Assembly (NCBI GenBank): GCA_963758635.1
Contig: CAVWWD010000004.1
Span: 128,001 to 192,000, forward strand
DNA length: 64,000 nucleotides
Direction: 5' to 3'
From: an uncultured Candidatus Rokubacteria bacterium
GTDB lineage: Bacteria; Methylomirabilota; Methylomirabilia; Rokubacteriales; CSP1-6
Shown here: positions 1 through 64,000 of the stretch, one piece after another
Layout of the letters: each line of letters opens with the position of its first letter
Position numbering within the stretch: position 1 is the stretch's first letter
Notes under the pieces: model-generated
Databases searched by the model: none
What the model saw: only the letters and a program-made list of their open reading frames with translations
What the model was told of the DNA's origin: nothing
Program-made: the position numbers and the translations under genes

Positions 1-1046
1 GCGCGGAGCGCCGCCGTCCAGTCGATCAGCTCGGAGGTGCCCGGCCGGTACTGGAGCTCGTCCTGGTGCTGCTCGCGGAAGTCCCAGAACCGCTCCAGGA
101 GCTGCCGGTAGAAGGGTGGCAGCGCGGGCCCGCCCTGGCCGCCCTCGGCGCGGCGGTCGGCGAAGAAGCGCTGGGCCACGATGTCCGTCAGCTCGTCGCG
201 GGTCGGGTCCGGGATGTGGAAGAACGTGCAGCGGCGCAGGAACGGCGCGGGCAGGTCGCGCTCGGAGTTGCTCGTGATGATCACGATGGGCCGGTGCTCC
301 GGGTGCACCTCCATGGGGGCCAGGCCCAGCTCGCGCACGCGGAACTCGAGCCGCTCGATGCCGTTCAGGAGGTCGTTCGGGAAGTCGCGGCTGGTCTTGT
401 CGATCTCGTCGATGAGGACCACGCTCGGCCGCGCGGCGGTCGCGGCCGCGCGCTCGCCGGGCCCGAACACCGCGTCGAACAGCACGTCGTACCGCGCCGG
501 GTCCGAGCGCACGATGGCCTCGCCGAGCGGACCCAGCTTGACGAACCGCTCGGGGGCCAGCGGCTTCGGCTCGTTCCGGATCTGCGTGGCCAGCTCGCCG
601 CGGATCTGGGTGGCGATCTCCTCCGGAGCCTCGGGCTTCGTGGCGAGCCTGAACATCTCGACCGCGGCCAGGTGCCCGACGAGGTCGAAGCGGTAGAAGA
701 GGTCGTTGGCCTCCGACAGCGACTGGGCCTCGAATCGCAGCACCGGGCCCAGGTTGAGCTCCCACGCGATCCGCTCGGCGAGCTGGCTCTTCCCCGTGCC
801 GGGGTTGCCGGTGAGGAGGAGCGGCTTCGACAGCGCCAGCGCGGTGTTGACGGCGTCGGCCAGGTCCGGCCGCGCGCGATAGTTGGCGGGATGGTTGGGG
901 AAGCGCAGGTTGTCCTGCTCGCCGGGGTCCGCGTGATGGCGGCGCCAGGGCCCGATCCGACCGTCCCAGGGGTCGATCTCGCCGATGCGGGAGCCGAGCG
1001 CGGCGAGGTCTCCCCGGCCGACGAAGGTGAAGCGATGGGGCGCCAT
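1..1046 (-). CDS. MoxR-family AAA+ ATPase (3' end off the window edge)
   Basis: Own translation of the minus strand from ATG 1046 (GGAGG RBS upstream): LLLTGNPGTGKS (Walker A), VLIDEIDK (Walker B), RDFPNDLL, IITSNSERDLPAPFLRRC. Not in the ORF track because no stop lies in the window. Confidence 0.9.
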   Translation of the reverse strand, partial: MAPHRFTFVGRGDLAALGSRIGEIDPWDGRIGPWRRHHADPGEQDNLRFPNHPANYRARPDLADAVNTALALSKPLLLTGNPGTGKSQLAERIAWELNLGPVLRFEAQSLSEANDLFYRFDLVGHLAAVEMFRLATKPEAPEEIATQIRGELATQIRNEPKPLAPERFVKLGPLGEAIVRSDPARYDVLFDAVFGPGERAAATAARPSVVLIDEIDKTSRDFPNDLLNGIERLEFRVRELGLAPMEVHPEHRPIVIITSNSERDLPAPFLRRCTFFHIPDPTRDELTDIVAQRFFADRRAEGGQGGPALPPFYRQLLERFWDFREQHQDELQYRPGTSELIDWTAALR

Positions 1047-1086
1047 GCCGTCCTCCTCAGCCTGTCCTTGGTCTTGTCGCAGATGA

Positions 1087-1662
1087 TCAGGCGTCACCGC
1101 GTCCGCGATCTGGTCCGCGCTCTCGGCCGGCCTGTCCTGGCTCGCGCCAGGTGAACCGGTCGTGCCGCAGGCGGATGAGCCACGAGTTGCTCTTGGTGTC
1201 GGAGAGCCAGAGGTCGCGGACGCGCCAGAGGTCCCAGGCCGGCTTCTCGACCGGGGCGAGGAACACGCGGACGCGCTCGGCCGGGTCCGTCTTGACGACG
1301 CGGTCGACGAATCGCGCCATCTCGCCCGCGGACGGCGCGCGCCCCTTGAAGTCGGTGTTGGCGTTGATGTACCGGCTGCTGAGGACGGCGACGAAGTCCG
1401 TCACGCCGCTGTCCCGTTGGGCAGGGTCGGGGCGCCGAGCGCCGACGGCGCCCGCCTCCACGGCCTCGCTCTGCGCCTCCACCGTCTGCAGGGGCTCGTC
1501 GAACTCGTCTCCGATGAGCGCGCCCATGTCGCCGCGCAGGCGCTCCCAGAAGTCGCCGATCCAGGTGCGCTGCTCGGGCACCGACGGATCCACCCAGGAG
1601 ACGAACACGCACCGGCGCGAGACGATCTTCTTCGCCCGGAAGGCCTTGGTGTTGGCCGGCAT
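1087..1662 (-). CDS. Hypothetical protein, probable divergent TIR-like domain
   Basis: MPANTKAF...CVFVSWVD...WIGDFWERL...FVAVLSSRY...GEMARF...VFLAPV follows the TIR beta-alpha pattern; lies between a TIR gene and MoxR. Confidence 0.55.
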   Translation of the reverse strand: MPANTKAFRAKKIVSRRCVFVSWVDPSVPEQRTWIGDFWERLRGDMGALIGDEFDEPLQTVEAQSEAVEAGAVGARRPDPAQRDSGVTDFVAVLSSRYINANTDFKGRAPSAGEMARFVDRVVKTDPAERVRVFLAPVEKPAWDLWRVRDLWLSDTKSNSWLIRLRHDRFTWREPGQAGRERGPDRGRGDA

Positions 1663-1694
1663 TGGCGCTCGCGCTCGACCCGCTCGTCGCGCCG

Positions 1695-2344
1695 CTACGC
1701 GATGACCCGCTGCAGGCGCCGGATGAGCTGCGCGATCTGATCGCCCAGCCTGGCCTCGTTCTCCCAGGCCAGGCGCACCAGCCTCCGGTTCTCGTCGAAC
1801 GGACCCAGGAACTGCACGTCGCCGATCTTCTCGATCAACGGGCTCGGGCTCTTGATGCGCCCCGCGAGCCGATCCTGGGTGAACAGGAAGTAGTCCGGGT
1901 TGAGGTCCTCGACCAGCACGAACAGCAGCCGGACGGGCGCCTGCGCCTCGAAGCGCTCGACGATGCGCGCCACTTCCTTGCGGCAGTAGTCGGAGCCCCA
2001 GTAGGCGTTGGTGAGGAGCACCACGAAGTGCGTGGTCCGGTCGAGGGCGGAGACGATCTTCTCGTCGAACAGGTCGGCCGGCTCGACCTCGTGGTCGTCC
2101 ATGAAGACGTCGCGTTCCACGCGTCCGCCGCCGGCGCCAGGGCCTCGAACAGCTTGTTCGCGATGCCGGTCGTGGGCGCGGCGTGGCGGTAGGAGATGAA
2201 GATGGTCGGCCGCGGGGAGTGATGACGCGGGCACGGCCGGCCGAGCGCGTCGGCCGGGCGATGGCCCGGGCGGGCTTCGCCCCGGCCGGCTTGCGCCGGG
2301 CTGGCGTCTTCGCCGACGGGGCGCGTCGATCGCTTCCTGCCCAC
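1695..2344 (-). CDS. TIR domain protein (frameshift near 2113, possibly others in the N-terminus)
   Basis: TIFISYRH in one frame joins DVFMDDHEVEPADLFDEKIVSALDRTTHFVVLLTNAYWGSDYCRKEV in the next; GTG 2344 follows GGAG. Confidence 0.8.
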
Positions 2345-2522
2345 GTGACCGTCTCCAAGCTCGCCGCTCGCCCGGGCGAGCGGCCGTTCGGATGCGTCAC
2401 AGACCGATCGACGTGACCGTAGCGGCATCCTCCACATGGGTCAAGTGCGCGCGTTTCCGCGGGCACACCAGACATGGCCGCCTTCGGCCCGTGCCGCGAG
2501 CGCGGGGCGGCTTCTGCCCGCC

Positions 2523-3110
2523 TCAGGCGGGAGGCAGGAGCAGGTGCATCGTCGCCTCCAGCACGTCGCGCCACGGCAGGTGCGCGATCGGGCTTCCCGC
2601 GTTGTCCCTCGTGCGGAGGCCGGGCACGTAGATCTGGGTCATCGAACGGTCCGGATCGTAGCGGAAGAGCCCGTGATGGCCCTCCAGCGGCCGGCGTCCG
2701 GCGGGCACGAGCACGGTTCCGTCGGGGCTGACCAGCGATCCGTACGCCACCGCGCCGGGACGGATCGCCCGGGGCGTGCCGCTCCACGCGGCGAGGGGGG
2801 CGATCACCTTCGCGTAGAGCAGGACGTCCATGCTGCTCCACTCGAGAGGCACCGCCAGCGCCGAGCGGCCGGCCTGGGCGAGCGAGACCCGATCCCGCCG
2901 CGCGAGCTGCAGCAGGGCATCGTGCACGCTCCGGCCGAACCACCACGCTCCCGAATACCAGCGCGAGCTGTCAGCGGCGTTGCCGAACCGGTAGATCTGC
3001 ATGCCGGGTAGCAGCATCACGTCCACCACGCTGCTCATCCCGGACTCGGCGGACTCGCGCTCTTCCACCGAGCCGAGGTACGCGTGGTTCGCCGCGGTCA
3101 GCGTGGGCAT
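2523..3110 (-). CDS. Hypothetical protein with TNT/ART-like NAD-glycohydrolase motif pattern
   Basis: 195-aa ORF: LLPGMQIYRFG...GAWW...LAVPLEW...YAKVIAPL...G...TQIYVP. CDS is well supported; function is inference. Confidence 0.5.
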   Translation of the reverse strand: MPTLTAANHAYLGSVEERESAESGMSSVVDVMLLPGMQIYRFGNAADSSRWYSGAWWFGRSVHDALLQLARRDRVSLAQAGRSALAVPLEWSSMDVLLYAKVIAPLAAWSGTPRAIRPGAVAYGSLVSPDGTVLVPAGRRPLEGHHGLFRYDPDRSMTQIYVPGLRTRDNAGSPIAHLPWRDVLEATMHLLLPPA

Positions 3111-3120
3111 GGGAGCGGGC

Positions 3121-3516
3121 TCAGGACGCGGCGGCGCGGTAGGCGCGCCAGCCGCCCCAGCGCGTGATCTCGCGCTGACCCTCGCAGAGCGCGGGCTCGC
3201 CGAGGACGCCCAGCGTCTCCTCGCCGTCGGCGAGGCGCACCTTGCCGATGCAGAGGCCCGGGGGCTCCTGGAGCAGGATCTGGCCCAGGCCGGCGGCGGG
3301 CACGTCCCAGACCTCCACGGCGATGGCGGCGCCGCCCTCGCGCACCCGGATCATGGCGGGATGGCGGTCGCCGATGGACCAGAGGCGGTACTCGGGCACC
3401 GTGGTCGCCTCGCGCACGAAGCGGGCGCCCGCGGCGAGCATGTTGGGGTTCAGTTCGAGGCCGCGCATGAGGGTGCCGTTTACGGCGAGGCGGATGTCCA
3501 TGGGGCCGTCCGTCAT
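3121..3516 (-). CDS. Stand-alone allophanate hydrolase C-terminal (GGCT-like) domain protein
   Basis: LAVNGTLMRGLELN...YRLWSI...IAVEVWDVP...EPPGLCIGKVRLADG...ITRWGGWRAY; ATGA overlap with the upstream gene. Confidence 0.8.
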   Translation of the reverse strand: MTDGPMDIRLAVNGTLMRGLELNPNMLAAGARFVREATTVPEYRLWSIGDRHPAMIRVREGGAAIAVEVWDVPAAGLGQILLQEPPGLCIGKVRLADGEETLGVLGEPALCEGQREITRWGGWRAYRAAAS

Positions 3517-4962
3517 GCGCGCGGGGCGGGCGGCGGCGCAGTCACGGCGCCTCGGGCGCCCGCCACGCCCGCCGTGATGGCCGACGCGAGGGCGCGGGCC
3601 GCTGCCTCGAAGCACGCCCGCGGCGGGTTGACGAGCCCGGCGCCGATCTGGCCGATGCCCGGCTCCCGATGCGCGATGCCGGTGTTGATCTGGGGCAGGA
3701 TGCCGGTCTGCGCGACCAGGCGCACGTCGATGCCGGTCGGCGTGCCGCGGAAGTCGAGGGTGGGGATCCGGTACGCGCCGCTCTCGGCGAGCGTGATCTC
3801 GTACATCCTGCGCGTGTAGCGCAGCGCGTCCTCGGGCGTGCCGCCCACGAACTGGACGATGGCGGGGGCGGCGGCCATGGCGAAGCCGCCGAGCCCGGCC
3901 GTCTCGGTGATCGCGCTGTCGCCGATGTCGGGGTTGGCGTCGGCCGGCCCGAAGCCGGCGAAGTAGAGGCCCACGGGCGTCTCGGCGGGCGCGGTGAACC
4001 AGCGGTCGCCGAGGCCGCTCACGCGGATGCCGAAGTCGGTGCCGTTGCGCGCCATGGCGGTGACGAGGCTCGAGGCCGGCACGCCGTGGGCGGCGTCGCA
4101 CGCCGTCTTCGCCGCGGCCATGGCCACGTTCAGGAACAGGTGCTCGTTGCCGCCCATGAAGTCGAGCGCGCGCCGGCGCTCCGCGGCGGGCAGGTCGCTG
4201 CCGGCCAGCGCGGGGGCGAGCGCCTTCACGAGCAGCGCGGAGGCCGCGCGGTTCCGGTTGTGGCACTCGTCGCCCATCTGCACGGCCTGCGCGATGAGCG
4301 CCTGCACGTCGATGCCGCCGATCGCCCGCGACCGCGGCGCCCAGCGCCGGTCCCAGCGAGTCGCGGAACCAGCGCAGGCGGTCCAGCACCTCGGGCGCGA
4401 ACGCGCCGTAGCGAAGCACCTTGCCGAGCCCCTCGTTCAGCGTGGCGCAGGCCCGCTGCCCGTGCACGCGGTCCTCCACGACGAGGACAGGCATGGAGGC
4501 CGTGACGATGCCGGCCATCGGGCCCACGGCGGCATGGTGATGACAGGGCTCGAACGCTACGCCGCCCGTGGCCGCCATCCGCTCCGCCTGCTCGGCCGTC
4601 GATGCCAGCCCCTCGTGGAGCAAGGCCCCGATCACCGCGCCGCGCATCGGTCCGCTCATCCGCGCCCACTCGATGGGCGGGCCGGCGTGGAGGACGAGGT
4701 CGCGCCGCATGCCGGGGATGGCGTCGATGGCGGGGCGCACGTCGACCAGGACGGGACGCGCGGCCAGGAGCCGCTCGACGGCGACGCGATTGGCGGCGTC
4801 CACGTCGTCGCGCCAGAGAACCTCGAGCTCGGCTGCGAGCGGGGATGGCGCCCACTCGACGCGCGTGACCGGCGCGCCCTGCGCGGCCACCGCCTCGGCG
4901 AACAGCGCCGGGCCCGACACGGCGATCGCCGGTGGGGCGTCCAGGAGCCCACGCGCGGTCAC
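3513..4962 (-). CDS. ylbE: DUF1116 / YlbE (AllG-like carbamoyltransferase subunit), frameshift near 4325
   Basis: VLHAGPPIEW, PCHHHAAVGPMAG, NEGLGKVLRYGA, then MGDECHNRN, MARNGTDFGI, DIGDSAITET, INTGIAHREPGIGQIGAG. Confidence 0.85.
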
Positions 4963-4986
4963 CGGTTCCCCCTCACCCGGTCCCCC

Positions 4987-6436
4987 TCATCGGCTCCCCC
5001 GGGCGAGCGCGAGCGCGGTCTCCGCGGCGATGCGGTTGCTTCCGCACACGATGGCGTCGACCGCGCGCAGCGCGTCTTCCTGCGCCGCGAGGCCCTGCGG
5101 GTCGTCGTCCGTGCCCACCACGTGCGCCACCACGGCGAGACGGCGGCCGAGGCGCGACGCGCGCGTGCGGGCCTCGGCGATGGCGGCCGCCGCGGCGCCC
5201 GCGGGATCGGGGTGGGCGCACGAGCCGAGCACGGCGTCGAGCAGGAGCACGCCCACGCGCGGGTCGCTGGCGGCGCGCGCCAGCGCCGCCGATCGGAGCG
5301 CCGGGTCGATCATCGGGTGGGGACGGCCGCGCGTGTACTCCTCCGCGCCGAAGTCCACGAAGCCGCGCGCGTCCGGGCCCACGATGCGCCGCGCCTCGTC
5401 GCAGAGCGTGCCGCCCGTGAAGAGGCCCAGCACGTGGCCGAGTCGCTCGCGCCCGGCTTCGAGCTTCGGCGCGTCGATCGCGGCCGGCTCGAGACCGAGC
5501 GCGCGCACGGCGGCGGCCGCGGCGTCCTCGAGGGTGTCGACGAGGCGCACGCCGCCCGGCGCCGCGCCGCTCCAGCCGAGCAGGCAGCCGATCACGGGCT
5601 TTCCGAGCGACGCGGCGGCGCCCAGCACCGCGCGCGCAACGTCGGAGGACGCCGGCTTCGACACCAGCACCACGACCCGCGTGGCGGCGTCGGCGCCGAG
5701 GAGCGCGAGAGCCTGGAGCGAGGTGATCCCGCCGATCTCCGCGTGGAGGTCACGTCCCCCCGTGCCGATCGCGTGCGAGACGCCGCCGCCGAGCCGATGG
5801 ATCAGGCTCGTGACCTCCTGGAGCCCGGTGCCCGAGGCGCCGACCAGGCCGATGCCGCCCCGGCGCACGCGGTTGGCGAAGCCCAGCCCCACGCCGTTGA
5901 CGATGCTGGTCCCGCACTCCGGTCCCATGACGAGCAGGCCGCGCGCGCGCGCGCGGAGCTTCAGCGCGCGCTCCGCGGCGGGCGGCACGCCGTCGCTGAA
6001 GAGGAACACGTGGAGACCGGCGGACAGCGCCTGGTGCGCCTCGGCCACGGCGTGCTCGCCGGGAACGCCGATCACCGCGAGGTTCGTGTCAGGCATCCGC
6101 CGGGCCGCGCTCATCAGCGATTGCGGCGGCTCCTCGGCGCGCCCGCCGTCGCCGGCGCGGCGTCCGCGGGCCAGGAGCGATTCGGCCTGGGCGAGCGCGG
6201 CGTGGCCGCTCGGCGTGTCGTCGGCGGCCACGGCGACGAGCAGGTCCTCCGCGCTCGCGGCGTCGGCCTCGGCCGGGCGGAGACCGGCCTCGGCGAGCGT
6301 GGCGAGGTTGGCGGGCGTCGCCATCAGGACCGCGGCATCGCGGATGCCCGGCAGCTTACGCAGCGCCTCGGCGGCCTGCATGAGCGCAATGGAGTCGGCG
6401 TAGGCGCCGCGGCGAAGCCGATCCCATGACGTGCAC
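4987..6436 (-). CDS. fdrA: FdrA (AllF-like, SucD-related acyl-CoA synthetase family); apparent frameshift just after the GTG start
   Basis: GAYADSIALM, VLMATPAN, HVFLFSDGV, LVMGPECGT, GASGTGLQE, GTGGRDL, YTRGRPHPMID, HVVGTDDDPQG; GGAGG then GTG at 6436. Confidence 0.88.
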
Positions 6437-6564
6437 GTGAGAACCCTCCAGGGAACGTGGCGGCCCGAGTATAGGCAGCGCTTCCTGCCGGATCAACCGT
6501 GGGGGCGCCGGTCCACGCGGGCGCACAAGGCTTGCGCAGTCGAGGGCCGGCGTGCATAAGAACT

Positions 6565-6700
6565 AGGCACGACTCAGCCGGACGCCGGGGGCCCGGAGAC
6601 CGCCGAAGTGCTTTCGGGGCACGAGGTTGGCGCGGGCCGTCCCGTTGGTGCGCCCCTTGCGTACCGCCCGGGTGGTTCCGCTCGGTCATCGAACCCTCTT
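6565..6700 (+). promoter_or_regulatory. Structured leader, candidate cis-regulatory RNA
   Basis: Several short hairpins, GGCACGA twice, and mutually exclusive stems upstream of the SBP RBS; no known family recognised. Confidence 0.35.
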
Positions 6701-6714
6701 TCAAGGAGTCAGCC

Positions 6715-7842
6715 ATGCTCGACTGGAGTGGACAGGGGAGCCGCCGCGAAGCCCTGAAGACGCTCGGCGTCGCCGGCGCGATCGGGGCGCTGGGGGCGCT
6801 CGCCCCGGCGCGCGCCCGCGCCGCGGACAAGCTGGTCGTCGGCGTCATCTACGTGGGCCCCCGCGACGACTACGGCTACAACCAGGCGCAGGCGCAGGCC
6901 GCCGCCGCGATCAAGAAGATGCCCGGGGTCACGGTCGTCGAGCAGGAGAAGGTGCCGGAGACGACGGACGTGCAGAAGACCATGGGCTCCATGATCGAGC
7001 AGGACGGCGCCACGCTCCTGTTCCCGACGTCGTTCGGCTACTTCGATCCCCACATCCTCCGGCTGGCCGAGCGGTATCCGAAGGTGCGGTTCGCGCATTG
7101 CGGCGGGCTCTGGACCGACGGCAAGCATCCGAAGAACGCGGGCAGCTACTTCGGCTACATCGACGAGTGCCAGTACCTGAACGGCGTGGTGGCGGGCCAC
7201 AAGAGCAAGTCGAAGAAGCTCGGCTTCATCGCGGCCAAGCCCATCCCGCAGGTGCTGCGGAACATCAACGCCTTCACGCTCGGCGCGCGCAGCGTGGACC
7301 CGAAGATCACCACGCAGCTCATCGTCACCGGCGACTGGTCGCTGCCCGTCAAGGAGGCGGAAGCGGCCCAGAGCCTGATCGACCAGGGCGTGGACGTGCT
7401 CACCTGCCACGTGGACAGCCCGAAGGTGGTGGTGGAGACGGCGGAGCGCCGCGGCATCTCCGTGTGCGGCTACCACGCCAACCAGGCCACGCTCGCGCCC
7501 AAGGGCTACCTGACCGGCGCCGAGTGGAACTGGCTCACGCCCTACACGGCGCACGTGAAGGACGCGCAGGCGGGCAAGCCGATGGTCAACTTCCTGCGCG
7601 GCGGGCTCAAGGACGGGTTCGTGAAGGCCTCGGCCTACGGGGCCAGCGTGTCGGAGGCGGCGCGGAAGAACGCCGACGGCGTGAAGGCGCGCATGATGAA
7701 GGGCGACTTCGTGATCTTCCGCGGGCCGATCAAGGACAACACGGGCAAGACCGTCGTCGACTCCGGCGTGGCCCTCAAGCAGACGGACGTCGTCCTCGAG
7801 CAGATGAGCTACCTGGTCGAGGGGGTGCTCGGCCGGGTGTGA
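6715..7842 (+). CDS. BMP-family ABC transporter substrate-binding protein (Tat-like signal)
   Basis: SRREALK signal; VGVIYVGPRDDYGYNQA; AAGGAG RBS. Confidence 0.9.
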   Translation: MLDWSGQGSRREALKTLGVAGAIGALGALAPARARAADKLVVGVIYVGPRDDYGYNQAQAQAAAAIKKMPGVTVVEQEKVPETTDVQKTMGSMIEQDGATLLFPTSFGYFDPHILRLAERYPKVRFAHCGGLWTDGKHPKNAGSYFGYIDECQYLNGVVAGHKSKSKKLGFIAAKPIPQVLRNINAFTLGARSVDPKITTQLIVTGDWSLPVKEAEAAQSLIDQGVDVLTCHVDSPKVVVETAERRGISVCGYHANQATLAPKGYLTGAEWNWLTPYTAHVKDAQAGKPMVNFLRGGLKDGFVKASAYGASVSEAARKNADGVKARMMKGDFVIFRGPIKDNTGKTVVDSGVALKQTDVVLEQMSYLVEGVLGRV

Positions 7843-8892
7843 CCCGCCCCGCGCTCCGGGGGGCGGCGGAAGCCCTCGTCATCCCCGTCGCCGCGCTCGC
7901 CGCGGCGATGGCGCTGTTCGGCGTCTTCATGGCCGTGCTCGGCCACGACCCGTTCCAGGTCTACGCGCTGATCTATCGCGGGGCGTTCGCGTCCGCGTTC
8001 GCGTGGCAGAACACGCTGGCGCGCGCGGCGCCCCTCGTGCTCACCGCGCTCTGCGTGGCGCTGCCCGCGCAGGCCGGGCTCATGGTGATCGGCGGGGAGG
8101 GCGCGCTCGTGCTGGGCGGGCTCGCCGCCGCCGTGCTCGGCCATCTGCTCGCCGGGTCCGCGCCGCTCGCCGTCAAGCTCGCGATGGCCGCCGGGCGCGA
8201 TGGCGATCGGCGCGGCGTGGATCGTGCTCGCGGGCGCGCTCCGCCACTACCGGGGCGTGAACGAGACCATCTCGAGCCTGCTCCTCACGTACATCGCCAT
8301 CGCGCTGTTCAACCACCTGGTCGAGGGGCCGCTGCGCGATCCGGCCAGCCTCAACAAGCCCTCCACCACGCCGATCGGGGAGGCCAGCATGCTGGGCCGG
8401 CTGCCCGGCCTCGACGTGCACTGGGGCCTGGGCCTCGGCGTGGTCTTCTGCGTGCTCATGTACGTGCTGGTGGCGCGCACCACGATGGGGTTCGCCATGC
8501 GCATCGTCGGGGGCAACACACGCGCGGCGCGGCTGGCCGGCCTTCCCGTGGGGCCGCTGCTCCTCGGCGCGTGCGCCCTCGGGGGCGCCGCCGCCGGGCT
8601 CGCCGGCATGGTGGAGGTGGCCGCGGTGCACGGCACGGCGAACGCTTCCCTCGTCGCGGGCTACGGCTACGCCGGCATCCTCGTGGCGTTCATCGCCCGC
8701 CAGAACCCGCTGGCCATCGTGCCCGTGGCCGTCCTCGTCGGCGGCATCTCGGCGAGCGGCGGCATGCTGCAGCGGCGGCTCGACCTTCCCGACGCCACCG
8801 TGCTCGTGCTGCAGGGTGTGGCCTTCATGGCCATCCTGGCCAGCGAGGCGCTCTACGGCCGCGCGAAGCTCTTCCGGCCGAAGGCGGCGTGA
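7839..8892 (+). CDS. ABC transporter permease (nucleoside/BMP type), frameshift near 8195
   Basis: NTLARAAPLVLTAL, IGGEGAL, then VNETISSLLL, GYGYAGILVAFIAR; GTGA overlap with the SBP gene. Confidence 0.85.
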
Positions 8893-8895
8893 GCG

Positions 8896-9816
8896 ATGGG
8901 CGAGCTGGGCTGGTGGGGCGTGCCGCTCGCGGTGCTGGCCGGGGCCATCCGGCTGAGCACGCCGTTCCTGTTCGTGAGCCTCGGCGAGTGCATCACCGAG
9001 CGGAGCGGCCGGATCAACCTGGGATTGGAAGGCATTTTCGTGATGGGCGCGATGGCCGGCTACGCCGTGTCCCACGGGACGGGCAACCCGTGGGTCGGCG
9101 TGGTCGCGGCCGGCGGCGCGGGCCTCGCCCTCGGGCTGCTCCACGGCCTCGTGTGCAGCCTGCCGCGGGTCAACGACATCGCGGTGGGCATCGGGCTGAT
9201 GCTGCTCGGCACCGGCGTCGCGTTCTTCCTGGGCAAGCCGTACATACAACCGAAGGCCGCCATGCTGCCGGCGATCCCGCTCGGCGCGTGGAGCGACTCG
9301 CCGCAGGTGCGCACCGCGCTCCAGGTGAACCCGCTGTTCGTCATCGGCCTCGTGCTCGCCATCGGCCTCGCGTGGGCGTTCCGCAACACGCGCTGGGGGC
9401 TGGTGGTGCGCATGGTGGGCGACAGCTCGGACGCGGCGCGCGCCATGGGCTACCGCGTGCCCGCCGTGCGCACGCTGGCCACCGCGCTCGGCGGCTTCCT
9501 GGCCGGCGTGGGCGGATCGTTCCTCTCGCTGTACTATCCCGGAAGCTGGACGGAGGGACTGTCGAGCGGACAGGGGCTGATGGCGGTGGCGCTGGTGATC
9601 TTCGCGCGCTGGGATCCGCTGCGCTGCTTCTACGCCGCGCTCCTCTTCGGCGGCGCCAGCGCGCTGGGCCCCGCGCTCCAGTCGGTCGGCATCACGGGCG
9701 GCTACTACCTGTTCAACGCCGCCCCCTACGTCGTGACGCTGGCCATCATGATCGCCACCTGCTCCCCGCGCCGCACCCTGACCGGCGCGCCCGGCGAGCT
9801 GAGCATCACGCGATGA
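8896..9816 (+). CDS. ABC transporter permease
   Basis: LGECITERSGRINLGLEG, GQGLMAVALVIFARW. Confidence 0.92.
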   Translation: MGELGWWGVPLAVLAGAIRLSTPFLFVSLGECITERSGRINLGLEGIFVMGAMAGYAVSHGTGNPWVGVVAAGGAGLALGLLHGLVCSLPRVNDIAVGIGLMLLGTGVAFFLGKPYIQPKAAMLPAIPLGAWSDSPQVRTALQVNPLFVIGLVLAIGLAWAFRNTRWGLVVRMVGDSSDAARAMGYRVPAVRTLATALGGFLAGVGGSFLSLYYPGSWTEGLSSGQGLMAVALVIFARWDPLRCFYAALLFGGASALGPALQSVGITGGYYLFNAAPYVVTLAIMIATCSPRRTLTGAPGELSITR

Positions 9817-9839
9817 CCGCTGTACTGAACTGGTGGATG

Positions 9840-10100
9840 CTTCGTGTTTGCATGCTCGCGGAGCCCGGGTCGCCGGGGAGGCGGGCCGCGGGGCCCGGGG
9901 GTACCGTGGCGCCGCTCGTGCCGACAGACGAGCGGGCGGCGCGAGCGCGGCCCCCCCATCCCCCAGAGGGGGCTGCGCGTGGGCTGTCGACCCGTTGCGG
10001 TCGCGCTCGCGCCGCCCGTCGCGCGAGGCGTTTTCGCCACAAGGCACCCCCGGGCCCCGCGGCCCGCCTCCCCGGCGCCGCGTGGTTCCGCCGTCGCTCT
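9840..10100 (+). repeat. Structured ~260-bp element, copy 1 (inverted relative to 10346-10611)
   Basis: Reverse complement aligns end to end with 10346-10611; nested long stems. Confidence 0.85.
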
Positions 10101-10171
10101 TTCGGGCCAAAGCGCTGCGGGCAGCAACGACGAGGAGGACAGCGCGATGACGCGGTTCGTGAGCTGATCCG

Positions 10172-10259
10172 GCAACATCGGGGTCGGGTCTTGAAATGAT
10201 GCATTACGGTCGGCTCGACGATCCGGATATTGCAATTCAAGACCTGACCCCGATATTGC
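10172..10259. repeat. REP-doublet / MITE-like element with 24-bp inverted arms
   Basis: GCAACATCGGGGTCGGGTCTTGAA (10172-10195) and TTCAAGACCTGACCCCGATATTGC (10236-10259), 2 mismatches. Confidence 0.8.
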
Positions 10260-10345
10260 GTCACCGCGCCGCACCCTGACTGGTGTGCCGGCGAGCTGAG
10301 CATCACCCGATGACGGATGTGAGCCCGAGGGATTGCTGGTGTTCC

Positions 10346-10611
10346 AGAGCGATGGAGGAACCACGCGGCGCCGGGGCGGCGGGCCAGGGGGCCCGGAAGT
10401 GCCTTGTGGCGAGAACGTCTCGCGCGACGGGCGGCGCGAGCGCGACCTCGCGGATCGACAGCCCACGCGCGGCCCCCTCTGGGGGTTGGGGGGGCCGCGC
10501 TCGCGCCGCCCGCTCTCTGTCGGCCCTCGCGGCGCCACGGCACGCCCGGGCCCCCTGGCCCGCCGCCCCGGCGACCCGGGCTCCGCGAGCGATGACAGCA
10601 TGAAGCACGAA
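10346..10611 (-). repeat. Structured ~260-bp element, copy 2
   Basis: Diverged reverse complement of 9840-10100 with compensatory stem changes. Confidence 0.85.
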
Positions 10612-10635
10612 CGCGAGAACGAGGAGGGCGTCGCG

Positions 10636-11325
10636 ATGACGCGGTTCGTGAAGGCTGATCCGTACCCGTGGCCGTACGACGGCGACCTCCGGCCGGAGAA
10701 CACCGCGCTGCTGGTGATCGACATGCAGACGGACTTCTGCGGCAAGGGCGGCTACGTGGACACGATGGGCTACGACCTCTCGCTCACGCGCGCGCCGATC
10801 GAGCCGATCCGCGCCGTGCTCGCCGCCGCGCGGGCCGCCGGGCTCCACGTGATCCACACGCGCGAGGGGCATCGACCGGACCTGTCCGACCTGCCCGCCA
10901 ACAAGCGCTGGCGATCGCGGCGCATCGGCGCCGGGATCGGCGACCCGGGGCCGTGCGGCCGCATCCTCGTGCGCGGCGAGCCGGGCTGGGAGATCATCCC
11001 GGAGCTCGCGCCCGCGCCGGGCGAGACCGTCATCGACAAGCCGGGCAAGGGCTCGTTCTGCGCCACCGACCTCGAGCTGATCCTGCGCACGCGCGGCGTG
11101 ACGAACCTGGTCCTCACCGGCATCACCACCGACGTGTGCGTGCACACCACCATGCGCGAGGCCAACGACCGCGGCTTCGAGTGCCTGCTCCTCGAGGACG
11201 GCACCGGCGCCACCGACCTCGGCAACCACCGCGCCGCCGTCAAGATGGTCACCATGCAGGGCGGCGTCTTCGGCGCCGTCGGACGCTCGGCCGACGTCGT
11301 CGCCGCGCTCCAGGGGCTCGCGTGA
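10636..11325 (+). CDS. biuH: Biuret hydrolase (isochorismatase-like cysteine hydrolase)
   Basis: [65 protein letters not shown] closely match the recalled Rhizobium BiuH sequence. Confidence 0.88.
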
Positions 11326-12854
11326 CGGCAGGCGCGCTCGAGCTCGAGGTCGTCGGCCTCACCAAGCGCTTCGGCGGCCTCACCGCGCTGGACGACGTCT
11401 CGCTCCGGGTCGAGGCCGGCGCGTTTCACGCGCTGCTCGGCGAGAACGGCGCGGGCAAGAGCACGCTCGTGAAGTGCGTGGTCGGCTACCAGCGCGCCGA
11501 CGCGGGGGCGGTGCTGGTGGGCCGGCGCGAGCGCGACATCCGGTCCCCGGCCGACGCCCACGCGCTCGGCATCGGCATGGTGTACCAGCACTTCACGCTG
11601 GTGCCGAGCATGACGGTGGCCGAGAACCTCGTCATGGCCCGCGACGACGTGCCCCTGCGCGTCAGGTGGCGGCAGGAGCGCGAGCGCCTGGCCGCGTTCA
11701 TGACCACCGTGCCGTTCGCCGTGGACCTGGACCGGCCGGCGTGGCAGCTCGCCGCCGGCGAGAAGCAGAAGGTCGAGATCCTCAAGCAGCTCTATCTGAA
11801 GCGCCGGCTCGTGATCCTCGACGAGCCCACGTCCGTTCTCACGCCCGCCGAGGCCGACGAGGTGCTGGGCATGCTCCACGCGATGACCCGCGCCGGCGAG
11901 GTCACCGTGCTGATGATCACCCACAAGTTCCGCGAGGTCATGGCGTTCGCCGACGCCGTGTCCGTGCTGCGCCGCGGGCGCCTGGCCGGCGAAGGGCGCG
12001 TCGCCGACCTCACGCCGGCGCGCCTGGCGGAGATGATGGTGGGAGCGCGCGAGATCCCCGAGGCCCACGCCGCGCGCGCGAACGGCCGGGACCCCGGCCG
12101 CGCGCCGCGCCTGGTGGTGGAAGAGCTGGTGGTCGACAACGACGGCGGGCTCGTCGCCGTGGATCGCGTCTCGCTGGCCGTCCGGCCGGGGGAGATCGTG
12201 GGCATCGCTGGCGTCTCCGGCAACGGCCAGCGCGAGCTGGTCGAGACGCTCATCGGCCAGCGCGTTCCCGTGTCCGGGCAGGTGAGCGTGGACGGCCGAC
12301 CGTATCGCGCGACCCGCGGGGCCATCCGGTTCCACGGGGCGTTCAGCCTGCCCGAGGAGCCGTTCCGGAACGCCTGCGTGCCGGGGATGACGGTGGCCGA
12401 GAACATGGCGCTCCGGAACTTCGACCGGCCGCCGCTCGCCGCGGGGCCGTGGCTCCGGCGTGGCGCCCTGCGCGACCAGGCCGCCCGGTGGATCGCCGCC
12501 TTCAAGGTGAAGGCGGACGGGCCCGAGGCGCCCATGGCCACGCTGTCCGGCGGCAACGTGCAGCGTGCCGTGCTCGCGCGCGAGCTGTCCGAGGCGGTCT
12601 CGGTGCTCATCGCCGCCAACCCGGTGTTCGGGCTCGACTTCGCCGCGGTGGCGGAGATCCACGAGCGGATCCTCGCCGCGCGCAACGACGGCGCGGCCGT
12701 GCTGCTCGTGAGCGAGGACCTGGACGAGCTGCTCGCCCTGTCCGACCGGATCGTGGTGATGTTCGACGGCCGCATCGTCCACGAGACCGCGATCGAGGCC
12801 GCCGACATCGCGGTGATCGGTCCCGCCATGGCCGGCCACGCCGGAGCGGCCTGA
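11322..12854 (+). CDS. ABC transporter ATP-binding protein (tandem NBD)
   Basis: [30 protein letters not shown]. Confidence 0.92.
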
Positions 12855-12858
12855 GCCC

Positions 12859-13521
12859 ATGCCGGACGTCTCCGCGCGCCCGTATCCCTACGCTTTCGAG
12901 CCGTCCAGCACGGCGCTCGTCGTGATCGACATGCAGCGCGACTTCGTGGAGCCCGGCGGCTTCGGCGAGGCGCTCGGCAACGACGTGAGCCGGCTCGCCG
13001 CGATCGTGCCCACGGTGGCCGCGCTCATCGGCTGGGCGCGCGCTCACGGCATCCGCGTCATCCACACGCGCGAGGGCCATCGCCCCGACCTGGCCGACTG
13101 TCCGCCGGCCAAGCTCCGCCGTGGCGCGCCCACCCTGCGCATCGGCGCTCCTGGTCCCATGGGACGGATCCTCGTCGACGGCGAGCCCGGCAACGACATC
13201 GTGCCCGCCTGCGCGCCCGCTCCGGGGGAGACGGTGATCGTGAAGCCGGGGAAGGGCGCCTTCTGGGCCACGGGCCTCCACGACCTGCTTCGCGGCCACG
13301 GCGTCACGCACCTCATCGTGGCCGGCGTGACCACCGAGGTGTGCGTGCAGACGACGATGCGCGAGGCCAACGACCGCGGGTACGAGTGCCTCCTGGTCGA
13401 GGACGCCACCGAGAGCTACTTCGCGGCCTTCAAGGAGGCCACGCTCGACATGGTGCGGGCGCAGGGCGGCATCGTGGGCTGGACGGCGCCCTTCGCGGCG
13501 GTGCGCGCGGCGTTGCCGTAG
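12859..13521 (+). CDS. trtA: Triuret hydrolase (cysteine hydrolase)
   Basis: [45 protein letters not shown] match the recalled TrtA signature; clustered with biuH. Confidence 0.82.
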
Positions 13522-13626
13522 CGTTCCGTCCCGCCGTCGTGGGATGCTCGGGGGCACCGTGCGCCGCCCGAATCGCCGGCTCCCTCGTCCTCGTCGTCTG
13601 CGCCGCCGAGCGCTCCCCGTGAGCCC

Positions 13627-14445
13627 GTGACCATGCCTCCCGCCGCACGTGAAGGGCACGTGCCCGTCCCCGGCGCGCGCCTCTGGCATCTCGACACGGG
13701 TGGAACCGGCCCCGCCGTCGTCCTGATGCACGCGGCCACGGGGAGCGCGCGCGTGTGGGAGCATCAGCTTCCCGCGTTCACGGGCGCCGGGCATCGCGTG
13801 ATCGCGTTCGACCGGCGCGGGTGGGGACGCACCCTGATCGATGACTCCGGCCCCCAGCCCGGCACCGCGGCGGACGATCTCCACGCCCTCGTCGACCATC
13901 TCGGTATCGACCGTTTCCACCTCGTGGGCACCGCGGCCGGTGGCATCTCGGCGCTGGACTTCGCGGTGTCGTTCCCGCGGCGGCTGCGGAGCCTCGTCGT
14001 CGCCAACAGCATCGGGGGCGTCCAGGACCCGGAGTACCTCGCGCTGGGCCGGAGGTTGCGGCCGCCCGAGTTCGAGGCGCTGCCACCGGAGCTGCGCGAG
14101 CTGGGGCCGGCCTATCGCGCCGCCGAACCGGAGGGCACGCGGCGCTGGATCGAGCTGGAGCAGGTGAGCCGGCCCGCCGGGCCGCGCGCCGCCGCGCAGC
14201 CCACGCGAAACCGCCTGACGTTCGCGCTGCTCGAGACGCTCGCCGTGCCCACGCTCTTCCTCACCGGCGGCGCCGACCTCTACTCACCGCCTCCCGTGGT
14301 CGCGCTGTTCGCGGCCCGGGTCCCCGGTGCCCAGTCGCTGACGGTGCCCGACGTCGGGCACTCGGCCTACTGGGAGCGGCCCGACGTGTTCAACGCCTCC
14401 GTGCTGGGCTTCGTCGGCCGGCACCAGGCGATTGAGCTAGCATGA
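13627..14445 (+). CDS. Alpha/beta hydrolase
   Basis: LMHAATGS, FDRRGWG, GTAAGG nucleophile-elbow variant, GHSAYWE. Confidence 0.85.
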   Translation: MTMPPAAREGHVPVPGARLWHLDTGGTGPAVVLMHAATGSARVWEHQLPAFTGAGHRVIAFDRRGWGRTLIDDSGPQPGTAADDLHALVDHLGIDRFHLVGTAAGGISALDFAVSFPRRLRSLVVANSIGGVQDPEYLALGRRLRPPEFEALPPELRELGPAYRAAEPEGTRRWIELEQVSRPAGPRAAAQPTRNRLTFALLETLAVPTLFLTGGADLYSPPPVVALFAARVPGAQSLTVPDVGHSAYWERPDVFNASVLGFVGRHQAIELA

Positions 14446-14501
14446 ACGTCATGCTCGGCATCGACGGGCGAAGCTCGGTGGAGACGGCGTGGACCGCGTG
14501 A
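14442..14501 (+). pseudogene. Possible remnant of hydantoinase A/oxoprolinase subunit
   Basis: Translationally coupled mini-ORF MNVMLGIDG... resembles the LGIDxGGT start of HyuA and sits directly before hyuB. Confidence 0.35.
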
Positions 14502-16147
14502 CGCTCGAGGTGATCGGGGCGGCGCTCCTCGGCATCGCCGAGGAGATGGGCGTCGCCCTCATCAAGTCGTCGTACTCGACCAACATCAAGGAGCGGCAGG
14601 ACTGCTCCACCGCCATCTTCGACGCGCGCGGCGAGGTCATCGCGCAGGCCGAGCACATCCCCATGCATCTCGGCTCGCTGCTCGGCGTGGTGCGCGAGAT
14701 CCTCGCGCGCTACCCCGCCGAGGGCCTGGCCGCGGGGGACGTGTTCGTGTCGAACGATCCCTACACGGGCGGCGGCACGCATCTGCCCGACATCAACCTG
14801 GTGAGCCCGGTGTTCGCGGACGGGGCGCTCTTCGGCTTCGTCGCCAACATCGCGCACCACGCCGACCGGAGCGGCGAGCGCATCCGCACGATCTGGGACG
14901 AGGGCCTCCGCATCACGCCCATCCGCCTGGTCGCCGCCGGCGAGATCTGCGAGGACGTGATGGAGCTGCTCCTCGCCAACTTCGCGCTGCCCGCCGAGCG
15001 GCGCGGGGACTTCCGGGCCCAGATCGCGGCCAACCGCCTCGGCGAGCGGCGGCTCGGCGAGCTGATCGCGCGCTACGGGGCCGGCGCGGTGCGCGCGGCG
15101 TGCGAGGAATCGCTGGCCTACGGCGAGCGCAAGATCCGCGCCGCCATCGCGGCGCTGCCCGACGGCGTGTACCGCTTCGCCGACGCCATGGACGACGACG
15201 GCGTGACGCCCGGGGCCATTCCCATCGCCGTTGCCATCACCAAGCGCGGCGACGCGATGTCGCTCGACTTCGCGGGCAGCGGGCCCCAGTGCGCGGGCGA
15301 CATCAACGTGGTCTACTTCGCGCTCCTCGCCACCGTGTACTACGCGCTCAAGGCCGTGCTGGACCCGACCGTCCCCGCCAACGGCGGCTTCTACCGGGCC
15401 ATCGAGGTCACGGCGCCCGAGGGCAGCATCGTCAACGCGCGGCCGCCCGCGCCGGTGGCGTGGCGGACGCAGACCTGCCAGCGCATCGCCGACGTGGTGC
15501 TGGGCGCGCTCGCGCAGGTGGTGCCGGAGCGTGTGCCCGCGGCCGGCAACGGCGCCAACTGCGCGATGGTCTTCTCCGGCACCCATCCGCGGACGGGCGC
15601 GCTCTACGTGTACCTGGAGACGCTCGCGGGCGGGGCGGGGGCCACCGCGGGCGGCGACGGGCCCGACGCCGTGCAGGTCCACGTGACCAACACGTCGAAC
15701 CTGCCGGTGGAGGCGCTCGAGTCGGAGTATCCGCTGCTGGTGAACGAGTACGCGCTGGTCGAGGGGAGCGGGGGCGCGGGCCGGCACCGGGGCGGCCTGG
15801 GCCTTCGCCGCACCATCGAGGTGCTGGACCACGACGCCCGCTTCCTCGGCACCACCGAGCGCGCGCGGGTGGCGCCCTGGGGGCTCTGCGGGGGTGGGCC
15901 CGGTGGCCTCGCGCGGCTCGTGCTCAACCCGGGCGGCGCGGGCGAGCAGGAGCTGCCCCCGAAGGTGTGGGGCCATCCGCTCCGCGCCGGCGACCGCGTG
16001 GCCATCGACACGCCCGGCGCGGGCGGGTACGGGCCACCCGAGGAGCGCGCCGCCGCGGACCGAGAGGACGACGACCGGAACGGCATCGCCCCGGCCGAGA
16101 GCCGGTCCCGCCCCCGCCGCGCGATCCCGCGGAGCAGCGCCCCTTGA
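14489..16147 (+). CDS. Hydantoinase B/oxoprolinase family protein
   Basis: SSYSTNIKERQDCS, HIPMHLGS, NDPYTGGGTHLPD, NTSNLPVEALE, TPGAGGYG. Confidence 0.92.
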   Translation: MDRVTLEVIGAALLGIAEEMGVALIKSSYSTNIKERQDCSTAIFDARGEVIAQAEHIPMHLGSLLGVVREILARYPAEGLAAGDVFVSNDPYTGGGTHLPDINLVSPVFADGALFGFVANIAHHADRSGERIRTIWDEGLRITPIRLVAAGEICEDVMELLLANFALPAERRGDFRAQIAANRLGERRLGELIARYGAGAVRAACEESLAYGERKIRAAIAALPDGVYRFADAMDDDGVTPGAIPIAVAITKRGDAMSLDFAGSGPQCAGDINVVYFALLATVYYALKAVLDPTVPANGGFYRAIEVTAPEGSIVNARPPAPVAWRTQTCQRIADVVLGALAQVVPERVPAAGNGANCAMVFSGTHPRTGALYVYLETLAGGAGATAGGDGPDAVQVHVTNTSNLPVEALESEYPLLVNEYALVEGSGGAGRHRGGLGLRRTIEVLDHDARFLGTTERARVAPWGLCGGGPGGLARLVLNPGGAGEQELPPKVWGHPLRAGDRVAIDTPGAGGYGPPEERAAADREDDDRNGIAPAESRSRPRRAIPRSSAP

Positions 16148-16338
16148 CACAAGGGCGCGCGCCGCTCAGGCTCGAAGACGCTGGCCGGATCGCTCCATGA
16201 ACCGTCACGACGTCGCTGCGCGCGTCGCCTCGGCCTGCCCGAGGGCATGGCCCCGCCCGCCCCCACCACGCCCCGTCCCTCAGGTCGTCCGTGTCCACGG
16301 GATGCAGCGTCGCAGTTCCCTTCACGGGAGGACGGACC

Positions 16339-17841
16339 ATGCCCCACTACCTGAGTGACGAGGAGCTCCGGAGGACGGCGCCGGCCGAGACCGCGTCGTT
16401 CCCGTCCCCGATCCCGACCCAGATCGTCTCCAACGGCGAGTTCAACCCGCTGCCGCAGACGACCGAGCAGCGGCGCGTGGAGCACCGCATCGCCGAGCTC
16501 GCCGGCACGCTCGGCCGGCGCCACGGCATGACCCGTCGCCGCTTCCTGGCCTCGAGCGCCGGCATGGCCGCCGCGTTCCTCGCCATGAACGAGGTGTACG
16601 GCCGCGTCTTCGACGTGGAGACCGCGGAAGCCGCGTCACCCGGCGTGGCCGACACGCGGGCGAAGGGCCTGGCCGGCCAGCCGATCATCGACGTGCAGAC
16701 GCACTTCGTCCGTGACGACTTCAACCAGGCGGGCCTGCTCGACCTGGCCAAGTACGCCAAGCAGCACTGGCACCCCACCCTCGCCGGCGAGTCGAGCCTC
16801 GCGCGCTACAAGTTCGAGAACTACGTGAAGGAGGTCTTCGTCGACAGCGACACGAAGATCGCGCTCCTCTCCGGGGCGCCCTTCGACGACCGGACGTGGG
16901 ATCTGCTCACCAACGACCAGATCGCGGCGGCGCGCGCGGCCATCAACAAGATCGCCGGCTCGCGGCGCCTGCTCGGCCACGCCGTGTTCACGCCCAAGCG
17001 CGCGGGCTGGATGGAAGAGGTGGACCGGGCCATCGCCACGCTCAAGCCCGACAGCTGGAAGGGCTACACCATCGGCGATCCGCTCTTTCCGTCCAAGGAG
17101 CAGTCGTACTGGTGGCTGGACGACGACAAGCTGATGTACCCGTTCTACGAGAAGATCATCAAGTCCGGCATCCGCACCGTCTGCGTCCACAAGGGCCTGC
17201 TGCCCGCGGACTACGAGACCTCGTGGCCGGGGGTGTGGGAGTACGCCACCGTCAAGGACGTGGGCAAGGCGGCCAAGGACTTCCCGCAGGTGAACTTCGT
17301 CATGTACCACGGCGCCCTGCGCGCTTTCCTCGAGACGCCAGACGCCGTGCTCAAGGAGTTCCAGGACACCGGCCGCATCAAGTGGGCTACCGATCTCGCG
17401 GAGATCCCGGCCAAGTTCGGCGTCAAGAACGTGTACGCGGAGATCGGGACGGCCTTCGCCAACTCCGCGGTGGCGAACCCGCGCTTCGCGGCGGCGTTCG
17501 TGGGCACGCTCGTGCGCGGCATGGGCGCGGACCACGTGCTGTGGGGCAGCGACTCCGTCTGGTACGGCTCGCCGCAGTGGCAGATCGAGGCGCTGCGCCG
17601 CCTCGAGATCCCGGCCGACATGGCCAAGCAGCACAACTTCGCCCCGCTGGGGCCGGCCACGGGGAAGGTCAAGACCGCCATCTTCTCCGGCAACGCCTCC
17701 CGCCTCTATGGGATCCGGCCCCAGACGGCGCTGGGCGAGATCCGGCAGGACCAGATCGCGGCCATCAAGGCCGAGTACGCGGACATGGGCGGCATGCGCA
17801 CCAACGCGCGCTACGGCTACGTGGCGCGGCCGCGCGCCTGA
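16339..17841 (+). CDS. Amidohydrolase family protein (internal twin-Arg motif)
   Basis: IDVQTH, WKGYT, CVHKG, MYHG, WGSDSVWYGSPQWQIEA; TTGACA at about 16143 upstream. Confidence 0.85.
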   Translation: MPHYLSDEELRRTAPAETASFPSPIPTQIVSNGEFNPLPQTTEQRRVEHRIAELAGTLGRRHGMTRRRFLASSAGMAAAFLAMNEVYGRVFDVETAEAASPGVADTRAKGLAGQPIIDVQTHFVRDDFNQAGLLDLAKYAKQHWHPTLAGESSLARYKFENYVKEVFVDSDTKIALLSGAPFDDRTWDLLTNDQIAAARAAINKIAGSRRLLGHAVFTPKRAGWMEEVDRAIATLKPDSWKGYTIGDPLFPSKEQSYWWLDDDKLMYPFYEKIIKSGIRTVCVHKGLLPADYETSWPGVWEYATVKDVGKAAKDFPQVNFVMYHGALRAFLETPDAVLKEFQDTGRIKWATDLAEIPAKFGVKNVYAEIGTAFANSAVANPRFAAAFVGTLVRGMGADHVLWGSDSVWYGSPQWQIEALRRLEIPADMAKQHNFAPLGPATGKVKTAIFSGNASRLYGIRPQTALGEIRQDQIAAIKAEYADMGGMRTNARYGYVARPRA

Positions 17842-17944
17842 GCGCGGAAGCGACCGGGACGTCGGGGCCCGGCGGCTCGCGCCGGGCTCCGCTCGTCGGT
17901 GTTCCCAGCGCGCTCATTCGTCGGTGTTCCCAGCGCGCTCATTC

Positions 17945-18094
17945 CAGGGGCGGCGGGTGGGGGCCCGGGGTCGCGGGGCGACGTTGCACGCGTGCGCTGC
18001 CCCGCTGGGACTGGGCTCCATCCGGGCGCGCGGGGTCCGAGGCCGGTTGGAGGGGAAGCACCCCTCGACCCCGGGCCCCCACCCACCGCCCCTG
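17945..18094 (+). repeat. Structured hairpin element family F, copy 1, preceded by a 25-bp tandem duplication (about 17893-17942)
   Basis: Long closing stem; core shared with the reverse complement of 47862-48009. Confidence 0.75.
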
Positions 18095-18200
18095 CCGGCG
18101 CGCTGTTGACTGCACGGCTCGGAATTCGCCCCCACTTGCCGTCGCCGGGGTTCGCTCCTCGCCTTGACTTGCCCCTCGCCCTCGCGCCATCCTCCGCCGC

Positions 18201-18953
18201 ATGGACCTCGAGCTTCGCGACCGTACCGCCGTAGTGACCGGATGCAGCGTGGGCATCGGCAGGGAGATCGCGCGGGTGCTTGCCGGCGAGGGGGTGACGT
18301 GCCTGGTCGTCGCGCGGCGTGGCGACCTCCTGAAGACGCTCCAGGACGAGATCGAGGCCGCGGGCTGGCCGCGCCCGCACGCGCGGGCGATCGACCTCGC
18401 GGACCGCGCGTCGGTCCCCGCGCTCCGCGACGAGGCCCTCGCGCGTCTGGGCCGCGTGGACATCCTGGTGAACAACGCGGGCGGCTCGCGGCCCACCGCG
18501 GTGGACGCGCCCGATCCCATCTGGGACGAGTCGTTCGCGATCAACTTCAGCGCCGTCCGCCGTCTCACGCAGGCGCTCCTGCCGGGCATGATCGAGCGCC
18601 GCTGGGGCCGCATCCTGAACGTCACCGGCTCGTCCGAGCCCTCGGGCACCAACGCGGCCGGCCCGGCCAAGGCGGCCGTCCATGCGTGGGCGAAGGGGCT
18701 CTCCCGCGACGTGGGCCGTCACGGCATCACCGTGAACTGCCTCGCGCCCGGGCGCATCCACAGCGAGCAGATCGACGAGCGCCTGCATCCCACGCCGGAG
18801 AGCCGGGAGCAGTTCGCCCGCCAGATCCCCCTCGGCTACTTCGGCGATCCATCGGACATGGCGTACCTGGTCGCGTTCCTCTGCTCGCCCAAGGCCCGGT
18901 ACATCACCGGCGAACGCATCCACGTGGACGGCGGCCTCCGCCGCGGCTACTGA
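18201..18953 (+). CDS. SDR family oxidoreductase
   Basis: TGCSVGIG, ILVNNAGG, YITGERIHVDGG. Confidence 0.92.
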   Translation: MDLELRDRTAVVTGCSVGIGREIARVLAGEGVTCLVVARRGDLLKTLQDEIEAAGWPRPHARAIDLADRASVPALRDEALARLGRVDILVNNAGGSRPTAVDAPDPIWDESFAINFSAVRRLTQALLPGMIERRWGRILNVTGSSEPSGTNAAGPAKAAVHAWAKGLSRDVGRHGITVNCLAPGRIHSEQIDERLHPTPESREQFARQIPLGYFGDPSDMAYLVAFLCSPKARYITGERIHVDGGLRRGY

Positions 18954-18979
18954 TCCGAGGCGCCCCGGGGAGGCCCGCC

Positions 18980-20209
18980 ATGCCGAAAGTCAACGAGCAC
19001 TACCAGAGCCTGCGGGCGAGCTATCTCTTCGCGGAGATCCGGAAGCGGACGAAGGCCTTTCGCGACGCGCACCCGGACGTCCGGCTCGTCAACCTCGGCA
19101 TCGGCGACGTGACCCAGCCCCTGCCGCCCGCGGCGATCCGCGCGCTCCACGACGCGACCGACGAGCTGGCGCGCGCCGAGACGTTCAAGGGCTACGGTCC
19201 GTACGCCGGCTACGAGTTCCTGCTGTCCGAGATCGCCGCCCACGACTACGGGGCGCGCGGGATCCGCCTCGGCCCCGACGAGATCTTCGTGTCGGACGGC
19301 GGCAAGAGCGACAGCGCGAACATCCAGGAGATCTTCGCGACGGACTGCGTGGTCGCCCTCATGGACCCCGTCTATCCCGTGTACGCCGACAGCAACGTCG
19401 CGGCGGGACGGTCGGGGCCGGCCGACGAGAGCGGGCGCTACCCGGGCTTCGTCTACCTGTCGTGCACGGCGGACAACGACTTCCGCCCCGCGCTGCCGGA
19501 CGGGCACGTGGACCTGATCTACCTCTGCTACCCGAACAACCCCACCGGCGCCGTCGCGACGCGCGAGGTCCTCGCGCGCTGGGTCGAGTACGCGCACGCC
19601 CACGACGCCACGATCCTGTTCGACGCGGCGTACGAGGCCTACGTGGCCGACCAGGACGTGCCGCGCTCCATCTACGAGATCGACGGCGCGCGCGAGGTGG
19701 CGATCGAGTCGCGGAGCTTCTCGAAGACGGCCGGCTTCACCGGCCTGCGCCTGGCCTACACGGTGGTGCCGAAGGAGGCGCGGGGCCGGGGCGCGGACGG
19801 CTCGGCGCGGAGCCTGAACGCGCTCTGGACACGCCGCGTCGGCATGAAGTCCAACGGGCCGCCGTACGTGATCCAGAAGGCGGCGGCCGCCGTCTACACG
19901 CCGGAAGGGCAGAAGCAGGTGCGCGCGCTCATCGACGGCTACATGGCCAACGCGCGGATCATCGTGGATGGCCTCACCGCGGCCGGCCTCACCGTGTACG
20001 GCGGCCGGAACGCGCCCTACATCTGGCTGCGCACGCCGGGTGGCGGCTCGTCGTGGGACTTCTTCGACCGGATGCTGAACGAGGCCCACGTGCTCGGCGC
20101 GCCGGGCGCCGGCTTCGGCCCGAGCGGCGAGGGCTACTTCCGCCTCACCGCGTTCGGCTCGCGCGCCGACGCGGAGGAGGCGGTGGCGCGCATCCGCGCG
20201 CGGCTGTGA
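18980..20209 (+). CDS. dapL: LL-diaminopimelate aminotransferase-like protein
   Basis: SYLFAEI, LGIGDVTQP, DPVYPVY, CYPNNPTG, FDAAYEAY, SFSKTAGFTG, NAPYIW, GFGPSGEGYFRLTAF. Confidence 0.85.
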   Translation: MPKVNEHYQSLRASYLFAEIRKRTKAFRDAHPDVRLVNLGIGDVTQPLPPAAIRALHDATDELARAETFKGYGPYAGYEFLLSEIAAHDYGARGIRLGPDEIFVSDGGKSDSANIQEIFATDCVVALMDPVYPVYADSNVAAGRSGPADESGRYPGFVYLSCTADNDFRPALPDGHVDLIYLCYPNNPTGAVATREVLARWVEYAHAHDATILFDAAYEAYVADQDVPRSIYEIDGAREVAIESRSFSKTAGFTGLRLAYTVVPKEARGRGADGSARSLNALWTRRVGMKSNGPPYVIQKAAAAVYTPEGQKQVRALIDGYMANARIIVDGLTAAGLTVYGGRNAPYIWLRTPGGGSSWDFFDRMLNEAHVLGAPGAGFGPSGEGYFRLTAFGSRADAEEAVARIRARL

Positions 20210-20233
20210 CCCGCGCCAACGCCCGGCGCATCC

Positions 20234-20887
20234 TCACGGGAACGTGGTGCTCATCCACTGGTTGTAGCTCCGGAGCACCGTAGCGTCCGTGATGTCCAGA
20301 ATGATCTTCGGGAGGAGGAACTGCGCGAGAGGACCCTCCTGGTCGGTCGAAGGGATCCCGCCCATCCGTTCGGAGCGGCGGACCCGTGTCTGGAACTCCT
20401 CCGGCGACGACTCGATGCAGGCCAGCCCGGTGTCCCGATTGAACCGTCGCAGCAGCTCACGCGCGCGCTCCAGGAGCATCTGGTATTGCTGGCCGAACGC
20501 GGCGTTGATCGCCGTGTCGAGGTCGGACAGGAATTCCTTGTCGCGCGCGAGGTCGTACTGGATGGAGTCGAACGGCCGCAGGTCGACGGGAACGTCCTTC
20601 GGCTCATCCTGGGTCAGGAAGAGAACCGGTTTTCCGGCCGCGTGGGCGAGGCCGATCTCGTAGAAGACGTTCGGGTTGCCCCCGGTGATGTCGCCGATGA
20701 TGAGGTCGGCACGGAGGATCTGGTCCCGGATCTTGTCCATCAGGGGCTTCGTCAGGACGGCGGCATCGCCGCGCGCGACTCGGAGGCCGTGGTTCTCCTC
20801 GAGGTGCCGCTGGATGTACAGGTAGAAGAAATTCAGCTCGGGACGGAAGGGCATTGCGACGAAGCAGTACTTGGGCTGCTTCGCCAC
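20234..20887 (-). CDS. Nucleoside 2-deoxyribosyltransferase/TIR-like domain protein
   Basis: CFVAMPF...ADLIIGDITGGNPNVFYEIGLAHAAGKP...VPVDL. Confidence 0.8.
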   Translation of the reverse strand: MAKQPKYCFVAMPFRPELNFFYLYIQRHLEENHGLRVARGDAAVLTKPLMDKIRDQILRADLIIGDITGGNPNVFYEIGLAHAAGKPVLFLTQDEPKDVPVDLRPFDSIQYDLARDKEFLSDLDTAINAAFGQQYQMLLERARELLRRFNRDTGLACIESSPEEFQTRVRRSERMGGIPSTDQEGPLAQFLLPKIILDITDATVLRSYNQWMSTTFP

Positions 20888-20891
20888 GAGG

Positions 20892-21303
20892 CTACTCGGT
20901 GAGCTTCGACGCCTGGTAGCTGAGGAATCGCGACATCTGCCGCTTCAGCGTGCTCGGATTCGTCGGGTCGTAGGTGACGATGTTGTAGCTCGCGATGTCG
21001 AAGGGCAGGTCGCCCTTGGCGTGCGTGCTGAGCAGGATCACCGTCGGCTTGCCTAGCGAGGTCGCGATCCCCAGCTCATAGAAGACGGCCGGGCTCGGCG
21101 AGGACACGTCGGCGACGATCACGTCGGCCTGGCGCATCGCTTCCGAGAGGTCGCTCGCCGCCTGCGCTCCACGAGTGCGGGGCTCTGCAACAGAGACGGT
21201 GTCGACCGATGCCTCGCGGAAGGCTTCTTCGAGCGGACCGCGACTCGGCCCGTCGGGCGAGTTCTGTGGAGCCGAGCACCAAGGCTCTCATCTTCCGCGC
21301 CAT
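20892..21303 (-). CDS. Second NDT/TIR-like protein (N-terminal part frameshifted)
   Basis: ADVIVADVSSPSPAVFYELGIATSLGKP...LPFDI; ATG 21303 with AAAGGGA RBS is out of frame with this part. Confidence 0.65.
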
Positions 21304-21523
21304 ATCGTGTCCCTTTCGTCTACTCGGCGGCCGCTTGCAGCGTAGCACGGACCATGAGCGCTGTCCGGCCCCTCTCCGGACGGCACAGCAGTCGGGTGGC
21401 GCCGATTGACCGCCGTGGGGCGACCGCCTACTCTGTCGGGTCAAGCGCTCCGAGAGGCGTCGGACGCCGCGGGTCGCTCCGGAGAGCTCCGGTGGCCCGG
21501 CAAGTCGAGGAAGGAGAGACCCG

Positions 21524-22591
21524 ATGAGTCTACCCACGACGATGCAGGCGACCGTGCTCATGGCCCCGGACCGGTTCGAGCTGCTCGAGCGGCCGGTGCC
21601 GCGGGTCGGGCCAGAGGACTGCCTGGTCCGCGTGCGCGCCTGTGGCATCTGCGGCACCGACCTGAAGATCATCCACGGCGGCCTCCCGCACATGCCGCCC
21701 TACGGTGAGTTCATCTTCGGCCACGAGTACGCCGGCGACATCGTCGCGGTGGGCGAGACGGTGGACGAGTTCCGCGTGGGGGACCGCGTGGTCGTCGAGG
21801 CGCACATGGGCTGCCGGCGGTGCGAGAACTGCATCCGCGGGCTCTACACCGCGTGCCTGAACTTCGGCAACGCGCGGCGCGGCCACCGGGCCAACGGCTT
21901 CACCACCAACGGCGGGCTCGCCGAGTACGCGCTGAACCACGTCAACACGCTCTACCGCATCCCCGACGAGGTGTCGTACGAGGAGGCGGTGGTGGTGATG
22001 ACGGCGGGCAGCCCGCTCTACGGCCTCGAGCGGGCCGGCGGCTACTTCGCGGGGGAGACCGTCGCGGTGCTCGGCCCCGGGCCCATCGGGCTCATGGCCG
22101 TGCAGCTCGTCAAGGCGCTCGGAGCGGTCCGCGTGATCCTCACCGGCACGCGGCCAGGGCGGCTGGCGCTCGGCAAGGAGCTGGGCGCCGACGTGATCGT
22201 GAACGCGCGCGAGCAGGACCCGGTGACGGTGGCCCGCGAGGCCACGGGCGGCCGCGGCGTGGACGTGACGATCGAGTGCGCGGGCGGGGACGACACCTTC
22301 GACCAGGCGATCAAGATGACCAAGCCGGGCGGCCGCGTCATCCTGGTGGCCTTCTACCACGGGCCCATCACCGCGGACGTGGGCGACGCCGTGCGCCGCA
22401 ACCTGACGATCTACACCGAGCGTGGGGAGGGCGGCACCAGCGTCGGCCGCGCGCTGGCCATGCTCGCCGCGGGCCGCATCCAGGCCCAGCCCCTCGTGAG
22501 CCAGACGTTCCCCCTCGCCGAGGTGCACCGCGGCTTCGAGGTGGCGGAGAAGCGCATCGGCGACCCGATCAAGGTGGTGTTCCACCCGTGA
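21524..22591 (+). CDS. Zinc-dependent alcohol dehydrogenase family
   Basis: CGICGTD, GHEYAG, CxxCxxC, GPGPIG. Confidence 0.92.
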   Translation: MSLPTTMQATVLMAPDRFELLERPVPRVGPEDCLVRVRACGICGTDLKIIHGGLPHMPPYGEFIFGHEYAGDIVAVGETVDEFRVGDRVVVEAHMGCRRCENCIRGLYTACLNFGNARRGHRANGFTTNGGLAEYALNHVNTLYRIPDEVSYEEAVVVMTAGSPLYGLERAGGYFAGETVAVLGPGPIGLMAVQLVKALGAVRVILTGTRPGRLALGKELGADVIVNAREQDPVTVAREATGGRGVDVTIECAGGDDTFDQAIKMTKPGGRVILVAFYHGPITADVGDAVRRNLTIYTERGEGGTSVGRALAMLAAGRIQAQPLVSQTFPLAEVHRGFEVAEKRIGDPIKVVFHP

Positions 22592-22629
22592 GCCGGCGGG
22601 CTGACGGGCAGGCGCGTGGCGTGCGGCTG

Positions 22630-23469
22630 ATGGATCGGCCGTTCCGCTCGACGAAGTGCTCCGTGGGCCGACGGATCCCATGGCCCTCGCGCGGCTCCTC
22701 GTGGGCCGCACGAACCAGGAGCGCGAGGCGGCGGTCGCGGCCTACCTGACCCACCGCGGCTGGGTCTTCTCGCGGCATGCGTTCGCCTCGGTCGAGGGGC
22801 GCGGCGAGAACTACGAGGTCGACGTGGGCGAGGGCGACCGCATCCTCGTCCTCGCTGCCCACCACGACGCCGTGCCCGACAGCCCGGGGGCGAACGACAA
22901 TGCCGTCGCCGTCGGCATCCTGCTCCACCTGGCCGAGCGGCTCGCGCGCCGCCGGCCCGCCGGGCTCCGCGTGCGCTTGCTCTTTCCGGCGGCGGAGGAG
23001 GGCGGCTACCTCGGCGCGCGCGCCTACGTGCAGGACCGTCCACTCGACGGCATCGTCGGCGTGCTCAGCCTCGAGCTCTGCGGGATCGGCGATTCACTGG
23101 TCGTCTGGGACGCGGACGTCCCCACGCCGTTCCTCCGGTCCGTGAGCGCCGCGATGGAGAAGCTCGGTCGTCGGCCCGACGAGAGCTACCACGTGGTCGG
23201 CCGCATCCCGGTGTTCGGGAGCGACCACCGGGCCTTCGCCGCCGCCGGCATTCCGGCCTACGGCCTGAGCATCGTGCCGGCCCGCGAGGCCGACGCCCTG
23301 CGCCGGTTCGTGCTGAATCCCACGGAGAGCCCGTTGGGCGCGGACGGCCGCATCCCACCGCCCTTCGATACCTACCACACGCCCGGCGACTCGCTGGCCA
23401 CCCTCGATCCTGCCGCGTGCGCCGCCGTTGCTCGCGGCGCTGGAGGCCGTCATCGCCGAGCTGGGCTGA
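22630..23469 (+). CDS. M28 family peptidase (likely frameshifts near both ends)
   Basis: AAHHDAV, PGANDNA, AAEEGG, SDHRAF, YHTPGD. Confidence 0.75.
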
Positions 23470-23476
23470 GGCGCGG

Positions 23477-24463
23477 TCAGTCTCGTCTCGAATACCAGTC
23501 CAGCACTCGCAAGGCGCGGAGGGTGTTCCACCGGCTCGGCCGGCCCTCGCGTTCGTCCGTCTCGATCGGCATCTTGCCGGGGTGCTGCGTCTCGAGCGGC
23601 CACCTGCCGTCGTGGTCGCGCTTCGACGTGACCAGGTCGATCGCGTCGGCCACGCGCTCGTCAGGCACGACGCCGGCGCGGCGCAGGTGCTCGAGTCCCC
23701 GCAACACGTCGTAGTGCCACCACGTCGGGAAGGCGAAGCGCGTCCACGCGGAGCCGCCCTTGCGATCTCGCTCGATCACCTCGCCGGTCGACCTCCGGCG
23801 GAAGAGGCGGCGCTCGAGCAAGTACTGCTGCCCGCGGAGACGGGCGCCCGTCACCTCTGGGCTGTTCCCGATGGACCGTTCGTATTCGAGCAGGGCTTCG
23901 AGCACGCAGATGGTGGTGTTGAACGATGACCGCGTCGAGCCGTTGGGCGCCTCGCAGTTCCAGCCACCGTCGGCCAGCTGCTCGCCGAGCAGCCGGTGGA
24001 CGATGCCCCGGACGTCCTGGCCGAAGTAGGCGCCGACCGCCGCCACCTGCCCGTTGATACAGGGCTCGACCTCGCCTTGGAAGAAGGCATGGCCATCACA
24101 TTCCGGCGGGCCGCATCCCTGCCACGTCACCCGGTCGCGGACGAGGCCCACGGCGCAGCGTGCCTGGTCGCTCGCGGGATCGAGACCCATGTCCCGCAGC
24201 AGCATCAGGACGTGCATGGTGGAGTTCCACCCGCGGTTCCACGCCGCGGCGCCCCATCGCGCGTCGGCCGCCTGGCGGGCGAGCAGCCGCGCGCCCGCGC
24301 CCTCGCTGGCGACTCGCGCGCGCTCGGCCGCGACCTCGTCCGCCGGCGCATCGGTCAGGTCGCGCATCACCTGCCAGCGGATCGAAGGATCGGAAGCGAG
24401 CAGCCAGCGTATGACCGAGGGCTGCGGCCTTGTGGCGTGCCGTCTGGGTAGATTGGTCGCCAT
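23477..24463 (-). CDS. Prenyltransferase/squalene-cyclase-repeat-like conserved protein
   Basis: WLLASDPSIRWQVMRDL, EVEPCING, QLADGGWNC, SRWNTLRALRVL. Confidence 0.75.
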   Translation of the reverse strand: MATNLPRRHATRPQPSVIRWLLASDPSIRWQVMRDLTDAPADEVAAERARVASEGAGARLLARQAADARWGAAAWNRGWNSTMHVLMLLRDMGLDPASDQARCAVGLVRDRVTWQGCGPPECDGHAFFQGEVEPCINGQVAAVGAYFGQDVRGIVHRLLGEQLADGGWNCEAPNGSTRSSFNTTICVLEALLEYERSIGNSPEVTGARLRGQQYLLERRLFRRRSTGEVIERDRKGGSAWTRFAFPTWWHYDVLRGLEHLRRAGVVPDERVADAIDLVTSKRDHDGRWPLETQHPGKMPIETDEREGRPSRWNTLRALRVLDWYSRRD

Positions 24464-24535
24464 CGACTACTTCCAGCATGCCCTGGTCATCCGGTGGTGT
24501 CCCGATTGCGGTGGAAATAGCGGCGCGGCTTCCGG

Positions 24536-25520
24536 TCATTCAATGATCTGACCCGCCTGCAGTCGTAGCGATTGCGGGATCGTGAGACCGATCTCCCGCG
24601 CGATGCGGAGATTGAGGGCGAGTCCGACCTCGTCGTAGTTTTCAACCGGTAGGTCCTTCGGGTGCCGCCCCGACAGGATCCGCTGGACATGCTTCGCCGA
24701 CAGACGGCCGATCTGTTGGTAGTTGGTACCGTAGCTCGCAAGGGCGCCTTTGGCGACCAAGCTTTGCTCATGGAACATCGTCGGTAACTTCTTGCCCCTT
24801 GTGGCCTCGATGATCAGCAGCGCCTGGCTTGTTTCCAGCAAGCCCGGCGTGTGGAAGTAGGCGTCCGCTTCTCGCGACTTGAGCCCCTGCAGGTTCAGGC
24901 GGAGTTCCTCGATCGAGGCCACGTGCCGCTCGACAACCTGCACGCCTAACTGCCGCGCGGCGTCCCGGCCGAGCCGGGCGTTCTCTCTCGAGAGCGGCTC
25001 ACCGGGGTTGTAGAACGTTACCACCCGACGGAGCCTCGGGATCATCTCCTTCAGGACTGCTAGGCGCTTTGCGGTGATGTCGCGCGTGACGCCGTGGACG
25101 CCGGTCAACCGCCCGCCCGGTTTCCCCGGGCTCTCCACCAGCCCCAACGCGACCGGATCGGCCCCAACGTAGAACACGATAGGGGTCCGTGCCGTCGCCC
25201 GTCTTGCCGAGATCGTGACTTGCGAGGTGACCGTGTAGATGAGGTCGACTTTCCCTCGTTCGAGATCCCTCGCCGCCTGCTCGGCCGCATTCGGATCGGC
25301 CTCGATCTCCCGGATGTCCAGGACGAGCTGTTTACCCTCTTCGAGCCCGAGTTCCCGGAGCCCTTGCCGCAGTCCGTCCACCACCACGTGGTGATGGCCG
25401 CTGACGTGGATGATCCCCACGCGATGCACGTGTCCCGGGCGGTTGCCCCCGGACGGCGTACGGCGCGGCGAGCAAACCGAGGGCGAGGGCGACTGCGAGC
25501 GGAGCGCGTTTGATCATCAA
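24536..25520 (-). CDS. ABC transporter substrate-binding protein (ABC_sub_bind type), frameshift after the signal peptide
   Basis: GLRQGLRELG, DPVALGLVES, LNLRIAREIGLTIP; signal peptide ORF 25332-25520 is out of frame. Confidence 0.8.
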
Positions 25521-25850
25521 GCCGCCACTGCGGTGTGCTGGCTGAGCACCGGGACGATCTTCCGCCAGCCGTCGATTCGGCGCAACGTGATCTGCCCGCT
25601 CGCCGCGAGGCTAGAGAGCAAGACCAGCGCCGCGTCTTCGCTTGGCGGCGAGCCCTGCGTGTTCACGCGGCGGCGAAACTCCTCATGGCGCCGCTCGATC
25701 ACGTTCGTGCTGCGCGGCGCTTTCCACTGCGTTGTCGGGAGGCGAAAGAACGTGAGGAGTTCGTCGCCACCTTCTCGAGGGCTCGTCACCACGCCCGAGC
25801 AGCGCTTGGCCCACGTGCGCTCGAAAGTCGCGTAGGCGGTGCGGTGTTGC
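25517..25850 (-). mobile_element. IS256-family transposase C-terminal remnant
   Basis: ELLTFFRLP..QWK..RSTNVIER.HEEFRRRV.TQGS.PSEDAAL; N-terminal region absent. Confidence 0.75.
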
Positions 25851-26021
25851 GCGGGAGGGTGGCCAGGGTGTTGCCGCGCCTCGGTGACCCGAGGGCGCGA
25901 CCGGGTCCGGATGCGGCGAAGGCCGCGATGCGCGTCGTCGATTCGTGAGGCGGCGAGGCTCCTCGGTGCCTGGGCGGCCCACACGGGCGGCAGCAGCCGG
26001 ATCCTTCCGGCCGCAGCCTGG

Positions 26022-27637
26022 CTACTCCGGCGCCAGCCAGATGGTGTCGAGCTGGCTGTTCAGGTAGTGGCTGGGCGTGATCGTCCACCCGCGCACGCGC
26101 GAGTTGTGCGGGATGATCCGGTGCCACCAGAGGAGCGGCACCACGTGGGCCTGGTCGTCGAGGACGCGCTTCTCGAACTCGCGCACCAGCTTCTTGCGCT
26201 CCTCGGGGTCGCGGGCGCGGGCCTGGCGGTCGTAGAGGCCGTCGAGGACGCGATCGGTGTAGCGGCCGTAGTTGCCGTCGGCGCGATCGGTGGACTGGAA
26301 CACCGCCAGGTCGAGGTCCGGCTCCACGATGTAGCCGCACCACGCGGCGATGCTCATCTCGAAGTCGCCGGAGCGCAGCGCGCTGAACCACGCCGCGCTC
26401 TCCATCACCTTCTGGGTCACGTTGAGGCCGATCTTCCGCCACTGGTCGATGAGCCAGATGGTGGCGGGCTCGTAGGGCTCGGGCAGGTTGCGGTTGGTGA
26501 AGACGAACGAGAACCCGTCGGGGACGCCGGCCTCGCGGAGGAGCCGCCGGGCCTCGCGCCGGTTGGCTTCGATGTCGCGGCCGAAGCCGGCCAGCCGCGT
26601 CAGCTCCGCCTCGGACGCCGCGTAGGGCGTGCCGGGCACCTGGAGGCCGCCCACCTCCTTCATGATCGTGATCTTCGACAGGTTCTTCGACCCGTCCCAG
26701 CGGTCCAGGGCCAGGCTGAGCGCGCGCCGCACCCGCGGGTCGTCGAACGGCTTCTTCTCGTGGTTGGCCCACGCGAACATCAGGCAGTCCCACGGGCTCT
26801 CCTTGACGGTGATCTTCGCGCCCATGGCCTTCACCAGCTCGTCCCGGCGCGCCGGGTTGAACGAGCGGAACTCGATCATCGCCCGCTCCCCGCGCACGGC
26901 CGCGATGCGCGCGCTGGTGTTGGGCACGAAGAAGGCGCGATAGCCGTCGAGGTAGGGCTTCCCCTTGTCCCAGTAGTCGGCGAACTTCTTGCCCACCCAG
27001 TGCGAGCCCTTCACGTGCTCGACGAACGTGAACGGCCCGGTGCCCATCACGTTGGACTCGTACCAGCGCGGATCCTTGGCGATGAGGTCGGCCTTGTAGA
27101 TGAAGTTCCAGGGCGAGGCGAGGCTCGCGAGGAAGCCGGCCGACGGGTGCTTGAGCCGGAAGATCACGGTCTGGGCGTCGGCCGCCTCGATCGCCTCGAT
27201 GACGGTGTACTGCCCCTTGCGCGGGCTGGTGACGCCGGGCGGCGGATTGGCGATCTTGTCGTAGCTCGCCTTCACGTCGCGGGCGGTGAGGGTGGAGCCG
27301 TCGTGGAACTTCACGCCGCGGCGGACCTTGAACGTGTAGGTGAGGCCGTCGCCGGAGATCGTCCAGCTCTCGGCGAGGTCGCCGACCACCTTCGTGCCCG
27401 TGGGGTCGGTGGGCTCCGTGCGCAGGAGCGTGCTGTAGTGCGGGGCGATGGGATGGATGAGGCCGAACGTCTCCTCCCGGTGCCCGTCGTAGCTCGGCAT
27501 CTCGGAGCCGACGACGAACGTCAGCTCGCCGCCGTGGCGCGGGGCCTGGGCGTGAGCGGCCGGGCGCGCCGGCGGCGAGCGACGCGACGAGCGATCAGGA
27601 CGACGGCGACGAGAGCGGGGCGAAAGCCTCGATGCAT
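26022..27637 (-). CDS. Peptide/nickel ABC transporter SBP (family 5), frameshift in the signal region
   Basis: GDLAESW, GVKFHDG, GTGPF, PFDDPRVRRAL. Confidence 0.88.
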
Positions 27638-27786
27638 GGGCGCTCCTCTCGGAACGAGTTGGGGTCACGCGTGAGCCGGAGGGTCACGCGGGCGCGATCT
27701 TGGCACGCGCCGAACAAGGTGTCCACTCCGCTCGACGGGCCGGGTATGATAGCGCCCGATCCCATCCCCCCTCGCGAGGAGCCGTC

Positions 27787-29874
27787 ATGACAGCCATCAG
27801 CCAGTCCGTCAGCCTCGACCGCCGCGGTCGCGTCGCCGTCCTCACCGTGGACAACCCGCCCGTGAACGCGCTCAGCCAGCACGTGCGCCAGGGGCTCGAC
27901 GAGGGCATCCGTCAGGCCGTGGCCGACGCCGCCGTGGGCGCCGTGGTCATCACGTGCGCCGGCCGCACGTTCATCGCCGGCGCCGACATCACCGAGTTCG
28001 GCAAGCCGCCCCGCGAGCCCGGGCTGCACGGCGTGCTGGACCGGATCGAGGGCTGCTCGAAGCCGGTGATCGCCGCCATCCACGGGACCGCGCTGGGCGG
28101 CGGCCTCGAGGTGGCGCTGGCGTGCCACTACCGGGTGGGCGTCAAGAGCGCGCGGTTCGGGCTGCCCGAGGTGAAGCTGGGCCTGCTCCCCGGCGCGGGC
28201 GGCACCCAGCGGCTGCCGCGCGTGGCCGGCGTGGAGAAGGCGCTCTCGATGATCGTCAGCGGCGACCCGATCGGGGCCGACGAGGCGCTCCGGACCGGCC
28301 TCATCGACGAGATCGTGGACGGCGCCGACCTGACCGCGGCCGGTTGCGCCTTCGCGGAGAAGGTGCTCGCGGACAAGCGGCCCCTCAAGAAGATCCGCGA
28401 CCTCGACGACAAGGTGGCCGCGGTGCGCGGCAAGCCCGAGGTGTTCGCGAACTTCCGCAAGTCGGTCGCCCGCCAGACCCGCGGCTTCCGCGCGCCCGAG
28501 AACTGCATCAAGGCGGTGGAGGCGGCGGTGAGCCTGCCCTTCGACCAGGGCCTGGCGCGCGAGCGCGAGCTGTTCGCGGAGCTGATGGCCTCTGCGGAAT
28601 CCAAGGCCCAGCGCTACTTCTTCTTCGCGGAGCGCGAGGCGGCCAAGATCCCCGACGTGCCGGCCGACACCCCGCCGCGCGACGTGAAGAAGGCCGCGGT
28701 CATCGGGGCCGGCACGATGGGCGGCGGCATCGCCATGAACTTCGCCAACGCGGGCATCCCCGTGACGGTGGTGGAGGTGGCGCAGGAGGCGCTGGACCGC
28801 GGGATCGGCGTGGTGCGGAAGAACTACGAGGCCACCGCGGCGCGCGGCCGTCTCACGCCCCAGGACGTCGAGAAGCGGATGGGCCTCATCCGCGGCACCA
28901 CCGACTTCGGCGCCATCGCCGACGCCGACCTGGTCGTGGAGGCGGTCTTCGAGGAGATGCCGATCAAGAAGGAGGTCTTCGCGCGCCTCGACAAGATCGC
29001 CAAGCCCGACGCCGTGCTCGCCACCAACACGTCCACCCTGGACGTGAACGAGATCGCCTCCGCCACCGCGCGGCCGGAGAGCGTGATCGGCATGCACTTC
29101 TTCAGCCCGGCCAACGTGATGCGCCTGCTGGAGAACGTGCGCGGGGTCAAGAGCTCGCCAACCACGATCGCCACCGCGATGACGATCGGCCGGCGCATCG
29201 CCAAGGTGCCCGTGCTCGTCGGCGTGTGCTACGGCTTCGTCGGCAACCGCATGCTCCACCAGCGTGGGATCCAGGCCGATCGGCTCATCCTGGAGGGCGC
29301 GCTGCCGCACCAGGTCGACAAGGTCCTCTACGACTTCGGGTTCCCGATGGGCCCGTTCGCCATGAGCGACCTCGCCGGCCTCGACGTGGGCTGGCGGATC
29401 CGCAAGGGGCGCGGCGTCACCTCGCCGGTGGCCGACCGGATCTGCGAGCTCGGCCGCTTCGGGCAGAAGACGGGCGCCGGCTACTACACCTACGACGCGA
29501 ACCGCACGCCGAGCCCGGACACCGAGGTGGAGAAGATCATCGTGCAGGTGTCGGCGGAGCAGGGGATCACGCGGCGCCACGTCACGGACGAGGAGATCCT
29601 GCAGCGTCTCCTCTACCCGATGGTGAACGAGGGCGCCAAGATCCTCGAGGAGAAGATCGCCATCCGGCCGAGCGACATCGACGTGATCTGGGTGTACGGC
29701 TACGGCTGGCCGGTGTACCGCGGCGGCCCGATGTTCTGGGCGGACCAGATCGGGCTCAAGGCCGTCCGCGACCGGATGGCGCAGTTCCAGCGCGAGACCG
29801 GCGACGCGTTCTGGACGCCGGCCCCGCTGCTGTCGCGCCTCGCCGACCAGGGCAAGGGCTTCCTCGCGTCATAG
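27787..29874 (+). CDS. Bifunctional enoyl-CoA hydratase/3-hydroxyacyl-CoA dehydrogenase
   Basis: [40 protein letters not shown]. Confidence 0.93.
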
Positions 29875-30063
29875 CCGAGACGGCGGAGCCTCGGGCTACC
29901 CTCGAAGTCGCGTGTCTGCCCGGGGGCATGGTGGCGGCAGGGGCGCGGCCACCTGTTCGCGACTGGGCCGTTGTTACTGTGTCGATAGTACGCATGGCGC
30001 GAAAGTACAGCCCCCGGGTGCCGCAACTACCTCTTGCGGAGGCCCTCGAAGCCTCCCTTCGGC

Positions 30064-30079
30064 TGGTACACCTCTTGCT
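30064..30079 (+). promoter_or_regulatory. Sigma54-type -24/-12 promoter
   Basis: TGGTACACCTCTTGCT upstream of the ORF at 30131. Confidence 0.55.
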
Positions 30080-30130
30080 CGCGTGCCGGACATGGACCCC
30101 AGTCTGTCCGCGGAGCGGAGGTAGAGAGAC

Positions 30131-30373
30131 ATGGTAAGGATCGCCGCACACACCCCACGGGGATCCGAGGACGTGATCGAGTCCGCGATCTCGTTCTTCG
30201 GCCCCGGCGGGCTTGGTCTGCAGATGAATCATCGGGCCGCCGACCACGTCAGCTTCGAGGGCGGCGGCGGCTTCGTCACGGTCGACTCGGTCCGCCTGGA
30301 GGGCCAGAACGAGGTGACCGTGATCGCCCAGGAGTGGGAGCTGCACGCCAGCCGCTTCATGCGCCAGTTCTGA
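30131..30373 (+). CDS. Small hypothetical protein
   Basis: 80-aa ORF with RBS; FFGPGGLGL...FEGGGGFV...EWE. Confidence 0.7.
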   Translation: MVRIAAHTPRGSEDVIESAISFFGPGGLGLQMNHRAADHVSFEGGGGFVTVDSVRLEGQNEVTVIAQEWELHASRFMRQF

Positions 30374-30421
30374 CCCTCCGGGCCGGGCCCCGTGCCCGGC
30401 CCACCGGCGCAGATCCCCGTC

Positions 30422-32174
30422 TCAGATCAGCTCGCGCACCCGGTCCGACAGCACGGTGAGAGCGATGGCTCCGCGGTTCGGCTCTCCGCGCACGAGCGCG
30501 GTGGCGAGCTTCGAGACCTGGCCGGCCGTGACCTTGGGCGGGTAGGGCGGCTCGAACGGGTCGACGCGCGCTTCCACGATCACGGGACCGGGCGTGGCCA
30601 GCGCCTCGTCGAGGACCGCGCCGCACTGCAACGGATCGTCCACCATGAAGCCCGTGCCGCCGCAGCAGCGCGCGAACATGGCGAAGTCGATCGGCTGGAG
30701 GTCGCAGCCGTACTCCGGGTTGCCCAGGAACACCATCTGTTCCCACTTGATCATGCCGAGCGTGTCGTTCTTCACCACCACCACCTTGATGGGCAGCCGG
30801 TACTTGACCGCGGTGGCGAACTCCGCCATGAGCATCGAGAACCCGCCGTCGCCCACGAACGCCACCACCTGCCGGTCCGGGTAGGCGACCTGCGCGGCGA
30901 TCGCGTACGGCAGGCCGTTGGCCATCGTGGCGAGGTTGCCGGACAGCGAATGCTGCTGGGTGCCCCGCGCGGGCACGTGCCGCGCCCACCAGGTCGCGAT
31001 GGTCCCGCTGTCGCACGCGACGATCGCGTCGTCGCGGAGCCGCTCGCCGAGCGCGCGCGCCACCACCTGCGGCTTCATGGGCCGGTCCTCGCGGCTCGCG
31101 CGCTCGCGCATGAGCGCGCGCCAGGCGTCCATCCCGCGCTGGGCGGTCTCGAGGAAAGATCGATCGGACTTCGGCACGATCCGCGGCAGGAGCGTCTCGA
31201 GGGTGCGCCGCGAGTCGCCGACGAGCCCGACCTCCACCGGATAGCGGAGACCGATGCGGGCGGGGTCAATGTCGATCTGGATCGCCCGCGCCTGGCCCGG
31301 CTTCGGGTAGTACTCGATGTACGGAAACGACGTCCCGACCATCAGCAGCGTGTCGCACGCCTCGAGCGCCTCCTGCGAGGGGCGCGTGCCCAGGAGACCC
31401 ACCGGCCCCGTGGTGAACGGGCTGTCGTCCGGCACCACCGCCTTGCCGAGGAGCGCCTTCACGATGGGCGCCCCCAGCAGGTCGGCGGCGCGCTCCACGA
31501 GGTCGCCGGCGCCGAGGGCGCCCCGGCCGGCGAGGATGGCGACGCGCTTGCCGTCGTTCAGCAGCTCGACGGCGCGATCGAGGTCCGCGTCGGCGGGCAG
31601 GCGGGCGCTCCGGGAGAACACGTCGGAGGTGTGGCCGGGCACGTTGCGCTTCGAGCGCGAGGCGCCGGCCTTCATCTCCTGGACGTCCACGGGCACGGTC
31701 ACGTGCGCGACGCCGTGGTAGGCCAGCGCGGTGCGGCACGCGAGATCGGTCACGTTCTCGACATGGGCGGGGCCCATCACGCGCACGCTGTACTTCGCCA
31801 CGTCGGTGAAGAGCCGGTCGAGCTCGAACGTCCTGCTGGGTATGGGTGGCGATGAGGTCGTGGTACGTCATGCCGGTGATGGCGAGCACGGGCTGGCCGT
31901 CGAGCTTGGCGTCGTACAGGCCGTTCAGGAGGTGGATGCCGCCGGGCCCCGAGGTCGCGACGCAGACCCCGAGCTTGCCCGTGAACTTCGCGTAGGCGCA
32001 GGCCATGAGCGCCGCCGACTCCTCGTGCCGGACCTGGACGAACCGGATGCGGTCCTGGCGGGTGCGGAGGGCCTCCATGATCCCGTTGATCCCGTCCCCG
32101 GGGAGGCCGAACACGACCTCGACCCCCCAGTCCTGGATCGTCTCCACGAGCACGTCTGCGACGGTCGGCGCCAT
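30422..32174 (-). CDS. Pyruvate oxidase/dehydrogenase-like TPP enzyme (PoxB family), frameshift near 31830
   Basis: FGLPGDGING, VRHEESAA, TSGPGGIHL, then GDGGFSM, NDTLGMIKWEQ. Confidence 0.88.
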
Positions 32175-32201
32175 GTCCGTTCCTCCTGGAACGTTCCTTG
32201 G

Positions 32202-32217
32202 GCAAGTTCCGTGCCCA
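32202..32217 (-). promoter_or_regulatory. Sigma54-type promoter
   Basis: Minus strand TGGGCACGGAACTTGC, 28 nt before the ATG at 32174. Confidence 0.45.
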
Positions 32218-32464
32218 GCCGATCCGCGCGCCCGGCCGCGCGGTACGCCACGCCTCGGTCAGGCCACCGGGCGATGTGTGTCAGCTTGACCGGGTCGGCC
32301 GTACCGCCGTCGCGCGGGGAGCGGTCGCCGCACGCGTCCCCCTGGCCTGCCGGCATCGATCGCGCTACCCTCGGGCGTACCCGCGGGCGGCCGCAATGGT
32401 CCGGGCGCCAGGGCAAGAGCGGGGATCACGCACGAGAGTCCGGAGCACGACAAGGAGGCTCGCG

Positions 32465-33583
32465 ATGGGGCGCACCTACAACGTCATCGACGCGGACGGT
32501 CACGTGCTCGAGCCGGTGGACCTCTGGCAGACCTACATGGATCCCGCGTACCGCGATCGCGCGCCGCGGCTCATCGTGGACACCGACGGCAAGGAGCGGC
32601 TGCGCGTGGAGGGCAAGGTGCTCGGCAGCCCCAAGGGCCTCGGGCTCATCGGCGCCATCGGCGCCCGCCAGGGCACGGTGGACGACGCGACGATGAAGTA
32701 CGTGGAGGGCCGCAAGGGCGGCTTCGACCCCCACGCGCGCATCCCGGACATGGACCTCGACGGGATCGACGCCGCGTTCCTCTACCCGAGCCTCGGCCTC
32801 TTCTCGGGCGCCATCACGGAACCCGGCCTCGCCGCCGCGACGTGCCGCGCGTACAACCGCTGGCTCGCCGACTACTGCAAGCCGTACCCGGATCGGCTCT
32901 TCGGCGTGGCCATGCTGCCCATGCAGTCCATCGACCTCGCCATCCAGGAGATGCGCTTCGCGCGCAAGGAGCTCGGCATGCGCGGGGGCTTCTTGCGCCC
33001 CAACCCGTACAACGGCCGCATGCTCCACCACCCGGACTACGCGCCGTTCTGGCAGGAGGTGCAGGAGCTCGACTTCTCCATCGGGCTCCACGAGGGCGCG
33101 AGCGGCGGCATGCCGCAGGTCGGCGTCGACCGCTTCGAGACGCGCGGCGCGCGCCACATCATCTCGCACACGATGGAGATGATGCTGGCGGCCATGAGCG
33201 TGATCTGGGAGGGCGTGTGCGATCGCTATCCGCGCGTGCGCATCGCCTTCCTCGAGTCCGGCGGCGGCTGGATCGCGCCGTGGCTCGACCGCATGGACCG
33301 GCACTTCGACGACGCCGGCTTCAACGACTCCGGGCTCACCACGCGCCCGAGCGAGCTGTTCCAGCGCAACTGCTGGATCTCCTTCGAGCCGGTGGAGGGG
33401 AGCCTCTCCGTCCTCGCCGACTACATCGGGCCGCACAAGATCCTGTGGGCCACCGACTACCCGCATCCCGACGGGTTCTTCCCGGGCGCGCCCGACCTGA
33501 TCGCCAAGCGGCCGGAGCTCTCGGCCAAGACCAAGCACCAGATCCTCGCCGGCGGGGCCATGGGGTTCTACGGCCTGTCGTAG
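32465..33583 (+). CDS. Amidohydrolase_2 family protein
   Basis: IDADGHV, LESGGGW, WATDYPH. Confidence 0.9.
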   Translation: MGRTYNVIDADGHVLEPVDLWQTYMDPAYRDRAPRLIVDTDGKERLRVEGKVLGSPKGLGLIGAIGARQGTVDDATMKYVEGRKGGFDPHARIPDMDLDGIDAAFLYPSLGLFSGAITEPGLAAATCRAYNRWLADYCKPYPDRLFGVAMLPMQSIDLAIQEMRFARKELGMRGGFLRPNPYNGRMLHHPDYAPFWQEVQELDFSIGLHEGASGGMPQVGVDRFETRGARHIISHTMEMMLAAMSVIWEGVCDRYPRVRIAFLESGGGWIAPWLDRMDRHFDDAGFNDSGLTTRPSELFQRNCWISFEPVEGSLSVLADYIGPHKILWATDYPHPDGFFPGAPDLIAKRPELSAKTKHQILAGGAMGFYGLS

Positions 33584-33611
33584 GGGCGCACCGGGAGCGA
33601 CGGAGGGAGCG

Positions 33612-34973
33612 ATGGCCGACAGCGCGCCGGGAAAGCTCAAGCACCTGGTCAACGTCGACGCGGGGATGGTGAGCCGCGAGATCTTCGTCAACGAGGAGAT
33701 CTACCGGCAGGAGCAGGAGCAGATCTTCGCCCGCGCCTGGCTCCTGGTGGGGCACGAGAGCCAGATCCCGCGGCCCGGCGACTTCTTCGCGTCCTCGATG
33801 GGCGAGGAGTCGGTCATCCTCTGCCGCGACCGCGCGGGGAAGATCCGGGTCTTCCTCAACTCGTGCCGGCACCGCGGGATGAAGGTCTGCCGCTACGACG
33901 AGGGGAACACCGTCGAGTTCATGTGTCCGTATCACGGATGGAGCTACGGCACCGACGGCGCCCTCGTGGGCGTGCCGTTTCTCAAGGACGCCTACGGGCC
34001 GCAGCTCGACAAGACGGGCTGGGGCCTGGTGGAGGTCGCCCAGCTCACGAACCACAAGGGGACCATCTGGGCCACGTGGGACCCCGCCGCGCCTCCGTTC
34101 CTGGACTACCTGGGCGGCTATCGGCTCTACTTCGACCTGCTCGTGGACGCGTGGGACGGGCGCGAGGGCGGCAGCGAGGTCATCGGCGGCGTCCACAAGT
34201 GGCTGATCCCGTGCAACTGGAAGTTCCCCGCCGAGAACTTCTCGGGCGACCGCTACCACGGGGTGAGCCACCGCTCCGTGGACATGGTGGGCCTCGGGCC
34301 CAGCGGCACCGGCCGCCGCGACAACCGGGAGCGCAACGAGTCGCGCTGGCTCGACGTGTCGTTCCCCGAGCTGGGCCATTCCATGATCGCGTTCCTGCGG
34401 CCGCCGGGCGGCGCCATCGCGCCCGCGTACCAGCACTCGCCGGCGGTGTCGGCGTACTTCCTGCGCTGCGAGGAGGAGCGCCAGCGCCGGCGCGGCGAGG
34501 AGTGGCGGCTCTTCGGCGGCCCCGGCACGGTGTTCCCGAACGCCTCGCCGCTCGCGCGGCAGCCGCGGACGATCGCGGTGTGGCATCCGCGCGGGCCCCA
34601 CCAGACCGAGGTCTGGCGCTGGTACCTGGTCGACGCCGACGCCCCCGCCGAGGTGAAGGAGTTCCTCCGCCAGTACTACACGCGCTACTCCGGGCCATCG
34701 GGCCTGACCGAGCAGGACGACATGGAGAACTGGAACTACGCGCACGCGGCGAGCCGCGGCACCGTGGCGCGCCGGTATCCGTACAACTACGAGATGGGCC
34801 TGGGGCGGGCCACGCGGAGCTTCGAGGACCACGGCCTCGCCCTGCCCGGCACGATCATGGACGTGCCGGTGGGCACGGCGAGCGAGAACAACCAGCGCGG
34901 CTTCTACCGCCGCTGGCGCCAGCTCATGGAGGCGGGGAGCTGGAACGAGCTCGCCGCGCCGTTGAGCCCCTGA
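33612..34973 (+). CDS. Rieske aromatic ring-hydroxylating dioxygenase alpha subunit
   Basis: CRHRG...CPYHGW Rieske motif, NWKFPAENF..D.YH...H, EQDD.ENW. Confidence 0.93.
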   Translation: MADSAPGKLKHLVNVDAGMVSREIFVNEEIYRQEQEQIFARAWLLVGHESQIPRPGDFFASSMGEESVILCRDRAGKIRVFLNSCRHRGMKVCRYDEGNTVEFMCPYHGWSYGTDGALVGVPFLKDAYGPQLDKTGWGLVEVAQLTNHKGTIWATWDPAAPPFLDYLGGYRLYFDLLVDAWDGREGGSEVIGGVHKWLIPCNWKFPAENFSGDRYHGVSHRSVDMVGLGPSGTGRRDNRERNESRWLDVSFPELGHSMIAFLRPPGGAIAPAYQHSPAVSAYFLRCEEERQRRRGEEWRLFGGPGTVFPNASPLARQPRTIAVWHPRGPHQTEVWRWYLVDADAPAEVKEFLRQYYTRYSGPSGLTEQDDMENWNYAHAASRGTVARRYPYNYEMGLGRATRSFEDHGLALPGTIMDVPVGTASENNQRGFYRRWRQLMEAGSWNELAAPLSP

Positions 34974-35509
34974 TGGAGCCCGGCCTCGCGCGCCTCCTAT
35001 TGAAGGAGGAGGTGTCCGACTTCCTCTACCGGGAGGCCGAGCTGCTCGACGAGCGCCGGTACGAGGAGTGGCTGGACCTCTTCACCGAGGACGCCCGCTA
35101 CTGGATGCCGATGCGGCGCAACATGCCCCCCGACGCCCGCGATCGCGAGCTCACCCGCGAAGGGGTGGACGTGAACTGGTTCGACGACGGCAAGGACACG
35201 CTGGTCCGCCGGGTCCAGCAGATCCGCACCGGCGTGCACTGGGCGGAGGAGCCGCCTTCCCGGATCTGTCACATGGTCTCGAACGTCCAGATCCTCGACG
35301 CGTCGCTGTCCAATGGCGTGCCCGCCGAGGTCTCCGTGAAGTGCCGGTTCCTCGTCTACCGGAACCGGGTCGAGACGGAGACGGACGTCCTGGTCGGCAA
35401 GCGGGAGGACCTGCTCCGCCGTCTCGACGGGGGCTGGCGCATCGCCCGCCGCAAGATCCTGCTCGACCAGAGCGTGCTGCTCACCAAGAACCTCACCTTC
35501 TTCATCTAA
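34973..35509 (+). CDS. Ring-hydroxylating dioxygenase beta subunit
   Basis: FLYREAELLDER, WAEEPPSR, GKREDLLR, KNLTFF. Confidence 0.93.
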   Translation: MEPGLARLLLKEEVSDFLYREAELLDERRYEEWLDLFTEDARYWMPMRRNMPPDARDRELTREGVDVNWFDDGKDTLVRRVQQIRTGVHWAEEPPSRICHMVSNVQILDASLSNGVPAEVSVKCRFLVYRNRVETETDVLVGKREDLLRRLDGGWRIARRKILLDQSVLLTKNLTFFI

Positions 35510-35528
35510 CCCGCGGTAGGAGGTGCAC

Positions 35529-37089
35529 ATGCGCGCCGTTCCCCTCGCTCGTCCCGGCTCTCGGCTCGCCCTCTGCCTCCTGGTGCTGGCCGCGGTGACC
35601 GTCCTCGGCCCCGCGGCGCCGGCCTCCGCCCAGCCGGGCCCGGGCGAGGTCGTGATCGCGTGGCACGTCACCATCGCGCCGTCCTGGTTCGACCCGTCCA
35701 CGGCGCCTGCCCAGATCACGCCCTTCGGCCTGCTCTACGCGATGCACGACGCCCTCGTCCGGCCGCTCCCCGGCGGCCAGCGCATGGGCCGGAGCCTCGC
35801 CGAGTCGTGGACGGAGAGCCGGGACGGCCTCACGTACGAGTTCAAGCTTCGCCCCGGGGTGAAGTTCCACAACGGCGATCCCGTCACGGCGGAGGACGTC
35901 AAGTTCAGCTTCGACCGCTACAAGGGCGCGGGCTCGAAGGAGCTCCACGCCCGGGTCCGGCAAGTCGACGATCGTCGATCCCCTCACGGTCCGCTTCGTC
36001 CTGAAGGAGCCGTGGCCCGACTTCATGACGTTCTACGGCACCACGGCCACCGCCGCGGGCATCGTGGTGCCCAAGAAGTACTTGCAGCAGGTCGGCGACG
36101 ACGGGTTCACCAAGGCGCCGATCGGCGCCGGGCCCTACCGGTTCGTGAGCCACAAGCCCGGTGTGGAGGTGGTGCTGGAGGCCAACCCGCAGTACTGGCG
36201 GAAGGTGCCCAGCGTGAAGCGCGTCGTCCTCAAGAGCGTGCCCGAGGGCACGACGCGGGTGGCCATGCTCAAGAAGGGCGAGATCGACATGGCCTACGCC
36301 CTCGATGGGGAGGACGCGGAAAACGTCCGGCGCGATCCGCGCCTCACCCTGGTGCCGTCCAAGCACGCGTCGATCTTCTGGATCGAGATGACCGAGCAGT
36401 GGGATCCCAAGTCACCGTTCGCCGACAAGCGCGTGCGCCAGGCCGCGATCCACGCCCTGGACCGGAAGACCATCAACGAGGTGGCCTGCCTCGGCTACTG
36501 CCCGCCGACCGGCGTGATCATCCCCCGCGTGATGGACTTCGCGCTTCAGACCCAGCCCCCCGCCTTCGACCCCGTGCGCGCCAAGCAGCTCCTTGCCGAG
36601 GCGGGATACCCGCGCGGGTTCGACGCCGGGGAGCTGACCCCCACGCCGCCCTTCACGACGGTGGCGGAGACCACCCTCAACTACCTGGCCGCGGTGGGGA
36701 TCCGCGCCAAGCTCCGCACGATGGAGCGGGCGACGTTCCTCGCCTCCTGGCGTGAGAAGAAGCTCCGCGGCCTCGTCCTCACCGCGGTGGGGAACTCCGG
36801 CAACGCGGCGACCCGCGTGGAGTCGTTCATCTACTCCAAGGGCGGGTACGCGTACGGGGGCTACCCGGACATCGACGACCTGTTCCAGCAGCAGGCCCGC
36901 GAGCGCGACTCGGCCAAGCGCGAGGCGATCCTGCACCAGATCCAGCAGCTCACGATCGACCGCGCGATGTTCGTGCCCATCATGGACTACCGCACGCTCC
37001 GGGGCGTGGGCCCGCGCCTGGCCGAGCACGCGCTCAACGTCATGCACCTCGTGCCGTCGCCGGCGCTGGAGGAGATGCGCCTGAAGTAG
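35529..37089 (+). CDS. Family 5 ABC SBP, frameshift near 35970
   Basis: SLAESW, GVKFHNG, then PIGAGPYRF, DKRVRQA. Confidence 0.85.
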
Positions 37090-37092
37090 CGG

Positions 37093-37515
37093 TCAGACGT
37101 TCGGGGGCGCCGCGCTGATCTGGGCCAGGACGGATGGCCGGTCGATGTCGATGGCGAGGTCGCCGAGCGACACGATGCCGACCACGCTGCCGTCCTCGTC
37201 GACCACGGGGAGCCGGCGGATGGCGTGCTCCCGCATGAGGCGCACCGCCTCTCCGACCCCGGTCTCGGGGCGGACGGTGGTGATCACCCGGCTACAGATG
37301 TCGCCGGCCCGGGTCATCGTGGGGTCGCGCTCCTCGGCGACCCCGCGGACCACCACGTCGCGGTCGGTGAGGATCCCGGCCAGGCGGCTGCCGTCGAGGA
37401 CCAGCACGTCCCCGATGTCGTGGTCGCGCATGACCCGCGCGGCCTCGGTCACCGCGGAGGTCCCAGAGATCGTCAGGGGGTTCGGCGTCATCACCTCACG
37501 CACGATTTGATGCAT
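37093..37515 (-). CDS. CBS domain protein
   Basis: VREVMTPNP, GILTDRD, IRRLPVV, GIVSLGD. Confidence 0.9.
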   Translation of the reverse strand: MHQIVREVMTPNPLTISGTSAVTEAARVMRDHDIGDVLVLDGSRLAGILTDRDVVVRGVAEERDPTMTRAGDICSRVITTVRPETGVGEAVRLMREHAIRRLPVVDEDGSVVGIVSLGDLAIDIDRPSVLAQISAAPPNV

Positions 37516-37696
37516 CGTCCATCCTCCATCGCGCCGCCGGGACCTCCAGGAAGGCGCCGGCGCAGCGCGTGCAGTACCACACCGACTCCACGAACCAGCC
37601 GCAGCACGGGCAGCACGGCACGCCGCACTCGAGGCAGCCCAGGGCCTCGGTGCCGCGCGGCAGGGGCGCCCCGCACACACAGCGCGCGGGGGTCAT
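37496..37696 (-). CDS. Small Cys-rich (zinc-finger-like) protein
   Basis: CVCG...CLECG..CCPCC...YCTRC; coupled to neighbouring genes. Confidence 0.6.
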   Translation of the reverse strand: MTPARCVCGAPLPRGTEALGCLECGVPCCPCCGWFVESVWYCTRCAGAFLEVPAARWRMDDASNRA

Positions 37697-38064
37697 AGGA
37701 GCGTTCCCGGCCCCTGCCCCGGTCCGGGCACGGGGACGTCGGCCTCTTCAACGTCGGTCTCGGCGCCGTCGCTGGCGACGATGCGGACCACGACGCGGTC
37801 GTCGAGCACGATCGCGCGGTCGAACCGGACCATGGTGAATCCCATCGCGGCGGCGCTCCGGATCGTCGTCTCGATGGCGCGCCCGAGGGCGCCGTCGAGC
37901 GCGGCCTCGGTGCGGTCGGCGAGCGCGGCCGAGGCCTCGATGGTGACCGTCTCCGCGTGCGCGGCGCACCCGAGCAGGACGCCGGCGAGCGTCATGACGA
38001 CGACGAGGGCGCCCCGGCGGGCGGGGCGTGAGCGCTGGCTAGAAACGCGCGCTGAACCGTCCAT
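37693..38064 (-). CDS. Hypothetical exported/lipoprotein
   Basis: Hydrophobic segment ending LLGC; sits in the operon. Confidence 0.55.
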   Translation of the reverse strand: MDGSARVSSQRSRPARRGALVVVMTLAGVLLGCAAHAETVTIEASAALADRTEAALDGALGRAIETTIRSAAAMGFTMVRFDRAIVLDDRVVVRIVASDGAETDVEEADVPVPGPGQGPGTLL

Positions 38065-38641
38065 GCTTGCTGTCCTTGTAGCGCTGCTCGACGACCTCCC
38101 AGCTCACGTTCGCCAGGAAGGCCGTGATGTACTCGTCACGTCCGCTCGCGCCGTGGTCGACCATCCACGCGTGCTCGAACACGTCCATGACGAGGATGGG
38201 ATGGAAGCCCGCGGGGTGGTTGACCTCGTGGCTCGACACCCACCAGTTGAAGAGCCGCTGCGCGGCGGGATCGTGGTAGAGGATCGCCCAGCCCACGCCG
38301 CGCATCGCGCCGGTCCGGGCGAAGTCCTCCCGCCACGCCGTCGTGGTGCCCCAGGCCGCGGTGAGATCCGCGGCGAGGTCGCTGCCCGGGCTGAGCTTGG
38401 CCTCGGCGGCGAGGTTGCTGAAGTAGTACTCGTGGAGCACCACGCCGTCGATCTCGAAGCCGGCCCGCCGCTTGAGCTCGGCCCACGCCGGCGAGCCGGG
38501 CTCGGCCCGCTCGATCGCCTCGAGGAGCTCGTTGGCGTTCGTGACGTAGCCCTCGTAAAGGGCCCAGTGCTGGGCGATCTGCTCGTCCGAGATCCCGGCG
38601 AGGGCGCTCGGCTTGATCTGCTTGTGGACGACGTAGGTCAT
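38039..38641 (-). CDS. Fe/Mn superoxide dismutase family protein
   Basis: HWALYEGYV, LHEYYFSNL, GVGWAIL, MDVFEHAW. Confidence 0.88.
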   Translation of the reverse strand: MTYVVHKQIKPSALAGISDEQIAQHWALYEGYVTNANELLEAIERAEPGSPAWAELKRRAGFEIDGVVLHEYYFSNLAAEAKLSPGSDLAADLTAAWGTTTAWREDFARTGAMRGVGWAILYHDPAAQRLFNWWVSSHEVNHPAGFHPILVMDVFEHAWMVDHGASGRDEYITAFLANVSWEVVEQRYKDSKHGRFSARF

Positions 38642-38654
38642 GGCGTGCCTCCGG

Positions 38655-38804
38655 TCAGACCGGCCGCTGGCCGCGGATGATGCGGATCAGCACCACGGCG
38701 ACGGCGATCACCAGCAGGATGTGGATGAAGCCACCGATCGTGTACGAGCTGACGACGCCGAGCAGCCAGAGCACCAGCAACACGACGAAGATCGTCCACA
38801 GCAT
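38655..38804 (-). CDS. lmo0937-family small membrane protein
   Basis: MLWTIFVVLLVLWLLG...GGFIHILLVIA. Confidence 0.85.
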   Translation of the reverse strand: MLWTIFVVLLVLWLLGVVSSYTIGGFIHILLVIAVAVVLIRIIRGQRPV

Positions 38805-38870
38805 GAGGTCTCCTCTCGTCCTGGGTTTGCCCTCGTCGCTCCGGTTGCGTGGAGCCGTCACCGTCACCCG

Positions 38871-38885
38871 GCATTTCGCGTGCCA
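38871..38885 (-). promoter_or_regulatory. Sigma54-like promoter
   Basis: Minus strand TGGCACGCGAAATGC. Confidence 0.45.
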
Positions 38886-39007
38886 GCGCTTGGAGAAGCA
38901 CGGCGGGCGAGATGCCCAGGGGAGTTGACATCCCGCCCGCCGCCGTCGGCGTCGCGCATGGGACGCGACGCCGGACCTCTACGAGAGCGTTCGGACCAGG
39001 TGGCCCG

Positions 39008-39265
39008 CTACTTCACCGGCTCCTGCTTCGTCTCGTCCAGCTGTACCGGGCGACCGGCGCCGGAATCACGATCGCTCCGCTCTCCCGGGCGCTCGCCCGG
39101 GGGCAGATCCTGGCGCCGCTGCTCGCCGCGATCCTCTCGGCGATTCGGCTCGGCGCTCGGCTGACCAGGCTGCTGATGGGGCTCTCGCGTCTGACCAGGC
39201 TGCTGAGGCTGACTGGGCTGATGGGTCGGCTTCGGATCCATCGGCCGATTCTTGTTCTGCTTCAT
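39008..39265 (-). CDS. Small Q/P-rich hydrophilic protein
   Basis: GGAGG RBS, MKQNKNRP...QQPGQ repeats. Confidence 0.6.
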   Translation of the reverse strand: MKQNKNRPMDPKPTHQPSQPQQPGQTREPHQQPGQPSAEPNRREDRGEQRRQDLPPGERPGERSDRDSGAGRPVQLDETKQEPVK

Positions 39266-39353
39266 GGCGCGTGTGACCTCCTTTCCATGGTCGGCCCGAA
39301 CCACGATGGGCCGCCGCGTGGACCGGCCGGGGCCGGCCCGCCCTGTGTGAAAG

Positions 39354-39369
39354 AGCAAGGGATGTGCCA
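39354..39369 (-). promoter_or_regulatory. Sigma54-type promoter
   Basis: Minus strand TGGCACATCCCTTGCT, near consensus. Confidence 0.65.
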
Positions 39370-39606
39370 CGAACGGTGCTGCCGCAAACCCTGCTCCACT
39401 GCGGCGCGTTCGTCGCGCCGCGCGGCGTCAGCCCGGCCGGTGCGTCACTTGGTACCCGGTCAAGCCGACCACCCCGGTATTCGGGGCGTATGGAAAGGTG
39501 GTCGTCCGCGCGCGTTCTCCGCGTGTTCGCCTTGTGTTCCCTGGCCGGATGGCCCGCGCGCCGCTGGCACGACAGTTGAAACCGCGGTCTTCCGGAGGTA
39601 ATCGAC

Positions 39607-40341
39607 GTGAACACTTCACACGCGAATCGAGACACCTGGTGGCGGGTGCTCGTGCGGGGGGCGGCCGCGCTCTCGCTGGTCACCGCCATGTCGAGCTGCA
39701 CGCTGACGACCGAGACCGCCCGGCCGCAAACCGGCGCGGACCGGCCGACCGGATCGCCCACCGCGACGACCACGCCGGCGCCATCGACACGCGCGGTCGA
39801 TCGTGCCGAGGTGGAGCGGCTTCGGCGGGTGATGCTTCCCCTCTTGAAGGGGATGAACAACGCGCGCAACCCCTCGGAGGTTCGCGTGGGCATCATGGAC
39901 GACCCGCACATCAACGCGGCGAGCGCCGGGGGCGGCAAGTTCTACGTGACCACCGGCCTCCTCCAGAAGGCCAACGACGAACAGCTGTCCGGCGTGATGG
40001 CCCACGAGCTCGCCCACGACGACCTCGGCCACGTGGCCAAGGCCCAGGCGCTGTCCACGGGTCTCGGCATCGGGATCGTGATCCTGGACCAGATCATCCC
40101 GGGGAGCGGGAGCATCACGCCGATCGCCGGTCAGCTCATCGCCCGCGGCTACAGCCGGCGGGAGGAGTACGCGGCCGATCGTCACGCGATGACGATCCTC
40201 GGCCGGGCCGGCCGCCCGCCGGAGACGATGATGAGCACGCTGAACTGGCTGCTCCAGACCGAGGGCGGCAGCAGTGGCGGGTTCTTCGCCACGCACCCGG
40301 CCACCACGGATCGCATCGAGGCCTTGCGGCAGGAGCGCTAG
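39607..40341 (+). CDS. M48 family metallopeptidase (lipoprotein)
   Basis: INAAS, HELAH, YSRREEYAAD, FATHP; TGGCACGACAGTTGA at 39565 upstream. Confidence 0.9.
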   Translation: MNTSHANRDTWWRVLVRGAAALSLVTAMSSCTLTTETARPQTGADRPTGSPTATTTPAPSTRAVDRAEVERLRRVMLPLLKGMNNARNPSEVRVGIMDDPHINAASAGGGKFYVTTGLLQKANDEQLSGVMAHELAHDDLGHVAKAQALSTGLGIGIVILDQIIPGSGSITPIAGQLIARGYSRREEYAADRHAMTILGRAGRPPETMMSTLNWLLQTEGGSSGGFFATHPATTDRIEALRQER

Positions 40342-40360
40342 CGGCCCAGAAAGGACGAGC

Positions 40361-40780
40361 ATGATGGCTTCCGAGAGCGGGAAGATCACGCCCGCGCCGC
40401 TGGCGCCGATCGAGGCGAAGACCGTTGCCGAGGCGATCGCGGGGCTCGGCCGCCAGGGTTTCACCAGATGGTTTCGCGCCGTCGACGATGGTCTCCAGGT
40501 GCTGGAAGGGGGCGCGCTCGGCGCCGGCCGGACGTTCGCGCCCGAGGATCTGGTGATCCGCGCCTTCTATCGGTTCGAGGGCGTTTCCGATCCGGACGAC
40601 ATGGCCGTCGTCTACGCCATCGAGACGCGCGACGGAGCCGTGCGCGGCACGCTGACCGACGCCTTCGGCGTGTACGCCGATCCCGAGACGGGCGCGGTCG
40701 TCGAGCGTATCCGTCACGCCGCGGACGGCGAGCCGTCCGATGGCCGGCCCGGGGAGGCGCGAGCCGACCGACCGCGCTAG
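40361..40780 (+). CDS. Conserved hypothetical protein
   Basis: FYRFEGVSDPDDMAVVYAIE...GTLTDAFGVY motif family. Confidence 0.75.
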   Translation: MMASESGKITPAPLAPIEAKTVAEAIAGLGRQGFTRWFRAVDDGLQVLEGGALGAGRTFAPEDLVIRAFYRFEGVSDPDDMAVVYAIETRDGAVRGTLTDAFGVYADPETGAVVERIRHAADGEPSDGRPGEARADRPR

Positions 40781-40811
40781 CGATTGTCTATAATGTGCGC
40801 CTGGTGAATCC

Positions 40812-41777
40812 ATGACACGCGCACATCGCGCCGGCGCACGAGGCGGCGCCGGCCGCCTGGAGCTGACCCACCTCGGCGCGGCCGGCTGGGAGATCAGCGA
40901 CGGCGAGCGGGTGATCCTGCTCGATCCCTACCTGTCGCGGCTCCGCTATCGCGGCCGCTTCGGCTCGCAGGACGCGCCGTCCGCGCCCGGGGACCGGCGC
41001 CCGGTGTACGGTCCCGACGACCCGCTCGCGCCGGACACCGCGATGATCGACGCGCACGTGCGCCGCGCGGACTTCATCCTCCACTCGCACTCGCACTTCA
41101 ACCACACGCTGGACATGCCGCACATCGCGCGGAAGACCGGCGCCGTCGTCATCGGCACCGAGAGCACGACCAACCTGGCGCGCGCCGGTGGCGTGGACCC
41201 GAGCCGGCTCCTGACCGTGCGGGGCGGCGAGGACTACGCATTCGGCGGATTCTCGGTGCGCGTCATCCCCAGCCTGCACTCGGCGCTCCGCGGCAAGCTC
41301 CACTTCGACTCCCGGGTGATCCCCGCGGACTTCCGCGGGCCCCGGACGATGGACAACAACGTCGAGGGAGGAACGCTCGCGTACCTCCTGCGCCTCGGCG
41401 GGCACGAGATCCTCTGGTTCGGCTCGATGAACTTCATCGAGCGCGAGGTGGACGGGCTGCGTCCGGACATCGCGATGATCGCCGCCGCGCGGCAGCGCCT
41501 GGAGATCCACGACTACACGGGTCGGCTCATGCGGGCGCTCGGGCGGCCCCGGCTCGTCTTCGCCACTCACTGGGACGAGCAGTCGTTCCCGCTCGGCGCG
41601 CCTCAGGACATCCGGCTCGCCGAGGCCGCCGTCTTCGTCCGCGAGGTGAAGGCGGTGTCGCCCCGGACCCGTGTCATCGTGGCCCGGCATCTCGAGCGAC
41701 ACGTGGTGGATGGAGGGCGCCCGGCACGGACGGCCGGGCGCGCCGCGCGCCGGAAAGGGTCTCGCCGTGGGCGCTAG
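40812..41777 (+). CDS. MBL-fold metallo-hydrolase
   Basis: LLDPYLSR, HSHSHFNH, PSLHS, THWD. Confidence 0.85.
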   Translation: MTRAHRAGARGGAGRLELTHLGAAGWEISDGERVILLDPYLSRLRYRGRFGSQDAPSAPGDRRPVYGPDDPLAPDTAMIDAHVRRADFILHSHSHFNHTLDMPHIARKTGAVVIGTESTTNLARAGGVDPSRLLTVRGGEDYAFGGFSVRVIPSLHSALRGKLHFDSRVIPADFRGPRTMDNNVEGGTLAYLLRLGGHEILWFGSMNFIEREVDGLRPDIAMIAAARQRLEIHDYTGRLMRALGRPRLVFATHWDEQSFPLGAPQDIRLAEAAVFVREVKAVSPRTRVIVARHLERHVVDGGRPARTAGRAARRKGSRRGR

Positions 41778-41895
41778 CCCGGCCGCGGCCGGCCATCCGA
41801 GCTGGGTGGAGCTCGACCGGGCTGCCCTCGCCGGAAACCTGAACTACCGTGTGCTCGCCTCCATTCCGCCTGCCGTGCCCCGGCTGCTCACGTAG
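41767..41895 (+). pseudogene. alr: Internally deleted alanine racemase-like remnant
   Basis: SWVELDRAALAGNL (Alr N-terminal motif) fused directly to NYRVLASIPPAVPR (Alr C-terminal motif). Confidence 0.55.
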
Positions 41896-41951
41896 GTACG
41901 ATCATCGCGGCCGGGCCGGGAGCCCGCCGCCGCCCAGGGAGAGTCACGACC

Positions 41952-43034
41952 ATGCGCGTCCCCGAACGGCTCATCCGAAGCCAGCTCCAGTCCGTGCTCC
42001 GCGCCTGGGGCATGAGCGAGGCCCACGCCGAGACCACCGCCGACGTGATGACGGAGACCGATCTCCGCGGCGTGGACTCGCACGGGATCTCCATGCTGCC
42101 GACCTACGACCGCGAGTTCCGCGCGGGCCGGCTCAACGTGCGGCCGACCTTCCGCACCGTGCGCGAGGGGCCGGCCATGGCGCTGATCGACGCCGACGCC
42201 TCGCTCGGCCACGCGCCGAGCGTGCACGGCATGAACCTGGCCGTCGACAAGTGCCTGGTCTCGGGCGTCGCCGCGGTGACCGTCGTGAACTCACACCACT
42301 TCGGCGCGGCAGGGTGCTACGCGAAGATCGCGTCCGAGCGCGGCGTGATCGGCCTGGTGACCACGTCCACGCGCGGCGTGTCCCTCGTGCCCACGTTCGC
42401 TTCCGAGCCGATCATGGGCACCAACCCGATCGCCTTCGCCGCCCCCGCCCGCCGCAATCCCGCCTTCATCCTCGACATGGCGACGACGACGGTCGCGGCG
42501 GGGCGGGTGAAGGTGAAGAAGCTCAACCACCAGCCGCTGCCCGCGGGCTGGGTCGTGGACGGCGACGGCCGCGCGGTGACTGACGAGACGCAGGCCTTCC
42601 ACCAGGTGTTCGAGAGCCCGGACGGCGGCATCACGCCGCTGGGCGGCACGCGCGACCTCGGCAGCCACAAGGGCTACGGGCTCGCCGTGCTCGTCCACAT
42701 CCTCGCCGGCACGCTCACCGGCGCCTCGTTCTCGCCCATCCGGAACCGGACGCAGCGGCCGTCGGACCCGCACAACATCGGCCACTTCTTCCTCGCCATC
42801 GATCCGAAGGCGTTCCGGCCCGATGGCGGCTTCGAGGCGGACCTGGACCAGGTGCTCGACACGCTGCGGGGGGCGAAGCGCGCCGATCCCAGCCAGCCGG
42901 TGATGGTGGCGGGGGACCCGGAGCTCGCCACGCGCGCCGAGCGCAGCGAGGCGGGAATCCCGGTGCCGGACGACCTGATGGAGCAGCTCCGCGGAGTCGC
43001 CGCCGCGGCGAAGGTGCCGTTCGTCCTCGCCTGA
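41952..43034 (+). CDS. Ldh_2 (malate/L-lactate dehydrogenase family) oxidoreductase
   Basis: DLRGVDSHG, NSHHFGAAG, GTNPIAF, DMATT, HKGYGL. Confidence 0.92.
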   Translation: MRVPERLIRSQLQSVLRAWGMSEAHAETTADVMTETDLRGVDSHGISMLPTYDREFRAGRLNVRPTFRTVREGPAMALIDADASLGHAPSVHGMNLAVDKCLVSGVAAVTVVNSHHFGAAGCYAKIASERGVIGLVTTSTRGVSLVPTFASEPIMGTNPIAFAAPARRNPAFILDMATTTVAAGRVKVKKLNHQPLPAGWVVDGDGRAVTDETQAFHQVFESPDGGITPLGGTRDLGSHKGYGLAVLVHILAGTLTGASFSPIRNRTQRPSDPHNIGHFFLAIDPKAFRPDGGFEADLDQVLDTLRGAKRADPSQPVMVAGDPELATRAERSEAGIPVPDDLMEQLRGVAAAAKVPFVLA

Positions 43035-43049
43035 CCTGCACGGGCTCCT

Positions 43050-43164
43050 GGATCCCTCTCCCCTCTGGGGAGAGGGGAGGGTGAGGGGCCGTCGCACGTC
43101 CTGGCGCGCGAGCTCGTGCGCCCGACCCTCACCCTGACCCTCTCCCTGGGAGGGAGAGGGGATC
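43050..43164. repeat. REP-like doublet (CCCTCTCCC..GGGAGAGGG / CCCTCACCC family) between convergent genes
   Basis: GATCCCTCTCCCCTCTGGGGAGAGGGGAGGGTGAGGG and its inverted counterpart ending GGGAGAGGGGATC. Confidence 0.75.
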
Positions 43165-43166
43165 GG

Positions 43167-43686
43167 TCAGGAGCGCAGAAGGTCCAGGACGAGCGGGGCG
43201 AGCTGACGCGGCGCGCTCGTCCAGCTGGGTTTCGCCCAGCGTGGCGATGGGGTGGGGCGTGCTGAGGAACCGGAAGCCGGGCAGCCCCCAGGTGGCGGCC
43301 ATGGCGGCCGCGGTCTGACGGAAGGGATCGGTGATCACCGCGATCCCCGGAATCCCTCGCTCCTCGAACATCAGCGCGTCGAGCACACTGCTCGAGCTGC
43401 ACGACCCTCAGTCGCCGATGCCGGACACCACGAAGTCGCAGACGCGGCGCAGGGTGTCCGCGCTCTCCTCGGTGACGCCGTGGCTGGGCGACCGCTTGCG
43501 GTGCACGGTCACCACCGTCATGCCGTGCTCGCGGGCGAGGCGCGCGCCCAGCCGTTGCAGGAGCGCCTCGGAGTTGAACTTCGTGTTCTCGACCAGGCCC
43601 ACGCGGAGCCCGGCGAGAGCGGCGGGACGGCGGGCGAGGGTCACGCCGCGCGGGATCGGATCGCTCGTCGGATCGAAGAGCTTCAT
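43167..43686 (-). CDS. UGSC-family selenoprotein candidate (in-frame TGA 43408-43410; probable frameshift near 43210)
   Basis: ...VVSGIGD-TGA-GSCSSSVLDA...GIPGIAV...PHPIA, continuous frame across the TGA. Confidence 0.8.
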
Positions 43687-44702
43687 CGTGGATCTCCAGG
43701 CTCGATGGGAACGGTCACGCTGCGGGTCCACTTGTTGCCCCAGCCGGGCAGGCACGCCGACCAGCTTCCCGCCTCGCCGCCCGCGCGGACCAGGATGATG
43801 TCCTCCGGCCGCTCGAAGGCGTGCTTCCACGTGGTCTCGTCCCCCGGCTCGACCGCGCCCGGCCGCCGCCCCGCCCGCTTCAGGTCGGCCACGGTGCGGC
43901 GCGCGTGACGGACGAGGAACTCGCGCACCTCGGCCTTGCTCCACGTGCCCAGGACGTCGGCGTGCTCGCCGGCCAGGACGACGAGCGACTGGTTGAAGCC
44001 GCGGAGGTTCGGCGTGCCCAGGTTGCAGAGGGCGTCGGCGAAGCAGCGGAGGAGCGGCTCGGGCTCGGCGGCGAGCTGGTTGTAGACCTGGCAGAGGCTG
44101 TTCGACGCGTAGACGGTGACGGCGCTCTGCTCGACGCGGAGCCCGCGCTCGACGTGGAGCGGCTCCCACGGATGGCGCGTGTCGCTCTCCGCGAAGCAGA
44201 ACGAGTACTTCCCGGGGTTGCCGAGGGTCGCGCGGTCCAGCAGGCCCGGCCGCGTGCTCATCACGTTCATCATGGCCAGGCGCACGGCGCGGCCAATGGT
44301 GGCGTTGGCCCGCGTCCCTTGTCCGAACGCGTTGTTGCCCGCGTTGATGCCGATGCGCCGCCCGATGGGCCCGCTGACGATGAGGACCATGGCCGACCCG
44401 CCGGTGCTGCTCGCCGGCCCGTGATACGCGAAGTCCGGATGGCACAGCCCGCGCACCGCCGCCGCCACCACCGGGAAGTACTCGGGCCGGCACCCCGCCA
44501 TCACGGCGTTGATCGCCAGCTTCTCCGCTCCAACCACGACGCCGCGCTCCACGATCGCGCCCACGGTGTCGGTCGCCTCGAGCCGGGCGCCGGCCAGCAT
44601 CGCGGCGATCGACTCGTCCGTCGGCGGAACGACCGGCAGCCCGTCCGTCCAGCCCCGGTCGTAGTACGCCTCGATCAGCGCTGCGGGGTTCTCGTTGCTC
44701 AT
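43683..44702 (-). CDS. Conserved TDGLP-motif protein (UGSC-associated)
   Basis: GWTDGLPVVPPT, EKLAINAVMAGC.PEY, RANATIGRA, GNPGKY..CFAE. Confidence 0.85.
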   Translation of the reverse strand: MSNENPAALIEAYYDRGWTDGLPVVPPTDESIAAMLAGARLEATDTVGAIVERGVVVGAEKLAINAVMAGCRPEYFPVVAAAVRGLCHPDFAYHGPASSTGGSAMVLIVSGPIGRRIGINAGNNAFGQGTRANATIGRAVRLAMMNVMSTRPGLLDRATLGNPGKYSFCFAESDTRHPWEPLHVERGLRVEQSAVTVYASNSLCQVYNQLAAEPEPLLRCFADALCNLGTPNLRGFNQSLVVLAGEHADVLGTWSKAEVREFLVRHARRTVADLKRAGRRPGAVEPGDETTWKHAFERPEDIILVRAGGEAGSWSACLPGWGNKWTRSVTVPIEPGDPR

Positions 44703-44733
44703 GTCCGTGACGTGTGCCCGCTTGCGTCGGTCG

Positions 44734-46377
44734 CTAGCGCCATGCGTCGACCGAGGCGGTCTTCTGGTACGTCGCGCCCATGATGCGCCAGTACCCGTTG
44801 GTCTCGCCGCCGACGACCACCACGTGGATGTCCTCGCGGCGGAACATCGGGATCAGCTCGTCGGCAGCGGCCTTGAGCTTGGAGGCCCACGGCTCCTCGC
44901 CGAACGTGGCGCGCGGATAGATGTAGTTCTGGACGAGCTGGTAGTCCCAGTACTCGGCCGCGGGCAGGCGCGCCGTGTCGTGGAGCCAGTCGATCAGCGC
45001 GTCCTTCTTGGTGAAGCCGCCCCGATCCACGAACTGGCGCGCGGCGATCGGGTCCAGCAGCAGCACGGGCGGCACGCTCGGGTCCATGCCCTGGAGCAGG
45101 TGACGGACGTGCGCGCGCCAGTGGCGCTCGCGCAGGCCCAGGGTGAACGCGGTGGAGCGGCAGCCGGAGAAGACGCTCACCGCGCTGTCGCCGGGGGCGA
45201 GGCCGTGCTGGACGTGGAACGGCTCCCACGGGCTCCGCTCCTCGTTCTCCGCGAACGTCACGCTGTTGTACGCGTAGTTGTTGCCCTGGTTGCCCATGTA
45301 GCTGAGGCCGGGCACGGAGCCGCCCTGGAGGTTCTGGGACAGGAGGCCCCACGCGCGACCGATCGTCGCGTTGGCGTGGCTGTACGGGCCCATCGCGCCG
45401 ACGCCCGCGTTCATGCCGATCTCGGCCCGGACGGGGCCGCCGACCACGGCCATGGCGGCCATCGCGCTCGAGCTGCTGCTCCGCGCGGTGACGCCGGTGG
45501 ACGCGATGGCCAGGATCACCGGGAAGTACTCGGGGCGCGCCCCCGCCATCACCGCGTTCACGGCCACCTTCTCCACCGTGTACTCCCAGTGCTCGCGGAA
45601 GTGCGTCGAGCGCATGCGCCCGACGACCTCGTCTGGCTTCCGCCGCGTGCCCGCGAGCATGGCGGCCACGCGCGCCTCGGTGGGCAGCACGATGGGCAGG
45701 CAGTCCGTCCAGTGGTTGTCGAGGAAGAGCTGGTGCAGGCGCTCCTCGGGGGCCGGCGCGAGGAGGCGCGGCGTCGAACGGTCGAACTCGATGGGCCCGC
45801 CCTCGCCGGCATCGAACGGACGCGTCAGGCCCTCGACCACCTCCTGCATCACGGGCCGGCCGGTGAGGGGATCGGCGCCGTCGACGTAGGCGCGGAGCTC
45901 GGCCGCCGTCTTGCCCATGATGGGCTGCGGGACGAACACCTGGCGGAGGGCGGGCATGCCGCCGACCGTCGCCACCGAGCGCACCACACGGTCGAACTTG
46001 TCGGTGTGCACGGCCACGGTGGGAACGCCGTACGTCCCTTCGAGCGTCATCGCGTGCGCGGCGACCGCCGGCGCGCAGGTGCTTCAGTGGCCGACGCCGA
46101 GGATCGCGGCGTGGCCACGGGCGCGGATCTCCTCCCAGGTGGCGGGATCGTCGTTCAGGTAGACGCTCGACAGGCGCTTGACCACGGCCTGCACGCCGGG
46201 CATGTGGTCGGCGAACCACTGGCGCATCTGGCCCAGGAAGACGTCGGAGTCGTCGAAGCGGCAGTCGACCAGGTACACGGTCTTCCCGGCGAGCGTGGGC
46301 AGCCGCGGCGCGAGCTCCTTCTGGACGACCTTCGGGGCGAAGCCGGTGGGATTCAGCACCGTGATCTCGTGGGCCAT
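44734..46377 (-). CDS. UGSC-domain / TDGLP-domain fusion selenoprotein candidate (in-frame TGA 46084-46086)
   Basis: ...ILGVGH-TGA-STCAPAVAAHAM joins ORFs 46084-46416 and 44734-46050 in one frame; C-terminal WTDCLPIVLPT domain. Confidence 0.8.
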
Positions 46378-46455
46378 GGGCGATTCCTCCGGCGCGATTA
46401 TAGCTCCCGCGCGCACGGGCGACGGCCCCGCGCCCAGGGGCGCCGCGCTCGGCCG

Positions 46456-47049
46456 TCAGAGGCCGAGGCCGGCCAGCCCCCGGATGGTGACGGCCTCACC
46501 GATATGCGACGAGTTGTGCCGGAGCGCGGAGCTGGCGAGCTGGTCGGCGCGCGTCCAGCCGCGCCACGGGTACGGCTCGCCGGGCGTCCAGTCGCGAAAC
46601 GCGTCCGTCCCGGCGCGCGCGAGGTCCGCGTCGCCGATGACCTCGTCCCACGCCGGCGCGGACAGCGACTGGACGACCTCACGCGTGCGCAGGCCGACCG
46701 CGGTCCGGTACGCGCGCACGGCGCCCACGTCGGCGCGCGCGCTCATCTCGGCGACCTCGTCCTCGGTCATGCCGGTGCCGATGATGCGCCACGGGACGTT
46801 CATGCGGCGGATCCACTCCTCGTCGAGGACCTGCGGCCGCCCGGCCACGACGGGGTTGACGGCGGCGTCCTCCGTCCGCGCCATGTGCCAGAGGAGCCAG
46901 ACGAGCGAGTTGAGCCCCGGCCCCGGACGCAGTCGCATCTGGTCGTCGTCGAGCTCGCCGAAGACGCGCTGGGCCGGGAAGTCGCGGCCGCTCACCTCGC
47001 GAGCGTGCACCGCGGCATGCTGGGACAGGAAGAAGGTCAGGAGATCCAT
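46456..47049 (-). CDS. DinB family protein
   Basis: NSLVWLLWHMARTED, HNSSHIGE. Confidence 0.8.
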   Translation of the reverse strand: MDLLTFFLSQHAAVHAREVSGRDFPAQRVFGELDDDQMRLRPGPGLNSLVWLLWHMARTEDAAVNPVVAGRPQVLDEEWIRRMNVPWRIIGTGMTEDEVAEMSARADVGAVRAYRTAVGLRTREVVQSLSAPAWDEVIGDADLARAGTDAFRDWTPGEPYPWRGWTRADQLASSALRHNSSHIGEAVTIRGLAGLGL

Positions 47050-47158
47050 GGCGCCACCTCCGCTGCCGCCTTGACACCCCGCCGCGCGCGCTGCGATAGT
47101 GCACGGGCCCTGCGGGTCACGCGGGCGCCCACTCACTCCACCACGGGAGGTCCTTTCG

Positions 47159-47755
47159 GTGCGACCCACACTCGACGACGCCGCGCTCGACCTGATCCTG
47201 CGCGAGGCGCGCACGCAGAACGGCTGGCTCCCCACGCCCGTGACCGACGACCAGCTCCGGGCCATCTACGAGGTCGTGCGCACCGGGCCGACCAGCGCCA
47301 ACAGCTGCCCGGCGCGGTTCGTGTTCCTCCGCACGCCGGAGGCCAAGGCGCGCCTCCTGCCCGCGCTCGCCCCGGGCAACGTGGACAAGACCAAGGCGGC
47401 GCCGGTGACCGTGATCATCGGCTCCGACCTGCGGTTCTACGAGTTCCTGCCCACCAAGCTCTTCGCCCATCGCCCGGAGATGGCCGACAACTACGCGAAG
47501 AACGCGGCGCTCGCCGAGGTCACCGCGTTCCGGAACGGCACGCTCCAGGGCGCGTACTTCATGATCGCCGCCCGCGCCCTCGGCCTCGACGTGGGCGGCA
47601 TGTCCGGCTTCGACAACGCGAAGGTCGACGCCGAGTTCTTCCCGGGCGGGCGGATCAAGTCGAACTTCCTCTGCAACGTCGGCCACGGCGACCCCTCGAA
47701 GGTCCTGGCCAAGCTGCCGCGCCTCGACTTCGCGGAGGCCTGCACGCTCCTCTGA
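47159..47755 (+). CDS. Malonic semialdehyde reductase-like nitroreductase (RutE/YcdI family)
   Basis: EARTQNGW, GPTSANSCPARF, RNGTLQGAY, MSGFD, KLPRLDF; TTGACA at about 47071. Confidence 0.88.
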   Translation: MRPTLDDAALDLILREARTQNGWLPTPVTDDQLRAIYEVVRTGPTSANSCPARFVFLRTPEAKARLLPALAPGNVDKTKAAPVTVIIGSDLRFYEFLPTKLFAHRPEMADNYAKNAALAEVTAFRNGTLQGAYFMIAARALGLDVGGMSGFDNAKVDAEFFPGGRIKSNFLCNVGHGDPSKVLAKLPRLDFAEACTLL

Positions 47756-47769
47756 CCGCCCTCCGACAC

Positions 47770-47832
47770 GTTGCGCGAGTGCCTGCCCCCGGTGTTGCGC
47801 GTTGCGCGAGTGCCTGACTCCGATGTTGCGCT
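47770..47832. repeat. Two tandem 31-bp units related to the REP arm at 10172
   Basis: GTTGCGCGAGTGCCTG.C.CCG.TGTTGCGC twice; reverse complement GCAACATCGGAGTCAGG. Confidence 0.65.
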
Positions 47833-47861
47833 CGGATCGCGAATCAACAGCGGGTCGCGGA

Positions 47862-48009
47862 GGGCGACGGGGAGGCACCCCTGGGGTCGAGGGGCCCTTC
47901 CCCTCCTCCGGGCAACGGGGATCGCGCGCCCGGATGGAGCCCAGCCGCAACCGGGCAGCGGACGCGTGCGGCGTGGTTCCGCGACCCCAGGGGTGCCTCC
48001 CCGTCGCCC
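47862..48009 (-). repeat. Structured hairpin element family F, copy 2
   Basis: Core matches 17945-18094; closing stem differs but is fully paired. Confidence 0.75.
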
Positions 48010-48023
48010 GCCCTCGCGCGCAG

Positions 48024-49205
48024 CTACGAGACGAACTTGAACAGGCGCGCCGCGTTGCCGCCGAGGATCTTCGCGCGCTGCGGGTCGGTGAGCCGCCCCA
48101 TCGTCCGCTCGATGGCCTCGGCGGAGTGCGGCCACGTGCCTTCGTGGTGCGGGTAGTCGTTGCCCCACATCAGCGAGTCCACCAGGTCGTAGCGCTCGGC
48201 GAGGTCGAGGCCCGGCGGGTCCTCCTGGAACGAGGCGAACCCGTGGGCGCGGAAGAACTCGCTGGGCAGCATCTTGAGCTTCGGGCGCACCCAGAAGTGA
48301 TGCTTCCGGTACGCCTCGTCCATGGCGGTGAGGAGCCACGGCAGCCAGCCGATCCCCGCCTCGATGGTGGCGAAGCGGAGGCCGGGGAAGCGCTCGAGGA
48401 CGCCGGAGGCGCAGAGGTTCGCCACCGGCTCGATCGTGGGCGACAGCGAGTGCGAGACGTAGTTGATGACCGCGCCGCCGTTGCCGCGGGACGCGCGCGG
48501 ATCGCGGCCCGTCGACACGTGGAAGGTGATCGGCAGCCCCGTCTCCTGCACGAGCGCCCACAGCGGGTCGAACACGGGCAGGTTGTAGTTCGGATGCTCG
48601 ACGTCGTGCGCGCCCCAGATCGGCTTGCAGGGGAGCGTGAGGCAGCGGAAGCCGAGCTTGGCCACCCGCTCCACCTCGGCGAGGGAGCCCGGGAGGTCGC
48701 CGGTGGCGATGGCGGCGGCGGGCGACATGCGGTGGTTGTACGGCCCGAACGTCTCCCACGCCCACTCGTTGTAGGCGCGGCACTGCGCCATCGCGAACGC
48801 GGGGTCGGGCGTGGCCCACATCGACAGGCCCTTGTTCGGGAACAGCACCTCGCAGTCGATGCCGTCGGCGTCCATGTCGCGGAGCCGCTCCTCGGGGTCG
48901 GCGCCCGCCTTCGAGCGCAGCAGGTCCTCGCCCTCCAGGTCGGACAGCCGCAGGCGGTCGGGCCGGTGGCCCTCGGTGACGCGCCACTGCACGCCCTTGT
49001 CGTCGGTGATCACGCGCGGGAGGCGCTCGTGGTACTTCCGGTCCATGCGGCGGAGCCAGAGGTCCGCGGGCTCGTTGACGTGCGAGTCGGCGGACACGAC
49101 GAAGTACTTCTTCGGGTCGCCGGGGCGGGCGGTGCGCGGCCAGCCGGTGTGGCCGGGCGTCTCGAGCCGCCAGAGGTTCGGGGGATTGACCGTGACCGTG
49201 CTCAT
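48024..49205 (-). CDS. Amidohydrolase_2 family protein
   Basis: SADSHV, IEAGIGW, WGNDYPHHEG. Confidence 0.9.
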   Translation of the reverse strand: MSTVTVNPPNLWRLETPGHTGWPRTARPGDPKKYFVVSADSHVNEPADLWLRRMDRKYHERLPRVITDDKGVQWRVTEGHRPDRLRLSDLEGEDLLRSKAGADPEERLRDMDADGIDCEVLFPNKGLSMWATPDPAFAMAQCRAYNEWAWETFGPYNHRMSPAAAIATGDLPGSLAEVERVAKLGFRCLTLPCKPIWGAHDVEHPNYNLPVFDPLWALVQETGLPITFHVSTGRDPRASRGNGGAVINYVSHSLSPTIEPVANLCASGVLERFPGLRFATIEAGIGWLPWLLTAMDEAYRKHHFWVRPKLKMLPSEFFRAHGFASFQEDPPGLDLAERYDLVDSLMWGNDYPHHEGTWPHSAEAIERTMGRLTDPQRAKILGGNAARLFKFVS

Positions 49206-49385
49206 GCGCCACCTCCGGATGGAATGGAGAAGACCCGCGCTCGTCCCGCGGTCCGGCCCAGTGTACGGGAGGCGTCGCCCGCGGCGTCCACGGGGCCTTT
49301 CCCTCGCCCCCGGGCCGTGGCATGCTTTCGCAGGTCACGTGGCGTCCTCCACGCGTCCCTCACCGCACCCACAAGGAGGCAGGGC

Positions 49386-50003
49386 ATGATCTTCGAGGTT
49401 CGCACGTATCAGGTGAAGACCGGAAGTCTCGCCGAGGTCGAGAAGCGCTTCGGCGACGCCTACGAGCACCGGAAGAAGTACTCGCCGCTCGCCGGCTTCT
49501 TCCACACCGAGCTCGGGCCGCTCAACGAGATCATCCACGTCTGGCCCTACGAGAGCCACGCGGAGCGCGAGAAGGTCCGCGCCGCCGCCGCCAAGGACGC
49601 GAACTGGCCGCCGAAGATCCAGGAGTTCATCAGGACCATGAAATCCGAGATCCTGATCCCGGCCCCGTTCTGCCCCGAGGTGAAGCCGGGCAAGCTCGGG
49701 CCCTACTTCGAGGTGCGCCAGTACACCTTCCAGGCGGGCTCGCTGCCCGCGATCCTCGAGCGCTGGGGAGAAAAGCTGCCCGGCCGGCTGAAGTTCTCCC
49801 CGATCGCCTTCTGTGGCTCCAGCGACTTCGGCACGGCCAACAAGTGGGTGCACGTCTGGCCCTACGAGAGCCTCGACCAGCGCAACGCGGTGCGGGCGCA
49901 GGCGCGTGACGCGGGCGCGTGGCCTCCGGGCGCGCCTCCCGGCACGTTCCTCACCCAGCAGAGCAAGATCGTCATGCCGTCGGCGTTTTCGCCACTGCAG
50001 TAG
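49386..50003 (+). CDS. Tandem NIPSNAP protein
   Basis: FEVRTY...HVWPYES twice, PSAFSPLQ. Confidence 0.88.
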   Translation: MIFEVRTYQVKTGSLAEVEKRFGDAYEHRKKYSPLAGFFHTELGPLNEIIHVWPYESHAEREKVRAAAAKDANWPPKIQEFIRTMKSEILIPAPFCPEVKPGKLGPYFEVRQYTFQAGSLPAILERWGEKLPGRLKFSPIAFCGSSDFGTANKWVHVWPYESLDQRNAVRAQARDAGAWPPGAPPGTFLTQQSKIVMPSAFSPLQ

Positions 50004-50075
50004 GGCCGAGCCCGACCGCAGTCGATCACCCGCGCCCCGCGCGACGGACCGTCCGCCGCGCGGGGCGCGCCGTTT

Positions 50076-51155
50076 TCAGCGCGGGCCGGCGGCGGCGAAG
50101 GCGGGGAGGACCTGCTCGCCGAAGCGTCGCATCGACGCCACGATGCGCTCGTGGGGCAGGTAGCCGAAGCTGAGCTGGCAGAGGACGTGCCCGACGCCGA
50201 TCGCCCCGAGCTCCGCGAGCTGCTCCTTCACGCGGGCGGGCGTACCGCAGAGCGCGCCCGTCTCCAGCGACCACGTCACGCCGTCCTCCTCCGACACCGC
50301 CGGGTCCGTGAACGGGTTCAGCATGGCCGGGTCCACCTGGAAGTCCGGCGGGTTGTGCGCGCTGCGGGCGTGGTGCATGTGGCGGCGCGTGTGGCGCAGG
50401 GTCTCGGCCAGCTCGTCCTCGGCCTGGGCCTGGCTGTCCGCCACGTACACGTGACGCCACAGCGCCACCTCGCGCAGGAGGCGTGCGCGGTCGGCCTCGG
50501 GGTGGCCGCCCTCGGCCAGGCCCTGGGCGTAGAGGGCCAGGCGCTCGGGGATGCGGGCGGCCGGGATCCGCGCGGTCATGATGGGCGCGGCGAGCCGTCC
50601 GCACTCCCGGAACGACGCGGGCGTGACCACGCTGCGCCAGATCGGCGGATGCGGCCGCTGGTACACGCGCGGGCGGAGGGCGGGCAGGCGGGCCTGGAAG
50701 TACTTGCCCTCGTGCACGAACGGCGTCTCCGTCCACGCGCGGGTGAGCACGTCCAGGGCCTCGGCGGCGCGCTCGCGCGCGTCGTCGCTCCGGAGCCCGT
50801 AGCCCATGAACTCGTACTCGTTGTAGATGGACCCGCGACCCACCCCCACGTCGAGCCGGCCCCGGCTCAGGTTGTCGAGCAGCGACAGCTCGACGGCGAG
50901 GCGGACGGGATGGCGGAGCGCGAGCTGGATGACGGCGAACCCGATGCGCACACGCCGCGTGCGCGCGGCCACGGCGGCGGCGAACGGGATCGGGTCGCTG
51001 TAGACCGCCTCGCCGGTGAAGTTGTGCTCGGTGAGCCAGATGCCGTCGAAGCCGAGCTCCTCCGCGTAGCAGGCCTGCTCGAGCTGCTGGGCGACGGCGG
51101 CGTGATCCTCCTCGGGCGACGGGGAATGCGCGAGCGTGATCCAGCCGAATCGCAT
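50076..51155 (-). CDS. LLM-class flavin-dependent oxidoreductase
   Basis: GIWLTEHNF, LDNLSRGRL, PRVYQRPHPPIW. Confidence 0.9.
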   Translation of the reverse strand: MRFGWITLAHSPSPEEDHAAVAQQLEQACYAEELGFDGIWLTEHNFTGEAVYSDPIPFAAAVAARTRRVRIGFAVIQLALRHPVRLAVELSLLDNLSRGRLDVGVGRGSIYNEYEFMGYGLRSDDARERAAEALDVLTRAWTETPFVHEGKYFQARLPALRPRVYQRPHPPIWRSVVTPASFRECGRLAAPIMTARIPAARIPERLALYAQGLAEGGHPEADRARLLREVALWRHVYVADSQAQAEDELAETLRHTRRHMHHARSAHNPPDFQVDPAMLNPFTDPAVSEEDGVTWSLETGALCGTPARVKEQLAELGAIGVGHVLCQLSFGYLPHERIVASMRRFGEQVLPAFAAAGPR

Positions 51156-51539
51156 CGGGGCGTCTCCTTGGCCGCGCCCCATGCTACCCCACGTCGGCGC
51201 GCGCCGGGCGTGATGCCTCAGAAGTAGGTGTTGCCCGAGGAAGGCGATGTGTCCTCGCTCGCGACGACGGCCGCAGGGGAAGCGACTCAAACCCGTGGAG
51301 ATTCTAGTCATGGTTGCGGGTCGCTTTTGGCCGCGTGGAACCGCCGCCGGGTGAAGGGGGCCAGTGGGACGCCGAGCCCACCGCGAAGGGTGTGGGAATC
51401 GCGGTATCATCGCGCCTTGGCGCTCGGAGGATTGGATCGGCCCAGGCGCCGGGGCGAGGGGCGCCGAGCATCTGATGGAGAGGGACGTGAATCTGATCCG
51501 AGAGCGGCACCGACCCGTTCGAAGGCTCGGGCCGAGGTG

Positions 51540-52544
51540 ATGGGGCTCAGGCTCGCCCGCAGCAGCATCGTCGCGATCGCCCTCCTTGGGCTGCTCAGCC
51601 CGGTTGCGGCTGAGGCCCAGCAGGCAGCCAAGGTCGCTCGAATAGGCTACCTGGGCGACACCCCAGCCGCGGCCCCCCACTTGCGAGATGCCTTCCTCCA
51701 AGGTCTGCGTGATCTCGGCTACGTCGAGGGTCGCAACGTCGTGATCGAGTACCGATTTGCGGAGGGGAAGGCCGAACGGCTCCCCGCTCTCGCGGCCGAA
51801 CTGGTTGCGCTCAAAGTTGATGTCATCGTGGCCTCAGGAGGCACGCCCGGCGCCCTAGCTGCCAAGCAAGCGAGCAGCGTCCTCCCGATCGTCTTCCTCG
51901 GTGTTGGCGATCCGGTTACGAGCGGGCTCGTCACCAGCCTTGCGCGGCCGGGCGGAAATGTCACGGGGGTGACCAACGGCACCGTAGAACTGATCGGCAA
52001 GTGTCTGGAACTGCTCAAACAGGCCGTTCCTGGGATCAGTCGTGTCGCGGTCCTCCACGATCCAAATTCCTCCGACGAACACTCGAAGAAAGCCGTGCTG
52101 AAGAAGGCAGAACTTGCCGGTAAAGCGCTGGGGGTGCAGCTTCAATTCGTTGAGGCACGAGCTCCTGCCGATTTCGACGGGGCCCTCTCAAAAATGACCA
52201 GCGCTCGTGCGGCTGCTCTGACTGTGTTGACTAGCCGCATGTTCTTCAGTGAGCGCAGACGCCTCGTGGACGTGGTGGCAAAGAACCGCTTGCCGGCGGT
52301 GTACGGACTGAGGGAGTTTGTCGATGCCGGGGGCCTCATGACCTATGCGGCCGACTTTGCTGGTGTGTATCGGCGCGCCGCCACCTACGTGGACAAGATC
52401 CTCAGGGGCGCCACGCCCGCCGACCTGCCTGTTGAGGAGCCGACGAAGTTCGAGTTGGTCATCAACATCAAAGCGGTCAAGGCCCTCGGCCTGACGATCC
52501 CGCAGTCGGTGCTGGCACGGGCGGACCAGGTCGTCGAGAAATGA
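51540..52544 (+). CDS. ABC transporter substrate-binding protein (ABC_sub_bind type)
   Basis: GLRDLGYVEG, DPVTSGLVTSLARPGGN, PADLPVEEPTKFELVIN; codon usage less GC-biased than neighbours. Confidence 0.9.
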   Translation: MGLRLARSSIVAIALLGLLSPVAAEAQQAAKVARIGYLGDTPAAAPHLRDAFLQGLRDLGYVEGRNVVIEYRFAEGKAERLPALAAELVALKVDVIVASGGTPGALAAKQASSVLPIVFLGVGDPVTSGLVTSLARPGGNVTGVTNGTVELIGKCLELLKQAVPGISRVAVLHDPNSSDEHSKKAVLKKAELAGKALGVQLQFVEARAPADFDGALSKMTSARAAALTVLTSRMFFSERRRLVDVVAKNRLPAVYGLREFVDAGGLMTYAADFAGVYRRAATYVDKILRGATPADLPVEEPTKFELVINIKAVKALGLTIPQSVLARADQVVEK

Positions 52545-52562
52545 GGAAGTCGCGTGACGGCT

Positions 52563-52635
52563 CGAACCCTGACTTCAGCTTTCAGCGGACGGCACCTCGC
52601 GTTGCTCGGCGCCGCCGCTGAAGCTGGCGTTCCGC
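52563..52635 (+). other. attC-like imperfect palindrome
   Basis: GAAC...CAGC(T)TTCAGCGG(A)CGGCACC-loop-GGCGCCGCCGCTGAAGCTG..GTT, with extrahelical bases. Confidence 0.45.
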
Positions 52636-52904
52636 GGCACATCTCCGCGGTCCCGCCGCAGGTGCGGAGGCACGATGCCGCATGCTTGGGCTGGAGTGCC
52701 GATCGACGCCAGATCATAATGGCCGCCGATGCCCTTCGAGATCGTCGGCGAGATCACGCGGGTCGAGACGGCATAGCTTTGACGCGCACGAGTTCGCCGT
52801 TGAGCCGACCGCGGGCTCGCCTCCGTTCGCCGCACTGTGGGAGCAACGGCCGGGCAACGTGAGCGTTGACGCGCACTGACGACCGGACGGATTGACGCGT
52901 AGGC

Positions 52905-53102
52905 GTGCCGCCCAAGATCCGAGAATTGATAGCCGATCTGCAAGCAGCTGGCTTTGTTGATCGGGGAGGCAAGGGCAGCCATCGAAACTTCGTTCACCCG
53001 AAGGTCTCGCGGCCAGTAACAATATCAGGGTCGCCGGGCGACGACGCCAAGCACTACCAGGTGCGTGCCGTTCAGCTGGCCATCGAGGAGGCGAAGAAAT
53101 GA
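52905..53102 (+). CDS. hicA: HicA-family toxin
   Basis: GFVDRGGKGSHRNFVHP...TISG..GDDAKHYQ. Confidence 0.88.
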   Translation: MPPKIRELIADLQAAGFVDRGGKGSHRNFVHPKVSRPVTISGSPGDDAKHYQVRAVQLAIEEAKK

Positions 53103-53338
53103 AGGACACCGCTCGATACGTGAAGATCGTGGAATGGTCCGAGGAGGATCACTGCTATGTCGGCAGTTCGCCTGGGCTGATCTATGGGGGCTGTCACGGC
53201 GAGGATGAGAAGGCGGTGTTCGACGAGCTGTGCCGGATCGTCGAAGACGCCGTGGATCTCTACCGCCGCGAGGGGAGGCCCCTGCCCGCCCCAACGTCTG
53301 GTCGTGACTTCGCCAACAAGATGCAGCATGTCGCATGA
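53099..53338 (+). CDS. hicB: HicB-like antitoxin (short form)
   Basis: YVKIVEWSEED.CYVG..PGL..GGCHG...PLP; ATGA overlap with hicA. Confidence 0.82.
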   Translation: MKDTARYVKIVEWSEEDHCYVGSSPGLIYGGCHGEDEKAVFDELCRIVEDAVDLYRREGRPLPAPTSGRDFANKMQHVA

Positions 53339-53499
53339 CGCGCGAGTGTAGCGGACGCGCTTCGCGTGCCGCCCGCGCGGATTGACTTCTCCGCGCCAGG
53401 GGCCTAGCGTACCGGGCGAGGATGCGACGCCACGCGCATCCGGCGGCGCCTGGTACGGTGCGACGGGGCGCGCGGACACACGCGAGAGGGGGACACGCC

Positions 53500-54324
53500 A
53501 TGGCCACGATCGAGATCGAAAGGCTCACGCCCCACATCGGCGCGGTGATTCACGGGGTGGACCTCGCGCGGCCCCTCGACGCCGACACGTTCCACGCCGT
53601 GCACGACGCCCTCATGGACAACCTGGTGGTCTTCTTCCGCGACCAGCGCATCACCGTGGACCAGCAGAAGGAGTTCGGGCGCCGGTTCGGGGAGCTGCAC
53701 ATCCATCCCGCAGCGCCCGGCGTGCTCGAGGGCCATCCGGAGATCCTCGTCATCCACGCCGACGAGAAGTCCAAGCGCGTGGCCGGCGAGGACTGGCACT
53801 CCGACGTGTCGTGCGATCCCGAGCCGCCGATGGGCAGCATCCTCCACATGGAGGAGCTGCCGCCGGTGGGCGGCGACACGCTGTTCGCGAGCATGTACGC
53901 GGCCTACGAGACGCTCTCCGAGGAGATGCAGCGCTTCCTGTGCGGGTTCACCGCGATCCACGACGGCGAGCACGTGTACCGCGGGCGCTACGGGTTCGAC
54001 GACACCGGGCGCACGTACCCGCGCGCCGAGCACCCGGTGATCCGCACGCACCCGGTAACGGGCCGGCGCGCGCTGTTCGTCAACCGCGGGTTCACGACGC
54101 GCATCGTCCAGCTCAAGCGAGCGGAGTCGGACGCCCTCCTCCAGTTCCTCTACCGTCACGTCGAGACGCCGGAGCTCCACTGCCGGTTCCGGTGGGCGCG
54201 CCACTCGATCGCCTTCTGGGACAACCGCTGCGTCCAGCACCACGCCATGTGGGACTACTACCCGCAGCGCCGGCACGGCCACCGGGTGACCATCCGGGGC
54301 GACAAGCCGTTCTTCCGCGCATGA
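53500..54324 (+). CDS. TauD/TfdA-family 2OG-Fe(II) dioxygenase
   Basis: WHSDVS, GGDTLF, HPVIRTHP, WDNRCVQH. Confidence 0.92.
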   Translation: MATIEIERLTPHIGAVIHGVDLARPLDADTFHAVHDALMDNLVVFFRDQRITVDQQKEFGRRFGELHIHPAAPGVLEGHPEILVIHADEKSKRVAGEDWHSDVSCDPEPPMGSILHMEELPPVGGDTLFASMYAAYETLSEEMQRFLCGFTAIHDGEHVYRGRYGFDDTGRTYPRAEHPVIRTHPVTGRRALFVNRGFTTRIVQLKRAESDALLQFLYRHVETPELHCRFRWARHSIAFWDNRCVQHHAMWDYYPQRRHGHRVTIRGDKPFFRA

Positions 54325-54480
54325 CCGCGCGCCCGCCGCGCGGGCGGCGGAACCAAAGTTAGTGAGCCCGGTACTCTAGCGCGGGCGGACGAGGTGCAGG
54401 GTGGGCAGTGCGGGATCGCGGGCAGCGAGGACGTGCCTATGTCGCCCATGGGTACGGACGCCAACTGCGCGCCGGTCGGG

Positions 54481-56766
54481 TTATCTCGAGGCGAAGACTA
54501 CTGGAGCGTCGGAGATCTGCGAAAGGTCGAGCTCCAGCTTTGTGAGCGTCTCAATGACAATCGCACCGACCGTGAACGCTCCCCACGCTTCTAGTTTCAG
54601 GATCGCGGGGCCATGCGCGGCGGCGACGCGGCGGATTGGCGGGTTGAACGTCGGGTGCAGATGAAATTCCACCTCACCAACGTCCCCACCGGGCGGCATC
54701 AGGCGCTCCACGCGGAGCTCGACTTCGAACCAGTCGTTGCGGAGCGTCGTGACAGTCCCGGTCAGGGTAAAGCCGTCTTGTTGTCTTTGCCCTCCAAACT
54801 GACCTTGATGAGGATCGTCGGGATTGGTCCTGGGCAGGGGACCGCTCGGCCGGTAGGCGCTGTCCCGAAGAAACGCGATCAGCCGCGCAACGTCGTCCTC
54901 GGAGAGGGCGGCGCCGGGCACGCCACTGAACGCGAAGCCCTGTAGATTCCGCAGCGGCATCAAGGCCCCACCGTGTGACTCCACATCGCCCCAGGAAGTA
55001 CCGGGGAGCAGGATCGGTACCACCCGCAACCCGCGCGCGGCGACGTAGGCGGCCTCCCGCACGCTGTGGGTGCCTGTCATGTAGTTGGGGCTGAGCAGGA
55101 TGAGGATCGCCTGAGCGCGGTTCATGGCCGCCGACAGCGTCTGCGCCCACGCATCGCCCGCCTTCAGGAGGCCACGATCCCAGAGAACAGCTTCGGCGCC
55201 GAAGTTGTCCCGCAGGGCCGCCGCTAACGTCGCCGCATGCTCCACGTCACGGTGACTGTAGCTCAGGTAGAAGGGTCCCACCTCGGCGTAGGGGCTGACG
55301 GCGATGCGGCGACGCTCCTCGTCAATGTCCCCGAGCAACGTCACCGTGCGGTCCGTGAGATAGCTCGTTAGCTGCTCGAACGCCTGTAGCAGCGACCCCG
55401 TCTGCTGTCGTCGTTCGGCCAGCACGGCGAGGACCTCCTCGTAGGCGAAGTACGGCTGGTACAGCACCTCGACTGATCCCCAGTACTCGTGCCGGTCTTT
55501 CGCGGCCAGATGGTGCAGGAACTTCTGGAAGCGGGTGCGCATCTCGGCGCGGGCACGCTCCAGCCGGTCGCGCTCGGCCAGCTCCACCCGTGTCGGTACC
55601 GGCCACACTCGGATGCCCGGCGCACGGGCGGGCGTGAATCGCTGCTGGAAGGCCGACTCGGCGATGGCCGATGCCCCCTTGATGCTCTGCCCGTTGAGTG
55701 TGAAGCACACCACGAGGTCGTCGGGCATCTGGATCGTGCAGATCCCCGAGGCGTCGGAGATCCCGGTGCGACTGTCGATGAGGATGTAGTCGTACTCGGC
55801 CCGGAGGTTCCTTTTGACCGCCTCCAGGAAGACCCCGCCGCCGAGCTTTTCGTGGAACTCCCCCCAGTTGAATGTCGTCACGCTGATCCCGTACGACGGC
55901 CCCTGGCGGCCTGCCGGCACGAAGTCCACTGTCCCCGTGCCCAAAAAGTCCCAGTTGAGCGAGCTGGCGTATCGCGTCAGGTGAGCGTACGACTCGAACC
56001 AACCCTTCGAAGTCGAAGCCGAGTGGGTCCGGGCGCCTTCCACGAAGTCGTTGAGGAAGTCGATCAAGCCCGGGCTGTTCACGATCTCCTTGTCTTCGAT
56101 GAACGGGGCAAAGTAACGGTGCAATCCGGGCGCCTCGAGGTCCCAGTCGATCGTGAGCACACGCTTGCCCCGGGTGGCGAGGATCCAGGCCACGTTGGCC
56201 AGTGCCATCGTGCGCCCTGTTCCTCCCTTGTAGGAATAGAAGGTGATGATGCGGCCCGGTACGGACTCGGGGCTGGCAGAGCGGGTCTCGTGGCTCGCCT
56301 GCCAGTTGTAGACGGCGGACTGGACGCTAGCCGCGAGCAGCTCGGGTGTCGACCAGTCGAGCCCGACGACGTGCTCGTCCTGCACTCGCGCGCGAAACGC
56401 GTCTTGCTTGGCGAGGGCCATGTCTTGCCTGAGGAGGGTGATCGGTACCAATAGGTCGTCGGGGGCGACGAAGATCAGCGTGGCCCGTCCTGCGGCAGCG
56501 GCCGCCTCGTATTCCTGCTCGGCGATCGACTTGACGTCCCCGGGGGGGATGGAGCCGTACAGATGGCCGAGCAGGCCTATGAAGAGATCGCACGTCCGCG
56601 CCTCTTGGAGGGAGACCTCCTTCGGAGGGGTAGGGTCGGCGCCGAGGTACTCCATTGCGCTCAGCGTCACGTTGTCGATGCGGCTCAGTTGCTTGATTAC
56701 CTCGGCGCGGTATGCCGTGATGTCGCTGGTGGTCGAGGCGACGAAGATCTTCATCCTCGATATCAT
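54481..56766 (-). CDS. Multidomain protein DUF4062 + ParA/MinD-like (YSYKGGTGR) ATPase + TIR + pYEATS-like
   Basis: IFVASTTSD...MEY...DLFIGLLG..YGS...EQEY; ITFYSYKGGTGRTMALANVA...DWDLEAPGL...LIDSRTG; YLSYSHRD...LLSPNY...RE; DDP..GQFGG...FHLHPTF...AWGAFTVG...LELDL. Confidence 0.85.
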   Translation of the reverse strand: MISRMKIFVASTTSDITAYRAEVIKQLSRIDNVTLSAMEYLGADPTPPKEVSLQEARTCDLFIGLLGHLYGSIPPGDVKSIAEQEYEAAAAAGRATLIFVAPDDLLVPITLLRQDMALAKQDAFRARVQDEHVVGLDWSTPELLAASVQSAVYNWQASHETRSASPESVPGRIITFYSYKGGTGRTMALANVAWILATRGKRVLTIDWDLEAPGLHRYFAPFIEDKEIVNSPGLIDFLNDFVEGARTHSASTSKGWFESYAHLTRYASSLNWDFLGTGTVDFVPAGRQGPSYGISVTTFNWGEFHEKLGGGVFLEAVKRNLRAEYDYILIDSRTGISDASGICTIQMPDDLVVCFTLNGQSIKGASAIAESAFQQRFTPARAPGIRVWPVPTRVELAERDRLERARAEMRTRFQKFLHHLAAKDRHEYWGSVEVLYQPYFAYEEVLAVLAERRQQTGSLLQAFEQLTSYLTDRTVTLLGDIDEERRRIAVSPYAEVGPFYLSYSHRDVEHAATLAAALRDNFGAEAVLWDRGLLKAGDAWAQTLSAAMNRAQAILILLSPNYMTGTHSVREAAYVAARGLRVVPILLPGTSWGDVESHGGALMPLRNLQGFAFSGVPGAALSEDDVARLIAFLRDSAYRPSGPLPRTNPDDPHQGQFGGQRQQDGFTLTGTVTTLRNDWFEVELRVERLMPPGGDVGEVEFHLHPTFNPPIRRVAAAHGPAILKLEAWGAFTVGAIVIETLTKLELDLSQISDAPVVFASR

Positions 56767-57954
56767 CCTCCGGTCGCCGAGAGCACGAGTCGCGCGCCGA
56801 GCTTGATGCCGCGCGCGTTGGCGCCGGCCTCAAGATCCGGCTGCACCGCGCGCGCCGCCGGATCGGCCGCCACGAGATCCTTCCGGACACTGTGCAGTCG
56901 CTTTTCGAGCCCGACCGAGAAGGATGCTGGGTCGGTGGCCACGACGCAACCTGTGGCCCCCACCCCTGTGCTCCACGGAGCAAGACGCTGCGCAGCGACG
57001 GCCCGAAGCTGTGCGGCGGCGTCGGCGGCGGTGGGCACGGCGGCACCGAACACAAGGGCTGTCCCCGACGCGTTGAGGGCGCCGGCGATCGATGCCACTA
57101 GTGCTGCGTTGTTCGGAGACTCGAGCGACGCGCGATCGGCGATGAGCACGGGCATCTCTCGCGCTGCGATGGATTTCTTGATCTCGTCCCCTGCGGTAGC
57201 GGAGAGCTTCGTCTCCCGAAACAGCAGCGTGGAGCGGTTGGCCACCTCTTCGATCATCGTGTACAGCGACGCGCTTCCAGCTCCAAACGGTAGCGCACGC
57301 TCGTTCGGCGCCGCGAGGATCATGACTGAGGCCCCGTAGCGTACGGGTGTAGTCGTGCCGTGGAACGCGCTGGCCACGGCGTCGAAGGATGCGATGGGCG
57401 CGCCATCGGGAAGCTGAATTGCGGTCACGGTGGCCGCGATCTGTTTTGCAAGCTCGATCAGCACGGTGTTATATGCGTCGGCGCGGGACTTGAGCAAGGC
57501 GAGCGCGTAGAGCCCGTCTGAGACATATTTGGCGGGCAGCCTGACGTTGCTCCACTGATACGGCTGGAGGACCTGTGGGCACTTCCTCGTCCTTGAAGGG
57601 CACCCAGATGACCGGGATGATCGCCTTCGCCTGCCTGCCGGCGTTCGCCGGCACCTGATTCCACGACTGGACGCGCTGCAGGAAGACTTGCACCTCGCGT
57701 CCGCTGTACTCGCTGGTGAAGTAGGGAACGCTGTAGAAGCAGACGCAAACCTTGCAGAGCCGCGACGCATCAGCGAGCCTCGTCATCCACTCGTCGCTGT
57801 TCTCGATGCTCTGGGCGTCGAAGAAGATGATGTCCTCGGGCTTCGTTCCGTGGGGGAGATGCGCGGGCAGCATTTTCTCGAGTCGCTGGACGAACTTCGC
57901 CAGGCGACCGTCGAGGTTGCTGTTTCTGGCGTAAGAGATGAAGCAGAGTTTCAT
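56763..57954 (-). CDS. FxsC-like TIR-domain protein, frameshift near 57578
   Basis: FISYAR...FFDAQSIE...W...YSVPYFTSEYSGREV...IIPVIWVP, then LQPYQW...Y..DGL..L...Y...LAKQI; ATGA overlap with the downstream gene. Confidence 0.78.
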
Positions 57955-58216
57955 GTCGGCCCCCGGCGGGTCTCCGTCCCTCGGCAGGGAGGGCGTCTCA
58001 TACACTGATCGGCGTGGGATGGACGCGAGACTCACGCAAGAATTGATACGCTGATCGGCGCTGCGGCGTCAGTAGTGGTGAAGAAGGGGAGACTCGGATC
58101 TCCTCACCGTTGCCCGGCACATGACCCTGAATCATGCGCGTGTCTGCCAATTCCGCCACTTCGGCGCAGGAGCTCCACTAGGATACTGACGAGGTGTGTG
58201 AAGTCAAGGGGAGCCG

Positions 58217-58330
58217 ATGCCATCCGAGAATATCGTCGCCACCGATTGCCCGGCCCAGCATCTCTTGATGTCTTCCAGACCTACGAGGCGGGACTTGTCG
58301 TCCCGGGAACCGAGGTGAAGTCGCTGCGCT
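58217..58330 (+). pseudogene. smpB: smpB 5' fragment
   Basis: RBS + MPSENIVAT..., frameshift, then TYEAGLVVPGTEVKSLR (SmpB signature); rest missing. Confidence 0.7.
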
Positions 58331-58586
58331 GGCGTCCAGGAGCGGACGCGGTCCGCGTCGTGGAGAACGCCGCGCGTGGGACGATATTCCACCGGTGTGG
58401 CCGGACGCCTCAACGCGGCCTTGGAACCAAGTGCGGGGCCGCTTCTTCCCCGCGTGCTACGTGGGATCCCGCGCAGAAGCCGGCAGGGCGGCGTCCCGAC
58501 TTTCCACATCACGCAGGGCACTACTGCGGAACGAGCCTCGGCCTGTGTATCCTGGGCCACCGCACTCTCGGCCCGCGGATCGCCGG

Positions 58587-58796
58587 ATGGTGAAGGAGAT
58601 CTGGCTGACCGCGGCCGGGTTCGTCCTCGGCTGGCTCACCAGCAAGACCTGGAGCGACCCGGGCTGCCAGGTCGGCCTCGCCATCTTCCTCGTCGTGACC
58701 GCCGTCCTCGTGCTGGTGTTCGCGGTCGCCGTCACCGCGCCGCGCAAGCAAGACGGCGATGGCGACGACGAACCCAAGGACAAGGACGCCTCGTGA
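58587..58796 (+). CDS. Small membrane protein
   Basis: Two hydrophobic segments; GTGA overlap with the next gene. Confidence 0.5.
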   Translation: MVKEIWLTAAGFVLGWLTSKTWSDPGCQVGLAIFLVVTAVLVLVFAVAVTAPRKQDGDGDDEPKDKDAS

Positions 58797-59428
58797 CGCG
58801 CGCTCCCCGCGCCGCCCCGCCGTGGACGCCGGGCGAGCTGCGCCGGCTCCGCGCGCTCCGCTCGCCGTGGGGCATCCAGCGCGCGCTCGACGCGATGCCC
58901 TACCACCTGGCCTCCACCGCGTGGTCGCCGCGCCGCGTGCTGCGCGAGGGCACCGCGCACTGCCTGGAGGGCGCCATCTTCGCCGCCGCGGCGCTCCGCG
59001 TGCTGGGCTTCCCGCCGCTGCTCATCGACCTGGAGGCGGTGCAGGACACCGACCACGTGCTCGCGGTGTTCCGCGTCGGCGGCCACTGGGGCGCCATCGG
59101 CAAGTCGAACTTCTCGGGGCTCCGCTTCCGGCCGCCCGTGCATCGCACGCTGCGCGAGCTGGCCATGAGCTACTTCGAGAGCTACATCAACCTGCGCGGC
59201 GACCGGACCCTGCGCGCGTTCTCGCGCCCCGTGCACCTGGGCCGCTTCGACCGGACGCACCCGGGCTGGACGGTCACCGAGGGCGACCTCTGGTTCATCC
59301 CCGAGCACCTGGTGGGGCTGCCCCACACGCCGCTCGTCACGCCCGCGATGGTGCGAGCCCTCACCCGGGTCGATGGGCGCTCGCTCCGCGCCGGCGTCGT
59401 CGGCTACCGGGCGCCGGCCGGATCCTGA
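58793..59428 (+). CDS. Conserved protein, transglutaminase-like Cys-His motif
   Basis: SPRRVL...AHCLEGAIFAAA...DTDHVLAVF...WGAIGKSNFSGLR. Confidence 0.7.
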   Translation: MTRAPRAAPPWTPGELRRLRALRSPWGIQRALDAMPYHLASTAWSPRRVLREGTAHCLEGAIFAAAALRVLGFPPLLIDLEAVQDTDHVLAVFRVGGHWGAIGKSNFSGLRFRPPVHRTLRELAMSYFESYINLRGDRTLRAFSRPVHLGRFDRTHPGWTVTEGDLWFIPEHLVGLPHTPLVTPAMVRALTRVDGRSLRAGVVGYRAPAGS

Positions 59429-59457
59429 TCGGCTACAATCGCGCGAGGAGGCGGCGC

Positions 59458-60141
59458 ATGGACGGCGTGCACGACGTCGGCGGCATGCACGGGTTCGGGC
59501 CCGTGGAGCGCGAGCAGGACGAGCCGGTCTTCCACGGCGCGTGGGAGGCCGCGGTCGTGGCCATGATGCGCGCCGGCGGGCGCCGCGGCGTCTACAACAT
59601 CGACGAGTTCCGCCACGGCATCGAGCGAATGGATCCCGCGCACTACCTGGCCTCGAGCTACTACGAGCACTGGCTCGACGGCATCACCCGCATCTTCCTG
59701 GAGAAGGGCGTCGTCGGCGCCGAGGAGCTGGCGGCCCGGACGGAGTTCTTCCGGGCCCGGCCCGAGCTGCCCGCCGCCGCGGCCCTGTCGGGGCCGCCTC
59801 CCCCTCGCGTCCCCCACGCCGAGTGGGTCCAGAGCGCGGTGCGCGAGGGCCAGGGGACGCCGCGCTTCGCCCCCGGCGACGCCGTCGTCACGCGGAACTT
59901 CCATCCCACGGGCCACACGCGGCTGCCGCGCTACGCGCGAGGCAAGCGCGGCGTCATCCACGTGGTGCACGGCACCCACGTGTTCCCCGACACCAACGCC
60001 CACGGCCTCGGCGAGGCGCCGCAGCCGCTCTACAGCGTGCGCTTCGAGGCCCGCGAGCTCTGGGGCGAGTCGGCGGAGCCGAACCAGCGCGTCCACCTCG
60101 ATCTCTGGGAGGCCTACCTCCTGCCCGGGAAGAGCTCGTGA
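59458..60141 (+). CDS. nthB: Nitrile hydratase beta subunit
   Basis: MDGVHDVGGMHGFG, RHGIERM, YYEHW, GHTRLPRYARGKRG, DLWEAYL. Confidence 0.95.
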   Translation: MDGVHDVGGMHGFGPVEREQDEPVFHGAWEAAVVAMMRAGGRRGVYNIDEFRHGIERMDPAHYLASSYYEHWLDGITRIFLEKGVVGAEELAARTEFFRARPELPAAAALSGPPPPRVPHAEWVQSAVREGQGTPRFAPGDAVVTRNFHPTGHTRLPRYARGKRGVIHVVHGTHVFPDTNAHGLGEAPQPLYSVRFEARELWGESAEPNQRVHLDLWEAYLLPGKSS

Positions 60142-60248
60142 ATGAATGGCGAGGCGGCCCCACGTGTGTACGCAGAATCGCGGTGTTGGCGCGCACGGCG
60201 AAGTCGAAATCCGCAATCCTTCACAACCCGGTGAGGTGAGCGAGGGCC

Positions 60249-60857
60249 ATGGGCAAGAACCATCCGAACGTCGATCCCTACGTCGTCTCGCGGGTGCGCG
60301 CGCTCGAGTCGCTCCTGCTGGAGAAGGGCATCCTGTCGCCGGAGGCCGTCGACCGGGTGATCCAGCGCTACGAGGCCGACACCGGCCCGATGATCGGCGC
60401 GCGCGCCACCGCACGCGCGTGGACCGACCCCGCGTACAAGGAGCGCCTGCTCACCCGGACGCGGGAGGCCCTGGCCGAGCTCGGCCTGCAGGGGTACGAG
60501 GTGCTGGTGGTCGTCGAGAACACGCCGGCCGTGCACAACATGGTCGTGTGCACGCTCTGCTCGTGCTACCCGTGGCCGGTGCTGGGCCTGCCCCCCACCT
60601 GGTACAAGATGCCCGCGTACCGCTCGCGCGCCGTGATCGAGCCGCGGAAGGTGCTGGCCGAGTTCGGCGTGGACGTCCCCTCGGCGCGCGAGGTGCGCGT
60701 GTGGGACAGCAGCGCGGAGATGCGCTACATGGTCCTGCCGCGGCGCCCGGCGGGGACGGAGGGGCTCGGCGAGGCCGAGCTGGTGCCGCTCGTGACCCGC
60801 GACGCGCTGATCGGCGTGGCCGAGGTCGAGGCCCCGTCCGCGCGCGTCGCGCCCTGA
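60249..60857 (+). CDS. nthA: Nitrile hydratase alpha subunit, cobalt type
   Basis: [21 protein letters not shown] (Thr/Tyr variant indicates Co type). Confidence 0.95.
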
Positions 60858-60871
60858 CCGCGACGGCATCC

Positions 60872-61708
60872 GTGTACGCGCGGCGGCGCAATATCGTAAC
60901 GCGCCCGGACGGGCGCCCCGTCAACGTGGCGCGGATGCGCGGCCAGCTCTTCGTGTGCGCCAGCGGCTGCTGCTGCGGCCGCGTGGAGGACGGCTTCGCG
61001 CCCGTGCCCGCGGAGGTCTTCCATGCGGAGTGGGAGCGCCGGCGGCTCCGCAACGTGGTGCACCTGACCATCGGCGGCTGCCTCGGGCCGTGCGCGCTCG
61101 CCAACGTCGCCCTGCTGATGTTCGACGGCCAGGCCCAGTGGTTCCACTCCGTCAACGGAGACGCCATGGCGATGGCCATCTACGACCACGTCGAGCGGAT
61201 GCTCGACGCCGACCGCTGCCTGCCCCCGCCGCCCGAGCTCGCGCCGTTCCACTTCACGGCCTCGGCGTGGCAGCCGCGCCCGGACGGCCAGCCCGTGGAC
61301 GACCTCCGCCCGCGTCTCGGGCGGGGGCACGCGTGCGCCGCCGCGCCCTCCGGCGTCTCCACCGGCGGGCAGGGGCTGAGCGTGGACGGGGTGGTCGCGG
61401 CCATGGAGGGCGCCGCGGCGCTCCCGAGGAAGAACGGCGAGCTGGTGTTCGACGAGCCGTGGCAGGGGCGGGTCTTCGGCATGGCGGTGGCCCTGCACGA
61501 GAGCGGCGCCTACGCGTGGGAGGAGTTCCGCCAGACCCTCATCCGCCAGGTCGCCGCCGCCGAGGCGCGCGGCGGCGCGTTCGCCTACTACGAGGTCTGG
61601 CTCGCCACGTTCGAGGCTCTCCTCGAGGACAAGGGCCTGGTCACGCCCCAGGAGCTCGAGGAGACCACCTACCAGTTCGAGTTCGGCGAGCGCGACGAGG
61701 TGTACTGA
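60872..61708 (+). CDS. Thioredoxin-like [2Fe-2S] ferredoxin fused to NHase accessory (P14K-like) domain
   Basis: FVCASGCCCG...GGCLGPCALAN, linker, then LPRKNGELVFDEPWQGRVFGMAVAL...YYEVWL. Confidence 0.8.
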   Translation: MYARRRNIVTRPDGRPVNVARMRGQLFVCASGCCCGRVEDGFAPVPAEVFHAEWERRRLRNVVHLTIGGCLGPCALANVALLMFDGQAQWFHSVNGDAMAMAIYDHVERMLDADRCLPPPPELAPFHFTASAWQPRPDGQPVDDLRPRLGRGHACAAAPSGVSTGGQGLSVDGVVAAMEGAAALPRKNGELVFDEPWQGRVFGMAVALHESGAYAWEEFRQTLIRQVAAAEARGGAFAYYEVWLATFEALLEDKGLVTPQELEETTYQFEFGERDEVY

Positions 61709-61749
61709 CCCCCACGGTGAGCGGGCGTATCCACTGGATTTCCATATCC

Positions 61750-61806
61750 GCTCGCCTCGCCTGCGGCTCAGCTCGCAAAGCCACCGGCTCGGCTCGCAAA
61801 GCCACG
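61750..61806. repeat. Short intergenic repeat with two GGCTC(A/G)GCTCGCAAAGCCAC units
   Basis: Direct tandem duplication between convergent genes. Confidence 0.55.
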
Positions 61807-61810
61807 CGAG

Positions 61811-62446
61811 CTATCGCATCGCCGAGAACGGCGCGGGCACCAGCACCGTGGCCTGCATGTGGGCCAGCAGCGGCACCGACTTCGCGAGGAACGCCTGCCA
61901 CTCCGGGTCCTGGCCGAGCTTGGCCCGCGCCTCCGCCCGCTCGTTGAGGTCGCGGTAGACCCACATGTGCACCACCTCGTTCAGCTGGGCGATGTCCGTC
62001 TGCCAGAGCCCGACCCGGCGCATGTACTTCTCGCGCGTGGGCATGACGTTCTTGAAGTGGCCGAGCCACTCGCCGGCGCTGCCGACGTGGGCCCGGTACC
62101 AGCGGAGCTCGTAGACGTTGCCGGTGTCCGCGGGCGGATTGAGCGGCAGCACCGCGGAGAGGATCTTGTTCTCCTGGGCGAGGAGCAGCGGGCGGATCTT
62201 CGGGATGTACTCCCTGGTCCACGCCTCGTTCTTCGCGAGCTCGCCGCGCAGGCGCTCCCGCTCGTTGAGGTCGGCGTAGCTCCAGAGGTGCACGAGCTGG
62301 TTGAGCGTGCCGAACTCGGTAGACCAGAACCCTTCCTGCTTGCCGTACGTGTCCCCGCGGATCTTGCGCCCGGTCTCGCCCGAGTGCTTGAGGTACTCGG
62401 CCTGCTTGCCGGGCTGCACCGTGTAGGTCCGGAGCTCGTAGATCAT
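61811..62446 (-). CDS. Tandem NIPSNAP protein
   Basis: MIYELRTY...LVHLWSYADLNER twice. Confidence 0.88.
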   Translation of the reverse strand: MIYELRTYTVQPGKQAEYLKHSGETGRKIRGDTYGKQEGFWSTEFGTLNQLVHLWSYADLNERERLRGELAKNEAWTREYIPKIRPLLLAQENKILSAVLPLNPPADTGNVYELRWYRAHVGSAGEWLGHFKNVMPTREKYMRRVGLWQTDIAQLNEVVHMWVYRDLNERAEARAKLGQDPEWQAFLAKSVPLLAHMQATVLVPAPFSAMR

Positions 62447-62622
62447 GAAGGTCTCCTTGGGGTTCGGTGTCGACGGCTCCCCTCGATCTACACCCAGGAC
62501 CGCGGGCCGCGCAAGCCTCTGGCGACATCTGGTTGACACTGTCACTCGCCATCACTGGCCCGCGCTTGCGGCCGACGATTTTCGTCGTCGGCCGGGTCCA
62601 GGCGTGGCGGCCAAGCCCCTGA

Positions 62623-62772
62623 TTTGATGATCACAAGGGCGCCGGGCTCGGCCTCGCCGTGGTCCGCGGCCTCGTCGAGGCTCACGGCGGGCGCATCGGA
62701 GTCGAGTCGGTCGAGGGGAAGGGCAGCAGCTTCACGATGAGCCTTCCCCGCGAGGCGCACGCCGCCGTCTGA
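62623..62772 (+). pseudogene. Histidine kinase HATPase_c C-terminal fragment
   Basis: [38 protein letters not shown]; in-frame TGA immediately upstream and no start codon. Confidence 0.7.
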
Positions 62773-62808
62773 GCGCGGCCCGGGCGTCTCGTCCCGCGCC
62801 CCCCGGGC

Positions 62809-64000
62809 TCAGTCGGTCCGGATCCACCAGTTGTGGCGGAACGCGTCGTACCGGATCTGCCGCCCGCAGAAGCCCTCCAGCGCGATGACCGGCCGCAGCG
62901 CGGCCTGGGTGGACCGGCGCGCCCAGAGGTGCAGGTCGAGGTCCTGGAACGTGTCGGGCCCGCGCTGGCGGCACAACGTGCGGGCCCGGTTGTAGAAGAC
63001 CACCGGGTCGCAGGCGATGCGCGTGTCCAGGGGGAGCTTCAGGTCGCGCTCGGTCCGGGCGCCGTCGGCGTGGCGGAGCACGGCGTAGCCGTTGCACACC
63101 GGCCGCGCGTCGAACATGTGCAGCGCGTAGAGGCGTCCCTCGCCCGTGAGCACGGGGTCGCCGGGATAGGCGTGCGGCGTGAGCTGCAGGATCGAGAACA
63201 CCGCCGCGATCGCGTAGGCGCCCCACGGCGCCCGGCCCCGCCAGAACGCATCCAGCAGGCTCTCGTCCACGCCTCGGGTCGCCGGCCGGGACGCGCCGGC
63301 ACAGGGGGAAGATCGAGAGGATCGCGAACATCAGGAGGGGATAGAAGAAGCCCACCACCGGCCACGAGAAGACGTGGAAGACGACGAACTGGCCAAGGGC
63401 GGGCCAGAAGATCCAGCCGCGCCGCGCGAGCAGGCCCCAGCTCACCACCAGCTCCAGCACGATGACGTAGACGCAGGCGGCGATGATCCCCGCGCCCGAG
63501 AAGAGCCAGATCGGCCGGTAGAGCCCCGCGCCGGAGATCCACTCCCAGTTCAGCTTCAGCGTCCCCGCCCAGAAGTAGAAGAGCACCACGAGCACCCGCG
63601 CCGCGCTGCGCTTGCCGGGCACGAACAGGAACGCCGCGGTCGCCGCGAACGCCATGTAGTGCTGGTTCATCCGGAGACGGAAGTCCAGCAGCATGATGGC
63701 GGCCTTCACCACGTTCAGGCCGATCAGCCCCCAGTACGCCCCCGCCGTGGCCTGGCGTCCGGACAGGAATGCGAGCCCGACCCCGATCGCGCCCAGGAGA
63801 TACAGGAGGAGCGCCCAGGACAGCCCGGAGGGGCCGAGCACGCGGAGCCGCTCGCATTCCTGGAAGATCGGCCAGCAGATCGCCTCGGCCCGGGAGTGCA
63901 GGAAGGCGATCGACCGCTGGTCGATCCAGTAGAGGAAGGTCAGGACGTGCAGCGCGGCCAGGGCCGCCCCGTAGATCCGCAGCACCCGGTCGTCCCGGAT
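62809..64000 (-). CDS. Multi-pass membrane protein (HTTM-like), 5' end off the window, frameshift near 63275
   Basis: Multiple TM helices; NQHYM, FYFWAGTLKLN, then TGEGRLYALHMFD. Confidence 0.65.

Follow-up and report, generated by a model that had tools for sequence, protein, structure and literature searches.

We suggest that this locus encodes two independent selenol reductases, one fused in a single gene (gene 1) and one split between two (genes 2 and 3), likely driven by a thioredoxin reductase (TrxB)-like enzyme; we give this reading a probability of about one half. The locus lies in a window of 64,000 nucleotides (the whole stretch of DNA analysed) from an uncultured Candidatus Rokubacteria bacterium. 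Sequence comparison shows two parts of this reading: UGSC is paired with TDGLP domains, and each copy is inherited separately from the other. The initial annotation had proposed a multi-subunit, selenocysteine (Sec)-dependent redox enzyme, of which the redox enzyme is still the best reading and the joint multi-subunit form was not retained.

Gene organisation and assembly state

The order given in the initial annotation, a UGSC-TDGLP fusion followed by TDGLP and then UGSC, was recovered, as were the in-frame TGA codons, all on the minus strand:

44734..46377, minus strand: gene 1, 547-aa UGSC-TDGLP fusion selenoprotein of the H-U-S-T-C subfamily, stop TAG (orthologues and model)
45880..46362, minus strand: UGSC domain (residues 6-166 of gene 1), for which a flavodoxin-like alpha/beta sandwich is predicted (PF24696, E 6e-25)
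46084..46086, minus strand: Sec98 of gene 1, UGA in the context G-H-U-S-T-C (codon conservation)
46056..46076, minus strand: SECIS-type hairpin of gene 1, loop GGTC (folding and synonymous-site conservation)
44737..45762, minus strand: divergent TDGLP ("Unknown_1") domain of gene 1, family cysteines replaced by Ala280 and Thr374
43683..44702, minus strand: gene 2, 339-aa stand-alone TDGLP ("Unknown_1") protein with Cys71 and Cys169
43167..43686, minus strand: gene 3, stand-alone UGSC selenoprotein of about 172 aa (NF041046 and PF24696)
43408..43410, minus strand: Sec93 of gene 3, UGA in the context G-D-U-G-S-C (codon conservation)
43379..43395, minus strand: SECIS-type hairpin of gene 3, loop GTG (folding and synonymous-site conservation)
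43208..43212, minus strand: frameshift of one base towards the 3′ end of gene 3, probably introduced by the assembly (orthologue ends)

The three genes are co-oriented, with a gap of 31 nt between genes 1 and 2 and an ATGA overlap of the gene 2 stop and the gene 3 start. The assembled gene 3 has an extra base near 43208-43212, and its stop (43167-43169) comes into frame only after the shift, in agreement with the ends of the orthologues. The frameshift is probably an assembly error rather than natural; selA and selD of the same assembly are likewise split by frameshifts. Public runs covered the stretch in parts (best share 0.47). One independent contig was identical to 43396-43719, reaching just 12 bases past the gene 3 UGA, and none of the listed public-run pieces spanned 43208-43212. 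Contigs from RNA libraries that match the stretch are no proof of transcription.

Selenocysteine codons and SECIS-type hairpins

Conservation across loci indicates that both UGAs encode selenocysteine and that their SECIS-type hairpins are under selection. Because TGA ends 1878 of the 2571 long ORFs in the genome, an in-frame TGA alone proves nothing, and conservation is the evidence. At the gene 1 site, all 80 orthologous loci (identity 62-85%) carried either TGA (77) or TGC (3). A check for Cys homologues was positive beyond these three loci, as the position of U98 was Cys in all 30 aligned full-length homologues (30 among the 120 matches listed). TGA was present at the gene 3 site in 80 of the 81 gene-2 loci whose match covers it, our own locus counted; the 81st (L179) was disrupted at the codon. 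The remaining 22 of the 103 gene-2 loci consisted of nine with the 3′ third only, nine cut by contig ends and four without a match, each of these four with at least 800 nt of flank.

Both hairpins, described in the initial annotation as placed like bacterial SECIS elements, folded as proposed, their loops starting 18 nt (gene 1) and 20 nt (gene 3) after the UGA. They were conserved at synonymous sites in both genes. Codons 102-106 of gene 1 were each represented by a single codon in 76-77 of the 77 TGA loci, compared with 0 of 92 four-fold control codons conserved at 97% or more, and they were altered in all three Cys loci. Codons 98-103 of gene 3 were fixed in 78-79 of 80 loci (controls 0/22).

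We give almost no credence to the UGAs being true stops or assembly errors in broken genes. TGA is the usual stop here and the assembly does contain indel errors, but the codon counts at both sites, the conservation of the protein on both sides of the codon and that of the hairpins all contradict this explanation, as does the presence of exactly one TGA in each of the 150 listed PF24696 matches of the phylum. As had been anticipated, gene callers break such genes; the protein database entry for gene 1 is a 438-aa fragment that starts past the UGA.

The UGSC family and its TDGLP partner

Gene 3 scored above both family cut-offs (NF041046, 129.9 bits vs 125; PF24696, E 1.5e-49, 168.8 bits vs 25, residues 1-158). 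Gene 1 was above that of Pfam (88.8 bits vs 25) and under the NF041046 equivalog cut-off (61.3 bits vs 125). The UGSC family and its fusion to a domain named Unknown_1 were published in 2008 by Zhang and Gladyshev (PMC2398784, Fig. S1A), where the alignment contains the motif A[VI]NxVMAGCxPEYxP; by its sequence, Unknown_1 is the TDGLP domain. UGSC was among the most abundant selenoproteins of the Global Ocean Sampling, with 255 genes vs 21 Cys homologues (PMC2398784). Its lack of an assigned function, pointed out in the initial annotation, still holds in a 2026 review (PMC13188914). Literature searches, with subscription papers outside their scope, returned no relevant paper for the TDGLP domain name or PF24696, and only unrelated ones for selenocysteine in Rokubacteria.

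The motif of gene 1 was U-S-T-C in 76 of 80 loci rather than the literal U-G-S-C, and UxxC and His97 were both kept in 80/80. Its form had rightly been called unusual and marks a distinct subfamily. Judging from the alignments, gene 1 represents a divergent H-U-S-T-C subfamily that lacks the two conserved cysteines of the partner domain, which we did not find described in the literature searched. The 2008 paper highlights a conserved Cys in Unknown_1, whereas gene 1 is without it. The Cys of the "TDCLP" variant, also singled out in the initial annotation, was retained in only 7/80 loci; it is incidental, and a functional role for it was rejected.

The partner domain has thousands of relatives (4862 for gene 2 at E≤0.001 among 50% cluster representatives). 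It is covered by no Pfam or NCBIfam model, gene 2 matching no family in either, and a protein atlas contained only unnamed or auto-named clusters, with recognition below its threshold. The TDGLP domains of genes 1 and 2 were 33% identical and were not sisters in a midpoint-rooted FastTree phylogeny of 40 sequences, built with no clade test and leaving out C8, the frameshifted fifth TDGLP gene of the same genome. The claim that one module occurs once fused and once split is therefore correct at the family level and not as closer kinship.

Cys71 and Cys169 were found in 105 and 104 of 111 diverse TDGLP proteins, and in 102/103 and 103/103 gene-2 loci. These counts favour a different division of labour, in which UGSC would be an electron shuttle or thioredoxin substitute and the two TDGLP cysteines would do the chemistry; thioredoxin-dependent sulfoxide and ribonucleotide reductases offer an analogy. 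Redoxin and ferredoxin-thioredoxin reductase (FTR) domains fused to TDGLP in other lineages point the same way. Among the listed TDGLP representatives longer than 385 aa (52/150), UGSC was found in 29, redoxin in five and the FTR catalytic domain in one. The partner thus recruits dithiol modules repeatedly, which we count in favour of two selenol reductases. TDGLP proteins fused to redoxin, thioredoxin or FTR share the partner domain, with the dithiol module replacing or joining UGSC; often auto-named "thioredoxin family protein", they are uncharacterised too, and unlike the redoxin-fused proteins, genes 1-3 have no redoxin domain. However, Ala and Thr replace the two family cysteines in 77/80 gene 1 orthologues, and the other cysteine of gene 1, Cys406, is present in only 62/80. 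Since UxxC is nevertheless kept in every orthologue, Sec cannot merely recharge the partner cysteines in this subfamily. We consider the shuttle unlikely; it may apply to genes 2 and 3 but not to gene 1.

Gene neighbourhood

Conservation of the three genes as a unit was rejected on comparing 80 loci of gene 1 and 102 of gene 2. Gene 2 was downstream of gene 1 in 0/80 loci (flank of at least 400 nt in 74 and at least 1500 nt in 66), and a gene-1 orthologue was nearby in two of the 102 other gene-2 loci. In one of these (L149) a gene on the opposite strand lay between the two orthologues, and in the other (L188) the gene-1 orthologue was on the other strand from gene 2. By this comparison the three genes occur together in almost no related genome, and the locus is not special as an operon. 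It is thus quite improbable that all three products assemble into a single multi-subunit selenoenzyme, as the initial annotation had it, in which the TDGLP domains would make up a heterodimer. The co-orientation, short gap and ATGA overlap are consistent with such an enzyme, and seven listed representatives of 616-741 aa matched the TDGLP query in two to three stretches, so that the domains may pair. Against it, besides the scarcity of shared and uninterrupted loci, four further loci of the genome carry a single module apiece.

Against the reading as two reductases, neighbour clustering across the same 80 and 102 loci yielded no conserved, substrate-specific neighbour; the commonest groups were generic (20/80 gene 1 loci and 15/102 gene 2 loci). 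A GrdE/GrdG-like gene was present a few kb from 8/102 gene 2 loci, on the opposite strand; these loci are probably close kin.

A TrxB-like gene was directly downstream of gene 1 in 9/80 loci, from Chloroflexota, Binatia/Deltaproteobacteria and Alphaproteobacteria, all three Cys-form loci included. The linked gene has CxxC and scored 300 bits with TIGR01292, under the cut-off of 343. In a separate Chloroflexota sample it was directly downstream in 7/15 loci (seed included) and divergent upstream in two. None was found beside gene 1 in the window or in the Rokubacteria/Methylomirabilota loci among the 80, which also counts against that reading. The linked loci may represent one transferred cassette rather than independent events. 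The H-U-S-T-C subfamily lies directly upstream of a TrxB-like gene in three phyla, an arrangement not found in the literature searched. The value of the locus is in this link, as gene 1 leads to a test system of minimal size in which a natural Cys-form fusion adjoins its own thioredoxin reductase. With these two genes, an activity for the UGSC family as a whole might be looked for.

Fold models and remote homology

The models of the gene 1 fusion (547 residues) and of gene 2 had pLDDT values of 92.0 (pTM 0.90) and 95.7, respectively. The 50 listed fold matches of UGSC were flavodoxin-like, receiver, B12-binding and Rossmann domains (Z 8.5-11.2). The thioredoxin fold was absent among them, and the profile probability against redoxin was 1.2. 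PMC2398784 and PMC13188914 place UGSC among thioredoxin-like folds. The predicted structure instead matches flavodoxin-like ones, a likeness not found in the literature searched.

None of the sequence searches against solved structures, run with genes 1 and 2 and with the TDGLP and UGSC profiles, reached an E value below 0.06. The best Foldseek matches of TDGLP were Fe-S class I fumarate hydratases (E 4e-4, TM about 0.3), which on realignment gave Z 4.1-5.0 (in one alignment Z 4.1, rmsd 5.7, 183 aligned). With the TDGLP model, fold searches reached Z 6.2 and 6.6 at best. The match spans some 90 residues of a common alpha+beta unit (chorismate mutase AroH/YjgF type) and establishes neither a relative nor a new fold. 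As modelled, TDGLP appears to be without a clear solved match, a point not found in the literature searched.

The best fold match of UGSC was 8s7v_H (Z 11.2, rmsd 5.1, 138 aligned). It belongs to the methyl-coenzyme M reductase activation complex and, from its length, is probably Mmp7. Mmp7 ligates its cluster via His84 and Cys143, according to PMC12176620. The UxxC, with His97 in gene 1, might similarly ligate a metal or iron-sulfur cluster in a metalloenzyme or cluster carrier, and the invariance of His97 and the fumarate hydratase matches of TDGLP are in keeping with this. We find it improbable: receiver domains and a B12-binding domain score just 1.0 Z below the Mmp7-type match, the family model of Mmp7 had no match in the genome at E≤1, and the fumarate hydratase match reaches no more than Z 4.1-5.0 on realignment.

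UGSC aligned with the GrdB/PrdB profile by hhalign (probability 84.7, E 6.7e-6, 70 columns around UxxC), compared with at most 3.9 in 20 column shuffles and 1.2 for the redoxin control. With cysteines masked, the probability was 32 over 39 columns. The gene 1 subfamily alone gave 29.5 (masked, 1.2), against 29.7 for a 10-column TrxB control. The GrdB profile had 11 sequences only, picked by motif, and the likeness leans on the cysteines. Shared with GrdB/PrdB (PF07355) are a UxxC at a strand end and, after it, a helix and an E-x-x-G-[IV]-P turn. PF07355 had no match on genes 1 or 3 (E≤0.1) or at the UGSC loci (E≤1). The pyruvoyl partner GrdE/PrdA (PF09338) was found only beside the two long GrdB genes of the genome and at no UGSC locus; the partner in genes 1-3 is instead TDGLP, with no detected relation to GrdE/PrdA.

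Proposed mechanism

As two independent selenol reductases, both modules would have a flavodoxin-like UGSC domain that is predicted to pack on TDGLP in a fixed way. PrdB and GrdB carry out the reductive cleavage of amino acids, according to PMC13188914. By analogy with what is thought of their Sec, the UxxC selenol would attack a small substrate at the UGSC/TDGLP interface. Cys101 of gene 1 or Cys96 of gene 3, as the second residue of UxxC, would then free the product and leave a Se-S bond, which NADPH and the TrxB-like enzyme would reduce, directly or through thioredoxin. Substrate binding would fall to invariant polar residues of TDGLP (Asp20, Asn133, Arg138 and Glu172, numbered as in gene 2); from the variable neighbours, we guess the substrate to be a small organic catabolite.

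More tentatively, this could be an undescribed class of selenoenzyme, in which a PrdB-related Sec domain sits on TDGLP, a catalytic domain of unsolved fold that takes the place of the pyruvoyl subunit of glycine and proline reductases. The enzyme would receive its electrons directly from a thioredoxin reductase dedicated to it, and would cleave by reduction an organic substrate common in soil and water. If so, the Cys forms of Alphaproteobacteria beside their own TrxB would be a two-gene test system free of selenium.

Sec machinery and distribution of UGSC

The check for Sec machinery found tRNA-Sec (selC), selA, selB and selD all in the genome, selA and selD in their frameshifted form. In the two Cys-form genomes tested, selB was below cut-off or absent. 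It was present in two of three TGA-form genomes; the third also had no EF-Tu match and looks incomplete. All six UGSC domains of the genome carry TGA, and each is in or beside a TDGLP gene. The UGSC matches (PF24696) are expanded in this lineage and cut at the UGA by gene callers, with 2 to 12 in each of the 32/32 genomes sampled from the same family.

Organisation of the locus

The UGSC-TDGLP fusion (gene 1), the stand-alone TDGLP gene (gene 2) and the stand-alone UGSC gene (gene 3) share one orientation, and the start of gene 3 overlaps the stop codon of gene 2.

Genes of the locus and their neighbours (window coordinates)
46377-44734, minus: gene 1, 547 aa with the TGA at 46084-46086 read as Sec98
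44702-43683, minus: gene 2, 339 aa, no internal stops
43686 (start) to 43167-43169 (stop, via a shifted frame), minus: gene 3, TGA at 43408-43410 as Sec93
41952-43034: Ldh_2 dehydrogenase
46456-47049: DinB-family protein
47159-47755: nitroreductase
48024-49205: amidohydrolase
50076-51101: luciferase-like monooxygenase

PF24696 (UGSC) matched gene 1 over residues 6-166 and gene 3 over residues 3-158. NF041046 scored 129.9 bits on gene 3, above its cut-off of 125, and 61.3 bits on gene 1, under it. No Pfam or NCBIfam family matched gene 2, or gene 1 outside its UGSC domain. Close homologues came from Rokubacteria/Methylomirabilota. Assembled gene 3 has one surplus base near 43208-43212, and the end of the shifted frame resembles the orthologues. 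Since selA and selD are also split by frameshifts in this assembly, the gene 3 frameshift is likely an assembly error. A further indel error is likely in an ABC-transporter substrate-binding-like gene (named by eye; 35523-37089, plus strand), which is spread over two frames. The Ldh_2 gene and gene 3 converge, and the stretch between their ends (43054-43160) contains two copies of the palindrome CCCTCTCCC-N-GGGAGAGGG, a pattern occurring 107 times genome-wide.

Selenocysteine codons

TGA closes 1878 of the 2571 long ORFs in the source genome and is its usual stop, so the case for selenocysteine depends on conservation. At the Sec98 site, orthologous loci from several phyla had TGA (77/80) or TGC (3/80), and all 30 aligned full-length database homologues (30 of 120 listed matches) had Cys; most of the other listed matches were 438-aa pieces beginning after the UGA. 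The Sec93 site was TGA in 80 of the 81 loci covering it, among 103 examined, its own included. The hairpins, which the initial annotation had likened to SECIS elements, are conserved at synonymous sites. Their codons were near-invariant in TGA loci (76-77 of 77 for gene 1, 78-79 of 80 for gene 3) and altered in all three gene 1 Cys loci; no control four-fold codon reached 97% (0/92 and 0/22), with controls drawn from the same loci and the kin not independent.

The genome encodes tRNA-Sec (selC), selA, selB and selD. No selB above cut-off was found in two Cys-form genomes, and it was present in two of three TGA-form genomes, the remaining one looking incomplete. TGA occupied the site in 6/6 UGSC domains of the source genome and in all 150 listed UGSC matches from its phylum (61 genomes searched; family in 45). 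Judged by codon conservation, both UGAs are selenocysteine codons, as first proposed. That the genes are simply broken and the UGAs not recoded has virtually no credence given the conserved sites and hairpin codons. Nine metagenome loci (L141-L147, L151, L185) contained gene 2, but gene 3 was represented just by its 3′ third, with no Sec site.

Two separate modules

Gene 2 was downstream of gene 1 in none of the 80 gene 1 loci (downstream flank at least 400 nt in 74, at least 1500 nt in 66). Most gene 2 loci had gene 3 next. Apart from the window's own locus, 102 gene 2 loci were examined (500 nt or more of upstream flank in 84), and a gene 1 orthologue lay nearby in 2: in L149, an opposite-strand gene matching the window's nitroreductase separates the two, and in L188 they lie on opposite strands. 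The TDGLP domains of genes 1 and 2 are 33% identical, and the tree places the gene 1 domain at the end of a long branch apart from gene 2, whose nearest own-genome paralogue (52% identity) is on contig C5. Because of this rare co-occurrence and distance, we regard the locus, on comparative grounds, as two separately inherited modules, adjacent here without conserved adjacency. The suggestion of one module, once fused and once split, holds at the level of the family only. The proposed single enzyme of three subunits is very improbable given the counts of 0/80 and 2/102. The source genome pairs UGSC with TDGLP in four additional modules, which show three layouts: partner ahead of UGSC, UGSC ahead of partner, or the two fused.

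Additional UGSC-TDGLP modules of the source genome, each with UGA
C5:638531-640053
C6:167190-168767
C8:380808-382374
C8:855673-857266

The gene 1 subfamily

Among 111 diverse TDGLP proteins, Asp20, Asn133, Arg138 and Glu172 occurred in 109-110, Cys71 in 105 and Cys169 in 104; gene 2 orthologues retain all six. In gene 1 orthologues the four polar residues are invariant (80/80), but Ala and Thr stand in place of the two cysteines (77/80). By these residues gene 1, with its U-S-T-C motif, is a distinct subfamily. Of the two variants thought unusual, this one stood; the Cys of TDCLP was rejected as a conserved feature, being kept in only 7/80 orthologues. Tandem double-TDGLP proteins, and fusions of TDGLP with a small CxxC domain, were also seen (P0243, P0249, P0252, P0254, P0261, P0279, P0305 / P0248, P0266, P0324, P0381); the CxxC domain appeared NifU-like by eye and had no Pfam or NCBIfam match.

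UGSC was among the most abundant selenoproteins of an ocean survey (Zhang and Gladyshev 2008, PMC2398784), which held a thioredoxin-like fold likely and showed UGSC fused to "Unknown_1" (supplementary Fig. S1), whose alignment bears the TDGLP motif. Its function was given as unknown in PMC1976440, and PMC13188914, which mentions, by citation, 63 predicted selenoproteins in one Methylomirabilota genome, still places it under uncharacterised thioredoxin-like proteins; PMC9312934 and PMC7539508 contribute nothing about function. Searches for TDGLP or PF24696 by name found no relevant paper. The finding is real and a new variation on a known yet unexplained kind. The operon itself is not special; the gene 1 subfamily offers a practical route to testing UGSC family function.

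Predicted structure and remote homology

The TDGLP model (pLDDT 95.7, pTM 0.94) had no clear solved-structure match by Foldseek (class I fumarate hydratases, E 4e-4, TM only about 0.3) or a wide fold search (top Z 6.2). The gene 1 model (pLDDT 92.0, pTM 0.90) suggests that its two domains pack in a fixed manner. In its UGSC domain five strands are predicted to alternate with helices, Sec98 coming right after strand three. The domain matched flavodoxin-like, receiver and B12-binding domains (Z 8.5-11.2), which makes a flavodoxin-like fold the more probable one and the thioredoxin-like fold guessed in print less likely.

The UGSC profile (48 sequences) matched a GrdB/PrdB profile (selenoprotein B of glycine/proline reductases; 11 sequences, picked by motif) over 70 columns with probability 84.7; none of 20 shuffles exceeded 3.9, and redoxins reached 1.2. 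Relationship is plausible rather than established because the probability was 32 with cysteines masked and 29.5 for the gene 1 subfamily alone. Membership of these reductases was rejected: PF07355 was unmatched and, unlike in those systems, the pyruvoyl partner GrdE/PrdA was not alongside. The source genome has four GrdB/PrdB-like genes, two long and two short. Only the long ones adjoin GrdE-like genes, and a UGSC fusion lies some 4 kb away from one of the short ones.

GrdB/PrdB-like genes of the source genome, each with UGA within a UxxC motif
C3:512812-513849
C8:172290-173325
C8:80741-81151
C8:861321-861746

Possible function and electron source

Our main reading, at a probability of about one half, is a reductase: the UxxC selenol would attack a substrate where UGSC and TDGLP meet, and NADPH would recharge the selenol through a thioredoxin-reductase-like (TrxB-like) enzyme. 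The neighbours of orthologues are variable catabolic genes that point to no particular substrate, and none of the five in the window is constant. TDGLP representatives longer than 385 aa (52 among those listed) carried UGSC (29), a redoxin (5) or a ferredoxin-thioredoxin reductase domain (1). That UGSC is purely a shuttle is possible but doubtful, and a metal-cluster role is improbable.

As to the electron path of a reductase, a TrxB-like gene with CxxC directly followed gene 1 in 9/80 loci; these span three phyla, and every one of the three Cys-form loci is among them. In Chloroflexota (15 loci from 14/301 genomes, some shared with the first 80) it was directly downstream in seven, seed included, and divergent upstream in two; in Alphaproteobacteria (4 loci from 3/401 genomes) it adjoined the seed and lay one gene beyond in another. 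None neighboured gene 1 in the window or in loci of its phylum; the source genome has one elsewhere. In one Chloroflexota genome (G823), gene 1 is present in both its Cys and its TGA form (L301, L306), each with a divergent upstream TrxB-like gene. A more distant alphaproteobacterial fusion (L289, G156:C2:2979519-2984090) has one TGA and is followed by a selD-like gene (by eye) and then the start of a TrxB-like gene.

Follow-up and report, generated by a model that had tools for sequence, protein, structure and literature searches.

The two minus-strand genes at 54481-57954 of the window (the whole 64,000-nucleotide stretch of DNA that was analysed) are, as judged from their sequences, a TIR-ParA pair of the pYEATS ('ligand-binding') subtype that carries a rare extra DUF4062 domain, a variant rather than a new system. 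TIR-ParA systems were defined computationally by Li, Burroughs and Aravind (bioRxiv 10.64898/2026.10.19.760177, October 2026). In that preprint, an active upstream TIR protein (TIR-FC, often followed by FxsC-C) is coupled to a ParA protein with C-terminal sensors, and pYEATS is listed among the C-terminal sensors of the 'ligand-binding subtype'. The window has a ParA-clade NTPase, an upstream TIR with its Glu, the corresponding gene order and a pYEATS sensor. Thus the proposal of a sequence-only reading that this is an 'undescribed' immunity system does not hold, because the preprint already covers the core architecture; the broader notion of a sensor-NTPase-NADase module does agree with the findings. 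What is unusual in the window is the N-terminal DUF4062, the Glu retained in the fused TIR, and the flanking pseudo-tRNA-Leu and smpB fragment. The features are:

54481-56766, minus strand: gene B, DUF4062-ParA(KGGTGR)-TIR-pYEATS, 761 aa (ORF and Pfam/NCBIfam matches)
54520-54729, minus strand: pYEATS of gene B, residues 680-749 (Pfam PF20305; FHLHPTF and WGAFTVG)
54997-55272, minus strand: TIR fused after ParA, residues 499-590 (TIR_2; canonical Glu E571 kept)
55327-56253, minus strand: ParA/MinD-like NTPase, KGGVGR variant, residues 172 to ~480 (NCBIfam NF047398)
56272-56751, minus strand: N-terminal module of gene B, DUF4062/NIR (residues 6-89) and a linker with KQDAFRARVQD to residue ~165 (Pfam, model)
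56763-57954, minus strand: gene A, FxsC-like (TIR-FC and FxsC-C), ATG at 57954, stop at 56763-56765, 396 aa without the extra base
56856-57347, minus strand: FxsC-C of gene A, modelled by AlphaFold2 as a flavodoxin- or TIR-type fold of five beta/alpha units
57410-57954, minus strand: TIR-FC of gene A, residues ~1-180 (FxsC_Nterm and TIR_2 matches; Glu E87 in SGREV)
57575-57579, no strand assigned: one extra base in GTGGG (plus-strand letters), causing the gene A frameshift
58075-58166, minus strand: pseudo-tRNA-Leu, a degenerate copy (aligns with tRNA-Leu(CAG) genes of G000:C9, G016, G003 and G004)
58215-58328, plus strand: 5' remnant of an smpB-like gene, truncated and degenerate (aligns with G000:C9:257643-257897 and three relatives)

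Genes A (57954-56763) and B (56766-54481) overlap by 4 nt as ATGA (56763-56766), formed by the TGA stop of A and the ATG of B, and the coupling of the two genes noted earlier is thus borne out. The second ATG of gene B (M5), 12 nt downstream of the first, matches the start of its closest homologue, P0002, so that the true start of gene B may be M5. The lower GC content that had been remarked on is also evident: the segment 54481-58035 has a GC fraction of 0.649, against 0.7095 for the window; no other 3.5 kb of the window is poorer in GC, and none of 534 non-overlapping 3.5-kb stretches is as low. GC at third codon positions is 0.77-0.87 in the segment and 0.94-0.98 in four neighbouring genes. 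The gene for a substrate-binding protein, a neighbour of the pair, has a third-position value of 0.72. The pair has an accessory character, seen in its atypical composition, the degenerate fragments at its edge and its patchy distribution.

Gene B was assigned its domain order from Pfam and NCBIfam matches, and all the domain calls and motifs of the sequence-only reading were found. Pfam DUF4062 (PF13271) matches residues 6-89 over model positions 1-82 of 82 (E 6.7e-17), with E83 as the candidate catalytic Glu, in the EQEY motif at 83-86. The solved DUF4062 structure of KpSwz (10wc) aligns with residues 4-118 (E 0.012), its chain residue E82 pairing with E83 of gene B. The predicted structure of the N-terminal module (pLDDT 78.5, pTM 0.80) was matched by Foldseek to TIR-STING, nucleoside deoxyribosyltransferases (NDT), SPARTA TIR-APAZ, MilB, SARM1 and DNPH1. 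With a Pfam match, a Glu at the catalytic position and a modelled TIR/NDT-like fold, this domain is a predicted NADase of the DUF4062 family. Residues 1 to ~150 align with the DUF4062-NB-ARC-TPR proteins P0121-P0123, including an RQDAFRARVQD stretch, and DUF4062-NB-ARC-TPR proteins are the closest DUF4062 relatives outside this clade, which suggests a STAND-type origin for the N-terminal module.

The ParA domain matches the NCBIfam family AAA_KGGVGR (NF047398) at residues 172-370 with 151 bits (cut-off 90; E 3.5e-44). The motif YSYKGGTGR lies at 177-185, and in the Walker A sequence KGGTGR an Arg replaces the P-loop Lys, so that NTP hydrolysis by this domain is not assured. K180 and R185 are present in all 111 homologues that cover the column, and D207, D209, E211, D331 and R333 in 119 of 119; residues of Walker A, A' and B are all conserved. 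The C-terminal pYEATS at 680-749 was identified with PF20305 (E 4.5e-15) and, less strongly, with the eukaryotic YEATS family PF03366 (E 0.0021). Its motifs FHLHPTF (701-707) and WGAFTVG (728-734) are well conserved among 119 homologues, with F701 in 116, H704 in 116, G729 in 118 and F731 in 109.

Between these, the fused TIR (TIR_2 at 499-590, E 7.4e-14) has the RE motif at 570-571. The A1 profile of the fused TIR finds AbTIR, SARM1 and Cat1, NADase TIRs of solved structure, and in the two alignments examined (4lzp and Cat1) its Glu is paired with that of the target. The column of E571 is Glu in 94 of 119 close homologues, and is R, S, L, L and V in five FxsT-type TIRs. E571 is thus a Glu conserved at the catalytic position and a candidate for catalysis, although the preprint describes the ParA-fused TIR (TIR-FT) as inactive. 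Since the loss of the active-site Glu is given there for 'a subset', the retained E571 is no bar to TIR-ParA membership.

The first 180 or so residues of gene A form a TIR-FC domain. NCBIfam FxsC_Nterm is matched in two pieces, one per frame, at model positions 4-141 (E 1.7e-20) and 124-180 (E 1.5e-5); neither piece alone reaches the cut-off of 130 bits. Pfam TIR_2 gives E 1.2e-6. The GRE motif is at residues 85-87, and the Glu at the catalytic position (E87) is shared by at least 90% of 75 homologues; in a comparison of 39 sequences it never varies. FxsC-C had no match in Pfam or NCBIfam. The AlphaFold2 model of this part (pLDDT 78.3) places strands and helices between residues 82 and 236 of the C-terminal piece, and VIA-align gave Z scores of 11.1 for TIR-STING and 10.7 for the RPS4 TIR, with receiver domains (about 10) and other flavodoxin-like folds tied with them. 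The top Foldseek match, type II dehydroquinase (E 2e-4, TM ~0.55), was taken as generic flavodoxin-like similarity and rejected as a sign of function. Li et al. (10.64898/2026.10.19.760177) describe FxsC-C as an inactive TIR domain.

In the given assembly, the reading frame of gene A breaks near 57576, dividing the gene between two frames. Deleting any single base of 57575-57579 gives an open reading frame of 396 aa with no other stops, within the 388-398 aa of intact homologues, which read through the junction uninterrupted. Two 151-nt short-read contigs (runs X1 and X3, from two other studies) lack letter 57576 and have no other differences; their depths are 3.7 and 2.2, and at depths below 5 a difference carried by a single contig may be erroneous. 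The indel flagged by the sequence-only reading is real in the assembly but missing from these two contigs. Several additional frame changes scramble P0271, an ENA protein that is otherwise nearly identical, as is typical of error-prone assemblies of this population. Because the X1 and X3 contigs lack the extra base and its removal restores the 396-aa frame, the frameshift is probably an assembly error, and the pair is therefore likely to be intact in the organism.

It is quite improbable, in our estimate, that the pair is instead a decaying relic here, with a genuine frameshift in gene A and a non-functional module. Besides the frameshift as it stands in the assembly, this could appeal to the other degenerate fragments (pseudo-tRNA and smpB piece) that adjoin the segment, and to several FxsC-C positions that are conserved family-wide but differ in the window (the W of DWxPY, the W of VDxW, and LVPWN). 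However, close intact homologues show the same FxsC-C deviations, gene B is fully open with its conserved residues retained, and the points already made on the otherwise identical contigs, the frame changes of P0271 and the restored length of gene A all argue against decay.

The closest homologue of gene B, P0002 (758 aa), shares 65% identity with it across 99% of the length and, with an intact 398-aa partner (P0272) on the same 4662-bp contig, provides a second instance of the pair. Besides gene B, P0002 alone among the ParA proteins compared has DUF4062 (1 of the 120 best homologues; 1 of 150 in a further set). The N-terminal extensions of P0090 and P0168 were considered as DUF4062 and rejected (hhalign probability <1%; no Pfam match). 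By precomputed Pfam annotation, 117 of the 120 best homologues of gene B have pYEATS. Of 84 related ParA genes in 79 loci, 78 have 1400 nt or more of DNA upstream, and in 74 of these 78 a TIR-FC-like sequence lies no further than 2.5 kb upstream. The 79 loci span Acidobacteriota, Planctomycetota, Actinomycetota and others, and the order of TIR followed by ParA is conserved across phyla.

Closer to the host, the KGGVGR family exceeds its cut-off in only 5 (one being G000) of 101 genomes from the order, and among the DNA matches listed for 30 relatives none is to the pair besides one of 58 nt. A locus search of genome contigs with a single protein as query gave no relative, a metagenome scan of 600 stretches with two narrow DUF4062 peptide patterns gave none, and phage records gave no match. 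The 28 plasmid records that match do so in the ParA or TIR part only, none covering 80% of the query.

The pseudo-tRNA-Leu lies at the low-GC segment's upstream edge. It is adjoined by the smpB-like fragment, which is 75% identical to the tRNA-Leu/smpB junction at G000:C9:257643-257897, the name smpB being a reading of the translated consensus. ARAGORN and Rfam called no tRNA or RNA family in 58075-58328. Direct repeats around the segment were considered as attachment sites and rejected, since only two-copy matches of 15-19 nt were found, none convincing. The 12 neighbouring ORFs scanned include no known defence gene; they are metabolic or unassigned (TauD, nitrile hydratase, NIPSNAP, luciferase-like monooxygenase, ABC substrate-binding protein, or no family), and a defence-island context is thus not borne out.

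On balance, we think that the pair probably represents a DUF4062-bearing abortive-infection module of the TIR-ParA pYEATS subtype, predicted to run down the cell's NAD+ when something triggers its sensor. This mechanism combines the model of the TIR-ParA preprint with the DUF4062 experiments of 2026. The pYEATS domain would bind a ligand that comes from the phage or is induced by infection. The KGGTGR ParA domain would act as an NTP-dependent switch and multimerization hub, in place of the STAND NTPase of Avs- or NLR-like proteins. Assembly would gather and activate the NADase domains, namely the separate TIR-FC protein and the DUF4062 in cis, possibly with the E571 TIR, whilst FxsC-C would likely be a non-catalytic assembly domain. 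NAD+ would then drop, and the infected cell would die or stop growing.

The three domains with a catalytic-position Glu are more than a simple effector needs, and the preprint allows TIR-type domains to be signal generators as well as sensors. The pair could then be a signalling circuit, in which TIR-FC or the E571 TIR makes an NAD-derived signal, pYEATS/ParA senses it and DUF4062 executes. Such a circuit may be likened to the two-step logic of Thoeris, packed into two proteins. The retention of Glu by the fused TIR in the clade of the window, but not in the five FxsT proteins compared, would suit it. We nevertheless regard the circuit as fairly unlikely, in that the DUF4062 fusion is missing from nearly all relatives, so that the core system works without a separate executioner. 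It also counts against it that YEATS domains are known as readers of acyl-lysine and are not known as nucleotide binders.

A role other than antiviral defence, such as dormancy or regulated cell death in a communal or developmental context, or an addiction module that stabilizes the acquired segment, is in our view unlikely. It would suit the lack of adjacent defence genes among the 12 ORFs, the 4-nt overlap recalls the organization of toxin-antitoxin pairs, and the preprint (10.64898/2026.10.19.760177) reports that multicellular bacteria are enriched in TIR-ParA systems and uses the word 'apoptosis'. Yet TIR, DUF4062, pYEATS and KGGVGR ParA have all been reported in conflict systems, some homologues are named 'pYEATS domain-containing protein involved in immunity' by JGI, and the distribution is patchy. 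The NAD+-depleting abortive-infection module remains the preferred reading. A rather doubtful extension of it is that a ParA-type NTPase took the STAND hub position for a DUF4062/NIR NADase, with the complete N-terminal effector module of DUF4062-NB-ARC-TPR proteins grafted onto TIR-ParA-pYEATS, and that the three potentially catalytic NADase-type domains may split signal-making and execution.

In the literature searched, TIR-ParA systems appear only as the computational prediction of 10.64898/2026.10.19.760177, with no experimental test found. The DUF4062 variant ties this so far purely computational prediction to a domain with experimentally shown NADase and defence activity. The fusion of a known executioner to a ParA switch is a handy entry for testing ParA in a STAND role (Avs/NLR-type immunity), and equally for finding what pYEATS senses. 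The frameshift also illustrates how public short-read contigs can settle such a defect in a long assembly. The locus itself adds one member to a widespread family and brings no new principle.

Compared with the ligand-binding subtype of TIR-ParA, the window has the same upstream catalytic-Glu TIR-FC followed by FxsC-C and, in the conserved gene order, the same downstream ParA with C-terminal TIR and pYEATS. It differs in the N-terminal DUF4062 of the ParA protein, a word that occurs 0 times in the main text of the preprint, and in a ParA-fused TIR that retains the Glu which the preprint says TIR-FT has lost. The PADLOC candidate PDC-M28 shares the ParA domain, which matches PDC-M28B with E 3.7e-24, but only over model positions 115-191 of 438, and PADLOC models gave no match on the four TIR-FC partners scanned. 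PDC-M28 was therefore rejected as the known name of the system, being a partial match to one component and a term absent from the literature searched.

The likeness to actinobacterial FxSxx-COOH (FxsAB) loci, proposed from sequence at the outset, was seen in Streptomyces, Frankia and Phytohabitans, in which a ParA-TIR_2-NB-ARC-TPR protein lies downstream of an FxsC-like gene; as in the FxsC/FxsT pairs, an FxsC-type TIR gene directly precedes a TIR-carrying KGGVGR ParA. The window pair differs in having pYEATS in place of the STAND module, without NB-ARC/TPR, in keeping the Glu of the fused TIR, and in a host that is not an actinobacterium; the label Candidatus Rokuibacteriota is carried by a protein with at least 90% identity to the nitrile hydratase alpha subunit of the window. 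FxsB (TIGR04269) was not found, in line with the earlier statement, the best match in the 87% complete own genome being 21.6 bits, on another contig, against a cut-off of 370. NB-ARC/TPR, FxsA and FxsB had been said to be replaced by DUF4062, TIR and pYEATS, and this stands only for the replacement of NB-ARC/TPR by pYEATS; the TIR after ParA replaces nothing, because FxsT-type proteins carry one too, and DUF4062 is an N-terminal addition.

DUF4062/NIR has been established by experiment as an NADase effector in Avs2-NIR, Swarozyc, Evangelion, Vulcan and Vesta, and mutation of the catalytic Glu abolishes defence or activity (KpSwz E97A, PsAvs2 E108Q, Vulcan E98Q, Vesta E103 and hTEP1 E1008Q), according to three 2026 preprints. 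Like these defence proteins, gene B has an N-terminal DUF4062 with its Glu, ahead of an NTPase and a sensor. In contrast to them, its NTPase is of the ParA-type SIMIBI class rather than STAND, and the pair adds both a stand-alone TIR protein and another TIR domain.

The pair comprises two genes on the minus strand, gene A, encoding an FxsC-type TIR (TIR-FC) followed by an FxsC-C region, and gene B, encoding a DUF4062-ParA(KGGTGR)-TIR-pYEATS protein. The coordinates and motifs reported by the sequence-only reading were all found in the sequence. The features are as follows, with domains given in residues of the encoded protein or, for gene A, positions of the model:

57954 (start), minus strand: gene A, in two frames with a break near 57576
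Gene A, FxsC_Nterm (NCBIfam), by frame piece: model 4-141 (E = 1.7e-20) and model 124-180 (E = 1.5e-5)
56766 to 54481, minus strand: gene B, 761 aa
Gene B, residues 6-89: DUF4062 (Pfam, E = 6.7e-17, entire model matched)
Gene B, residues 172-370: AAA_KGGVGR (NCBIfam, 151 bits against a cut-off of 90)
Gene B, residues 499-590: TIR_2 (Pfam, E = 7.4e-14)
Gene B, residues 680-749: pYEATS (Pfam, E = 4.5e-15)
58075-58328, directly upstream of gene A: degenerate tRNA-Leu(CAG) copy (minus strand) and smpB-like first ~40 codons (plus strand)

Genes A and B are coupled, the end of A and the start of B sharing four bases (ATGA, 56763-56766). Gene B also matched the eukaryotic YEATS family PF03366 (E = 0.0021). 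Conservation in a 27-sequence alignment extends to about residue 480 of gene B, so the NCBIfam model falls short of the full ParA domain. The database gene calls for the pair, P0001 (646 aa) and P0270 (244 aa), are shorter than the true ORFs. The NTP-binding residues are conserved: K180 and R185 of the KGGTGR motif occur in all 111 homologues covering those columns, and D207, D209, E211, D331 and R333 in 119 of 119. The three glutamates at catalytic positions and the pYEATS motifs are conserved as well.

Gene A is read in one frame from MKLCFISY to FKDEEVP and in another from VLQPYQWSN to the stop. Both pieces share a single frame in related loci such as L060, and five close homologues of 388-398 aa (P0272, P0274, P0276, P0277 and P0278) run uninterrupted across the junction. 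Logan contigs from four sequencing runs were aligned to 54400-58100. Two 151-nt contigs, from runs X1 (57513-57660, depth 3.7) and X3 (57464-57615, depth 2.2) of two different studies, lack one letter at 57576 and are otherwise identical to the window, with both at a low depth (<5) where, by the tool's own warning, a difference in a single contig may be an error. Removal of any single base in 57575-57579 gives an open frame of 396 aa. A near-identical protein, P0271, from a 7104-bp ENA contig, is 81% identical, with long stretches matching the window; between them it is disrupted by additional frame changes, which suggests that assemblies of this population are error-prone. These identical stretches lie in FxsC-C, and the garbled segments between them are typical of indel errors. 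The extra base, beside a GGG run, is thus probably an assembly error.

Of 7997 proteins scored in a word-indexed search with gene B, 2662 reached E ≤ 0.001. Precomputed Pfam assignments place pYEATS in 117 of the 120 best homologues of these 2662, most of which are 570-640 aa long with the N-terminus just ahead of the Walker A motif. In a collection of species-representative genomes, relatives were encoded in 600 of 605 candidate stretches, and 79 loci with 84 ParA genes were retained. Of the 84 ParA genes, 75 are preceded by TIR-FC-like sequence, as are 74 of the 78 with at least 1400 nt upstream, and 15 pairs have the 4-nt overlap seen in the window when the longest ORF is taken as the gene start. 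A Pfam scan of 35 of the 84 ParA proteins showed varied C-termini: pYEATS was present in 7, while others ended in TIR-NB-ARC-TPR (in Streptomyces, Frankia and Phytohabitans), in nSTAND1 combined with TPR or WD40, or in pentapeptide repeats. At five loci (L007, L011, L020, L023 and L042) the ParA protein is fused to an additional TIR-FC-like region, with a second ParA gene downstream, and the TIR-ParA unit is thus a head-to-tail repeat.

The N-terminal DUF4062 is the rare element. Among the 120 best homologues it was fused only in P0002 (758 aa, 65% identical), and Pfam found it in none of the 35 ParA proteins scanned from the loci. Out of 1480 candidates, a search with residues 1-170 matched 5 proteins. 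Two were P0002 and the truncated gene call of the window itself, and the remaining three were DUF4062-NB-ARC-TPR (STAND) proteins. A filter-free HMMER search with residues 1-420 against 1.84 billion representatives gave 14 348 matches; among the 150 listed, P0002 alone aligned from residue 5, the other 149 alignments beginning at residue 159 or later. P0002 and the intact 398-aa P0272 are each listed on a 4662-bp contig, so a second lineage probably carries the DUF4062 variant as a gene pair. The alignment to the STAND proteins reaches beyond DUF4062 into the following stretch, to about residue 150 (KQDAFRARVQD in the window versus RQDAFRARVQD), and therefore the entire effector module looks, from this sequence similarity, to have been transplanted.

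Three preprints of 2026 on phage defence demonstrate that DUF4062 is an NADase effector whose glutamate is required (10.64898/2026.05.01.722283, 10.64898/2026.09.04.749371, 10.64898/2026.06.25.731849). The solved KpSwz DUF4062 structure, 10wc, matched gene B residues 4-118 with E = 0.012, placing chain residue E82 opposite E83 of gene B; from the 15/16-C constructs, we infer that chain E82 is the published E97. An AlphaFold2 model of residues 1-170 (pLDDT 78.5, pTM 0.80) matched TIR-STING, nucleoside deoxyribosyltransferases, SPARTA TIR-APAZ, DNPH1, MilB and SARM1, with E values from 2e-4 to 1.5e-3. Elsewhere in the genome, unlinked to the pair, DUF4062 is matched once more (G000:C3:3461-3700; 29 bits, over the cut-off, in a 186-aa open frame). 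Three ParA(-TIR-pYEATS) proteins, P0090, P0143 and P0168, have an N-terminal extension of ~165 aa that belongs to no Pfam family and in which no similarity to DUF4062 was detected; its beta-strand/helix pattern loosely aligns with that of DUF4062, with the glutamate missing.

The fold of FxsC-C in gene A, which matched no family, was modelled from a 40-sequence alignment (pLDDT 78.3) as a series of five beta/alpha units that spans residues 82-236 in the C-terminal piece. Foldseek ranked type II dehydroquinases on top (E = 2e-4, TM about 0.55), and a search independent of Foldseek gave TIR-STING (Z = 11.1) and the RPS4 TIR (Z = 10.7), with receiver domains tied at about Z = 10. The predicted fold is compatible with the 'inactive TIR' described in 10.64898/2026.10.19.760177, and equally with other flavodoxin-like folds.

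The pair has a metabolic neighbourhood, with genes for TauD, both nitrile hydratase subunits (beta and alpha), NIPSNAP, a luciferase-like monooxygenase and an ABC substrate-binding protein; a further three ORFs nearby had no family in the Pfam scan, and no defence island was found among the neighbours scanned, all metabolic or without family. The alpha subunit of the nitrile hydratase has a match of at least 90% identity that is labelled Candidatus Rokuibacteriota, a hint as to the host. One 350-aa ORF without a Pfam family (58376-59428, plus strand) separates the segment from the nitrile hydratase genes. Of all 3.5-kb stretches in the window, the segment has the lowest GC. The tRNA-Leu/smpB fragment is 75% identical to the intact junction at G000:C9:257643-257897, and ARAGORN called a tRNA in the four true copies and not in the window; the fragment may be what an acquisition or a rearrangement left behind. 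No direct repeats flanking the segment were found. Inside the fragment, at the expected position of the tRNA's own promoter, is the only sigma-70-like site in 54200-58500 (58180-58207, minus strand; TTGACT, 16 nt, TATCCT), and gene A might, going by this consensus match, owe its transcription to a tRNA promoter that was captured. Downstream of the nitrile hydratase beta gene, a stretch ~65 nt long (60134-60200) has copies of 90-97% identity at no fewer than five other sites in the genome, on contigs C3, C5 and C8, and looks like a REP-like repeat.

Among the DNA matches listed for 30 relatives, one, of 58 nt, was to the pair. Of 101 genomes from the order, 5 scored above the cut-off of the KGGVGR family, the source genome among them. 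FxsB was not found in the source genome. With PADLOC, the ParA domain matched only part of one candidate model, PDC-M28B, and four TIR-FC proteins matched none. Phage records had no match to the pair, and plasmid matches were confined to the ParA or TIR part.

In the proposed mechanism, pYEATS would sense an infection cue and ParA would serve as switch and multimerisation domain, like a STAND NTPase. Proximity would then activate the NADase domains, TIR-FC in trans, DUF4062 in cis and perhaps the TIR carrying E571, and collapse of NAD+ would lead to cell death or arrest. Because the P-loop lysine position in ParA is occupied by arginine, NTP hydrolysis is open to question.

A similar cascade, from sensor to ParA switch to activated TIR to destroyed NAD+, was proposed in a computational preprint by Li, Burroughs and Aravind (bioRxiv, 22 October 2026, 10.64898/2026.10.19.760177). 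In the TIR-ParA systems defined there, an active TIR (TIR-FC), in many cases accompanied by the inactive-TIR domain FxsC-C, lies upstream of a ParA, to which an inactive TIR (TIR-FT) and sensors are commonly attached; the sensors of the 'ligand-binding subtype' include pYEATS. Among the literature matches listed, no further paper was relevant. The suggestion of an undescribed system therefore falls, the kind being already catalogued, whilst the observations behind it hold and their interpretation was partly right. The window pair is a rare DUF4062-bearing variant of this kind; the term DUF4062 is absent from the preprint's main text. Whereas TIR-FT is inactive there, and the TIR of five FxsT-type proteins (ParA-TIR-NB-ARC-TPR partners of FxsC in actinobacterial FxSxx-COOH loci) lacks the glutamate (R, S, L, L and V in that column), the ParA-fused TIR of gene B, as aligned, keeps the canonical residue. 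In the two alignments printed, with 4lzp and Cat1, E571 stands opposite the glutamate of the solved TIR chain. Among 119 close homologues its column holds E in 94, Q in 11 and D in 4, and two more distant pYEATS proteins have Q and T. The variant joins TIR-ParA, a computational prediction, to DUF4062, an experimentally validated effector.
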